From IMG/VR virus record IMGVR_UViG_2648501186_000003, positions 1 through 55,284 of that record: a stretch of DNA of 55,284 bases, one strand, 5' to 3'. The notes under the pieces are model-generated. The model was not told the DNA's origin. It ran no database searches and was given only the letters and a program-made list of their open reading frames with translations. Position numbers and translations under genes: made by a program. This DNA is from a virus. Its lineage: Duplodnaviria > Heunggongvirae > Uroviricota > Caudoviricetes. Numbering within the stretch: position 1 is the first letter of the stretch; every line of letters starts with the position of its first letter. Shown here piece after piece: positions 1 through 55,284 of the stretch.

Positions 1-1
1 C

Positions 2-637
2 AGTGCGATCGCAAACTCATCCGTATCTGAAGAAAAAGCTCTTGAGTGGGCCGACTCTTTTATCACGGAAGAAGTGGAAGAAGCCCGCGCTGGACAGAAT
101 GGTGGGATAGACCTGCGCAAGGAACTTGCTGATATTTATCGCCTGACCGGCGGTAAAATTTCGACCTTATCAAAGGTGGTTCACCACCAGGGAAGGGCAT
201 ATGCAAATCTTAATGGTGTTGTTGCTGTCAATTTGAACGATGAAAATGCAAGTGCACTGTGGCACGAGCTGGGTCATCATCTTGAGTACAGTAACCCTGG
301 TTTGTTAGAGAAAGCCCGGTCATTCCTGAAGGCCAATGTTGAAGGGGATAAGCCATCTTTCGTTAATATCGGTGGGCGTGGCAAGCCTGAATGGTGCTTC
401 AGATCTCGATTGAGTAATATTTATATGGCGAAGGTATACCCGCCAGCCTCAGTGAGTAACTCCGGGAAAATTCGGCAGAAAGCACCGACTATTTCAAAAA
501 CATCAGCAACGGAAGTATTCTCTATGGCTCTTCAGTTGTATCATGACAAAGAGGCCGCTGCCGCATCACTGATGAATGGTGACGGATTGCTGGAACTGTT
601 ATTAGGTGTGGCAAAGGAGCTAAATAATGCAGATTAA
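2..637 (+). CDS. 5'-truncated CDS, open to the window edge; C-terminal region with an HExxH zinc-metallopeptidase-like motif
   Basis: Frame is open from nt 2 with no stop until 635-637; the track start at 74 is an internal GTG. Motif WHELGHHLE. Function inferred from the motif only. Confidence 0.45.
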   Translation, partial: SAIANSSVSEEKALEWADSFITEEVEEARAGQNGGIDLRKELADIYRLTGGKISTLSKVVHHQGRAYANLNGVVAVNLNDENASALWHELGHHLEYSNPGLLEKARSFLKANVEGDKPSFVNIGGRGKPEWCFRSRLSNIYMAKVYPPASVSNSGKIRQKAPTISKTSATEVFSMALQLYHDKEAAAASLMNGDGLLELLLGVAKELNNAD

Positions 638-935
638 AATCGCAGCGCCATTAGGCGGAGATGCCATTATCGAATTTGATGATAATGAAGAAGTTTCCGG
701 GCGTTTAAGCATTATCTCCGGTGACATTACCGAGGACATGATCGCTGAAGCCATAGCTGGGGCAAATCCCAATAGCTATATGGGATTCGTTAACACCCTT
801 GATGCTCCCGCAAGTGATGTTCTCCGAACGCTGCATCTTTACGCTGGCTGGTTTGTTGATTGGCCAGCAGTAGATGGTGGCGATGAGGACGACAACGATG
901 ATTTTGGTGATCATGTAGACCAGATCGTATATTGA
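627..935 (+). CDS. Acidic hypothetical protein (102 aa), translationally coupled to the upstream ORF
   Basis: ATG overlaps the upstream stop region; D/E-rich C-terminus; followed by a terminator hairpin. Confidence 0.4.
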   Translation: MQIKIAAPLGGDAIIEFDDNEEVSGRLSIISGDITEDMIAEAIAGANPNSYMGFVNTLDAPASDVLRTLHLYAGWFVDWPAVDGGDEDDNDDFGDHVDQIVY

Positions 936-936
936 A

Positions 937-970
937 GAAATCCCGCAGATTGGCGGGATTTCTTGTTTAT
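937..970. terminator. Rho-independent terminator hairpin between convergent genes
   Basis: GC stem (aaatcccgc...gcgggattt) followed by a T-rich run, directly after the stop at 933-935. Confidence 0.55.
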
Positions 971-2271
971 GCCAGGCGGGCTATGCGTATTTTACAATCA
1001 TCTAGGTGGATGCGTAGTGCTTCTAAACATGGAGTAAAGTTAGCTGAGAATTTGTCGGACTCACAGGCCAATGCATAAAATTTTTCAGCTAATTCAAGAG
1101 ATTCATCCCATATTTTTCGACTTACAAAGTCTGGTAGTGCTGTTTTTCTAAGCTCATTAGACATTGCTCCCCCAGAGCGTGGGGCAAAACCCATAGGTAA
1201 CATGTCATAGGCTGGAGCAATATGATATGGGCGTCCGTGGCTACTAATAAACGATAGGTTGCCATTATGCATATCGGTATTGCCTATTAGCACACCAAAA
1301 GACCATAGCCTTGTTGCTATAATAATCGCATCAGGATGGACGCACTTATTTTTTACCAACTCTTTAACCAGCAAGGGCCATGTTGCTCTTGCATTCCCAA
1401 CAAATTCTGCATCAAGTGCACGAAGTGAGAATACACCTACCCGACCGAGTTGACCAACACGATCAAATCGGGGAATTTCCAAGAATCTCTGACCGTTATA
1501 ATCAAAAACTTCTGTTTCTACCCCCAGAACTTTTAATGCGAGATGTTCAGCAAACAAGAGATCTCTCCAACGCTCACTTATAGGGGTGTCGTTAGGTGCA
1601 GAGAATTTCACTAATACATGTCCACGCTCTGTGAAAGTACAAAATTTGGGTTGTTCACCTCCAGCAGATGAACCTGGCACATCACCTTCACCAGCGGCTA
1701 AAGCTAATACAGGATATTCAATTTCACGATTAACAGGAACAGGAGGCTGCATCTCTAAAAAATGCGTGCGCGCTTGCTCTCCAATTAACAAATTACCAAC
1801 AACATCATGCCCATGCTTAAGTAAGGCTTTGATCACATCAGTATCTGACCATTGCTCTGGATTTGAGGGAAGGTTAAGTTCAAGAGCATATGCTGATGCA
1901 TATGCTCTTCCAAGGAAGCCTTGTGGACGCATATCAAATAACCACCAAGGTAACCCATCGCTATGCCTGTTATTTTTCCCATCCTCAACCATAACATAGC
2001 CTTCTGGCCTCACCGGAATGAGAGTACCAAGAACGCAAATACACCCCTCTTCAGTTATACGATAAATGGGGACTGATTCGAATCCTCTAAAAGAGTCTCG
2101 TAAAGCATATTGAATAGATCTTCCATTTCCGATCCTAACGATTTCATCACCAAGTTCTCTTAATGCTCTAGATATCGTTGGTTGGCTAACACTGAGTTTT
2201 TCAACCAATTGTCTTGGTGTCATAGGCCCTTGATTGAGCAAGTTACGGATTGTTGTTGCATGTGTAGCCAT
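967..2271 (-). CDS. HipA-family Ser/Thr kinase with fused N-terminal HTH (YjjJ/HipH-like)
   Basis: N-terminal HTH (PRQLVEKLSVSQPTISRALREL) and C-terminal HipA-type catalytic loop (LIGNTDMHNGNLSF). Start taken at the ATG at 2271; the track TTG start at 2331 would add 20 aa. Confidence 0.65.
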   Translation of the reverse strand: MATHATTIRNLLNQGPMTPRQLVEKLSVSQPTISRALRELGDEIVRIGNGRSIQYALRDSFRGFESVPIYRITEEGCICVLGTLIPVRPEGYVMVEDGKNNRHSDGLPWWLFDMRPQGFLGRAYASAYALELNLPSNPEQWSDTDVIKALLKHGHDVVGNLLIGEQARTHFLEMQPPVPVNREIEYPVLALAAGEGDVPGSSAGGEQPKFCTFTERGHVLVKFSAPNDTPISERWRDLLFAEHLALKVLGVETEVFDYNGQRFLEIPRFDRVGQLGRVGVFSLRALDAEFVGNARATWPLLVKELVKNKCVHPDAIIIATRLWSFGVLIGNTDMHNGNLSFISSHGRPYHIAPAYDMLPMGFAPRSGGAMSNELRKTALPDFVSRKIWDESLELAEKFYALACESDKFSANFTPCLEALRIHLDDCKIRIARLA

Positions 2272-2288
2272 AGTTTTAATTACTGTTG

Positions 2289-2321
2289 TGAATAGATTAA
2301 TGAATAGATTTATGAATGCAT
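2289..2321. repeat. Direct repeats TGAATAGATT x2 plus a partial third copy, just upstream of the kinase ATG
   Basis: Seen directly: tgaatagatta / tgaatagattt / tgaatgcat. Confidence 0.5.
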
Positions 2322-2443
2322 ACCATAGCAAGCAAAACGGGAGGTGTCACTAATTTAGATAAGTTAAAAAGACTTCTTTAAGAGATAATGACTAGGCGCT
2401 TTAACTGCTAGCTAACATAATAATTGGTCATTTAACGTGGAGT

Positions 2444-2468
2444 TCCCCGCCAACTGACGGGGTTTTTA
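2444..2468 (+). terminator. Plus-strand intrinsic terminator in a minus-strand intergenic region
   Basis: ccccgccaactgacgggg followed by tttttatt; the U-run is on the plus strand only. Confidence 0.5.
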
Positions 2469-3263
2469 TTAGTCACTTTCTGTTTCTTCTGGAATGTTTT
2501 CTTGCGGTTCTGCCAATGCAGCACGACATAGGTTCCTGGCATTGGCTATAGCCACACTTTTGACTTCATCCGTCATCGTGCAGGTAATGTACTGATCGAG
2601 TTCTTCAGCTCGGATGATGCTTTTGCCAATCAGAAACTGTATTTGCCAGTGCAGATCGGCATCCATAATCAGAATTTCTGCCGGGCCTTCAGGGCCAGCC
2701 GGGAAGGAAACATAAGACTGTTTGCCCAAGCCGATAACTCGACAACTTGTTTCAAGAATTGCGCGCTTGAGGTCTGACTTTGTAACGGAAACAGGTTGGT
2801 TTTCACCAGTGATTACGCCGTTGATATGGAAGTGAAAGGGCATGTAGCTTGAAATTCGCTCTACTTTCCATACGCCAGCAAGCGATCCTTCATGCAGCAC
2901 AATGGGGGTAACCGCGAGTTTCATCTCACCATATAACTGCTGGCAGATAGCTGGATTGCTGAATACATCCAAAGGTTCACACTCAAACAGCGGCGCAATC
3001 TGCATGAGGTCCATCATGGTCATACCAGAAGTACGAGCAGTAATGAATTTGCGCATGCCAGTATCCATTGTGCGCCAGATAGCCACACCATGTTTTTTGC
3101 TCACTTCTTCAGTAAAGCCCAGGTGGCACATGATGGTTTTTTCGATAGCCAGATCAGAGATAGAAACCTTTTCGCCTGGCACTCCATCATTATTGATGGT
3201 CACTTCGACACTCTGGCCATTACGTAGGCGGTATTGAATGGTTTTAGTATTTTGTGCTGTCAT
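2469..3263 (-). CDS. Hypothetical protein (264 aa)
   Basis: Long ORF; start chosen at the internal ATG at 3263, which has an AGGA Shine-Dalgarno sequence (track start at 3383). No family motif recognised. Confidence 0.5.
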   Translation of the reverse strand: MTAQNTKTIQYRLRNGQSVEVTINNDGVPGEKVSISDLAIEKTIMCHLGFTEEVSKKHGVAIWRTMDTGMRKFITARTSGMTMMDLMQIAPLFECEPLDVFSNPAICQQLYGEMKLAVTPIVLHEGSLAGVWKVERISSYMPFHFHINGVITGENQPVSVTKSDLKRAILETSCRVIGLGKQSYVSFPAGPEGPAEILIMDADLHWQIQFLIGKSIIRAEELDQYITCTMTDEVKSVAIANARNLCRAALAEPQENIPEETESD

Positions 3264-3460
3264 AGTCTTTCCTCTGCTTAAAACCTGGTGTATTGCGCCT
3301 TCAGGTGGGTCAGGAATGTTTTCCCACCAGCGAAAGCAATATCTCGGGGTGTTCTTTTCGTGAAAAGCGCGTGCCATTGCCAACTTTGGCGTTTTTTAGC
3401 GAGTTCGTGCTTTTGTTGGCGTCTGGACCACCGCTTTTCTTTCAATCGTTTTTTACTCAT

Positions 3461-3949
3461 TCAAAACGGAATATCGTCGTCAAAGTCCATTGGAGGTTCG
3501 TTATTGGCGTTGCTCTGAGGTTTACCGCCACCACTGTATTGCTGGTGGTTTTGAGGTTGGTTTGATTGCCCCCAGCCATTTGAGGACTGTGAATCGTCAC
3601 GGCGAGCGCCGATCATTTGCATGGTGCCGCCCTGGCTGACGATAATTTCCGTCGTGTAACGTTCTACACCGGCGTCATCTGTCCACTTACGGGTTTTAAG
3701 TTTCCCTTCGATGTAGACCTGAGAACCTTTTCGTAAATACTCACTCGCAATTTCAGCAAGTTTTCCGAACAAAACGACTTTATGCCATTCTGTTTGCTCT
3801 TTCTGTTGGCCCGTTTGCTTGTCGCGCCATGATTCATTCGTTGCGATGCTTAGTCTTCCGACCGCGCCGCCATTTGGTATATACCTGATCTCCGGGTCTT
3901 GCCCCAGGGTACCAATCAGGATGACTTTGTTTACACCGCGTTGTGCCAC
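3461..3949 (-). CDS. ssb: Single-stranded DNA-binding protein
   Basis: OB-fold N-terminus ([18 protein letters not shown]), Gly/Gln-rich linker and acidic tail ending DDDIPF. Confidence 0.9.
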
Positions 3950-3968
3950 TTATCTTACCTAATAAATT

Positions 3969-3985
3969 AAATTAATTAGAGCAAT
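3969..3985 (-). promoter_or_regulatory. C1-operator-like site (16/17 to ATTGCTCTAATAAATTT)
   Basis: aaattaattagagcaat in the divergent ssb/lyz intergenic region; the consensus is from memory of P1 C1 operators. Confidence 0.5.
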
Positions 3986-4118
3986 AATGTATATCTTTGA
4001 AACGTAGCTAACAAGTGATTTGCATTATCCTGTGCCTTCTAAAGGGATCGAGTCAGTCGGTATTGGCTGTGAATGGGTGTTTGTCCTGGAGCGTAAAAAA
4101 TTCGCTTATGAGGTCTTT

Positions 4119-4676
4119 ATGAAGGGAAAAACAGCCGCAGGAGGCGGTGCAATTTGCGCTATCGCGGTGATGATTACCATCGTGATGGGTAATGGCAATG
4201 TGCGAACCAACCAGGCGGGGCTTGAGCTTATCGGAAACGCTGAAGGTTGCCGACGTGACCCATACATGTGCCCGGCGGGTGTATGGACTGACGGGATTGG
4301 TAATACACACGGGGTAACGCCAGGCGTGCGAAAAACCGACCAGCAAATCGCCGCTGATTGGGAAAAGAATATCCTGATCGCTGAACGCTGTATTAACCAG
4401 CACTTCCGGGGCAAAGACATGCCCGATAATTCCTTCAGTGCAATGACAAGCGCGGCATTCAATATGGGATGCAATAACTTACGGACCTACTACAGCAAAG
4501 CGCGAGGCATGCGAGTCGAAACGTCCATCCACAAGTGGGCGCAGAAAGGGGAATGGGTGAATATGTGTAACCATCTCCCTGATTTTGTGAACAGTAACGG
4601 CGTGCCCCTGCGAGGTTTAAAGATTCGCCGTGAAAAAGAACACCAACTTTGCCTGACGGGACTGGTCAATGAATAA
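4119..4676 (+). CDS. lyz: SAR-type endolysin (T4-lysozyme/GH24 family)
   Basis: N-terminal Gly/Ala-rich signal-anchor (AAGGGAICAIAVMITIVMG) followed by a lysozyme catalytic region (ELIGNAEGCRRDPYMCPAGVWTDGIGNTHGV). Start set at the ATG at 4119, giving 185 aa. Confidence 0.8.
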   Translation: MKGKTAAGGGAICAIAVMITIVMGNGNVRTNQAGLELIGNAEGCRRDPYMCPAGVWTDGIGNTHGVTPGVRKTDQQIAADWEKNILIAERCINQHFRGKDMPDNSFSAMTSAAFNMGCNNLRTYYSKARGMRVETSIHKWAQKGEWVNMCNHLPDFVNSNGVPLRGLKIRREKEHQLCLTGLVNE

Positions 4677-4920
4677 ACTCCGGCAGCTCCGCAGACTTTC
4701 GACAATGAAGTTATCGCTGGCAGCGATAGTTTTCGACTCGATTTTCATGGCGGTATATGTGCTTAATGAAACGTGGCCACTGGAACCGCTATTGTATGCT
4801 GGGCTTCGGCTGTGCCTGACATTTTTGAGCATGGCCGCGAGATTGATGCAGCAGAAAGAAACCGCTTCAGATTGTCCACGCCGCGCGGTGCGCAAATATA
4901 TGGCACGCAGACGAAGGTGA
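4669..4920 (+). CDS. Small membrane protein coupled to lyz (possible lysis accessory)
   Basis: ATG overlaps the lyz stop; one hydrophobic helix and a basic C-terminus. Confidence 0.4.
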   Translation: MNKLRQLRRLSTMKLSLAAIVFDSIFMAVYVLNETWPLEPLLYAGLRLCLTFLSMAARLMQQKETASDCPRRAVRKYMARRRR

Positions 4921-4936
4921 TAATAGTTAACGAGAA

Positions 4937-4962
4937 CCCCGGCAGCCGCCGGGGTTATTTTT
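4937..4962 (+). terminator. Rho-independent terminator
   Basis: ccccggc-agcc-gccgggg followed by ttattttt. Confidence 0.6.
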
Positions 4963-4967
4963 GGTGG

Positions 4968-7698
<2,731 letters not shown>

Positions 7699-7764
7699 TT
7701 AATTAGAATAATTCGCATCGTGTTTGAACGGAATTTAACACTAGTCACTTGTTAAGGATTACCA

Positions 7765-10700
7765 ATGAACAAGCTATCTATGGGTGTGTTTCGCTGTTCA
7801 AGTGTCAGCGAAATATTGAAATACATTAGGGCAATAACATCTCACCGAGCGCCGATTAAATACGGCGTGGAAAAGGTGGAAGGCAAAAGCTATGACCGAC
7901 TGCGCCGGGAGGCGAATCAGAAGGCGATAGATTTGCTTAATTCGCTGGTGGACGGCGCGACACTGACAGATGAACAGCGCCAGATCCTGGCCGGGTACAC
8001 TGGTGAAGGCGGCATTGGCGGGTCCGTCTCCGAATATTACACACCAAAGCCTATCGCTGAAGGTGTCTGGGAGATCATGAAGCTCTACGGCGCGGACGTA
8101 GGTAACACTCTGGAACCATCGGCGGGAACCGGCGTTTTTAATGAGACAAAACCGGTTGGTACGGTGATGACCGCGACTGAGATCAGCAGTGTTTCCGGTC
8201 GTATAAACCAGTTGTTACACCCGGAAGACAGCGTACAGATTTCCCCGTTCGAACAGCTGGCTATAAACACGCCTAACGATTCATTCGACCATGTTGTGGG
8301 TAACGTTCCGTTCGGCGGTCGTGATAACACACGCAACATCGATAAGCCTTACGCAGAAGAAACGGACATGGGGTCTTACTTCATGCTCCGCATGCTGGAC
8401 AAGATAAAACCTGGCGGATTCATGTGTGTGATTGTGCCGCCGTCCATTGTTTCAGGTTCAAACATGAAGCGGTTACGCCTGCGCTTATCCCGTAAAGCTG
8501 AATTTCTTGGCGCTCACCGCTTGCCTACCGGTACTTTTGACGCAAACGGGACCAGTACAGTCGTTGATGTGGTGCTGATGCGCAAACATCCGGCAGAGAT
8601 GGCTGAGAAAATCCCCCTGGTGGATGAAAGCACTCTCGAATCGGCAAATGTGCTTTGGCCAACGTTTATTTCTGGCAAGTGGTTTGAAAAGGACGGCCGC
8701 CGGTTTGTTCATGGCACCCAGGAAAAGGGCTTCCAGGGGCGTATTGAGGTTCGTGCCGACGGTCAGATTGATAACCAGGCTCTTAAAGCGAAGCTGATTC
8801 ATCGTTTCGAAAGCCGTATCGACTGGTCTTTGCTCGATATGGCTGAACCGTCACCGACCGCAGACGTTGTTGGTGAAGGGGAAATGCGCCTGATTAATGG
8901 CGTATGGCAAAAATATGCTGGTGGTCGCTGGATTGAAGCTGATGCCGGGAAGGAACTTAAGATCGATGCTGCCAGTTATGGCGCGGATAGCTGGGAGGCT
9001 CTTCAGCGTAACCTGACTACAACAGAAGGCCGTCTCGGCATGACATTTACCCAGATGGCAAATGTCCGCGATAAGTACACCACATCAATCAGCGACGATA
9101 TGGTGCAGCTGGTGGACTGGATTAACAGCCAGCCTGAAAAATACCGTGAACGCTTGTATCGCGGGGCGATGATTGGCCGGATGTTAATTGAATATCAGGA
9201 CATGAAGGCCGCCGGGCATAGTGCTGAACAAATCGAACAGCAGCGCCTTTCTCTGGTATCCCGTTTGCAGGCAGAGATTGACCGTTTTGGTAACCCCGGT
9301 CGCGGTCCGATAGCGAAATTGTCGGGGAGCGGTGCGCGCGCCTGGTTTGCTTTCCGTGGTGCGATTAAGCTGGATGGCACTATTTCTGACGAGCTGACAG
9401 GAAAGCTGGTTACGCATGATTCCAGCGCAAGTTATGACTCCACCAGCTATCAGGACACCCTGCGTTATCTCTATAGCGATCTCACCCGCGATCCAATCCA
9501 GCTCGATGATTTCCGCCTTGCGTTTACCGGCGAACTGCCAGCCAGTGATGAAGAGTTGCTTAATTTATTGGCCAGCACCCCTGGTATTGCGGTTTCACCG
9601 TATGGCGGGATTGTTCCGTTCGCCCGCGCCACCAGCGGCGACATTAACGAGATAGTGGCTCCAAAACAGGAATTCCTCGCCACACTCCCCGACGGTCCAG
9701 TAAAGAACAACGTCCTTAATCAGCTGGCAGCTATCGAAGAGAAGCGCATCAAGACGCCAGCAGAGAATATCCGGTTTAAGCTCAATAGCCGTTGGTTCGA
9801 CCGCTCCGTCATTCTGGAATTTTTGCAGGAAAACGGCTATCCGGATCTGCGCTATGTGCAGTCAGTGCAGCTGGAAGGCGACGAAATGGTTTCTGACACC
9901 TATCACGGTGGTGATGGTCTGTTCGTCGGGCACCGATACGGTGTCGTCCAGCGCAAGGATAAAGAAACAGGCGAGATCCGCTACGAGTGGGACCGTAAAT
10001 CGGGTGAAAACGCGACCGGGTTCCCGGCACAGCTGGAAAAGTATCTCAATGGTGCGCGTATCGGTGGCAAAGATAGCGCGACGGCGAACGGCTACCGCGA
10101 GCAGATGGCACTGCTTGAGGACCAGTTCAATAAGTGGATCAAGACGCACGATCGCTACGATGAGCTGGTTGCCAAATACAACGATGTGTTCAATAGCAAT
10201 ATCCCGTATGAACACTCTGGCGATCCGCTTGGGTTGAAGGGATTAAGCGGTAAGCGCCAGCCATTTGATTACCAGAATAGCGAGGTGCGCCGACTGTCCG
10301 AAGATGGGCGCGGCATCCTGGGCTTCGGCACCGGGCTGGGTAAAACCACGACCGCGCTGGCGCTTGAGGCGTTCAACTATGAGAACGGTCGCTCCACCCG
10401 TACTGCGTATGTAGTGCCTAAATCAGTGCTGGAAAACTGGTATTACGAAGCAAAAGAATTCCTGAGTGAAGAGGCATTCAGTAACTACCTGTTCGTCGGT
10501 CTTGATGTGCTGATGGATGGCGATCAGATTCGCCAGGTGCCGGTGCTCGATGAGAACGGTAAACCTGTTCTTGGTACTGATGGCACTCCAGTTATGCGCG
10601 ATGCTCTTAAGCTGGCAGATGAAGCCACTATCACGGCGCGGATGAATGCGATCCCGCACTCAAATTACCGTGCAGTCGTGTTTACCAAAGAACAATACGC

Positions 10701-13700
10701 CCGCATTCCGCTACGTGATGACACCGTAGATGAGCATGCACAGGATATGCTTTATGACTTCGTTGCTGCCGGGCGCGTAGCCAGCGCAATGGACTCCGAC
10801 TCCCACCGCAAAGAGGCCGCGCGTCGCCGGGTATTGTCGGAGTATTCAGATACCGGCACCGAAAAAGCAGAGAAGTATCCGTACTTTGAGGATATGGGCT
10901 TCGATAGTGTGATCGCTGACGAAGGTCACAACTACCGCAATAGCTATAAAAATGGTCGCGAAGCGTCACAACTGGCCTATCTGCCCACCAGCGCGGTGGC
11001 GCAATCGGCGCGAGATATGGCAATTAAAAACGCGTACCTGATGAAAAAGAATGGCGGGCGCGGGCCGGTTCTCCTGACTGCAACGCCAGTCGTTAACACC
11101 CCGATCGATGCATACAACATGCTTTCTCATGTTCTGCCGAAGGAATACTGGCAGAACATGGGGATCTACGGTCCTGATGACTTCGTTAAATTCTTCGGCA
11201 AGACCAGGCTGGAAACGGTACAGAAAATTAGCGGTGAAGTTGAAGAAAAAATGGCGCTGGTGGGCTTTGAAAACCTTGATGCGCTGCGCGGCATATTCCA
11301 TCGCTGGGTAACGCTTAAAACGGCGGAAGACGTTAAGGATACCGTGGAGATCCCGGAGCTGGACGAACACCAGCAGGATGCACCACTTACTGAAGAACAA
11401 CTGGCGGCGTATGAAGAATTGCGTCAGCAGGCGGAAGCGGCGGCCAAAGCCAACAATGGCGTAACGACCTCGGTCAATGAAGACGGCGTGATTGAGCACG
11501 AGAAAGACCGTCCGATCTTCTCAATAATCAGGGATATGGACCGCGTATGTACTGACATGGACCTGTACTATCGCCGGATCACCTATCGTTTCCTGCCGGA
11601 GTACGCCGATGCGGTGCAGCAGCTGGCGGACAGTTTGCCTAAACAAGCCACCAGCGAAGACGACGACAGTGATGATTCAATCACGCAGCAATCGCAATAC
11701 TCCCTGATAGATAAGGGCGAGTTTATTCAGTTGCAGGTTCCGGAAGCGTTCGAGCAGGAAGTGAATAAGCGCCTGGCCAGGTTTGGCATTGACGAACAGA
11801 CCGTAACTCACCCCGTTACGCCCAAATACGCGAAGCTGATCGCCGCGCTGAAGGAGTTTTTCCCGGAAGGTAAGCAAATCATCTTCACCGATGAAAAAAC
11901 GCAGCACCAGAAGCTCAAGCGCATTATCTGCAATGCTCTAAACCTTGAACCTTCAAAGGTGGGGATCCTGAATGCTCAGACGGTTGCCGAGGCAGGTAAA
12001 ACCGGTAAGAAACTGAAAGCGGTTAAACCGCCGAAAGAGCTACCGGATGAACCAACAGATGCACAGATAGCGAAATACAACGAGCAAATGGCTCTGTATG
12101 ACGCCTATATCGCGCAGCAAAATGAAATGTCGTTGGGCGGTCTGGAAAAGATTGCAGCCGACTTCCAGGAGGGCCGGACTCCGATCATCATCTGCAACAA
12201 AAAGGCAGAGGTGGGTATCAACCTGCATCGAGGAACGACTGACATCCATCATCTGACGTTGCCATGGACACCAGCCAGTATCGCACAGCGTAACGGTCGC
12301 GGTGCCCGAGTTGGTTCCAACCGTGCAAGCGTTCGCGTTCACTACTACTGCGGCAAGGGGTCTTTCGATGAATACCGACTGAAGACGCTGAAGCGTAAAG
12401 CAGGCTGGATCTCCGATATCCTCCGTTCAGATAAGTCAGAAATGGAGAACGCCGACGCCAACGATATGATCGAAATGCAGATGTATACCGCTAAGGATGA
12501 TGGCGAACGTCTGGCAATGATGCAGGTTCAAATGGATAAGGCGAAAGCCGCGCAACGCGCTCGCCAGAAAGAACAGGCTACTATCGACCTTCAGAACTAC
12601 ATCAAGGCGCAGCACGCAGCTGGCGAGGATGTGGAGGTACTTACCGCTGAATTAGAGCGAAGCAAAGCGGAACTTGAAAAGACCACCGCCGAGGTAGCTA
12701 AATTCAAACAGGCGGCAATGGCCAAGGCAGCGGATAACGCAGACTGGAAGGCCCGCTGGGGGAGTGTCCATCACACAGACCGTATGTTGTTAGCACAGTA
12801 TCGCGCGTCGTTGAAAAGCGCCATTCAGCGCAAGGCTAATATCTCTCAGGCCATCTCCCGCTATGAGAAATTATTGAACCGTACTCAGAAGGCCGCGACG
12901 GATATCAAACGCCTGCGCCCGCTGGTGGAGGATGCAATAAATAAAGGCATTCTGGATATTGATCCTGACATGGTTAACCATGCGAGTGAGTTCCTTGTTA
13001 TCGGCGATCGCTCATGGCGTGTAGGCCAATACTACGATTGTGCCGGTGATATCGTTCGCATTAAGTCGCTGGACTTCGACAGCCAGCGCGCAGACGTGGA
13101 GATCATCTTTACCTTCAAAGGCACCAAATCGGGTAACTGGGATGTGAAGACGCTGGATAAACAGGTTGATGTAACTCCTGATGAAGATGCTGTTATGCAG
13201 AAAATCAGTGGTGGCGTCTCCATCGCCGGGATTAACGACATCATTTCCTGTGACGATTTCTACCGTTTCCAGCAGCGCGGCATGATCAAAATCACTGACT
13301 CATACGGCGTTCAGACTACAGAGTCAGGCTATAGCATTGATTTTGTTGGTACCTATACGGACCCACTGAAGCATGCGGTTTACCCGGATCGCCGTGACGG
13401 CGCGCTGAAGTCGTCAATTGCAAAATGGGTGCTTGGTATGATGTCGGAAGGGAATAACCGCCAGATCCGTTCGGCAGAAACATTCCTGGTTGAATTGTTT
13501 GGCTCCAATTATGGCGATGTAATCGCGTCATACGGAGATACGCTATCCCCTGAAGCAATTCAGGAGAAAATAGTGGATGCGATCGCAAAAATGCCGGAGA
13601 AAACAAGCCAGGGGGCTACTCGTAACGGGGATTCTGAACTTGAAGTCACCAATGCCATTTTCGGTACCAATGAGTTCCGGGCGTCAGATTATGAGATCAC

Positions 13701-14532
13701 CACAGCACAGTTTGGCACCATTGGCATTTACAGCAATAAAGCCGAGATCAAGCAGGCAATGGACGCAGCAAGCGCGCGCATCGCAGCAGAACGGGAAGCC
13801 AATCTGAATCATGCAGTCGCCGCACTGACTCAATCGTGGGTAACAGCAATCAGGGAGGCCGCCACCACAGGGAAAATCACACCTGCAATTGCGGATGTCG
13901 TAAACGACGGCTCTAAATTTATGGATGCCTATCAAATGGATGCGGTGCAGTTGCCATCAGCCTATGGCCAACTCAGCTATCGCATGACCTACAACCTGGT
14001 ATCAATGTTTTCCGACCTTGCCATCCTTGGGCTGGTGGATCTTAACGAGGTTACGCCGGAATTGCTCAGCATGCGCAAGAATCATGTGGAGATATTGCAG
14101 AGAATTAACACGGTTCTTGCCGGGCGCACCGATGAAGAGAAACAGGCCGACGCTGATCGGATAAACCTGGCCCTTGGCAACATCACGGAGGAAGAAATTG
14201 CCGCCAGAAACGAGAAACAAGAAGAGTTATCATCAATACAGGGTGATGCCACCAGCATAGCTCAGTCTCTTGGTCTGAATTATCGCGTATCCACCGCCGA
14301 CCTGAAGATGATGTACGCACCGAAATTCGCCGCTGGCGAGGTATTTGGGCTTCAGGAAGCCTCAGGCATGAAAGGCGTTCTTTTCCGTGCGAAAGACGCA
14401 ATCAAGGCGAAATTCGGCGCTCGCTGGCTGCCAGCGAAGGCGAAGAACAGCGATTTCCCGGGTAACTGGTGGATTATCGAGACAAAACACAACGTGGCGG
14501 ACGTTCTGGCCGTCATCCAACAATACGCATAA
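7765..14532 (+). CDS. darB: DarB-like antirestriction protein (N-terminal methyltransferase region plus DEAD/DEAH helicase)
   Basis: 2255 aa; helicase Walker A LGFGTGLGKTT, DEGH box (VIADEGHNY) and a methyltransferase-like N-terminal region; size and position match P1 DarB. Confidence 0.8.
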   Translation: MNKLSMGVFRCSSVSEILKYIRAITSHRAPIKYGVEKVEGKSYDRLRREANQKAIDLLNSLVDGATLTDEQRQILAGYTGEGGIGGSVSEYYTPKPIAEGVWEIMKLYGADVGNTLEPSAGTGVFNETKPVGTVMTATEISSVSGRINQLLHPEDSVQISPFEQLAINTPNDSFDHVVGNVPFGGRDNTRNIDKPYAEETDMGSYFMLRMLDKIKPGGFMCVIVPPSIVSGSNMKRLRLRLSRKAEFLGAHRLPTGTFDANGTSTVVDVVLMRKHPAEMAEKIPLVDESTLESANVLWPTFISGKWFEKDGRRFVHGTQEKGFQGRIEVRADGQIDNQALKAKLIHRFESRIDWSLLDMAEPSPTADVVGEGEMRLINGVWQKYAGGRWIEADAGKELKIDAASYGADSWEALQRNLTTTEGRLGMTFTQMANVRDKYTTSISDDMVQLVDWINSQPEKYRERLYRGAMIGRMLIEYQDMKAAGHSAEQIEQQRLSLVSRLQAEIDRFGNPGRGPIAKLSGSGARAWFAFRGAIKLDGTISDELTGKLVTHDSSASYDSTSYQDTLRYLYSDLTRDPIQLDDFRLAFTGELPASDEELLNLLASTPGIAVSPYGGIVPFARATSGDINEIVAPKQEFLATLPDGPVKNNVLNQLAAIEEKRIKTPAENIRFKLNSRWFDRSVILEFLQENGYPDLRYVQSVQLEGDEMVSDTYHGGDGLFVGHRYGVVQRKDKETGEIRYEWDRKSGENATGFPAQLEKYLNGARIGGKDSATANGYREQMALLEDQFNKWIKTHDRYDELVAKYNDVFNSNIPYEHSGDPLGLKGLSGKRQPFDYQNSEVRRLSEDGRGILGFGTGLGKTTTALALEAFNYENGRSTRTAYVVPKSVLENWYYEAKEFLSEEAFSNYLFVGLDVLMDGDQIRQVPVLDENGKPVLGTDGTPVMRDALKLADEATITARMNAIPHSNYRAVVFTKEQYARIPLRDDTVDEHAQDMLYDFVAAGRVASAMDSDSHRKEAARRRVLSEYSDTGTEKAEKYPYFEDMGFDSVIADEGHNYRNSYKNGREASQLAYLPTSAVAQSARDMAIKNAYLMKKNGGRGPVLLTATPVVNTPIDAYNMLSHVLPKEYWQNMGIYGPDDFVKFFGKTRLETVQKISGEVEEKMALVGFENLDALRGIFHRWVTLKTAEDVKDTVEIPELDEHQQDAPLTEEQLAAYEELRQQAEAAAKANNGVTTSVNEDGVIEHEKDRPIFSIIRDMDRVCTDMDLYYRRITYRFLPEYADAVQQLADSLPKQATSEDDDSDDSITQQSQYSLIDKGEFIQLQVPEAFEQEVNKRLARFGIDEQTVTHPVTPKYAKLIAALKEFFPEGKQIIFTDEKTQHQKLKRIICNALNLEPSKVGILNAQTVAEAGKTGKKLKAVKPPKELPDEPTDAQIAKYNEQMALYDAYIAQQNEMSLGGLEKIAADFQEGRTPIIICNKKAEVGINLHRGTTDIHHLTLPWTPASIAQRNGRGARVGSNRASVRVHYYCGKGSFDEYRLKTLKRKAGWISDILRSDKSEMENADANDMIEMQMYTAKDDGERLAMMQVQMDKAKAAQRARQKEQATIDLQNYIKAQHAAGEDVEVLTAELERSKAELEKTTAEVAKFKQAAMAKAADNADWKARWGSVHHTDRMLLAQYRASLKSAIQRKANISQAISRYEKLLNRTQKAATDIKRLRPLVEDAINKGILDIDPDMVNHASEFLVIGDRSWRVGQYYDCAGDIVRIKSLDFDSQRADVEIIFTFKGTKSGNWDVKTLDKQVDVTPDEDAVMQKISGGVSIAGINDIISCDDFYRFQQRGMIKITDSYGVQTTESGYSIDFVGTYTDPLKHAVYPDRRDGALKSSIAKWVLGMMSEGNNRQIRSAETFLVELFGSNYGDVIASYGDTLSPEAIQEKIVDAIAKMPEKTSQGATRNGDSELEVTNAIFGTNEFRASDYEITTAQFGTIGIYSNKAEIKQAMDAASARIAAEREANLNHAVAALTQSWVTAIREAATTGKITPAIADVVNDGSKFMDAYQMDAVQLPSAYGQLSYRMTYNLVSMFSDLAILGLVDLNEVTPELLSMRKNHVEILQRINTVLAGRTDEEKQADADRINLALGNITEEEIAARNEKQEELSSIQGDATSIAQSLGLNYRVSTADLKMMYAPKFAAGEVFGLQEASGMKGVLFRAKDAIKAKFGARWLPAKAKNSDFPGNWWIIETKHNVADVLAVIQQYA

Positions 14533-14565
14533 CAGGAGCGCCCGGTTCGCCGGGCGTCGCATAAT

Positions 14566-15006
14566 ATGGCCACATTATCTGATACAATAAAACCGAATAA
14601 AACATATCTTGAGGCGGTGCTGCGTACGGCGTTGTTAGGAAAGACAGAAGACGAATACGTTGATTTCTTCCTGTCAGGGCTACGCGGGCGATTACTGAAA
14701 AATCCCCGCCTGTACCGCAGCTATGGTCCATACTGGCCGGAAATTAAAAAATTATTACTGGAGCGCGGTTATGGTAATTTCGGTCGTCTCGTTGACCGTG
14801 ACGTTCGCAAAATTTACCGTTATGACCGTCCGGCGCTGACGCTCATAGCCGCGACGCTCTACAGCCAGGAGCGTTTTGATAATGGTCAGATATACTCAGC
14901 CTGGCATTTACTGCCAGTGCCTGAAGAAGTTGACGACCAGGACTATGAGTTTGAGTCTTACGATTTGGAAGTTGAAGCCTTGGCACAGGCTGGAGAGAAA
15001 ACTTGA
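14566..15006 (+). CDS. Hypothetical protein (P1 ulx position)
   Basis: 146-aa ORF immediately after darB; named by synteny only. Confidence 0.45.
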   Translation: MATLSDTIKPNKTYLEAVLRTALLGKTEDEYVDFFLSGLRGRLLKNPRLYRSYGPYWPEIKKLLLERGYGNFGRLVDRDVRKIYRYDRPALTLIAATLYSQERFDNGQIYSAWHLLPVPEEVDDQDYEFESYDLEVEALAQAGEKT

Positions 15007-15251
15007 AAAAGCGATACTACACAGTAAAGCATGGGACGCTACGAGCATTACAAGAGTTTGCTGATAAGCATAACGTTGAAGTGCGCAGGGAAGGGGGAAG
15101 TAAAGCTCTGCGCATGTACCGTCCGGACGGGAAATGGCGTACAGTCGTCGATTTCAAAACAAACAGTGTTCCCCAGGGCGTCCGCGACCGGGCATTCGAA
15201 GAATGGGAGCAGATCATCATAGATAACGCATTGCTTCTGAATGCTGATTAA
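15003..15251 (+). CDS. Small basic protein (P1 lxc position; possible C1 co-repressor)
   Basis: 82-aa ORF coupled to the upstream ORF; named by synteny only. Confidence 0.4.
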   Translation: MKKRYYTVKHGTLRALQEFADKHNVEVRREGGSKALRMYRPDGKWRTVVDFKTNSVPQGVRDRAFEEWEQIIIDNALLLNAD

Positions 15252-15292
15252 GAACTCTCCGGCCTAGGGAGATTAGGCCGGAGATAAATATA

Positions 15293-16597
15293 CTATATAA
15301 ACTTAGATACAATATCGTGAATCTGTTGTAGCGGGATATCTTCCATCTCATTCTTAATAAGAGAGCGGTTAGATGCTGTCAGTGAAGGCCATTTTGTTTT
15401 CCAGGCTAGATATGCTAGCCATGAGTAGCCAGTTTCGTAAGGTTTATTCATACAAGTCATTGAGTGTTCAACCGCTTGTATGTATTTTTTCTCAAAGTTG
15501 GTTCCTTTTACTTCAAATAAACTACCAAAATAAATAAGCCATTTTGCAAGGTGTTCATACTGTTCCCATGCGCCAGGCTTTTTAGTAAGTTCTATTTTTT
15601 TATCTATTATATTACAAAAAACATTTAATACATTTTCATTATTCCAGCTATATCCAGATGATGAAATGGAGGAAATGATATGATAAAAAGAATCCTCTAG
15701 CTTCAAGAACTCTATTTTATACTCTCTTCCGTTTTTTATTACCGATTTGATTGAGTGCCTCAATTTGTCTTTTATTTTTTTTGCTTCTGGAATTTTATCG
15801 TTAAGTTTTCTAAAGAAATCAGATACCTCTGTTTTATCTATAACCCTAACCCCATAGCAGGAAAAATAGTAATCTTTAATAGGTTGCAATAGTTCCCCTC
15901 GGGAAACAAGGAAAATATTGGAGGACATTACGTTGTCCCGTGAAAATACCTTATATTCATTTATAATAGCCTTTAGGTTCGCGTCACTTAGAGAATAGCC
16001 AAGGATAACAATAGTGTTTTCATGTAGAACTGTGCTTAGTTTATTAGAAAAGTAAGAATTACCATTTATAAATCTGAAATAATCCTCGCTAGTAACAACC
16101 ATGTCTGATGGGGAGTCTATAGAACCGTGAACATGGTAGACTTTAACCTCACAATTATATTTTGGAATTGGCAGGCCGGGGGTGATTGTACAAGTTCGAT
16201 TCTCTCCAGCCAGCTTTTCTGCTAACTTGTCATAATTTGTCGTAATTACTTTAAATGTGTTTTCTTTGAAAAAGTCTTGAATATATTCAATTGATGGATC
16301 AAGTTCGATTGAGGCTATGATTTTCTCAATCTCTTGGTAAATATTTTTCCCCGAAAGTATAAGTTTTAGTGCAATAACCTGAGCAGCTTCTTCAAGGCTA
16401 AGGTCTTTTGCTTTTCCATCAGGAAATAATTCCTCTTTGAGTGAGTCACCATCCTTCAATAAACCGCACAGTTGCTCCAATAAAGATTGCCAACTTGGGG
16501 CTTTATCATCAGAAACAGCCTTTGAAAATCCAGTGCCTGTAAGAAAGCACAGCCTATGTGTAGCCGCTGCATAGGCAATTTCTATATACTCGCTCAT
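15293..16597 (-). CDS. SIR2-domain protein (sirtuin-like NADase, ThsA-type catalytic signatures)
   Basis: Motifs FLTGTGFS (Rossmann), TTNYD (N121) and HVHGS (H157); strongly AT-rich compared with neighbours. Confidence 0.7.
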   Translation of the reverse strand: MSEYIEIAYAAATHRLCFLTGTGFSKAVSDDKAPSWQSLLEQLCGLLKDGDSLKEELFPDGKAKDLSLEEAAQVIALKLILSGKNIYQEIEKIIASIELDPSIEYIQDFFKENTFKVITTNYDKLAEKLAGENRTCTITPGLPIPKYNCEVKVYHVHGSIDSPSDMVVTSEDYFRFINGNSYFSNKLSTVLHENTIVILGYSLSDANLKAIINEYKVFSRDNVMSSNIFLVSRGELLQPIKDYYFSCYGVRVIDKTEVSDFFRKLNDKIPEAKKIKDKLRHSIKSVIKNGREYKIEFLKLEDSFYHIISSISSSGYSWNNENVLNVFCNIIDKKIELTKKPGAWEQYEHLAKWLIYFGSLFEVKGTNFEKKYIQAVEHSMTCMNKPYETGYSWLAYLAWKTKWPSLTASNRSLIKNEMEDIPLQQIHDIVSKFI

Positions 16598-16653
16598 TAC
16601 TTACTCCATTTACTTATAGTTCTACAAAGAAGTATACCCTAATGCATTGACGT

Positions 16654-17295
16654 TTATAGATAATTTCCTTTTCCTGTTAATACTCCCTTAGGCACCTGTT
16701 TTTGTGCCAGCGTTTGGGTGCCGCGAATTATGTTAATCAGAGGGCTTAGTAACGATGGTTCCTGGCGTGCCTCAACTTCTCCAGCCATTGCCCTGATGTA
16801 GTCGGCGCTGGCAACGTTGTTGTATTCCGTCGCAAAGCAACATAGTAACGTCAGAACATGCTCTGTCGTTATTTCGCTCCAGTTGATGTTGAAAAATTCA
16901 TCGCCTTTTTTATCGTGTTCGGAATCGAAGATGCTTTGGTGGAGGATGTATTTGCCGGACTCCTTGCGCGGTAACTTGATCGCTTTCTGGCGTTCCAGCT
17001 CCTTGTAAATCTGCATTGCTTCAATCAGTACCGGCCTGCCGTTCATGAAGGGATCGCGCAACCTTACACGCTGGCCAACTCGACCAGTAATAAAGCTGTT
17101 TTCCTCTTCCACCAGCACGATAAAACCCTTTTCCTCTTTTTCTCGCAATTCGCGCAGCAGCTGGAGTTCCATGTCGCGGCGGCGTTCAGGGTAGCTGGTC
17201 CGCTCAGCCATTATCAGCTCGTTGTTGATCCATGCAGCAGTCATTGACGCCGGTTTGCCGACGCTCATCGAAACAACGCATATTTTCTTATCCAT
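16654..17295 (-). CDS. Hypothetical protein (213 aa), co-oriented immediately upstream of the SIR2 gene
   Basis: Start set at the ATG at 17295 (AGGGG Shine-Dalgarno sequence) rather than the track TTG at 17322; no family motif recognised. Confidence 0.5.
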   Translation of the reverse strand: MDKKICVVSMSVGKPASMTAAWINNELIMAERTSYPERRRDMELQLLRELREKEEKGFIVLVEEENSFITGRVGQRVRLRDPFMNGRPVLIEAMQIYKELERQKAIKLPRKESGKYILHQSIFDSEHDKKGDEFFNINWSEITTEHVLTLLCCFATEYNNVASADYIRAMAGEVEARQEPSLLSPLINIIRGTQTLAQKQVPKGVLTGKGNYL

Positions 17296-17554
17296 AGCGC
17301 CCCTACAAAAAAGAAAAGCCACCAGCGGCGGCTTAGCAATACAACTGAAGGTAGCGCCCGGTACTCAGACTGTGCCGTCCATGGAATATTTGAAAAGGGA
17401 TCCATCCGTACCGGGCGTGTGATGATTCTGACTGAAGTCACTTGTCAGTTGTCAATCATTTATCATTAAAAATAATATATTTATTAGTGCATACAAATAA
17501 GACACTAAGTGTGCACATTGCAACCTCAGAGAGGAAACATTCAACCAGCCTGTA

Positions 17555-17571
17555 ATTGCTCTAATGAATTT
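17555..17571 (+). promoter_or_regulatory. C1-operator-like site (16/17)
   Basis: attgctctaatgaattt; a weaker second site lies at about 17476-17493. Confidence 0.5.
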
Positions 17572-17889
17572 GATTTTTTGGGGCGGAAATACTACCATTG
17601 TACGCCAGACTATTGATCTTCCTGTTGTTCAGGCTTATAGTTCCTACGTCGTAGCAAATTCTGCGACCGGGTTTGACAGCCTGAATGTACATGCGGACAA
17701 CCGCAGATATCCGCATATTGCGGTATTTTTGTGTCCGTAAAACCACGTTACGCCCGAATTATGGTGGGGCGTGATGGGGAGGCTTCGGCCTGCTGGTTTC
17801 ATGTACGCCAGTCTGTCAACCCCGTCACGTCCTGCCACCTGTTTGACAGCGGGTAGCAGGTTGTTAAACCTGTACATGAGGCCGTAACT

Positions 17890-18111
17890 ATGGTTAATGC
17901 CAATCCTTGCGCACACCCTGAATTTATCTGGCGCTTTTACTCCTGCCAGAAACGTCACTATCACTTCGTTATCGCACCAACAGAAGATGAGGCACGTTCT
18001 CAGCTTCCGGATGCTCCCTGTATTTTCTCTGCCCGCTTTTCTACCGATTTGCGCAATTCTCTCAGTTACTGGTGCCTCCCTGTTAACGCTTCTGCTCAGG
18101 AGGGGCTATGA
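17890..18111 (+). CDS. Icd-like small protein (73 aa), coupled to the downstream antirepressor
   Basis: Stop overlaps the antirepressor ATG (ATGA); a 73-aa paralog sits at 23960-24181. Confidence 0.5.
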   Translation: MVNANPCAHPEFIWRFYSCQKRHYHFVIAPTEDEARSQLPDAPCIFSARFSTDLRNSLSYWCLPVNASAQEGL

Positions 18112-19166
18112 GAACGTCATTAGTCACCCGTGAAGAGATGATCGAGGCAATTGAACAGCACACTGCCTGTATCAGTACCAGGGATATACCTGGCGTTATT
18201 GCCAACTACTTCATGATCACCAAACAACTTTACCGGAGAAAGGACAAAAACGCGGTTCACCGCATTCTGCTGTCTGATATCCGTGAATACCTGCTCGAAC
18301 AGGGGCATCTGAATTACGCAACCGTCGCAGCCGAAACACGCAAGGAGGCACACAGAATGAAAGCAAGCAAACCAGATGTTGTCGTTACAAAGCCTTTGAC
18401 AGCAACCACACCAGCAACGGCCATGGATGCTATCCCCAACACCGGAGACACAATCGACAGCCAGACGCTGTTAAAGATGGTCAATGAAGCGCGGAAATTA
18501 TGTAGCGAAAAACCAGTTCGCAATAATGATTTTATTGCCAGAGTTAAGGATGAACTGGATGGTGAGTACTACGAAATTTTCGTAGTGCAAAAATTAAACA
18601 ACACAACATCTGAAACTATCTCCATGACCTACAAACAAGCCCTGCGAGTTGCCGCGCGCGAGTCAAAAGCGGTCCGCCGTTCGCTGATCGACAAACTGGA
18701 GGAATTGCAGCAGGCTAGCACTGCTTCTCCAGTGATTCCCCAAACACTCCCCGAAGCTCTGCGCCTGGCTGCCGAGCTGGCTGAACAAAAGCAACTTCTG
18801 GAACAGAAAGCCCACCAGCTAAATCAGCAGCTGGTGGCCGCCGCTCCTAAAGTCGATTTTGCCGACCGGGTATCAGTAGCTAAAGGGATCCTGATTGGGA
18901 ATTTTGCAAAGGTTGTTGGACTTAAGCAAAACGCGCTGTTTGCCTGGTTACGGGAGAACGGCATCCTGATAGCGTCCGGTGGACGTAAAAATGTGCCGTT
19001 CCAGCAATACATCAACGCTGGGTATTTTTCTGTGAAAGAAGTGGTGCTGGATGATGAAGATGGCTATCAGATACGACTGACGCCCCAGTTAACGGGGAAA
19101 GGCCAGCAGTGGTTGACGCGTAAACTGCTCGATGCTGGCTTGTTAAAACCGGTGGCGGCTGAATGA
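17917..19166. repeat. Left arm of a roughly 1.2-kb inverted duplication (leader, icd-like and antirepressor ends)
   Basis: Near-identical to the reverse complement of about 22845-24153 at the N- and C-terminal coding parts; the central part is diverged. Confidence 0.7.
18108..19166 (+). CDS. Phage antirepressor-like protein with KilAC-type C-terminal domain (copy 1)
   Basis: C-terminal 150 aa are identical to the 372-aa paralog; the first ~75 aa are near-identical; the middle domain differs. Confidence 0.65.
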   Translation: MRTSLVTREEMIEAIEQHTACISTRDIPGVIANYFMITKQLYRRKDKNAVHRILLSDIREYLLEQGHLNYATVAAETRKEAHRMKASKPDVVVTKPLTATTPATAMDAIPNTGDTIDSQTLLKMVNEARKLCSEKPVRNNDFIARVKDELDGEYYEIFVVQKLNNTTSETISMTYKQALRVAARESKAVRRSLIDKLEELQQASTASPVIPQTLPEALRLAAELAEQKQLLEQKAHQLNQQLVAAAPKVDFADRVSVAKGILIGNFAKVVGLKQNALFAWLRENGILIASGGRKNVPFQQYINAGYFSVKEVVLDDEDGYQIRLTPQLTGKGQQWLTRKLLDAGLLKPVAAE

Positions 19167-19168
19167 TT

Positions 19169-19192
19169 AAAAAAGGCGGCCTTGCGGCCGCC
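19169..19192 (-). terminator. Minus-strand intrinsic terminator
   Basis: ggcggcc-ttgc-ggccgcc with a run of T on the minus strand. Confidence 0.5.
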
Positions 19193-19413
19193 AATGATGT
19201 CACGGAGTCTATAATGGCAATGTGAATGTCTTCGTAGTTGACTAAAGCCACAACTCAATTATAACAATTAATTATAGCAATGGTGGCTATTTTATTTATC
19301 GCGAATCACATTTTTTCTCTTCAGTACCTGTGTGCTATACTCCTTCTTGATTGATTGGATGCGGAATACAAACCCGCTCTTTTGTGCAGCCTGGCTCCTT
19401 GCCAGGCTTTTTT

Positions 19414-19725
19414 TTATTTCATCATGGAAGCTGTTAACGCTTTGGACCTTGCTGAACTGATTGAGAGGACTTTGTCAACGTGCCCCAAAAATTCGCCAAA
19501 CTCAGACATCACTTTAGCAAAACCGCGCCGTGCTTCTTCCTCGGTGGCGTTCATCACGAAATGTTCAGCACCACGCATACTTTTGACAGGGAACGCAACG
19601 GATATTGAGTCAATATCTGGCATTCTATCGCTCAGCTTTACAGTGACAATGACGGCTGGCGACTGAATATTAGTGCTTACAGACAGCACTACATATTTTC
19701 CGTCGATGTTGAAATTCTTTCTCAT
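19414..19725 (-). CDS. Small protein downstream of cre (P1 cra position)
   Basis: 103-aa ORF co-oriented with cre; named by synteny only. Confidence 0.45.
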   Translation of the reverse strand: MRKNFNIDGKYVVLSVSTNIQSPAVIVTVKLSDRMPDIDSISVAFPVKSMRGAEHFVMNATEEEARRGFAKVMSEFGEFLGHVDKVLSISSARSKALTASMMK

Positions 19726-19775
19726 ATGTCGCCATAAATATCAAAGAATTAGAGCAATCATTTACGCGTTAATGG

Positions 19776-20807
19776 CTAATCGCCATCTTCCAGCAGGCGC
19801 ACCATTGCCCCTGTTTCACTATCCAGGTTACGGATATAGTTCATGACAATATTTACGTTGGTCCAGCCACCAGCTTGCATGATCTCCGGTATTGAAACTC
19901 CGGCGCGGGCCATATCTCGCGCGGCTCCGACACGGGCACTGTGTCCAGACCAGGCCAGGTATCTCTGACCAGAGTCATCCTTAGCGCCGTAAATCAATCG
20001 ATGAGTTGCTTCAAAAATCCCTTCCAGGGCGCGAGTTGATAGCTGGCTGGTGGCAGATGGCGCAGCTACGCCATTTTTTCTGACACGGCAAAACAAGTAG
20101 TTATTCGGATCATCAGCCACACCAGAGACAGAAATCCATCGCTCGACCAGTTTAGTTACCCCCAGGCTAAGTGCCTTCTCTACACCAGCGGTACTAACCA
20201 GCGTTTTCGTTCTGCCAATATGGATTAACATTCTCCCACCGTCTGTACGTGAGATATCTTTAACCCTGATCCTGGCAATTTCGGCTATACGTAACAGGGT
20301 GTTATAAGCAATCCCCAGAAATGCCAGATTACGTATATCCTGGCAGCGATCGCTATTTTCCATGAGTGAACGAACCTGGTCGAAATCAGTGCGTTCGAAC
20401 GCCAGTGCCTGTTTTGCACGTTCACCGGCATCAACGTTTTCTTTTCGGATCCGTCGCATGACCAGTGAAACAGCATTACTGTCACTTGGTCGTGGCAGCC
20501 CGGACCGACGATGAAGCATGTTTAGCTGGCCCAAATGTTGCTGGATAGTTTTCACTGCCAGACCGCGCGCCTGAAGATATAGAAGATAATCGCGAACATC
20601 TTCAGGTTCTGCGGGAAACCACTTCCGGTTATTCAACTTGCACCATGCCGCCCACGACCGGCAAACGGACAGAAGCATTTTCCAGGTATGCTCAGAAAAC
20701 GCCTGGCGATCCCTGAACATGTCCATCAGGTTCTTGCGAACCTCATCACTCGTTGCATCGACCGGTAATGCAGGCAAATTTTGGTGTACGGTCAGTAAAT
20801 TGGACAT
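19776..20807 (-). CDS. cre: Cre tyrosine recombinase
   Basis: 343-aa translation matches P1 Cre as remembered (MSNLLTVHQNLPALPV...RLLEDGD). Confidence 0.97.
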   Translation of the reverse strand: MSNLLTVHQNLPALPVDATSDEVRKNLMDMFRDRQAFSEHTWKMLLSVCRSWAAWCKLNNRKWFPAEPEDVRDYLLYLQARGLAVKTIQQHLGQLNMLHRRSGLPRPSDSNAVSLVMRRIRKENVDAGERAKQALAFERTDFDQVRSLMENSDRCQDIRNLAFLGIAYNTLLRIAEIARIRVKDISRTDGGRMLIHIGRTKTLVSTAGVEKALSLGVTKLVERWISVSGVADDPNNYLFCRVRKNGVAAPSATSQLSTRALEGIFEATHRLIYGAKDDSGQRYLAWSGHSARVGAARDMARAGVSIPEIMQAGGWTNVNIVMNYIRNLDSETGAMVRLLEDGD

Positions 20808-21225
20808 TTAACACTCAGATGATGGTTTTAAGTAAAGTGTACAGGATCGGCTCTGCCTTTACCTGTTTATGGTTCTCGTCATAGAAACGCCAGCGACCGC
20901 GCGTGCGTTCTATTTTCTCTTCACCGAGCGATAATGACAGTTGGCAACTATCACGATCAAACCCTTTTGCCCGCCAGTAACCACGGTTTTTCTCAAGCTC
21001 AAGATGAGTGGACACTTTAGCAGTTGAATATCCCATTTTTCACCTCTGATTGATTGGTGGTGCTAAGTGCGCTACGCGAAATCTGTAGGACTAACACTGC
21101 CAACTTTTCACAGATTTTACGTAGCGCAACCTTGATCAAATGATCAAGTGATCACTATTTGACCTGCTAAGGTATTGAACTGTATGGATTTACAGGTAAA
21201 TTGATCATATTCAATAACCCTTAAG

Positions 21226-21259
21226 ATAACTTCGTATAATGTTCGCTATACGAAGTTAT
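21226..21259. other. lox recombination site with canonical 13-bp arms and a variant spacer
   Basis: ATAACTTCGTATA-ATGTTCGC-TATACGAAGTTAT; canonical loxP spacer is ATGTATGC. Confidence 0.9.
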
Positions 21260-21302
21260 CAGGTCCGAAGAGGAGTTTACGTCCAGCTGCGCACAAAAAT
21301 CA

Positions 21303-21319
21303 AGAATTATTAGAGCAAT
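21303..21319 (-). promoter_or_regulatory. C1-operator-like site (15/17)
   Basis: agaattattagagcaat. Confidence 0.45.
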
Positions 21320-21385
21320 AAATTTTGAGAGAAAAATCCCACTCCACCAGCTAAAAACTGGATTGTTTTTCATAGTTGTTTGACA

Positions 21386-21402
21386 ATTGCTCTAATAAAT
21401 TA
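21386..21402 (+). promoter_or_regulatory. C1-operator-like site (16/17), upstream of coi-c1
   Basis: attgctctaataaatta. Confidence 0.55.
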
Positions 21403-21640
21403 TAGTTTTGCCGACGTTACGTAATACGACTTTGGATTCACTATTTAATGTGTCTTCAGCGTTGTAGAGCGGCTCAGAAGGAAATGAGCAAACAGGGAAA
21501 CCTTATACAACGGCATTACAGCTATGCATTGCTCATCTTACACACAGCGCAATGTTGTTAGATTACCCCAGCATGGATCATGGGTGAAACAGTAGGTCAG
21601 AGCTTCAGGCTCTGTGTTGTCAATACAGTGAGGCATAATT

Positions 21641-21850
21641 ATGGCTTTCATTCAACCAACCATCGACGACGTTAGACATTGCTCTAACGCTTTATCTGTA
21701 GACCCTGCCGAAACCGACGCTGCCCGCGCCATTGCTGAACACTACTCAAAGATATCCAATCAGGAGTACCGCATCACCCAAGACGACCTGGATGACCTCA
21801 CTGACACAATCGAATATCTCATGGCAACTAACCAGTTAGACTCACAATAA
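21641..21850 (+). CDS. coi: C1 inactivator Coi
   Basis: 69-aa ORF immediately upstream of c1. Confidence 0.7.
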   Translation: MAFIQPTIDDVRHCSNALSVDPAETDAARAIAEHYSKISNQEYRITQDDLDDLTDTIEYLMATNQLDSQ

Positions 21851-21866
21851 ATGCACTAATAAATCT
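21850..21866 (+). promoter_or_regulatory. C1-operator-like site (14/17) between coi and c1
   Basis: aatgcactaataaatct. Confidence 0.4.
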
Positions 21867-21960
21867 ATTATTTTTGTTTGATCCCTCTATAATATAGGTC
21901 AGTAATGACCGGTTTTCTCAGCCGGGCGTTATTGACCATGTCAATTCTGGAGGAGGATCA

Positions 21961-22812
21961 ATGATAAATTATGTCTACGGCGAACAACTGTACCAGGAGT
22001 TCGTCAGCTTCAGGGATCTCTTTCTAAAAAAAGCTGTTGCACGCGCCCAACACGTTGATACAGCCAGCGACGGTCGTCCTGTACGCCCGGTTGTCGTTCT
22101 ACCGTTCAAAGAAACTGACAGCATTCAGGCTGAAATTGATAAATGGACTTTAATGGCGCGGGAACTGGAACAGTACCCAGACCTCAATATCCCAAAGACT
22201 ATTTTATATCCAGTGCCTAACATCCTTCGCGGTGTGCGCAAGGTTACAACTTATCAGACAGAAGCTGTGAACAGCGTCAACATGACCGCTGGCCGCATTA
22301 TTCATCTGATTGATAAGGACATTCGCATCCAAAAAAGCGCGGGGATCAATGAGCACAGTGCGAAATACATAGAGAACCTGGAAGCAACAAAAGAGCTAAT
22401 GAGGCAGTACCCGGAGGATGAAAAATTCCGTATGCGCGTACACGGCTTTAGCGAAACAATGCTGCGCGTCCACTACATTTCCAGTAGCCCTAACTACAAT
22501 GATGGTAAATCAGTTAGTTACCATGTGCCACTGTGTGGCGTGTTTATCTGCGATGAAACTCTCCGTGATGGAATTATCATCAACGGTGAATTCGAAAAAG
22601 CAAAATTTAGCCTTTATGACTCCATAGAACCGATCATCTGCGACCGCTGGCCGCAAGCAAAAATATATCGCCTGGCAGATATTGAAAATGTAAAAAAACA
22701 AATTGCCATCACTCGCGAAGAGAAAAAGGTTAAGTCAGCCGCATCAGTTACGCGCAGCCGTAAAACCAAGAAGGGGCAGCCAGTAAACGACAACCCCGAA
22801 AGCGCGCAATAA
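21961..22812 (+). CDS. c1: C1 repressor of lysogeny
   Basis: 283 aa, placed with coi next to lox and cre as in the P1 ImmC region. Confidence 0.85.
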   Translation: MINYVYGEQLYQEFVSFRDLFLKKAVARAQHVDTASDGRPVRPVVVLPFKETDSIQAEIDKWTLMARELEQYPDLNIPKTILYPVPNILRGVRKVTTYQTEAVNSVNMTAGRIIHLIDKDIRIQKSAGINEHSAKYIENLEATKELMRQYPEDEKFRMRVHGFSETMLRVHYISSSPNYNDGKSVSYHVPLCGVFICDETLRDGIIINGEFEKAKFSLYDSIEPIICDRWPQAKIYRLADIENVKKQIAITREEKKVKSAASVTRSRKTKKGQPVNDNPESAQ

Positions 22813-22815
22813 ATT

Positions 22816-22850
22816 ATGCCCGGCATCAACCGGGCATTCTTCCATTATTC
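22816..22850. terminator. Hairpin terminator between convergent c1 and antirepressor copy 2
   Basis: tgcccgg-catcaa-ccgggca followed by a T-rich stretch. Confidence 0.45.
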
Positions 22851-23963
22851 AGCCGCCACCGGTTTTAACAAGCCAGCATCGAGCAGTTTACGCGTCAGCC
22901 ACTGCTGGCCTTTACCCGTTAATTGAGGCGTCAACCGTATCTGGTAGCCATCTTCATCATCCAGCACCACTTCTTTCACCGTGAAATACCCCGCATTGAT
23001 GTACTGCTGGAACGGCACATTTTTACGTCCACCGGACGCTATCAGGATGCCGTTCTCCCGTAACCAGGCAAACAGCGCGTTTTGCTTAAGTCCAACAACC
23101 TTTGCAAAATTCCCAATCAGGATCCCTTTAGCTACTGATACCCGGTCGGCAAAATCGACCTTAGGAGCGGCGGCCACCAGCTGCTGATTTAGCTGGTGGG
23201 CTTTCTGTTCCAGAAGTTGCTTTTGTTCAGCCAGTTCGGCAGCCAGGCGTAGGGCTTCAGGAAGCGTCTGGGGGATTGCGATCGGTTGCTGTTCTTTTTG
23301 TCGGAAGTAGCTGTCTTCCAGTTTTTCAAAGAATGCCCATGCCTGATCGGTTTCGAGCATTTTAGCGTGGCGGGCTGCGCCGCGTTCTGTCCAGAGGGTG
23401 AGTGAGCGAACATTGCGAGCAATTTTTACAGAGTAGTTTAAAGCTACTCTGTGCTTCAACTCGCGCAATGATTCTCCTTCAACTTTGAAAAAGTGCTTCC
23501 CTTCAACAAAGCGTACTTTGTTCTCATGATGATTTTGGCGAATACGGATTGTTTCTGTCCCATACCCTCTAGCAAGAGTCTCGGTTGTCACTACACGCAC
23601 TCCCTGCCATTCCAGAACGGGAATTTCATCAGACTGATTCTGAACAACCACCAGCTCCGATTCCTGAACTGAAGGTGCATGAATTTTTTCTGATTTAACG
23701 TTAGTTGCTTTCATTCTGTGTGCCTCCTTGCGTGCTTCGGCTGCGGCGGTTGCGTAATTCAGATGACCCTGTTCGAGCAGGTATTCGCGGATATCAGACA
23801 ACAGGATACGGTGAACCGCGTTCTTGTCCTTTCTCCGGTAAAGTTGTTTGGTGATCATGAAGTAGTTGGCAATAACGCCTGGTATATCCCTGGTACTGAT
23901 ACAGGCAGTGTGCTGTTCAATTGCCTCGATCATCTCTTCACGGGTGACTAATGACGTTCTCAT
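22845..23963 (-). CDS. Phage antirepressor-like protein with Bro-N/ANT-type middle domain and KilAC C-terminal domain (copy 2)
   Basis: 372 aa; shares its N-terminal ~75 aa and C-terminal 150 aa with the copy at 18108-19166. Confidence 0.65.
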   Translation of the reverse strand: MRTSLVTREEMIEAIEQHTACISTRDIPGVIANYFMITKQLYRRKDKNAVHRILLSDIREYLLEQGHLNYATAAAEARKEAHRMKATNVKSEKIHAPSVQESELVVVQNQSDEIPVLEWQGVRVVTTETLARGYGTETIRIRQNHHENKVRFVEGKHFFKVEGESLRELKHRVALNYSVKIARNVRSLTLWTERGAARHAKMLETDQAWAFFEKLEDSYFRQKEQQPIAIPQTLPEALRLAAELAEQKQLLEQKAHQLNQQLVAAAPKVDFADRVSVAKGILIGNFAKVVGLKQNALFAWLRENGILIASGGRKNVPFQQYINAGYFTVKEVVLDDEDGYQIRLTPQLTGKGQQWLTRKLLDAGLLKPVAAE

Positions 23964-24153
23964 AGTCCCTCCTGAGCAGAAGCGTTAACAGGGAGGCACC
24001 AGTAACTGAGAGAATTGCGTGAATCAGTGGAAAAACGGGCAGAGAAAATACATGGGGCGTCAGGAAGCTGAGAGCGGGCCTCATCTTCTGTTGGTGCAAT
24101 AACGAAGTGATAGTGACGTTTTTGGCAGGAGTAAAAGCGCCAGATAAATTCAG
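22845..24153. repeat. Right arm of the inverted duplication
   Basis: Reverse complement matches 17917-19166 at both ends. Confidence 0.7.
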
Positions 24154-24181
24154 GATGAGTTGGGGTAGGGATAGTAGCCAT
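23960..24181 (-). CDS. Icd-like small protein (73 aa), coupled to antirepressor copy 2
   Basis: Residues 10-73 are near-identical to the 17890-18111 ORF; ATGA overlap with the antirepressor start. Confidence 0.5.
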   Translation of the reverse strand: MATIPTPTHPEFIWRFYSCQKRHYHFVIAPTEDEARSQLPDAPCIFSARFSTDSRNSLSYWCLPVNASAQEGL

Positions 24182-24500
24182 ATTGGCAGCCTCCTTAGAC
24201 GTTGGTATGTAACCACCGCAGAAGAGACCAATCTTGCTGGCGGTGGACTGTACGGAGTTGGCCTTACTGGCGTCCAAGGTAACCAGCCTACCCGAAGGTA
24301 GCCCCATACAGCCCACCATTGTAGAGGTGTGCGTGTACGCCGATACAAAAAAAAGACGCGAGCGGCGTCTGTATCGCCTTAGACTTAAGCGGGAGGCCAA
24401 TCCCGGCACCCGTTTTAATGAGGTGCCTGATAAGCATAAACCGAAAATGCCTCAAGGCGCAAGAGGTCAGGCTCAATGTAACATCGGTAGTTAAAAAACA

Positions 24501-24517
24501 CAATTTATTAGAGCAAA
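24501..24517 (-). promoter_or_regulatory. C1-operator-like site (15/17)
   Basis: caatttattagagcaaa, upstream of the icd-antirepressor copy 2 leader. Confidence 0.5.
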
Positions 24518-24520
24518 TAT

Positions 24521-26005
24521 TCATTCATTAAGCCATGCCAGAGCCTCATCAACCTGCGCTTCGTCTTCGACGCTAAGCACTTCATCCTGGGGAACATAAT
24601 CCGCCAGCATAGCGAAACAATATGTATCCCAATGGTCTGGTGAGTGCAGGTTGAGTTTTTTCTTCATATCCTCCTTACTCATCACCTTCCATTGACCTGC
24701 GGAGTTAATCCCTACAGGGATTTTCGACGCTTCCTCAATAGTTTCATTACCCTTATCCAGTCTCATACGACCAGATTTTACGGCCTCTGCGGCTTGAACG
24801 TTGGCATAAGCACGTTTATCAAAGTACAGGCTCTTATCTTCACGGCTATGCATCTTTTTACCCCAGCGTATACGCTGTACGGTAATACCATAATGCTCGT
24901 ACATCAGATCCGCCGTTGCTTTACCCAGGCCATCGCCGTCGATCGCTATGGTGATATTTGGGAATCGCTCAGGATTACATTCTGCGAAAATTTTGGCGGC
25001 AAGCTGCGTTTCTGTAACGTCTGTGTATTCCAGCATTCGATAGTTGATTACACGGCGTTTATTTCGCTGGCCGGACACCATCATGATATTGATAACGGAC
25101 TTATCCCGTCCCGTACCACCAGCAACGTCCACACATGCAAGCCAGCCCCATCCTTTTGCAATCTTGACTTTCCGCCGCGTTGCACGTTCAACCTCATCAC
25201 GTCCAAGAAGGAAGCCATCCTGTGATTTAGGGAATAGGCCGCGTACCTTAATCATGTACATAGGGTTATCACGCCCGCCGTACTCCGCCAGCTTCATTTT
25301 GATAAATGCTGGCGTTACCAGCGGTGATTCCTCACTGTTAAGCGTGATCGCCGTATAAACGCCATCAGGGTTACCAGGACGCTTGGCCAGTTTATGGTGA
25401 GTATCGTAGAAATAGCCGCTTGGGCGTGTAGGCTGTGACAGCAATAAGATGCGGTTATCCTGTCCGGTAAGAGCACCGGTGATGATACCGAAAGCTCTAT
25501 CACTGACACCGGAGGCTTCATCGATAATATACAGAAGATGATCTGCGTGTTCACCTGCGAGAGCTTCTTCACTTCCCAGACGAAAGCCCTTCGGTACTAC
25601 AGTCCATACACCTTTACCAGTAACTTCATAAAAAGCGGTTTCTGTCAGAACAAAATAATCAGCAAGCCACGGAAAACGGCTGGTGGCCGTAGCCCAGTTT
25701 ATCTTGATGTACTTGAATATACCGGTCATTACCTGCTGAATTTTGTTCGCAACGATAATGGCACGGGCACCGGGATACATGATTATGAACAACATGATCA
25801 TGATAGAAGTCATGTCTGATTTCCCGGTACCGTGACCAGACGAAACAGATGTCTTGCTACCCTGTTCCTGCACAGACTCAATAATCAGATCCTGCTGCCA
25901 GGTAGGTGTTTTGCCGAACAAAACATCAGCGGCCGCAATCCAGTCATAACGATATAGCGCCACCAGCTCGCGCCAACGTGGATCCGTTACGCAACTTCTG
26001 GCCAT
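24521..26005 (-). CDS. pacB: Terminase large subunit PacB
   Basis: 494 aa; ATPase Walker A (GHGTGKSD) and nuclease region; coupled to pacA. Confidence 0.85.
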
Positions 26006-27198
26006 TAATCATCATCCCCGTATAGCTTGCGGGTAACTTCTTCGTCTTCCTCCTCGTCTTCGTCCAGGTCTTGTTCCAGCCATGGGTCGTTTGATACACC
26101 TTCAGTATCAACATCTCCATAACCGCCTGTATCAACGATATCGGCGATTTCTTCCCTACGCTGCTCAATCCACAATGCGGCATCGGCGCGGCGGTTGGCG
26201 GCCCGTTCTCGCGCAACTTTGTCCAGATCTTCAAGAGAAGGGCCACCGACGGCTGTTTGCCTTTCCTCATCATCGGTATTGGTCTTAGGAGCACGCAGAT
26301 CGGCTTTGATTTGCTCCAGCATCAGGGGCGGCACTTTTCCGCCATGCGCCTCGATGAATTCAGCTGCTTCCAGCACTGACCAGTTATTTTCACGCTTTCG
26401 TTCGTATGCCAGCTTAACAATGCCAGCTTGCCCCATAGATAAAGCGTGCTTTTCCGCCTCCCGGCTTTCTTTTCGATAGTTATTCCGGATGCTGTAAATG
26501 GTGTTGATCAGGCTGCTTATCTGCGCGGAACAGCTGTTTAGCATGCTCGCGATACGATATTCAGGCGGAGTCCCTTCATCATCGTCTTTTTGCTGATCGC
26601 GCATTTCCTGCACCAGACGAATACACGTATCCCTGGCGTTCTCCAGCATAAGGAGATGAGAAAGAGACTTTTCCAGAAGAGTGGTTTCCAGAACATCGGC
26701 CCCGGACCGACGCAACATAGCGCGAGCGGCCTTCCGCGCTTCAACGTTATCTATCAGGTAATCGCCAGCTTCGAATTCAAAGCGTTCACCATCATCATCC
26801 AGGGTGTCGCGTTCCAGGCGATCACGTAAGGTCCGGTGGGCGCGGGTGATCACGTCATGATCATCAGAACGATCATTTATGCGCTTATTTTGGCGCTTCG
26901 CATTCTCGACTGCGGCACTGACAACGGCATTAACTCTCTGTTTTTCCGCTATTTCAGCCGCAATATGATCACCTGCATGTTGATCATTAGAGTGATCAAT
27001 GATCATGCTTTTTAGTGGCTTCCTGACTGGCTTATTTGGCTTGCGGCTGTCCGCAGTCCTGGTGTCTTCTTTGAAGGCACGGAGATAACGACGTGCGGTA
27101 TTAGGGTTAAGATTAAACTCGGCGGCATACTGTGCGATGGTGTAACCACCATCTCGCGCCAGGCGAGCAAAATTCTTCTTGTGATCGTCCCAGGTCAC
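26005..27198 (-). CDS. pacA: Terminase small (pac-site recognition) subunit PacA
   Basis: 397 aa; N-terminal HTH-like region and acidic C-terminus; directly upstream of pacB. Confidence 0.85.
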
Positions 27199-27283
27199 TT
27201 ATGCTTCCTTTCGTAAAAACTCTTTTTGACGCGAGGGTAACGAAAGTCACATGTCAAAAGGCCCGGAACGGGCAAGCAATCAA

Positions 27284-27736
27284 TCAGATACGTGCGGATG
27301 TGGCATTACCGTAATGACGGTGCTGACGGGCCACCTTATTGAAAAGTTGACGCGCCATTACCCAAGGCAGGTGCTCCCGGCGTTCCTTTTCGTCCTGCGT
27401 CATATAGAGTTCGTTCTGGAGTTTTTCATCAAACCGGCGCGGAGCGCGGCTGCGGCGAAAGAATTCAGGATTCAGAGAGTGGATCTGAAATCTACGTGGG
27501 CGTGTACTGTCATCAATCAAAACAGACGAATACTTAGACACAGCGATAGCCTTTAAGCGCAGATAAACATCGCGCTTATCGACATCCAGATGCGGGTATT
27601 CCTTTTCAAGGATTGCTGCGAGTTCTTTCGCTGATAGAAGAGATTTAGTGCGAATCATGTAATCCGCAATCTCATACGATGTAATTCGTGAGTGATTTAT
27701 TTCCATGAAGTGGCGTCCCTGCCAGTTAAGTAACAT
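27284..27736 (-). CDS. lpa: Late promoter activator-like protein (P1 Lpa position)
   Basis: 150-aa ORF between pdcB and pacA; named by synteny. Confidence 0.55.
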   Translation of the reverse strand: MLLNWQGRHFMEINHSRITSYEIADYMIRTKSLLSAKELAAILEKEYPHLDVDKRDVYLRLKAIAVSKYSSVLIDDSTRPRRFQIHSLNPEFFRRSRAPRRFDEKLQNELYMTQDEKERREHLPWVMARQLFNKVARQHRHYGNATSARI

Positions 27737-27806
27737 CCTGTCACCTACTGATTAGCCCATGTCAACTAATCAACGACGAATATAATACCCTAGATTAAAG
27801 AAATAG

Positions 27807-27823
27807 CAATACATTAGAGCAAT
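27807..27823 (-). promoter_or_regulatory. C1-operator-like site (14/17), upstream of lpa
   Basis: caatacattagagcaat. Confidence 0.4.
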
Positions 27824-27824
27824 T

Positions 27825-28868
27825 TTATCTAACGCTCGACGAGTGACTTGTGATAGCGCCGACTCCAAGCGCGTAATCAAAGAACAATCGTTGATGCATC
27901 GCCAGCCTGCCGTGCGTCTTCTCCCAATTATCGCGGTCACGCTCAATATCACGCTGGCATGACTGGCACAGAGGAATTGCGTAAATGTCATGCGCGCATA
28001 ATCGACTATGACGAACGATATAAGGCGTAATGTGAGCGCCAGCTCCCGCAGCTCCACACCCACAGCATGGACGGGAAGCAACAAAGTCCATGTACTCAGG
28101 TAATTTTAGCGATTGCAGTTTTGGTATTTTGAAATGCGCCATGCCAGGGTCGGAGTCAACATCCACAGGGCATACTTTTGCACGCATCGGCGCGGCGCGT
28201 TCTTCCATCATCTGAACATATGCTGTAGCACGATCGTCATACGGGCGAATATCCGCCTCTTTCAAAGGTCCGCTATCCTGCGGAGCAGCCTTCATCTTAT
28301 TTATTGATATGCGGCAGACTTCTTCCGGCATCAGGTGCATCATGTTACGCATGAAAGCCCACCAGCACAGCTCCTGAATACTTAAATCATGGCTATCTGA
28401 AAGGCCCATTTCCTGACGGGCGACATCCAGTATCCAGTTAACGCGATTATTATGCAGCGTTTCTTTCAGCTCATTAAAACCACGCATCCGGTAATGGTTA
28501 TCGTGATGCCAGCACAACAACACCGCGCTATTGTCTCGTTCTGCGTGGACAATATGGTTGTCACACCAGCTACGATCTGCGGCCTGGCATTGCCCCTCTT
28601 TCCTGCGCAACCACGCCACCAGCGCGTCAATTCCACCAATACGGCGAAACAGTTCATCGCTGTTAAAAAACGGCTGCAACGCCTCATTTGTTGCCATAGT
28701 TTGCTCGGAAACAACGAGGCCGTCGTCCATGTGCTCGATTAACTCACGCGGCACCGGCTCCATAATAAATTTACGGCCAGCCTCCACCAGCTTTCTGACT
28801 TCCTGATCCACTTTGAATGTGGCGACGCCAAGCTCTTTTTGTACAAAGGGAGTAATTACGGCTTTCAC
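27825..28868 (-). CDS. Cys/His-rich hypothetical protein (P1 pdcB position)
   Basis: 347 aa with a [12 protein letters not shown]...C..C..H cluster; named by synteny. Confidence 0.5.
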
Positions 28869-28895
28869 ATCACACCTTTCATCACTGATTGGGCT

Positions 28896-29096
28896 TTATC
28901 TGCTGCCCGGCATTCTCTGTTTAAGCACAACCATTTCCTGACGGCATAACACAGCAATAGCGGTCCTGGCACCAATTTGCTTACCAACCAGGTATTGCTT
29001 TACCTCGCGGCGACTCACGCCATCAAGAAGCATCTTTAACGCTTCACGGGACAATTTGTTGTATTTGCGTGCCATTAATCTACTCCGCAGAACCAT
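28896..29096 (-). CDS. Small basic ORF downstream of doc
   Basis: 66 aa, overlaps the doc 3' end; uncertain. Confidence 0.3.
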
Positions 29097-29460
29097 ACAA
29101 TCTACGTAACGTGTCGGCGACAGAAGATACAGATATCTCGCCAGTCGCAGCGCCTACAGTAAGGTCTGCCAGTTCAGGTGAATCAAATACCTGCACCCCG
29201 TTACGGCGTAGAAATAGCAGCGCGCTGTTTAGCGCGGTACGCTTATTGGCATCATTGAATATATGCCCTCTCGCTGTAGCCACCAGGTAGGTGGCGGAGA
29301 CTTCGAAAAGGTCGGTGATCTCTTCGTAGGCAACTCTGGCCTGAACTCTCCCGATAATGGCCTCTGCCCTGCCCGGATCTGACATGCCAGGCAGGCCGCC
29401 GTAGCGGCTTATATTCGCATCATGAAGCGCAATAAGTTCTTCCGGTGATATATGCCTCAT
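29080..29460 (-). CDS. doc: Doc toxin (Fic-fold kinase) of the Phd-Doc addiction module
   Basis: 126 aa with Fic-like motif [11 protein letters not shown]. Confidence 0.95.
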
Positions 29461-29681
29461 TATCGGTTAACCAGTTCCTTGTTGGTGGAGTCCAGGGTGT
29501 CAAACAGGGATGCAAATTCAGCATCCAGCGCCGCTTTTTTGTAGGCTTCGAAAGTAGCCTTGCTGACAATTACTGCTGGCTCACGGCCTCTGCGGGTGAT
29601 TTCAACCTCTTCCCCGGCCTCAACATTGTTGAGCACTTCAGAAAGGTTGCCGCGCGCGGTACGGAAGTTAATGGATTGCAT
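29460..29681 (-). CDS. phd: Phd antitoxin
   Basis: 73 aa ([32 protein letters not shown]...); stop overlaps the doc start. Confidence 0.95.
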
Positions 29682-29857
29682 AAACACCTCATGTACTCGT
29701 TATGTGTACACAATTATATGCTTCATAGGCATAAAGCACCAGCACTTTGCGGCTTAACAAAACTCTAGGCAGGTCATTCGTTGCCTAATATCCGAACTAC
29801 TAAAGCATCAGAGTTGCTGTAGAATCACCGCCAATTACTTAAGCCTGAAATAAGTGG

Positions 29858-31416
29858 ATGAAAATGACAAGTATTCAACAACGTGCAGAGCTTCATCGTC
29901 AAATCTGGCAAATTGCTAACGATGTCAGAGGTTCTGTCGATGGATGGGATTTTAAGCAATACGTTCTGGGCGCACTTTTCTACCGTTTTATCAGCGAAAA
30001 TTTTTCCAGTTATATGGAAAATGGTGATGACAGCATCTGTTATGCGGCACTTGATGACGGCATTATTACTGATGACATTAAAGACGATGCCATCAGAACC
30101 AAAGGCTACTTCATCTACCCCAGTCAGCTTTTCTGCAACGTAGCGGCGAAAGCAAATACCAATGACAGACTGAATGCAGATTTAAATAGTATCTTCGTTG
30201 CTATCGAAAGCTCTGCTTACGGTTACCCTTCAGAAGCTGACATCAAAGGTTTGTTTGCTGATTTCGATACAACCAGTAACCGCCTGGGGAATACCGTTAA
30301 GGATAAAAATGCCCGCCTGGCTGCGGTTCTGAAAGGGGTTGAAGGGTTAAAGCTTGGCGACTTTAACGAACATCAGATTGACCTGTTCGGCGATGCCTAT
30401 GAGTTCCTGATTTCTAACTATGCCGCGAATGCCGGTAAGTCCGGCGGCGAGTTCTTTACACCGCAGCACGTCTCTAAGCTGATTGCACAACTGGCTATGC
30501 ACGGGCAGACCCACGTTAACAAAATCTACGACCCGGCAGCAGGTTCCGGTTCTCTGTTATTGCAGGCTAAAAAGCAGTTTGATGACCACATCATCGAAGA
30601 AGGTTTTTTTGGTCAGGAGATCAACCATACGACCTATAACCTGGCGCGTATGAACATGTTTTTGCACAACATCAACTACGACAAGTTTGATATCAAGCTG
30701 GGCAATACGCTGACTGAACCGCACTTCAGAGATGAAAAACCGTTTGATGCCATCGTTTCTAACCCGCCGTATTCGGTGAAATGGATTGGCAGCGATGACC
30801 CGACGCTGATTAACGATGAGCGTTTTGCCCCGGCTGGCGTTCTGGCCCCCAAATCCAAAGCTGACTTTGCGTTTGTATTACATGCGCTGAACTATCTTTC
30901 GGCCAAAGGTCGTGCTGCGATTGTCTGCTTCCCGGGTATTTTTTACCGTGGCGGCGCAGAGCAGAAAATCCGTCAGTATCTGGTCGATAATAACTATGTC
31001 GAAACCGTAATTTCACTGGCTCCGAACCTGTTCTTTGGCACCACCATTGCCGTAAACATTCTGGTTCTGTCCAAACATAAAACGGATACCAACGTTCAGT
31101 TTATTGATGCCAGCGAACTGTTCAAAAAAGAGACCAACAACAATATCCTGACCGATGCCCATATCGAACAAATTATGCAGGTATTCGCCAGCAAGGAAGA
31201 TGTTGCTCATCTGGCGAAATCTGTCACGTTTGAGACCGTTGTAGCGAATGACTATAACCTGTCAGTGAGCAGCTATGTGGAAGCGAAAGATAACCGCGAA
31301 ATTATCGATATTGCTGAGCTGAATGCTGAGCTGAAAACCACGGTCAGCAAAATCGACCAGTTGCGCAAAGATATTGATGCGATTGTGGCTGAAATTGAAG
31401 GCTGCGAGGTGCAGAA

Positions 31417-31420
<4 letters not shown>
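29858..31420 (+). CDS. hsdM: Type I restriction-modification methyltransferase subunit (Type IC, EcoR124-like)
   Basis: 520 aa; N6-adenine methyltransferase motifs (NPPY), N-terminus like EcoR124 HsdM as remembered. Confidence 0.95.
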
Positions 31421-32610
<1,190 letters not shown>

Positions 32611-32731
32611 TTGACCATTGCTACCGACCGGGCCACCTTAACACCCGGTCAGTATATAGACTATTTTTTACACGCTGGAAGTCACCATTAACGCCCTTCC
32701 GGCCCTTGCCAGACGGCACAAAGGATGCGCT

Positions 32732-35700
32732 ATGACTCATCAGACACACACCATTGCTGAATCCAATAACTTTATCGTCCTTGATAAGTACATCAAAGCT
32801 GAGCAAACAAGCGACAGCTACCAGAGCGAATCGGACCTGGAACGTGAACTGATTCAGGACCTGCAAAATCAGGGCTATGAATTTATATCCGTAAAATCAC
32901 AGTCAGCGATGCTGGCCAACGTTCGGGAACAGCTTCAGAGCCTCAATGGTGTGGTATTTAATGACAGCGAATGGCGGCGTTTCACGGAGCAGTATCTGGA
33001 CAACCCGAGCGATGGTATTCTGGATAAGACCCGTAAAATCCATATCGACTATATTTGCGACTTTATTTTTGACGACGGGCGTCTTGAGAACATCTATCTG
33101 ATCGATAAAAAGAATCTCATGCGCAACAAAGTGCAGATTATCCAGCAGTTTGAACAGACGGGTTCTCATGCTAACCGTTATGACGTCACGATCCTGGTTA
33201 ATGGCTTACCACTGGTACAAATCGAACTGAAAAAGCGCGGCGTGGCGATTCGTGAGGCTTTCAACCAGATACATCGTTACAGTAAAGAGAGTTTTAACAG
33301 CGAAAATTCCCTGTTTAAGTATCTGCAACTGTTTGTCATTTCTAACGGCACCGATACCCGTTACTTTGCCAACACCACAAAGCGCGATAAAAACAGTTTT
33401 GATTTCACCATGAACTGGGCGAAATCAGACAACACGCTGATTAAAGACCTCAAAGACTTTACCGCCACCTTTTTCCAGAAACATACTCTGCTTAATGTTC
33501 TGGTGAACTACAGCGTGTTCGATATTAGCCAGACGCTACTGGTGATGCGACCGTACCAGATTGCCGCCACCGAACGAATCTTATGGAAAATCAACAGCTC
33601 CTATAAAGCGAAAAACTGGTCTAACCCCGAAAGCGGTGGCTTTATCTGGCACACCACCGGTTCTGGTAAAACCCTCACCAGCTTTAAAGCCGCGCGGCTG
33701 GCAACAGAGCTGGACTTTATTGATAAAGTCTTCTTTGTGGTCGACAGAAAAGACCTCGATTACCAGACCATGAAGGAATATCAGCGTTTTTCGCCAGACA
33801 GCGTCAACGGCTCGGAAAATACCGCAGGCCTTAAACGAAATCTGGATAAGGACGATAACAAAATTATCGTCACCACTATTCAGAAACTTAATAACCTGAT
33901 GAAAACAGAAAGCGACCTGCCTGTATACAATCAGCAAGTGGTGTTTATATTTGATGAATGTCACCGCAGCCAGTTTGGAGAAGCGCAGAAAAACCTGAAG
34001 AAGAAATTCAAACGCTATTATCAGTTTGGTTTTACCGGCACCCCTATTTTCCCGGAAAACGCTTTAGGTTCAGAAACGACCGCCAGCGTATTTGGTCGTG
34101 AATTGCATTCGTATGTAATTACCGATGCGATTCGTGACGAAAAAGTGCTCAAATTCAAGGTGGACTACAACGATGTGCGGCCACAGTTTAAGTCTTTAGA
34201 GACAGAAACTGACGAGAAAAAACTAAGTGCGGCTGAAAATCAGCAGGCGTTTCTTCATCCCATGCGTATTCAGGAAATCACGCAATATATTCTGAATAAT
34301 TTCCGCCAGAAAACTCACCGTACCTTCCCTGGCTCAAAAGGTTTTAATGCTATGTTGGCAGTGAGCAGCGTGGATGCCGCGAAAGCCTATTATGCGACGT
34401 TTAAACGGTTACAAGAAGAAGCCGCTAATAAATCGGCTACCTATAAACCGCTGCGTATTGCGACAATCTTCTCCTTTGCCGCCAATGAAGAACAAAATGC
34501 CATTGGTGAAATTTCCGATGAAACTTTTGATACCAGCGCAATGGACAGCAGTGCTAAAGAGTTTCTGGACGCTGCAATTCGTGAATATAACAGCCATTTT
34601 AAAACTAACTTTAGCACCGACAGTAACGGTTTTCAGAACTACTATCGTGATTTAGCCCAGCGGGTTAAAAATCAGGATATCGATCTGCTAATTGTCGTGG
34701 GGATGTTCTTAACCGGCTTCGATGCTCCAACATTGAACACGCTATTCGTCGATAAAAACTTACGTTTTCACGGCCTGATGCAGGCATTTTCCCGCACCAA
34801 CCGCATTTATGACGCCACTAAAACCTTCGGTAATATCGTCACTTTCCGGGATCTGGAACGCTCAACTATTGATGCCATAACGCTGTTTGGTGACAAAAAC
34901 ACCAAAAATGTGGTGTTAGAAAAGAGTTATACAGAGTATATGGAAGGCTTTACTGATGCTGCTACAGGTGAAGCTAAACGCGGCTTCATGACAGTAGTTT
35001 CAGAACTGGAACAACGGTTCCCTGACCCTGCCAGTATTGAAAGTGAAAAAGAGAAGAAAGACTTCGTTAAACTGTTTGGTGAATACCTGCGTGCCGAGAA
35101 CATCCTGCAAAACTATGATGAATTTGCCACGCTGAAAGCCCTGCAACAAATCGATCTTAGCGATCCTGTTGCGGTAGAAAAATTCAAAGAAGAACATTAT
35201 GTGGATGATGAAAAGTTCGCTGAATTGCAAACGATTCGTCTCCCTGCTGAACGCAAGATTCAGGATTATCGTTCTGCCTATAACGATATTCGTGACTGGC
35301 AGCGCCGCGAGAAAGAAGCTGATAAAAAAGAAAAATCAACCACTGACTGGGATGACGTGGTTTTTGAGGTCGATTTGCTGAAGTCTCAGGAAATAAACCT
35401 GGATTATATCCTTGGACTGATTTTCGAACACAACAGACAAAATAAAGGCAAGGGCGAAATGATTGAAGAGGTCAAACGCTTAATTCGTTCAAGCCTGGGG
35501 AACCGGGCGAAAGAGGGCCTGGTGGTCGATTTTATTCAGCAAACGAACCTGGATGATTTACCAGACAAAGCCAGTATCATTGAGGCATTCTTTACGTTTG
35601 CTCAACGCGAACAGCAACGTGAAGCAGAAGCATTGATAAAAGAAGAAAATCTCAATGAAGATGCAGCAAAACGCTATATTCGCACGTCTTTAAAACGCGA

Positions 35701-35848
35701 ATACGCCACCGAAAATGGCACAGAATTAAACGAAACATTACCAAAACTTAGTCCGTTAAATCCGCAATATAAAACGAAAAAACAGGCAGTTTTCCAGAAA
35801 ATCGTCTCGTTTATTGAGAAGTTTAAAGGCGTAGGCGGAAAAATATAG
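32732..35848 (+). CDS. hsdR: Type I restriction endonuclease subunit (Type IC)
   Basis: 1038 aa; helicase motifs (TGSGKT, DECH) and an N-terminal nuclease region. Confidence 0.95.
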
Positions 35849-35927
35849 CCCAATTCGTGTTTTTCTTGCGGGTTCTTAATAAAACCCGCAAGAGACCGTA
35901 GGGTTCCAAATGGCTAATATACTCCCC

Positions 35928-36014
35928 TTACCCATGCGCGACGATGCCGCCAAAAGTGATAGAGAACAGCCAGAAATAGATCGCGGTCATAATGATTTTG
36001 AATGCCGTGTTCAT
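35928..36014 (-). CDS. Candidate small hydrophobic peptide (28 aa)
   Basis: ATG preceded by AGGAG at 9 nt spacing; MNTAFKIIMTAIYFWLFSITFGGIVAHG; not in the ORF track (under the length cutoff). Confidence 0.3.
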   Translation of the reverse strand: MNTAFKIIMTAIYFWLFSITFGGIVAHG

Positions 36015-36042
36015 ATCTTCAGCTCCTGTGATTGATTGGATA

Positions 36043-36075
36043 CATGCCGCGCCCCTTGCGGCATGTTTTTATTTT
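36043..36075 (+). terminator. Strong plus-strand intrinsic terminator (probable hsdR terminator)
   Basis: catgccgc-gcccctt-gcggcatg followed by tttttattttt. Confidence 0.65.
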
Positions 36076-36098
36076 TACCTTCTTTGTTTTAAAGGTCA

Positions 36099-36115
36099 AG
36101 ATTTATTAGAGCAAT
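36099..36115 (-). promoter_or_regulatory. C1-operator-like site (16/17)
   Basis: agatttattagagcaat. Confidence 0.5.
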
Positions 36116-36621
36116 TATTGTTGATGAAGAAGCGCGTTTTCATACTCCCTGACTATTAACGTAAGCACGCCGTGACGCCTGAAAACACGCGCCACTTCAA
36201 TCTTATCTTCCAGCGCGAACGCAATTTTGCTTAGACCAATTTTCTTAAGGAGATCAATCTTTGCTGGACCGTCATTTCTGTCATCGGTGGCAGGACGCAT
36301 AGATAGCAAAGGCTCTGCTCCATTTGTTACGTACTTACGCAACCAGGCTCGTGTTTTATCCCTGGCTATCTCACAGCGCCCGGTTACAAACCAGACCGTG
36401 TAAACGTTAAATAACTGGCGCACCATATCAATAACTGGAGTGATGGGAGTATCGGTGTCACAGGCGAGATTAAACTCGTTCCAGTCCTTTGTTAATGCAC
36501 CTTTACCTGGTGGCGGAAGCAAATGCAGTCTGTCTTCAGTTGCCTCTGATATTGTTCCATCAATATCGACTATGACGATATACGGACGTTCCTGGTGTGC
36601 GTGTTTATTGAAAATACTCAA
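36115..36621 (-). CDS. HAD-superfamily phosphatase-like protein (P1 pap position)
   Basis: N-terminal DIDGT motif (VIVDIDGTIS). Confidence 0.55.
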   Translation of the reverse strand: MSIFNKHAHQERPYIVIVDIDGTISEATEDRLHLLPPPGKGALTKDWNEFNLACDTDTPITPVIDMVRQLFNVYTVWFVTGRCEIARDKTRAWLRKYVTNGAEPLLSMRPATDDRNDGPAKIDLLKKIGLSKIAFALEDKIEVARVFRRHGVLTLIVREYENALLHQQ

Positions 36622-36693
36622 ATGCCCTCCTCATTGGACGAAAAAAATGCTGGTGGGCGCACTCCACCAGCATAAAAAGTGACACTGTAACTA

Positions 36694-37956
36694 TCAGCGA
36701 ACGTAAATAGTGCCGCCGTTCTCTTTTTCCCATGCATCGCTACGTGCATAGCAAACATCGAGAAGTCTTCTTGCCGCAGTTTCTTCTAAACCCAATTCAA
36801 CAACCAACTGCTCATGACGGCGGGTAACTACATCAAATAGGCTATGCAGCCCTTTATTGGCCAGTTCATCAATGAATTCCGGTTCGAACGGTAGCTCTGC
36901 ATCTGCCAACATAACCTCTTGCGCCCACTCGACACGGCGGACCAGTTCCGGGCGGCGACTTTCCATCTCTTTACAGATCAATTCATGGAAGAACTCTACC
37001 CAACCTTCCGGCTGAAACTCGCGGAAAATTGCCAACGGCTGGAAGTTTGGCATCAACCATTCGTTGATTCGGATATCAATGGCATAGCCCATGTCGCAGC
37101 AGAACTGATAAGCAAAGTCCAGCTTAGAAACGATATAAGGACGCTCGTTATTAAACTCTTTAGGCGATGAGATCCCATAAGCCAGGAGGCGCGGGAAGAA
37201 GGAGATTTGCCCTAACGTCGGATGAAGTTTGCTTGCAGGGAAACGGCGCTCAGTAATGCCATACATTTCCTTCTTGAGCGTCGCAAATTTGGCATTCTCA
37301 TTAACCAGCGCGGTAACCTCTGCTTTTTTATTAGCAAATGCCACGCGCGCTTCGCTTGCATCTTTAATAGTTTTTTTGAGCTGTTGGTTAAGGTCGGCGA
37401 CCTGCTTACGCAGTTCCTGTCGCTCGCTTTTAGCTTTGTTATAGCGTTTCTCAAGGTTAAAAGGATCAAGTTTCATGATCTCTTTATATTGAGATTTTAG
37501 CGTTGAAATCTGTGAGTTCCGCAGTTCAACCATCGCGGTCATTTCATTGAGTTTTGTTTCCAGCTCAATGCTTATACGTTCGGCATTATCAGCACGCTGG
37601 TTGGCGTCATGCGTCGCATCGTCGATCGCGTCCTGTTGCTGGCGTTTCAAATGTTCAATTTGCAGCTGAAGCTCTTCAATTTCTTTACCCTTCAGACCGA
37701 GATCCAACTGCATATTTTCAGCTGCATCTACCAGGGAGTTATGGCTATCAGCTTCTGCGTTATAAACATCAATAAGCTGTGCGTGAAGCATCTCCGCTGA
37801 CTGAACCGCATTATCAAAAAAACGTGCTGTGAGGTCATCACAACTAACGCGGCGTTGCGCGGCCCGGATGTTCTGGATAATGGCCGGGATACCGGCATTC
37901 AGGACATCCGGGATAGATACATTTTCGATTGATTGGTTTTGTGCTGAAGTGCTCAT
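36694..37956 (-). CDS. Coiled-coil hypothetical protein (420 aa)
   Basis: Long heptad-rich central region; no catalytic motif recognised. Confidence 0.5.
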   Translation of the reverse strand: MSTSAQNQSIENVSIPDVLNAGIPAIIQNIRAAQRRVSCDDLTARFFDNAVQSAEMLHAQLIDVYNAEADSHNSLVDAAENMQLDLGLKGKEIEELQLQIEHLKRQQQDAIDDATHDANQRADNAERISIELETKLNEMTAMVELRNSQISTLKSQYKEIMKLDPFNLEKRYNKAKSERQELRKQVADLNQQLKKTIKDASEARVAFANKKAEVTALVNENAKFATLKKEMYGITERRFPASKLHPTLGQISFFPRLLAYGISSPKEFNNERPYIVSKLDFAYQFCCDMGYAIDIRINEWLMPNFQPLAIFREFQPEGWVEFFHELICKEMESRRPELVRRVEWAQEVMLADAELPFEPEFIDELANKGLHSLFDVVTRRHEQLVVELGLEETAARRLLDVCYARSDAWEKENGGTIYVR

Positions 37957-37957
37957 T

Positions 37958-38176
37958 TCAAAGTTCCGTATTAGCTTGTGCTTCGGTCATTTTTCCTAAG
38001 TATGAAGGAGGAAGGACTACGCAATTTGTATCCAGCCCCTCACCTATGGCAGCCTGTAAAATTCTGGCTAAGGTGAGTCTCTTGTTGCGATACCTGGTGA
38101 TGACATGCCTGATACCGCCGGTCGGCGTAACAAAGGCGATCAGCCAGTAGTGATATTTCCGTCGGAATGGCCACAT
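37958..38176 (-). CDS. Small hypothetical protein (72 aa)
   Basis: ORF only; tightly packed upstream of the coiled-coil gene. Confidence 0.3.
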   Translation of the reverse strand: MWPFRRKYHYWLIAFVTPTGGIRHVITRYRNKRLTLARILQAAIGEGLDTNCVVLPPSYLGKMTEAQANTEL

Positions 38177-38190
38177 AGTGCACCTTATGA

Positions 38191-38207
38191 ATTGCTCTAA
38201 TAAAAAA
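38191..38207 (+). promoter_or_regulatory. C1-operator-like site (15/17)
   Basis: attgctctaataaaaaa. Confidence 0.5.
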
Positions 38208-38239
38208 CGTAATGAGTGTACATCACGTTTTAAAAATAT

Positions 38240-38256
38240 GGAATTATTAGAGCAAT
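38240..38256 (-). promoter_or_regulatory. C1-operator-like site (14/17), inverted relative to the site at 38191
   Basis: ggaattattagagcaat. Confidence 0.4.
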
Positions 38257-38257
38257 A

Positions 38258-38959
38258 TTATTCTGATTCTCGCTCAAAAAACGAGCTAATGAGGGGAAGC
38301 CAATCCTCTGACACTTCGCGAGGTCGCGGTTTGCCGTGGAAAAAGATTATTCGGCAGTCTTTTGGTAATGCCCCATTCCCCCTGGAGTAACGCGCGCTCG
38401 CATATTTCGAACCAGGTTCCACAACATCGGCCTTGTAACTTACAAACCATTCTGGATACAGATCCTGAAATGCTGGTGTATCATCGCCCATAACCTTCCG
38501 TAAGAACCCCTGATCACCCCAGCACTCAGTAGTGACACAACGAGAAATCCAACCTTCCGGATCTTGCCAGAATGAACTCCAGATATGCGCTTTTACACTA
38601 TTTGGTATCCACAGGGCACCGCTACCACGATATTGTGGATGGTAAAAATCCCTAAGCATGGTGAAGCTGGTTGGTGGATTCTCAAGGATTGGGCGTATAT
38701 CACCGGCAATAACCGTGTCCAAATCCAGATAGAACAGATCATCGGTTATATCCGGTCGGAACAACTCGATTTTCGCCCACCAGCCACGGCACTTTTGCCA
38801 CTGGTTGATCAACGGGACAACTTTGACGCCAGGTACATGTAAACGCTTCAGGTCTGTCAGGCAAATAATTTCATAGCCTTTTGGCAGTTGATTAACCAGC
38901 CACTGCACATCGGAAGCGTTATAGTCACCACCAGAGCGAAGAACTAAAGCAATCTTCAT
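38258..38959 (-). CDS. Possible DxD-type (GT-A-like) glycosyltransferase
   Basis: Motif [17 protein letters not shown] resembles GT8-type DxD regions; weak, motif-level only. Confidence 0.4.
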
Positions 38960-39648
38960 GCTGCACCATCACCTTTCACTTTCATCAATGTCAGGTTTCC
39001 GCAAAATACGGCACCAGTGTCGATATAATGCTGATTCCAGAATGTCTTCGGGCTTTTCACCGGAGTGTGACCAAAGATAAAACGATCTGCGCCCGAAATT
39101 TCGCCACCAATATCATCCATCGAATCACTGATACGCTCGCGCGCCCAGACAACGTTGAAAAGCGGCACCTCCTTACCGAATTGATATTCATTATCCGGAT
39201 AGTCGGCATGGGCTATAACGATAGTTTCTTGCCCGGTGTTCAACTCAATGATATAGGGCAGTCGTCTTACCAACTCCACCAGCGCCCAGGCTAATATTTC
39301 CTGATCAGTGTCCAGCATGAAGAACCATTGTCCGCCATTCATTAGCCAGTTATTCACGTTGCCATCTGGACTTAACGCATCAATCATCAGCCACTCATGG
39401 TTCCCCATCACTGCCCTGAACCAGGGCATCTGCAATAGTTCCAGACATTCGACATTTTCAGTACCGCGATCGATAAGGTCGCCGACCGATATCAGTAAAT
39501 CCTGCGCCGGGTCAAAATCCACACGATGGAGTTCGGACATCAGTCTGGTGTAGCAACCATGCAGATCACCAACAACCCAGACATTCCTGTATTTGGTACC
39601 GTCGATACGGTGATAAATTGTGGGTGCCATCATGTATTCTTCAGCCAT
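38956..39648 (-). CDS. ppp: Ser/Thr protein phosphatase (lambda-phosphatase-like metallophosphoesterase)
   Basis: GDLHG, GDLIDRG and GNHE motifs. Confidence 0.85.
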
Positions 39649-40256
39649 TCTTTAAGAGTCATCTGCGGAATACCTCCCATTTTCCCGCATGAAACAACGT
39701 CAATCTGTTCACGCGCAGACTGGAATAACAAAGGCAGGTGACTTAGATTTTTTGGCGTGCCGCCGGAGTGAACGCGTGGTTCTTGTGTAGCGTCAACGCC
39801 CACCAGGGCGACATGTTTGAATCCGATATGGAAAGCCAGGTTCAGAGCGCCATATGCACTATTGCCGCTGGCAATTTCATTCTCATCTTCGCAAAGTCCG
39901 AAATGTGCGGACCAGCGCCACGCCCACCACTCGGGAGAATTCGTATTTTTTGGCTCCATGCCACGTTCAGCCACACGACGGAAGCACAGAACGCCGTCTC
40001 TGACTTCACGTTCTTTAACATCGGGTAGTGCCATGCAATAACAAACACCACGGCGACGGCGGCCACGACCAACGCGCCGCATATTGTCTGGCGATGGATC
40101 AAGTGTGAAAAAATAAGAAGCGCGGTTCAGCCAGTCGATGGCCCCATTGACCGCTATAATCGGCACTCCGCGCGGCGCAACAAAGTTTGCGGCGCTTGGG
40201 CCACTGCCGACGATAATAACGCGATCACTGCCTCTAAATTTATTCTTGGGAAACAT
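39630..40256 (-). CDS. GT42/CstII-like (Maf/DUF115-like) putative glycosyltransferase, paralog A
   Basis: IIVGSGPS...IIAVNG and [24 protein letters not shown] motifs. Confidence 0.5.
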
Positions 40257-40816
40257 TGAATTGCACTGCTCCTACTTGCATTCAAAATATGTAAATCTGC
40301 GTGTTTTTTGCGGGTATCCAGGAACTGCTGTTGCCATTTTGAAATAGACACCTGCGTTGGATTCCGTAGGGCTTGAGGGTGTGCTCCATGCCAATGAAGG
40401 CCGTTTTGCAGAGAACAGTCATAGCCGACTAATACCACTACCTCAGCCCCTGATTCAGCAGCCAGACTGATAGCCTGCGCGCCGCTATTTACCCCTTCCG
40501 CCGGTCCACAATATCGCCTGTACTCCAACGAAAATGATTTCGCCGCCGCCAGGTTGGCTGTCACTTTGCGGAATCTCCCTCCCGGTATGGTGGATCCGTA
40601 TTGCTTCCACCATGACAAATCACCGGCGTATAAGGCATAAATGTCATCGAACATCTGCCAGGAATTGTTAACTGCGATGATTGAACAGCCAGTTTTTTCT
40701 ATAGCAGCACAGTCCTCACGAGTGAGTGACGGACCGCTACCGACACAAAAAACAGTCCTAGTCGCCCTGGGTGGTATGTTCATTCTCAGCTGCAAATTCA
40801 GCCTCCAGGCGAGCAT
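40154..40816 (-). CDS. GT42/CstII-like putative glycosyltransferase, paralog B
   Basis: CVGSGPS...IIAVNN and NSGAQAISLAAESGAEVVVLVGYD motifs; 3' end overlaps paralog A by about 100 nt. Confidence 0.5.
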   Translation of the reverse strand: MLAWRLNLQLRMNIPPRATRTVFCVGSGPSLTREDCAAIEKTGCSIIAVNNSWQMFDDIYALYAGDLSWWKQYGSTIPGGRFRKVTANLAAAKSFSLEYRRYCGPAEGVNSGAQAISLAAESGAEVVVLVGYDCSLQNGLHWHGAHPQALRNPTQVSISKWQQQFLDTRKKHADLHILNASRSSAIQCFPRINLEAVIALLSSAVAQAPQTLLRRAECRL

Positions 40817-40979
40817 TCATTTCAGCGATTACAGGGTCCACTACAGCATCTGTTTCCTGTTCATTACGCGGCATGACCGATGCCAGAAACTCATAATTAA
40901 CCTTGGATGACACGATTATTCTCCCGATGTTAAAGCGCACTACCACAAAGAGCGTATATGCACTAATTAATTTATTATT

Positions 40980-41558
40980 TTAAGCGGCAGACAACCACTT
41001 ATCGCCGTTCAATACATGCTCAATAGCCTCACCCTTTTTAAGGCTTATGTATTCCAGGATGGCGGTAATCGCTTGTTCTGCACCATACGCAAGAACAACG
41101 TAGTAGCCTTCCTCTCTAAGCCTGCGCATCCAGGCGATCTGCTCTTTCGTCGGGGCTTTACCATTTGGTTCTTTAAGCTCAATTCGCATGCCGTGATAAA
41201 TACCGCATGCTTTATCGAGACTCATGTCCGGATAACCTTTTTTCTGCCCTTCAGCCTTCATTTTCCCGGCGGTTGCTTTTGAACGTTTCCCTCCGTTAGG
41301 CGTTGCATGCAACAGCTCATAGATGTCAGGGTGCTTGCGTTCGAAGTAATCAAAAATGAAAACCTGCTCGAAGTGCTCGCAATTTCCGTCGCGCAGGTCT
41401 GGGTTCTTTGCCAGTGCTGCAAGTGCCTTCGCATGTGGAGAAACTTCTTTTACCGGCGCAAGCGATAAGAATGGATCCTTTTTGGTTTTTGGCCTGGACC
41501 GCCCCTTATTTCGACGCTCACTAAAAGCCTGAAACTCTTCCTCAGTAAAGCGCAACAT
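40980..41558 (-). CDS. VRR-NUC domain nuclease-like protein
   Basis: D...ELK core (DMSLDKACGIYHGMRIELKEPNGK...EQIAWMRRL). Confidence 0.6.
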   Translation of the reverse strand: MLRFTEEEFQAFSERRNKGRSRPKTKKDPFLSLAPVKEVSPHAKALAALAKNPDLRDGNCEHFEQVFIFDYFERKHPDIYELLHATPNGGKRSKATAGKMKAEGQKKGYPDMSLDKACGIYHGMRIELKEPNGKAPTKEQIAWMRRLREEGYYVVLAYGAEQAITAILEYISLKKGEAIEHVLNGDKWLSAA

Positions 41559-41560
41559 AA

Positions 41561-41806
41561 TCAGTCAAATCCTGCCGGTCGCATGCCATATTTACGCTGT
41601 TTTGCAGCCTGCTCTTCCCTGTGCCATTGCGCACATTCAGCGTCACAATAAATGCCTGATTCAATCGATTCATTGCAGTAACGACACTTCCCTGTAAATA
41701 CCTGGCTCACGACCTGTGCCTGCTTTCTGATGTTATCGATGGCCATGTCTTTGAGAGCTTCTAACTGATTCATGCTCAGCTCTGCATCATCAACACGTTC
41801 TGCCAA
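41561..41806 (-). CDS. Small zinc-finger protein (CxxC...C...C)
   Basis: CRYCNESIESGIYCDAEC; coupled to the VRR-NUC gene. Confidence 0.45.
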   Translation of the reverse strand: MAERVDDAELSMNQLEALKDMAIDNIRKQAQVVSQVFTGKCRYCNESIESGIYCDAECAQWHREEQAAKQRKYGMRPAGFD

Positions 41807-41863
41807 TTTTGTTTCCTCGTGAAGAACCTACTTAAGGGCAGAATGATACATTTCACAATCAAA

Positions 41864-41880
41864 ATTGCACTAATAATTTT
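41864..41880 (+). promoter_or_regulatory. C1-operator-like site (15/17)
   Basis: attgcactaataatttt in the divergent promoter region. Confidence 0.45.
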
Positions 41881-41952
41881 ATTTTATTAAGTTAAATTTT
41901 CAACAAATGACTAGCAGTAAAATCACCATCATCTATTTCTGGCAGGCTGACT

Positions 41953-42330
41953 ATGGCTACATCAATCACTACAACCCAAAGCACCCCACAATATCCTCTG
42001 TCGCGGTATGACGACCGCAACATAGCCGATCCAATACTCAGGGCAGAGCTACGCAAAGAGGTGATGCTTATGTGTGAATCGAACGACAAGAATCTGACGA
42101 TTTATTACGTTCTTCCCGATGAGCAATATCGCCCGGATTTGCTGGCTTACCGTATGTGGGGCATAGCAGAGCTACGCTGGGTTGTGACGCTCGCCGCCGG
42201 GCTTGAGGATGAGTCTCAGGGTATGACTGTTGGCAAAAAATTAAAACTCCCACCAGCCACATGGATCCGCGAAATGATTCGCCATTTCCAATATGACGGC
42301 CAGGTGATAGGGACATTATCCATTGCGTAA
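41953..42330 (+). CDS. Hypothetical structural-cluster protein (125 aa)
   Basis: First gene of a plus-strand block of six tightly packed or overlapping ORFs. Confidence 0.45.
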   Translation: MATSITTTQSTPQYPLSRYDDRNIADPILRAELRKEVMLMCESNDKNLTIYYVLPDEQYRPDLLAYRMWGIAELRWVVTLAAGLEDESQGMTVGKKLKLPPATWIREMIRHFQYDGQVIGTLSIA

Positions 42331-42339
42331 GGGAAATGA

Positions 42340-43557
42340 ATGCCAACTGAATATGCTCGCGACAACCTTGGTCGCTATCAGACTGATGGATTAAGTGCAA
42401 AAGACTTTAATAAGGTCTTCGATCTTATCCGTAAACAGCAGCGTCAGAATCGGCGAAACGCGCGACGTACACTCACTCCAAGGATTATGGGGATGCGCAA
42501 CCGCGAACTTGAGGCATTCCTCAGCCTTGGGAAAAAGAAAGATGGCACCTACTTTACGCCCGAAGATATACGCAGTTTCAACACCTCAAGGCAGGCTCAT
42601 AAAACCAAATTCAAGAGCACGGTACCCGGCATTACCTATGCTCAGCTGGTGGCGCAGTCCACCAGCATTGATATAAAACGCGCTAACAACAAAGTTTCTG
42701 ATGGCACAGGGATCAAAGCCGCGACATTCCTCGGGCTAAAACACAACCTTGCATTGATATCTGTTAATGCCTCGGATGAGTCGGTCCACCAGCATCACCG
42801 TGTCAGAATTCGATTTGAGGAATGGGATAAAGCCGTTGAGGATATTGCTGAAGACGGTGCGAAAAAAGCCCGAATCGCTGCCGATCTCTGCAAGGGCCGG
42901 GTATCTTTCGACTGTGATTGTGGACGCCATCAATACTGGTATCGTTATATGGCCACTGCTGGTAACTATGCTGTCGCGCCGCCAAAAGAGTATGCCTTCC
43001 CCAAGATCCGCAACCCTGATCTGACTGGTGTGGCTTGCAAACATGTTTTGCACGCTATGACGCGTTTTCAGTCTCCCACATGGCACAAGGCCATCATTAT
43101 TGCCCTAGAAAAAGCAGCTGAACAGGTGGCCTTCGGCGATGACAAGCGGAAGACAACAACCTATTTCAAAGGCGAACTGACTAAATCGCTTGCGCGCAAC
43201 CGGACAACAACGACGGATCAGGCTAAAGCGGCGCGTGAGTATGAGCTGTATCTGAAATCTCAGGATGCATTAGGCAAAAAACTACGCGCCAAAGATAGCG
43301 CCACGGACAACGTTCGCCGGTTGTTAAAAAAAGCTCGCACCACGGCAAACAGGAAGAATGCCGAACTAAAAGCCTCGCGGGTGAGGGAAGCCCAGGCTCG
43401 CGCTGAAGCCGACGCCCTCAAAAAAGCCCTGCAAACGCAGGCGAACAACCTCATAAAGTTTTTCATGAGTCAGGGAATGGACAAGGCCGCTGCCACTGCG
43501 CAGGCGCGAAGCATTCTTGAGACACAAATTAACGAAGCCCGTAAACGGAAAGGATAA
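42340..43557 (+). CDS. SWIM-type zinc-finger protein with basic coiled-coil C-terminus
   Basis: FDCDCG...GVACKHVLHAM (CxC...CxH). Confidence 0.5.
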   Translation: MPTEYARDNLGRYQTDGLSAKDFNKVFDLIRKQQRQNRRNARRTLTPRIMGMRNRELEAFLSLGKKKDGTYFTPEDIRSFNTSRQAHKTKFKSTVPGITYAQLVAQSTSIDIKRANNKVSDGTGIKAATFLGLKHNLALISVNASDESVHQHHRVRIRFEEWDKAVEDIAEDGAKKARIAADLCKGRVSFDCDCGRHQYWYRYMATAGNYAVAPPKEYAFPKIRNPDLTGVACKHVLHAMTRFQSPTWHKAIIIALEKAAEQVAFGDDKRKTTTYFKGELTKSLARNRTTTTDQAKAAREYELYLKSQDALGKKLRAKDSATDNVRRLLKKARTTANRKNAELKASRVREAQARAEADALKKALQTQANNLIKFFMSQGMDKAAATAQARSILETQINEARKRKG

Positions 43558-46704
<3,147 letters not shown>

Positions 46705-46706
46705 GA

Positions 46707-46735
46707 AAAGCCCGGCGTTCGGGCTTTTCTGTTAT
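46707..46735. terminator. Bidirectional terminator between convergent genes
   Basis: aaagcccg-gcgttc-gggcttt with T-runs on both strands. Confidence 0.6.
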
Positions 46736-46750
46736 GACGGGTTCAATTTT

Positions 46751-47752
46751 TTATCCGTTACCGCGCGACGGTTTCTGCGTGACAAACGTCTCAAGCATCT
46801 TTTCCGCAATTGCCGACCAGGTGTGACACTGGACCTTTTCAGCATTTTTCACGCGATCAACGCGAGCAATAACCTCATCCCAATCAATCCGCGACTTGAT
46901 AACCATATGGTTCACCAAAGCCAGGCGATCTGGCGGAAGGCAATCGGGAGGCGTTAATACCAACGCCCCGCACATTGCCGCCTCAAGTACAGTTAATCCA
47001 AGGCTTTCGGGATGCGTAACGATAAACACGTCACTCTTACGCAATTCAGCTGCAAATTCGGTTGCTGGTACCGGCGTCCGTCTGTATGGGGTTACCGATA
47101 TATTCCCCGGATCAATGGTAATCAATCCGTCATCGGTCAACGTTCTGGCCTCATACGGAACGGTCAGACGCTGAAGGTTCATAAGGATACTTAAGGAGTG
47201 ATCAAACCCACTAACATCAAATGCAGCGTGGTCTACAAAAATACGCAGAACATCGTCTGTTTTGGTTTCCAGATGGAACAGATCCTGATTCGCTGCCCAT
47301 CCAACATGTTTGTTAAAGCGATTATGACGCTCTAACCTGCCTGGATTATCCAGGTACCGCCAGGTATCATCGCGGACAGTAAAAGTAATATCGACTGGTG
47401 CCGAATCCAGCATAGAACCGTCGTATACCTGGGCTACCCATCCAGTGAATCGACGACGCAGTTGCACGCCTATTTCCCTGGGCACCGTAGTAAAATACCG
47501 CAATCCTGGCGCTAAAATGGCTTTCGCGGAACACGAGGTCGCAGCGGTCAACACAGCTTCAACATAATCCTCCGGGCTTTCGACGCCGGGGGAATATGGA
47601 CGATGGTATTGCAATGTTACCCCTGCCTCACTAAAGGCGCAGGCCAGGTTGTAAGCCCACATTTCCGTATATGTTTTCACATCACTGATAGCTTCAAATT
47701 TTCGCCCAATGATCAGGATGTTCATCGGCTTTTCCTCATTCCATTGCATCAA
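46751..47752 (-). CDS. GT-B (GT4-like) glycosyltransferase-like protein
   Basis: EX7E-type motif THPESLGLTVLEAAMCGALVL; stop/start overlap with ban. Confidence 0.5.
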   Translation of the reverse strand: MMQWNEEKPMNILIIGRKFEAISDVKTYTEMWAYNLACAFSEAGVTLQYHRPYSPGVESPEDYVEAVLTAATSCSAKAILAPGLRYFTTVPREIGVQLRRRFTGWVAQVYDGSMLDSAPVDITFTVRDDTWRYLDNPGRLERHNRFNKHVGWAANQDLFHLETKTDDVLRIFVDHAAFDVSGFDHSLSILMNLQRLTVPYEARTLTDDGLITIDPGNISVTPYRRTPVPATEFAAELRKSDVFIVTHPESLGLTVLEAAMCGALVLTPPDCLPPDRLALVNHMVIKSRIDWDEVIARVDRVKNAEKVQCHTWSAIAEKMLETFVTQKPSRGNG

Positions 47753-49113
47753 TAATCCTCTTGCCAGTCAGCACCAGCATAGTTATCAAACCGTGAGTAT
47801 TGGCCGTTAAAAGCCAATCTCACCGTGCCAATTGGGCCATTTCGTTGCTTACCGATAATCACCTCGGCAATGCCCTTCATTTCGCTATCCGGGTGATAAA
47901 CTTCGTCGCGATACAGAAACATGATCAGGTCTGCGTCCTGCTCAATTGCTCCTGATTCACGTAAATCTGAATTTACCGGTCGTTTGTCCGCACGCTGTTC
48001 AAGCGATCGATTAAGTTGTGACAATGCCACCACCGGTACTTGTAATTCCTTCGCCAAAGCCTTCAGTGAGCGAGAAATCTCGGCAATTTCCAGCGTTCGG
48101 TTATCTTGCAGCTCGGGGACGCGCATAAGTTGCAGGTAGTCGATCATAATCATGCTCAAACCACCATTTTCTTTATAAACACGACGAGCGCGGGAACGAA
48201 GCTCTGTAGGTGTCAAGGCGCTTGAGTCATCAATAAAAATATTCTGCTTGTCCAACAGAATCCCCATTGCGCCAGAAACCCGCGCCCAATCCTCGTCGTT
48301 AAGTTGCCCTGTTCGAATACGAGTCTGATCAACGCGTGCAAGAGAAGCCAGTGAGCGCATCATCAGCTGGTGGCTCGGCATCTCAAGGCTAAAAACCAAT
48401 ACGGGCTTATCGTTACGGACTGCGGCATTTTCGACGAGATTCATCGCAAACGTAGTCTTCCCCATAGATGGGCGGGCGGCGACAATGATGAGATCGGACG
48501 GCTGAAGCCCTGCCGTCTTCTTATTGAGATCGGTAAATCCGGTATCAAGCCCCGTTACACCATCATGCGGTCGCTGAAACAACTCTTCTATGCGAGATAC
48601 CGTTGCATCGAGAATGCTGGCGATATCTTTTGGACCACTACCGCTCTTTTGTCGTTTTTCAGCTATTTCAAAAACGCGGCGCTCGGCCATATCCAGCAAT
48701 TCATTGCTGCCCCTGCCATCTTGCGCATATCCAGCTTCAGCTATTTCATTTGCGACGGAAATCATTTCACGAACAACCGCGCGTTCACGAACGATATCCG
48801 CATAAGCACAAATATTTGCCGCGCTGGGCGTGTTCTTTGACATCTCCGCAAGGTACGCAAAACCACCAGCACGTTCTAATTTACCGTTCTGTTCAAGTGC
48901 TTCAGCAAGTGTTATCAAATCAATCGGTTTGCCATGACTTAATAACCTCTCCATCTCACTGAAAATTTCACGATGAGCACTGGTATAAAAATCATCAGCA
49001 ACTATACGATCTGCAACTTCATCCCAGCGGCAGTTATCAAGCATTAAGCCACCAAGCACAGCTTGTTCTGCACTAAGGGAATTTGGCATGGATTCAAGAG
49101 GGGATGCAGACAT
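47749..49113 (-). CDS. ban: DnaB-family replicative helicase (P1 Ban)
   Basis: 454 aa; Walker A GKT (ARPSMGKTTFAMN) and DnaB N-terminal domain. Confidence 0.9.
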   Translation of the reverse strand: MSASPLESMPNSLSAEQAVLGGLMLDNCRWDEVADRIVADDFYTSAHREIFSEMERLLSHGKPIDLITLAEALEQNGKLERAGGFAYLAEMSKNTPSAANICAYADIVRERAVVREMISVANEIAEAGYAQDGRGSNELLDMAERRVFEIAEKRQKSGSGPKDIASILDATVSRIEELFQRPHDGVTGLDTGFTDLNKKTAGLQPSDLIIVAARPSMGKTTFAMNLVENAAVRNDKPVLVFSLEMPSHQLMMRSLASLARVDQTRIRTGQLNDEDWARVSGAMGILLDKQNIFIDDSSALTPTELRSRARRVYKENGGLSMIMIDYLQLMRVPELQDNRTLEIAEISRSLKALAKELQVPVVALSQLNRSLEQRADKRPVNSDLRESGAIEQDADLIMFLYRDEVYHPDSEMKGIAEVIIGKQRNGPIGTVRLAFNGQYSRFDNYAGADWQEDY

Positions 49114-49393
49114 TAATACTCCATCCTGGTGTGCTGAATGTCAGATATAATCGGCATACTCAAATCACTCCTAACGATATGAGTCATCACCAGAAAATCA
49201 GGATTAATGCGCCGGACTCTTCCCGGCTGTCACACCGAATCGCCAGGATGGTGAATCCGCAGTCCGACGCTATGAACGGGGCTTGCACATTCCGGCTACC
49301 TGGTTTGTTGCCTGAGCTAGGGGAAAGGTTACCCCTTTAACGTCACCAGACCGCTAACGACGCATGTGCCAGACGCCGTGTTACAACCAAATA

Positions 49394-49469
49394 TGGTGGC
49401 CCCTACCGGACTTGAACCGGTGACCGTGCGATTATGAGTCGCCAGCTCTAACCACTGAGCTAAAGGGCC
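49394..49469 (-). tRNA. tRNA with CAT anticodon (tRNA-Ile2 lysidine-type or Met), CCA encoded
   Basis: Cloverleaf folded by hand: 7-bp acceptor, D-arm GCTCAGTGGTTAGAGC, anticodon loop CTCATAA, T-arm CCGGTTCAAGTCCGG; resembles E. coli ileX as remembered. Confidence 0.8.
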
Positions 49470-49472
49470 GGA

Positions 49473-49580
49473 TTACTGTTTCCTGAGTGCTTCTATGACG
49501 CCAGCAATACCGCCTACAACTATGCCAGCAATGACAACGAGAACAATTGGATGCTTGTCAGCAAAATCCCAGAAGCCCAT
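49473..49580 (-). CDS. Tiny membrane peptide (35 aa), P1 tciC position
   Basis: ATG overlaps the upstream stop (TGATG); MGFWDFADKHPIVLVVIAGIVVGGIAGVIEALRKQ. Confidence 0.45.
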   Translation of the reverse strand: MGFWDFADKHPIVLVVIAGIVVGGIAGVIEALRKQ

Positions 49581-49744
49581 CACTGATCCTTAGAAGCTGT
49601 TTTTAATATCGGCCATACCAATGTTACAGCTACTGCCACCAACGCCCCGTCCGATAAAACTGACAGGATTGTGCTGGTGAAATCCACCAGCACGGACAGC
49701 AAGAGAAAACCAATGGCGATTGCGATACGTGCCTTGCTTGCCAT
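49580..49744 (-). CDS. Small membrane protein (54 aa), P1 tciB position
   Basis: ATG overlaps the tciA stop (TAATG); hydrophobic. Confidence 0.45.
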   Translation of the reverse strand: MASKARIAIAIGFLLLSVLVDFTSTILSVLSDGALVAVAVTLVWPILKTASKDQ

Positions 49745-50178
49745 TACAGATAATCTTCCACACGAAGACCTAAACGACGGCCTACTTCTTCCAGTACTTT
49801 GTGTTCTGCTGGCTCGATTTCACCGTCCGCTTCTGCAATTGTCAGCATGTTAACGAATACTTCTTCCGCTTCTTTTGGATCGTTTTTGATATCTTCAATT
49901 TCGCGAAGGATATTCATGCGACCAACACGGAAGCCAGCTTCCAGTTGCTCGGTAAAGCGGGTAATTGTTGCAGTAATTTCGTTACCAAAATGACTAAGAC
50001 GCGGATTAGAGCGGACAAGCTGATCAAGTTTCGCTGTTTCTTCTTTTTCGATTTCACCATCAGCGGCAGACACCAACAAACAGCCACCGATAATGGCCTC
50101 CATCAGATCGCGATTCTCAACTTTTTTCAGCTCTACTTTTGCAGAAGCGACTTTCTTGCCGAACAATTTACCGAACAT
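49744..50178 (-). CDS. tciA: TerB-like protein
   Basis: 144 aa with two TerB-like repeats (SAADGEIEKEE / AEADGEIEPAE). Confidence 0.65.
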   Translation of the reverse strand: MFGKLFGKKVASAKVELKKVENRDLMEAIIGGCLLVSAADGEIEKEETAKLDQLVRSNPRLSHFGNEITATITRFTEQLEAGFRVGRMNILREIEDIKNDPKEAEEVFVNMLTIAEADGEIEPAEHKVLEEVGRRLGLRVEDYL

Positions 50179-50319
50179 TGGTTATCCCTCAATAAAAGTG
50201 ACATATTTATTAGATTGCGGTACCGAGTGCCTCCCGGTGACGTTAACCAGTTAATAATTAACGCCGGAATGTTTAACCATTAAGGAGGATTGTTTTAACT
50301 GTTCCGCGTGCGCTTAGCC

Positions 50320-50396
50320 GCATTCACCGCAACGGAAAGAGCATTCCTGGTGGACCTGTAGATTGGGATATGAACCCGTTACAGGAGAATGCTCTT
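50320..50396. repeat. Copy 1 of a repeated hairpin element with a conserved 25-nt core (gtagattgggatatgaacccgttac)
   Basis: 10-bp stem (aagagcattc / gaatgctctt) encloses the core; shares the gcattcacc prefix with copy 2. Confidence 0.5.
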
Positions 50397-50580
50397 ACCT
50401 GTTACGTGCTCCGTTTCGTGGAGCTAACGGCGGGTGATCGGGCCGCACCAGACTGGACTTATTTCAGCGTTATGCTCATGCCAGAGAATCAAACTGTGAT
50501 GGTCGGTGCTGAACTCCGACACAGGGTTGTAGCAAGCCCCGCAAAGCGCGCACTACTGTAGTTGCGGCACATCAGCCTGT

Positions 50581-50680
50581 GCATTCACCACAATGTTGAG
50601 AACACTGGTTGTCACGCTGCAACGCAACATTTATTCGTAGATTGGGATATGACCCCGTTACGCCAGTGTTCTCAACGTTG
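50581..50680. repeat. Copy 2 of the repeated hairpin element (core gtagattgggatatgaccccgttac)
   Basis: 18-bp stem (caatgttgagaacactgg / ccagtgttctcaacgttg) encloses the core. Confidence 0.5.
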
Positions 50681-50827
50681 TAGTGCCGGTTACGGTTCCG
50701 GCCAGGCCTCTTCCTCAACGGGGTGTTCTCCATACGGACTACCGTTTATTGGTCGTTCCTGCGGTTTATGTTGTGAAGCCAGATGCTTATCTTCTGGTTG
50801 CTTCAAAGAGCTGCACTTCCTCACAAC

Positions 50828-50901
50828 GGTAAGGGTACTTCGTAGGGATTCGAACCCTCTGCCAAGCTCGGCGATCTCCGACGTCGCAAAATACCCTTAC
50901 C
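50828..50901 (-). ncRNA. tRNA-like element (canonical T-arm GGGTTCGAATCCC inside a 10-bp terminal stem); possible degenerate tRNA or processing hairpin
   Basis: Perfect 10-bp terminal inverted repeat GGTAAGGGTA/TACCCTTACC; no clean D or anticodon arm found by hand. Confidence 0.3.
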
Positions 50902-50909
50902 TGTTGTGT

Positions 50910-50984
50910 TGGTGCGGTTAACGGACTCGAACCGCTGACATCCTGCTTACAAGGCAGGCGCTCTACCAACTGAGCTAAACCGGC
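50910..50984 (-). tRNA. tRNA-Thr (anticodon TGT) with an imperfect acceptor stem
   Basis: D-arm GCTCAGTTGGTAGAGC, anticodon stem-loop CCTGC-CTTGTAA-GCAGG, T-arm GGTTCGAGTCC; the 3' acceptor strand appears one nt short. Confidence 0.65.
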
Positions 50985-50986
50985 AT

Positions 50987-51062
50987 TGGCGATGGTGGAT
51001 GGATTTGAACCATCGACCCGTTGATTAACAGTCAACTGCTCTAACCGCTGAGCTACACCATC
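50987..51062 (-). tRNA. tRNA-Asn (anticodon GTT)
   Basis: Acceptor GATGGTG/CACCATC, anticodon loop CTGTTAA, T-arm GATGGTTCAAATCCATC, CCA encoded; lies 2 nt upstream of tRNA-Thr. Confidence 0.8.
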
Positions 51063-51727
51063 ACTTGCCGGGTACGTCTCCGGCGAGGGCTTCCACCTCC
51101 GTATGCTTTTCGGCGCACCGCGCCCTGGCTGCAATTCGGTAACAGGGGATGCATAACCCTGGCTTCCAGCGTGATTAGCGCTTTCAGCATGACGGGATAT
51201 ACCCGTAAATTCGTGGAACTGTACCCAAAGTGCTGTTAAGCACCGCTGTTACGCTGAAAAGAAGACGCAACAGGAAAGGACGCTGACCAACAGATGGCCC
51301 CTTCTCGTTCATCTGGTTAATCACACCAGCGCCCTTACCTGTTGTGCCTCCCCGTTCCCTAATACACAGACGGGGACACTCTGCGGTCGATTTTTTGACG
51401 GGGGACGACTCATACCCCGTGGCGCCTGGCTTCTTAGGCCGCTACCATCATCAGATCATCGTTTGCATTTACTTTAATGGTCAGTTTCTAAACCGCCGCA
51501 AAGTCGCTAACCATGACGAAAACCCTGAAAAAAACGCCCACCCGAAGATGGGCAAACTGGAAGCTCGTAACGCACTTCGGCGTTGCCACTTAGGCGCATG
51601 GTCAACCTGGCAACTCGGTGGTTTGTCTGGGAGGACTAGGCCCAGCCATGCTTACCGCCGCGCCTATTGCGGCTAACAGCTAAATCGCTCTATAAATCAC
51701 GATTCATTGAGGCGATATTACACTAAT

Positions 51728-51744
51728 AAATATATTAGAGCAAT
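51728..51744 (-). promoter_or_regulatory. C1-operator-like site (16/17), overlapping a second divergent 14/17 site at 51716-51732
   Basis: aaatatattagagcaat, at the 3' end of dmt. Confidence 0.45.
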
Positions 51745-54700
51745 ATTGCTATAACGTCATGAGCAACACCACGAGTGTCTCCCTTACAGGACACAGAACG
51801 TCTGGCAAAAAGAGGTTCCACTCTGAAGCCACTGTCCTGATAAAGTTCTCTGATGTTTGGCGCGCCACTGTTAGTAATGAGAACCTTTGCACCTCGGCGA
51901 TGAGCATCCGTCAACAGAGACACCAGGCGTTTTTGCTCTTCAAACTTAAAGTCATGACCGGAATAGTTCGTGAACCCCTCTGTATTGGGGAGCGGTTCAT
52001 ACGGCGGATCGCAAAAGATGACATCTCCTTCTCCGGCAGCTTCAATCACCGCTGCAAAATCACCGCATACAAACTCAGACCGCCCTTCCGCACCGAGGAA
52101 GGCTTCCATCTCCTGTAATGGGAAATACGGAGTTTTATACTTCCCATAACCGACATTGAACTCACCGGCCTGGTTGTAACGCGTCAATCCGTTAAAACAA
52201 TGTCGGTTCAGGAACAAAAACGCCGCTGCGCGATGTAAATCATCATAGACTTGTTTGTTAAACGCATTCCGTACTGCCAGGTATCCTTCCTGTGTGTTGT
52301 AGTCCTGGAAGAAACGATGTGCCAGAGTGATAAGTGAATGCGCCTCGCGTTGCAGAGTCTTGTAAAAGTTAATCAGGTCAGCATTCACATCATTTAGCAG
52401 ATTTTCCTGGTATCCGGCATTCATGAAGACAGCTCCGCCACCAACGAAAGGTTCAATCAGGCGCTTCCCTTCTGGCAAATAGCGAAAGATTTGTTCCAGA
52501 ACACCAAATTTTCCACCAGCCCATTTGAATATGGACCGTTCGAATTCTGTCGCTGGTTTAACTTTTCGCTCTTTTGTTTCACTTCCTTCTTTCTGCCGAC
52601 ATACGGCCTTAGTAATCCGATCGCCAATCCAGCGCATTACTGGTATTGCCATACTATTGCCGATCGCTTTGTAACGCGATCCGTCAGCTGCAAGCATCGC
52701 GGCCTCTTCTTCGCTTAAATCTGGATAGTGATTGCGAAGGTATGCCAGTTCATCTGAAGAAACTTTTTTACGCTTTCCCGTAGGGATCAACGTATGCCAA
52801 TCAGGAAAACCTTGCAGCCTTTCACATTCGACAGGGGTAAGACGGCGCATTCTACCGTCGCCGAGCAATACAATTGGTGCTTCATGGTTACATGTCAAAG
52901 TTGGTGCCGAATTATCGGTTTTTATCTCAGCCCCTCCTTGCCCATGTGCCATGGCAACTATGTTTGTATCATCGCAAGATCTGATAGCGATGTTTGAAGT
53001 ATATCTGGTAGTTTCCTTCCCCTCGCCTCTACTCGGCGCAATATCCCGGCGCACGCCTTCGAACTCAAAAAGTACCGTTGCGGGATCGAGGTCTGTTCGA
53101 GCACTTGCGACAACAAACACGCGTCGGCGTCGTTGTGCCACTCCGAAGTATTGGGCATCAAGGATTCTCCAGGCCACCTTTCGCTGCGGTCCATAAATAC
53201 AACCACACTGCGGCCACTTTGGAGCATGGCAACCGGTTTTGACATCCCACCGCCAGAACGCGTTACTTTTTCCTGATTCAGGTCGCTCACCTGGTTCAAA
53301 TGGCGCATCTTCTCCAGCCAATCCGGCAAGGAAACATCCGAAGGCGTTATCTGCCGATGACAAGACTCCTGGGACATTTTCCCAGACGATAACGGCTGGT
53401 TTGAGAAATGACTCAGCCCGTTTGTCGTCAATTGCATTTGCAAGCTCCACATACTTTAAAGTTAGCGCGCCACGCTCATCATCAAGCCCACCACGTAATC
53501 CCGCGATACTGAATGCCTGACAGTTATGGACCACCGCACCATTGAGGATATAGGAATGATCACCTTCGACTTCTATGTTGTATACAGTATCTAGGCCTAC
53601 CGATTTAAACTCTTTGACTGTTCGTAAAAGCATTCCATGAGCCAATCTTGATTTACGTGACAATTTCTGCGGGCAGATTGTTACCTGATAATAATTCCGT
53701 TGATTTACCACGCGATCCTCGATCACTTTTTTGGGCTCAACTTCAATAAAGCTGACCGAAGAAACATAACCACAAGTCTGTGACACCCCCGCAACGCCCC
53801 AAGCAAGCGCAGGACTAACACTATTAATTCTAAATCCCGCTTTACCACTTGGTGTCCCATCAGTATCAAGATAGCCTTGTAAAAACACATGACGCAATGG
53901 ATGCGACATCACCCATGCAGGGATACGCTTAGCATGGCTTAACTCGCCAAAATGTTCATTAAGCCAATTGGCATAACACGTATCATTCAAGGTTACTTTG
54001 ATGCTCCCTCGGATTTCGCTTGCCACGGAAAATATGTTTTCTGGTATGCGGCAATGAAACTTTCTCAATTTCTGGCAATTTATGCCAAAAACAACCGCCT
54101 TCTTAGATTTACCTCTCCATCTCCTAATATATCCATCGCCAACATAAGCGCCCGCAAGATACATAGCCTGTTCTTCAGACAAGAACCGAGAACAAATATC
54201 TGGAGATGCAATATTGAAATTAGTTAGAGCGCACCATTGATATCCCGGCATATCACATGCTGCTCGCCATTCCGGTTCAGACAACAACTCTCTCTTAAAA
54301 TATGTGCCATTTTTCCGGGTGTTTTGGGCTTTCCACCGAACAGCCAGGAAGGGATGGTCATTGGTTGTTCTTATACCTAAAGGCTGCCCAACGGCATTAA
54401 GTAACCCCGTATTAGCTATTTTTGAACCAACTCTTTTTACTTGTTGTAACCGCCCGAGATGACTGACTACGTAATCGCCAGGGCAAACATCTTCTATTGG
54501 TTTATAACCATTTTTACAAAGAACCATATGCCCCGCGGTAAAACATGGTGTTCCCCCGACGAGCACGTCAGGGGATTCGATTTCCCCAGCCAAGACTTTT
54601 TTGGCAAGTTTTGTCATGTCGCCAAGGTTGGCGACATGGGGCCAGCGGAGCGCAAGAACGGCCGATGGAAAAGGCTCGATTTCAGCAAACCACGCCGGAC

Positions 54701-54776
54701 GCATACCCAACGTTTCCCAGGCAATACTCGCGGCTTCAATTCCACTGCAAACAGATCCATAGCACAGCTCTTTCAC
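51735..54776 (-). CDS. dmt: Bifunctional DNA methyltransferase: N-terminal C5-cytosine methyltransferase interrupted by an intein, C-terminal Dam-like N6-adenine methyltransferase
   Basis: C5 motifs: GGTP|intein|CQAFSIAG (PCQ) and ENV. Dam motifs: [23 protein letters not shown] start. Confidence 0.85.
53523..54545 (-). mobile_element. Intein (341 aa) with LAGLIDADG homing-endonuclease domain, inserted in the PCQ motif of the C5-methyltransferase
   Basis: Starts CFTAGHMVL...PIEDV, has a TxxH block (TTNDHPF), [10 protein letters not shown] and [10 protein letters not shown] motifs, and ends [21 protein letters not shown] followed by Cys (+1). Confidence 0.8.
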
Positions 54777-55284
54777 TGCTTAGCCTCTCCACCAAGGGCA
54801 TTTACCAGAGCATCAACCAGGCACGAAATTTCACTGGTCAACAGGAAGAAATCTGCGTCCAGTCGCTGCGCTACATCTTCACTATCAATATCAGAGTTCT
54901 GATCAAGCAATTCATCCGCAAATTTGACGCTGGTAAGGCTGAAGTTATGGTCCAGTGTAAATTTAATGCGGTTCTGCCAGTCGAGTGCCAACTTAGTGAC
55001 GAGCTTGCCAGCTTCCAGGTGTGTGGAAATTTCATCGCTTCCCAAATCCTGCTTTTTCACTCGGGCAATACCGCCATCCTCAAGCACTGCCTTAAGTTCT
55101 GCCGCATCCCCCATTTGAAATCCCTGTGGAGCACTACCATCACGTACCCAGTCGGTCAGCGTTAATTCAATGGGATTTTCAACACTCAGGGGAACAACAG
55201 GAAGAGAACCCAGAGACTTACGCATAAGCGCGAGCATATCCTCTGCCTGCCGCGCGCTGGCATTGATATAGATACGTTTAGTTC
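54773..55284 (-). CDS. hrdC: RdgC-like recombination-associated protein, 5'-truncated by the window edge
   Basis: C-terminal 154 aa resemble E. coli RdgC as remembered ([25 protein letters not shown]...); frame is open to nt 55284. Confidence 0.7.

What the first reader, a model, noticed from the sequence alone, without database searches (positions are those of the whole stretch)
53523..54545. LAGLIDADG intein splitting the catalytic PCQ motif of a phage C5-cytosine methyltransferase
Within the 1013-aa Dmt ORF, the C5 motif is interrupted as ...VGGTP-[341 aa]-CQAFSIAG. The inserted segment has all intein hallmarks: N-terminal Cys, a TxxH block, two LAGLIDADG-like motifs and a C-terminal ...GAVVHN followed by Cys+1. 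The +1 Cys is the predicted catalytic cysteine of the methyltransferase, so activity would depend on splicing. The C-terminal half is a Dam-like domain.
Basis: partly seen in the sequence, partly recalled or inferred. Interest (0 to 1): 0.7.

Follow-up and report, generated by a model that had tools for sequence, protein, structure and literature searches.

The report
Homing intein inside P1-type phage methyltransferase
The 341-codon segment is a genuine self-splicing protein element (an intein carrying a homing endonuclease) that splits the catalytic Pro-Cys motif of the cytosine-methyltransferase half of the P1-family Dmt protein; it is a textbook-type intein, but one that appears undescribed although about 3% of complete E. 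coli genomes carry it.

Summary
The dmt ORF (51735..54776, minus strand, 1013 aa) carries a 341-aa in-frame insertion at 53523..54545 between Pro77 and the Cys of motif IV (GGTP|CQAFSIAG).

- **Precise insertion.** Phage P7 Dam (672 aa) and reference P1 Dmt (754 aa) lack exactly these 341 codons.
- **Intein features.** The insert has Cys1, TNDH, two LAGLIDADG motifs with their acidic residues, [18 protein letters not shown] and Cys+1. It passes the curated cut-offs of Hint_2, LAGLIDADG_3 and TIGR01443. The model (pLDDT 92) matches PI-SceI, TliVMA and PI-PfuI.
- **Spliced product.** In-silico splicing restores a complete C5-methyltransferase aligned to M.HhaI. A Dam domain follows.
- **Population.** The intein is in 152 of 5,426 complete E. 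coli genomes at 99% identity or more; 337 genomes have the empty site. In 29 sampled alleles the intein-adjacent base is A in all 21 occupied alleles and T in all 8 empty ones. In one E. fergusonii allele at most about 20 bp on each side travel with the intein. This fits homing, although ordinary recombination is not excluded.
- **Family.** Relatives down to about 28% identity sit at the same site in C5-methyltransferases of many bacteria and phages.

Splicing and cleavage are untested.

The parts
51735..54776 (-). dmt precursor ORF (GTG start, 1013 aa, 112.9 kDa): N-extein + intein + C-extein, stop codon included
   Evidence: It is 99.0% identical over its full length to dmt of OP279344.1, and the annotated neighbours are those of the P1 family (hrdC upstream, tRNA-Asn/Thr downstream).
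54546..54776 (-). N-extein, aa 1-77: C5-methyltransferase motif I (CSGIEAAS, 54726-54749) up to Pro77 of motif IV
53523..54545 (-). Intein, 341 aa, 38.3 kDa, pI 9.35, G+C 43% (N-extein 55%, window 48%)
54354..54545 (-). N-terminal splicing region: Cys1 (54543-54545) to block B TNDH (54354-54365)
   Evidence: Hint_2 matches intein aa 1-49. C1, T61 and H64 are invariant in the 13-sequence family alignment.
53856..54158 (-). LAGLIDADG homing-endonuclease core: motif 1 LAGAYVGDG (54132-54158), conserved Lys206 of the intein, motif 2 LQGYLDTDG (53856-53882)
   Evidence: PF14528 at 33.2 bits. D137, K206 and D229 are conserved. The model also matches I-SceI and I-DmoI.
53523..53585 (-). C-terminal splicing region: block [13 protein letters not shown] and block G GAVVHN (His340, Asn341)
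   Evidence: TIGR01443. Aligns to the C-terminus of the Spl DnaX mini-intein 7cfv.
53520..53522 (-). Cys+1: the splicing nucleophile and, after splicing, the Cys of the PCQ motif IV
52638..53522 (-). Rest of the C5-methyltransferase: motif [19 protein letters not shown] (53364-53384), VIII QRRRRVF (53115-53135), variable target-recognition region (about 52848-53054), [17 protein letters not shown] (52803-52847), X GNSMAIPV (52638-52661)
51738..52523 (-). Dam-type N6-adenine methyltransferase domain (FVGGGAV 52428-52448, DPPY 51999-52010)
   Evidence: PF02086 E 7.5e-57; TIGR00571 at 251 bits
52747..52765 (-). Sequence identical to the late promoter LPdam2 predicted in the phage P7 record; it lies inside dmt, upstream of the Dam domain
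   Evidence: This is an annotation-level prediction only.

Best explanation
The segment is a canonical class-1 intein with a nested double-motif LAGLIDADG homing endonuclease. It is inserted between Pro77 and the catalytic Cys of motif IV of the C5-cytosine methyltransferase half of the bifunctional Dmt protein of a P1-like phage.

**Inferred protein-level mechanism.**
1. The 112.9-kDa precursor is translated.
2. Cys78 attacks the Pro77 carbonyl (N-S acyl shift).
3. The thioester is passed to Cys419 (+1).
4. Asn418, helped by His417, cyclises and releases the 38.3-kDa intein.
5. An S-N shift re-forms the Pro-Cys peptide bond.

The product is a 74.6-kDa, 672-aa Dmt with an intact [12 protein letters not shown] catalytic loop. 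C5 methylation should therefore require splicing. The C-terminal Dam domain is a separate module and may work without splicing.

**Inferred DNA-level mechanism.** The released intein is expected to cut intein-less dmt alleles at the ...ACG CCT|TGT CAG GCA... junction. When two P1-type elements meet in one cell, repair from the occupied allele would then copy the intein in (homing).

**Shown here:** the precise insertion, all sequence hallmarks, the fold, restoration of the methyltransferase motifs on in-silico splicing, the presence/absence polymorphism and the flank haplotype pattern.

**Inferred, not shown:** that splicing occurs, that the endonuclease cuts, and that the C5 domain is an active enzyme.
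For: **Precise insertion**
- The 341-codon insertion is absent from P7 Dam and from reference P1 Dmt, and present in RCS47 and OP279344.

**Sequence and fold**
- Family scans pass curated cut-offs: Hint_2, LAGLIDADG_3 and TIGR01443.
- AlphaFold2 with a 13-sequence alignment gives pLDDT 92.4 and pTM 0.89.
- The best Foldseek matches in the PDB are all endonuclease-containing inteins: PI-SceI (E 5e-17), TliVMA, PhoVMA, PI-PfuI and PI-PkoII (PDB 2cw7). The endonuclease domain also matches I-SceI and I-DmoI.
- C1, T61, H64, N323 and N341 are invariant, and D137, K206 and D229 are invariant or nearly so, in relatives down to 24-29% identity.

**Spliced product**
- The in-silico spliced product aligns with M.HhaI across PCQAFSI and carries motifs VI, VIII, IX and X.
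- The PHROG methyltransferase profile phrog_116 matches in two stretches around the insert.

**Population**
- The intein occurs in 152 of 5,426 complete E. coli genomes, all at 99% identity or more. The empty junction occurs in 337 genomes. It also occurs in Salmonella, Shigella, E. albertii and E. fergusonii plasmids.
- The base next to the insertion (third position of the Pro codon) is A in 21 of 21 occupied alleles and T in 8 of 8 empty alleles (Fisher p = 2e-7).
- One intein-linked proximal haplotype differs from the common empty allele at six consecutive synonymous third positions.
- The E. fergusonii allele is P7-like up to -22 and from +21 on, yet carries a 99.4% identical intein.
- The intein sits on at least two different target-recognition-domain backbones.
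- In E. albertii the intein differs from the window's by 1.1%, while the Dam region of the same gene differs by 7%.
- There are no stop codons and all motifs are intact in 10 alleles examined; variable sites are 11 synonymous and 15 non-synonymous.

**Family**
- The close family (182 50%-identity clusters at E of 1e-30 or better) sits at the same Pro|Cys site of C5-methyltransferases in genomes and viral contigs.
Against: - No experiment. Splicing, cleavage and C5 methylation are all untested.
- The -1 residue is proline, which most studied inteins tolerate poorly (PMC6486613).
- Block F has Asn where many inteins have Asp.
- Pfam Intein_splicing (PF14890) stays below its cut-off (18-22 bits against 35.8), and Hint_2 passes by only 0.1 bit.
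- dmt is dispensable enough to be pseudogenised in some occupied alleles: a nonsense codon in L097, an early stop (codon 8) in L096, and an IS200/IS605-family insertion in LH50. Selection for splicing may therefore be weak.
- About 15 non-synonymous to 11 synonymous polymorphisms indicates only mild constraint within the population.
- The flank pattern is what homing predicts, but ordinary homologous recombination between co-resident P1-type plasmids would also break up linkage with distance.
Confidence: 0.85

Rival explanations
1. The intein is splicing-competent but its endonuclease is no longer active. It is a resident passenger. Its patchy distribution and mosaic flanks come from ordinary homologous recombination and vertical descent among P1-type plasmid prophages, not from current homing.
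For: All occupied alleles share one nearly identical intein and the same adjacent base, which fits a single invasion followed by recombination. Two thirds of alleles remain empty despite apparently compatible target sequences. Non-synonymous polymorphisms are concentrated in the endonuclease part, intein aa 144-284.
Against: Both LAGLIDADG acidic residues and the conserved Lys are intact in all 10 alleles examined, and conserved across the wider family. In the E. fergusonii allele the donor tract is very short (about 20 bp or less on each side) around a 1-kb insert. Double-strand-break repair explains this more readily than two independent crossovers. The intein is far less diverged than the surrounding gene in E. 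albertii.
Confidence: 0.2
2. It is a degenerate intein that no longer splices. The C5-methyltransferase half is permanently disrupted. The gene is kept only for its Dam domain, which works within the unspliced protein or from an internal start.
For: Pro at -1 is unfavourable for most inteins (PMC6486613). The C5 activity of P1 Dmt is only 'perhaps' in the P1 and P7 records. Only the Dam function is documented in the review I could read (PMC12707154). An internal late promoter upstream of the Dam domain is predicted in P7 and conserved here. Some occupied alleles are pseudogenes.
Against: Every residue needed for the four splicing steps is present and invariant in 10 alleles and across distant relatives. 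The whole family, in hundreds of different methyltransferases, keeps Pro (or Glu/Asp) at -1 and a nucleophile at +1, so it must have adapted to this junction. The extein retains all C5 motifs. No frameshift or stop has accumulated in the 1,023 bp.
Confidence: 0.1
3. It is not an intein but a native accessory domain of the methyltransferase, or a bacterial intein-like (BIL) domain, or a DNA-level element such as an intron carrying a free-standing endonuclease gene.
For: None beyond the fact that Hint-fold domains also occur in non-splicing proteins. A BIL domain (2lwy) appears in the PDB sequence search only at E = 0.87.
Against: Orthologues at 97% identity lack exactly this segment. The reading frame is continuous through both junctions. 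Cys1, His-Asn and Cys+1 are present, unlike typical BIL domains. The insert sits in the most conserved motif of the host. The fold matches true inteins from end to end.
Confidence: 0.01

Closest known systems
PI-SceI (S. cerevisiae VMA1 intein) and the archaeal TliVMA, PhoVMA, PI-PfuI and PI-PkoII (PDB 2cw7) inteins
   Same: Same two-part architecture: a Hint splicing domain interrupted by a double-motif LAGLIDADG endonuclease. Same class-1 residue set: Cys1, TxxH, His-Asn, Cys+1. These are the best structural matches (E 5e-17 to 1e-8).
   Different: Only 11-16% sequence identity. Smaller (341 aa against 361-537 residues in the matched chains). Different host gene. Pro at -1. None of the biochemistry has been done for this one.
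Inteins of actinobacteriophage DNA methylases (DNMT-1/2 of mycobacteriophages, PMC5050341; methylase intein of PMC9957025; 'C-5' methylase listed in bioRxiv 10.1101/2025.01.02.630785)
   Same: Phage-borne methyltransferase genes invaded by LAGLIDADG inteins, with patchy distribution and evidence of horizontal transfer.
   Different: The described cases are N6/N4 (PF01555) methylases of actinophages. The C-5 host is only listed in a survey, and I could not see its insertion site. None concerns P1-type phages or Enterobacteriaceae.
The wider, apparently undescribed family of inteins at motif IV (Pro|Cys) of C5-methyltransferases found here
   Same: Same insertion point, same CF(T/P)AG...VVHN|C(Q/T) ends, and 28-57% identity. 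Found in Mannheimia, Rhizobiales, Firmicutes, Actinomycetes, Chloroflexota and many IMG/VR viral contigs.
   Different: The P1-family copy is a distinct branch: its closest relative outside the P1-type elements is 57% identical. It sits in a two-domain C5+Dam protein.
Ssp/Spl DnaX mini-inteins
   Same: The best sequence-level PDB match for blocks F and G (7cfv). The Ssp DnaX intein is one of the few reported to splice with Pro at -1 (PMC6486613).
   Different: These are mini-inteins without an endonuclease, in a replication protein. The match covers only 44 residues.

Membership tests
Class-1 intein (Hint splicing domain) | In-frame insertion in a conserved host protein that is precisely absent from close orthologues | tested here: met
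   Alignment A1: P7 (672 aa) and P1 (754 aa) lack exactly aa 78-418. The empty junction occurs in 337 E. coli genomes.
Class-1 intein (Hint splicing domain) | Nucleophile at position 1 and block B TxxH | tested here: met
   Cys78 and TNDH; invariant in the family alignment.
Class-1 intein (Hint splicing domain) | C-terminal His-Asn followed by a Cys/Ser/Thr at +1 | tested here: met
   GAVVHN|C. TIGR01443 scores 25.9-28.9 bits against a cut-off of 15.6.
Class-1 intein (Hint splicing domain) | Curated profile matches for the splicing domain | tested here: inconclusive
   Hint_2 scores 28.5 against a cut-off of 28.4 (barely met). PF14890 Intein_splicing scores 18-22 against 35.8 (not met).
Class-1 intein (Hint splicing domain) | Hint fold with both termini in one domain | tested here: met
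   Model at pLDDT 92.4. Full-length Foldseek matches to PI-SceI, TliVMA and PI-PfuI. I could not measure the distance between the termini.
Class-1 intein (Hint splicing domain) | Autocatalytic protein splicing | not testable with these tools
   Needs expression followed by SDS-PAGE or mass spectrometry.
LAGLIDADG homing endonuclease | Two LAGLIDADG motifs, each ending in a conserved acidic residue | tested here: met
   LAGAYVGDG and LQGYLDTDG. PF14528 scores 33.2 bits against a cut-off of 22.5. D137 and D229 are conserved.
LAGLIDADG homing endonuclease | Pseudo-dimeric alpha-beta-beta-alpha-beta-beta-alpha fold | tested here: met
   The secondary-structure order of the model for aa 124-292, and Foldseek matches to I-SceI, I-DmoI and I-OnuI.
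LAGLIDADG homing endonuclease | Site-specific cleavage of the intein-less allele, and homing | not testable with these tools
   Indirect evidence only: the presence/absence polymorphism, perfect linkage of base -1, short donor tracts, and an intein less diverged than its host gene.
C5-cytosine DNA methyltransferase (PF00145) | Motifs I, IV (PCQ), VI (ENV), VIII (QxRxR), IX and X in order | tested here: met
   All are present after in-silico removal of the intein, and the product aligns to M.HhaI. PF00145 scores 108 bits. TIGR00675 scores 98.4 against a cut-off of 100.65 on the unspliced protein.
C5-cytosine DNA methyltransferase (PF00145) | 5-methylcytosine formation | not testable with these tools
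   The P1 and P7 records say only 'perhaps'.
Dam-type (D12 class) N6-adenine methyltransferase | Profile match above cut-off, with the AdoMet motif and DPPY | tested here: met
   PF02086 at 193 bits; TIGR00571 at 251 bits against a cut-off of 114.85; FVGGGAV and DPPY are present.
Bacterial intein-like (BIL) domain | Hint domain in variable, non-conserved positions, usually without an endonuclease and without the canonical +1 nucleophile | tested here: not met
   The insert lies in the most conserved motif of the host, carries an endonuclease and has Cys+1. The BIL structure 2lwy matches only at E = 0.87.

The most novel reading that the evidence does not exclude
This intein, and the large family at the same site, is a natural specialist for splicing after proline at -1. 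It uses the host enzyme's own catalytic cysteine as the +1 nucleophile. Splicing would then act as a post-translational, possibly redox-sensitive, switch that times C5 methylation (self-protection against restriction) during P1-type phage development. The endonuclease would still drive the element through E. coli phage-plasmids, giving a native homing and conditional-splicing system in the main laboratory host.
Probability: 0.15. Interest if true: 0.6.

Novelty: new member of a known kind. Interest (0 to 1): 0.4.

Why it matters
- **A tractable system.** P1 is one of the most used phages in E. coli genetics, and P1-type phage-plasmids are common carriers of resistance genes. An intact intein in their dmt gene gives a natural presence/absence polymorphism for studying intein homing between plasmid prophages: 152 occupied against 337 empty alleles in complete E. 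coli genomes.
- **Annotation.** The current annotation is incomplete. These 1013- and 1095-aa proteins are labelled simply 'Dam family methyltransferase' or 'Dmt', so predicted product sizes and domain boundaries are wrong.
- **Protein engineering.** The family obligatorily has Pro at -1, a junction that most engineered inteins handle badly. Its members are therefore candidate tools.
- **Biology.** If the C5 domain is active, methylation specificity (the variable recognition region) and its availability (splicing) would be two separately evolving layers of anti-restriction.

None of this changes what is understood about how inteins work.

Tried and rejected
- **Single-sequence AlphaFold2** gave an unusable model (pLDDT 31). 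It was replaced by a run with a 13-sequence alignment.
- **Literature.** I found no paper on a P1/Dmt intein, and none describing an intein at motif IV of a C5-methyltransferase. Hits for 'intein + cytosine methylase' (Pectobacterium phage CB7, the BASEL collection, Thermus phages) concerned inteins in other genes. The P1 genome paper (PMC523184) is not held. The bacterial intein survey PMC4760082 does not mention methyltransferases in its main text, and its supplements are not held.
- **Native domain or BIL domain:** considered and rejected.
- **Assembly artefact:** considered and rejected, because the same insert is in more than 150 independent complete genomes.
- **Selection test.** I tried to read selection from polymorphism within the intein (11 synonymous and 15 non-synonymous sites, mostly singletons). 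There is too little variation for a firm dN/dS.
- **Plus-strand ORFs** overlapping the intein (53952..54227 and 54459..54902) were taken as antisense noise and not examined further.
- **History of the 'empty but intein-like flank' alleles** (181.1, ZYB62, NCCP). I could not decide whether they are precise losses or the ancestral recipient type.
Full report
**1. What is in the sequence**

The window is a P1-type phage (Punavirus). The region 51735..54776 is 99.0% identical over its full length to dmt of Escherichia phage P1 isolate OP279344.1. It is 96-99% identical in parts to P1, P7, RCS47 and SJ46. The neighbours are those of P1: hrdC/rdgC upstream and tRNA-Asn/tRNA-Thr downstream.

The minus-strand ORF 51735..54776 encodes 1013 aa. 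'VGGTP' ends at residue 77. Residues 78-418 (window 53523..54545, 341 aa) start CFTAGH and end GAVVHN. The protein then continues CQAFSIAG. Each motif was re-translated from its coordinates.

**2. It is an insertion, not a native domain**

I aligned five Dmt proteins.
- P7 Dam (672 aa) and reference P1 Dmt (754 aa) run ...[13 protein letters not shown]... without a gap.
- The window, OP279344 (1013 aa) and RCS47 (1095 aa) carry the same 341 residues.
- At the DNA level the intein-free records match 66% of the query. That is exactly the 2,019 extein bases of the 3,042.
- The PHROG methyltransferase profile phrog_116 matches in two stretches on either side of the insert.

**3. It is an intein with a homing endonuclease**

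*Curated profiles*:
- Hint_2: 28.5 bits against a cut-off of 28.4.
- LAGLIDADG_3: 33.2 against 22.5.
- TIGR01443 intein C-terminal region: 25.9-28.9 against 15.6.
- PF14890 stays below its cut-off.

*Sequence matches to solved structures.* Blocks F and G align to the Spl DnaX mini-intein. The endonuclease part aligns weakly to PI-PkoII.

*Structure.* A single-sequence model failed. With a 13-sequence alignment of family members the model reached pLDDT 92.4 and pTM 0.89.
- Its best PDB matches are full-length endonuclease-containing inteins: PI-SceI at E 5e-17, then TliVMA, PhoVMA, PI-PfuI and PI-PkoII (PDB 2cw7).
- These are followed by free LAGLIDADG enzymes (I-SceI, I-DmoI, I-OnuI) for the middle domain.

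*Conserved residues in the family alignment*:
- Invariant splicing residues: Cys1, Thr61, His64, Asn323 and Asn341.
- Invariant or nearly invariant endonuclease residues: Asp137, Lys206 and Asp229.

All of this defines a class-1 intein with a double-motif LAGLIDADG endonuclease.

**4. What it interrupts**

Removing the 341 residues in silico gives a 672-aa protein. Its N-terminal half aligns with M.HhaI through DILCAGFPCQAFSISG / [16 protein letters not shown]. It carries [23 protein letters not shown] and GNSMAIPV. The Cys of PCQ is the catalytic nucleophile of C5-methyltransferases; this is established knowledge for Cys81 of M.HhaI. The +1 Cys of the intein is therefore that residue.

The C-terminal part is a Dam-type domain: PF02086 at 193 bits and TIGR00571 at 251 bits.

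The P1 and P7 records describe the C5 activity only as 'perhaps'. A 2025 review documents only the Dam function, which is needed for pac cleavage in dam-negative hosts (PMC12707154).

The late promoter LPdam2 predicted inside the P7 gene is identical in the window at 52747-52765, upstream of the Dam domain. Dam activity may therefore not depend on splicing. This is an inference.

**5. Likely mechanism**

*Protein level (inferred from the residue set).*
1. N-S acyl shift at Pro77-Cys78.
2. Transfer of the thioester to Cys419.
3. Cyclisation of Asn418, assisted by His417.
4. S-N shift.

This would convert a 112.9-kDa precursor into a 74.6-kDa Dmt and a 38.3-kDa basic intein with pI 9.35.

One unusual point is that the -1 residue is proline. 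Natural and engineered inteins are reported mostly to fail with Pro at -1, with Ssp DnaX an exception (PMC6486613). Since the Pro-Cys dipeptide is the invariant core of motif IV, this whole intein family must cope with it.

*DNA level (inferred).* The endonuclease would cut empty alleles at the junction, and the intein would be copied in during repair.

**6. Population evidence for mobility**

*Prevalence.*
- The intein DNA occurs in 152 of 5,426 complete E. coli genomes, always at 99% identity or more, mostly on P1-type plasmids.
- It occurs in 133 PLSDB plasmids, including Salmonella, Shigella, E. albertii and E. fergusonii.
- A 400-nt spliced-junction query found an uninterrupted site in 337 genomes.
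- About one third of dmt alleles are therefore occupied.

*Flank analysis.* I compared 21 occupied and 8 empty alleles.
- **(a) Adjacent base.** The base immediately before the insertion is A (CCA) in all 21 occupied alleles and T (CCT) in all 8 empty alleles (p = 2e-7).
- **(b) Proximal haplotypes.** Occupied alleles carry one of two proximal haplotypes. One of them (CTG GTG GGA GGG ACA CCA) differs from the common empty allele (CTC GTC GGG GGT ACG CCT) at six consecutive synonymous third positions. This is what a short tract imported from a diverged donor gene would look like.
- **(c) Decay with distance.** Further out the association disappears. The E. fergusonii allele is P7-like up to position -22 and from +21 onward, yet carries an intein 99.4% identical to the window's. 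ST2747 and L101 are similar upstream.
- **(d) Backbones.** The intein sits on at least two different recognition-region backbones, giving 1013 and 1095 aa.
- **(e) Relative divergence.** In E. albertii the intein differs from the window's by 1.1%, while the Dam part of the same gene differs by 7% and the preceding segment by 12%.
- **(f) Clustering of differences.** Between the window and P7, differences are concentrated within about 250 nt of the site: 35 of 477 against 23 of 1,542 (p = 1e-9).
- **(g) Base composition.** The intein has 43% G+C against 55% for the N-extein.

These patterns are what repeated homing with short co-conversion tracts predicts. Recombination between co-resident plasmids could produce part of them, so I keep 'resident, no longer homing' as a rival.

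*Variation within the intein.* There are 26 variable sites (11 synonymous, 15 non-synonymous). There are no stops, and all catalytic motifs are intact in 10 alleles.

*Pseudogenes.* Some occupied genes are pseudogenes: L096 and L097 have early stops, and LH50 is cut by an IS200/IS605-family element. dmt is therefore dispensable in some lineages.

**7. The wider family**

- A word-indexed search found inteins 47-52% identical in other C5-methyltransferases (for example Mannheimia haemolytica). It also found inteins 29-32% identical in Pseudonocardia and Parvibaculum. All sit at the same Pro|Cys (or Glu|Cys) junction.
- The exhaustive search of 1.84 billion cluster representatives gave 4,373 hits at E of 0.001 or better and 182 at 1e-30 or better. 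Of the best 65 inspected, nearly all read xxP|CF...HN|CQxxSxAG.
- In one-genome-per-species contigs, relatives occur in Rhizobiales, Firmicutes, Chloroflexota, Actinomycetes and others. About 40 of 53 inspected are at motif IV, counting the SPD|C...|C(K/T)HFSKAKGG variants.
- In IMG/VR viral contigs, 55 of 64 inspected are at motif IV.
- Only below about 25% identity do other hosts appear, such as ribonucleotide reductases and archaeal proteins.

This is therefore a large, old, site-specific intein lineage of C5-methyltransferases, common in phages.

**8. Comparison with what is known, and novelty**

- The architecture and presumed chemistry are those of PI-SceI-type inteins. Nothing here is mechanistically new.
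- Phage methylase inteins are known, but the described ones are in N6/N4 methylases of mycobacteriophages (PMC5050341, PMC9957025).
- A 2025 preprint lists 'C-5' DNA methylase among actinophage intein hosts without further detail that I could see (10.1101/2025.01.02.630785).
- I found no paper on an intein in P1, in P1-like phages or in Dmt.
- GenBank and RefSeq records call these proteins simply Dmt or 'Dam family methyltransferase'.

I therefore rate it a new member of a known kind. The literature tool does not cover subscription journals, so an earlier description cannot be excluded.

**9. Verdict**

- Interest is moderate (0.4). The element is ordinary in kind. Its value lies in its host (the P1 family, in about 3% of complete E. 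coli genomes), the natural occupied/empty polymorphism, the obligatory Pro(-1) junction, and the dual use of the +1 Cys.

Noticed in passing
window about 52848-53054 (-), and loci L003, L004, L005, L091, L100: The region between motifs VIII and IX of the Dmt C5-methyltransferase (the target-recognition region) exists in at least three, possibly four, unrelated length variants among P1-type elements: backbones of 672, 754 and 862 aa, and perhaps 807 aa in L100. This suggests swapping of methylation specificity. The intein was seen on the 672-aa and 754-aa backbones.
   Followed up: partly
L003 (AF234172.1, reference P1), dmt codon 74: The reference laboratory P1 has Trp instead of the otherwise invariant Gly four residues before the catalytic Cys (VWGTPCQ against VGGTPCQ). 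This might impair its C5-methyltransferase.
   Followed up: no
window 52747-52765 (-): The sequence of the late promoter LPdam2 predicted in the phage P7 record is exactly conserved inside dmt, upstream of the Dam domain. The Dam half might therefore be made on its own, independently of splicing.
   Followed up: partly
P0011; L114 and L115 (2501-3520): In Mannheimia haemolytica a 47% identical intein with intact ends is followed by a truncated, unrelated C-extein (CQSDKGGTVK...). This cluster is seen on 578 contigs, so an intein is retained in what looks like a broken methyltransferase gene.
   Followed up: no
P0079; L053 (3001-4047); L120 (1734-2780): A Sphingopyxis-type member of the family has Ser instead of Cys at +1 (VVHN|SQGFSLAG). 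Splicing would still be possible, but the spliced methyltransferase would lack its catalytic Cys.
   Followed up: no
P0023 (aa 115 onward): A mini-intein without an endonuclease domain occupies the same Pro|Cys site in another C5-methyltransferase (GGTP|CFPAGTCV...CVHN|CQDLSIAG).
   Followed up: no
L096, L097, L009, L130: Some occupied dmt genes are pseudogenes. L097 has a TAG at codon 62 and L096 an early stop. L009 is truncated next to IS200/IS605-family tnpA and TnpB genes. One distant viral copy of the intein (L130) has three stop codons.
   Followed up: partly
L002 (OP279344.1): A record named 'Escherichia phage P1 isolate del res del mod' (host MG1655 Z1) carries the intein, one base different from the window's, whereas the published reference P1 does not. 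Some P1 stocks used in laboratories may therefore be intein-positive.
   Followed up: no
window 49394-49469, 50911-50984, 50987-51062 (-): Three tRNA genes are called as Met (CAT), Thr (TGT) and Asn (GTT). The Thr/Asn pair is in the usual P1 position just downstream of dmt.
   Followed up: no
phrog_26446 (profile positions 367-698): The PHROG family named 'anaerobic ribonucleoside reductase large subunit' contains an intein related to this one (E 1e-11). A hit to that family can therefore be due to the intein alone.
   Followed up: no
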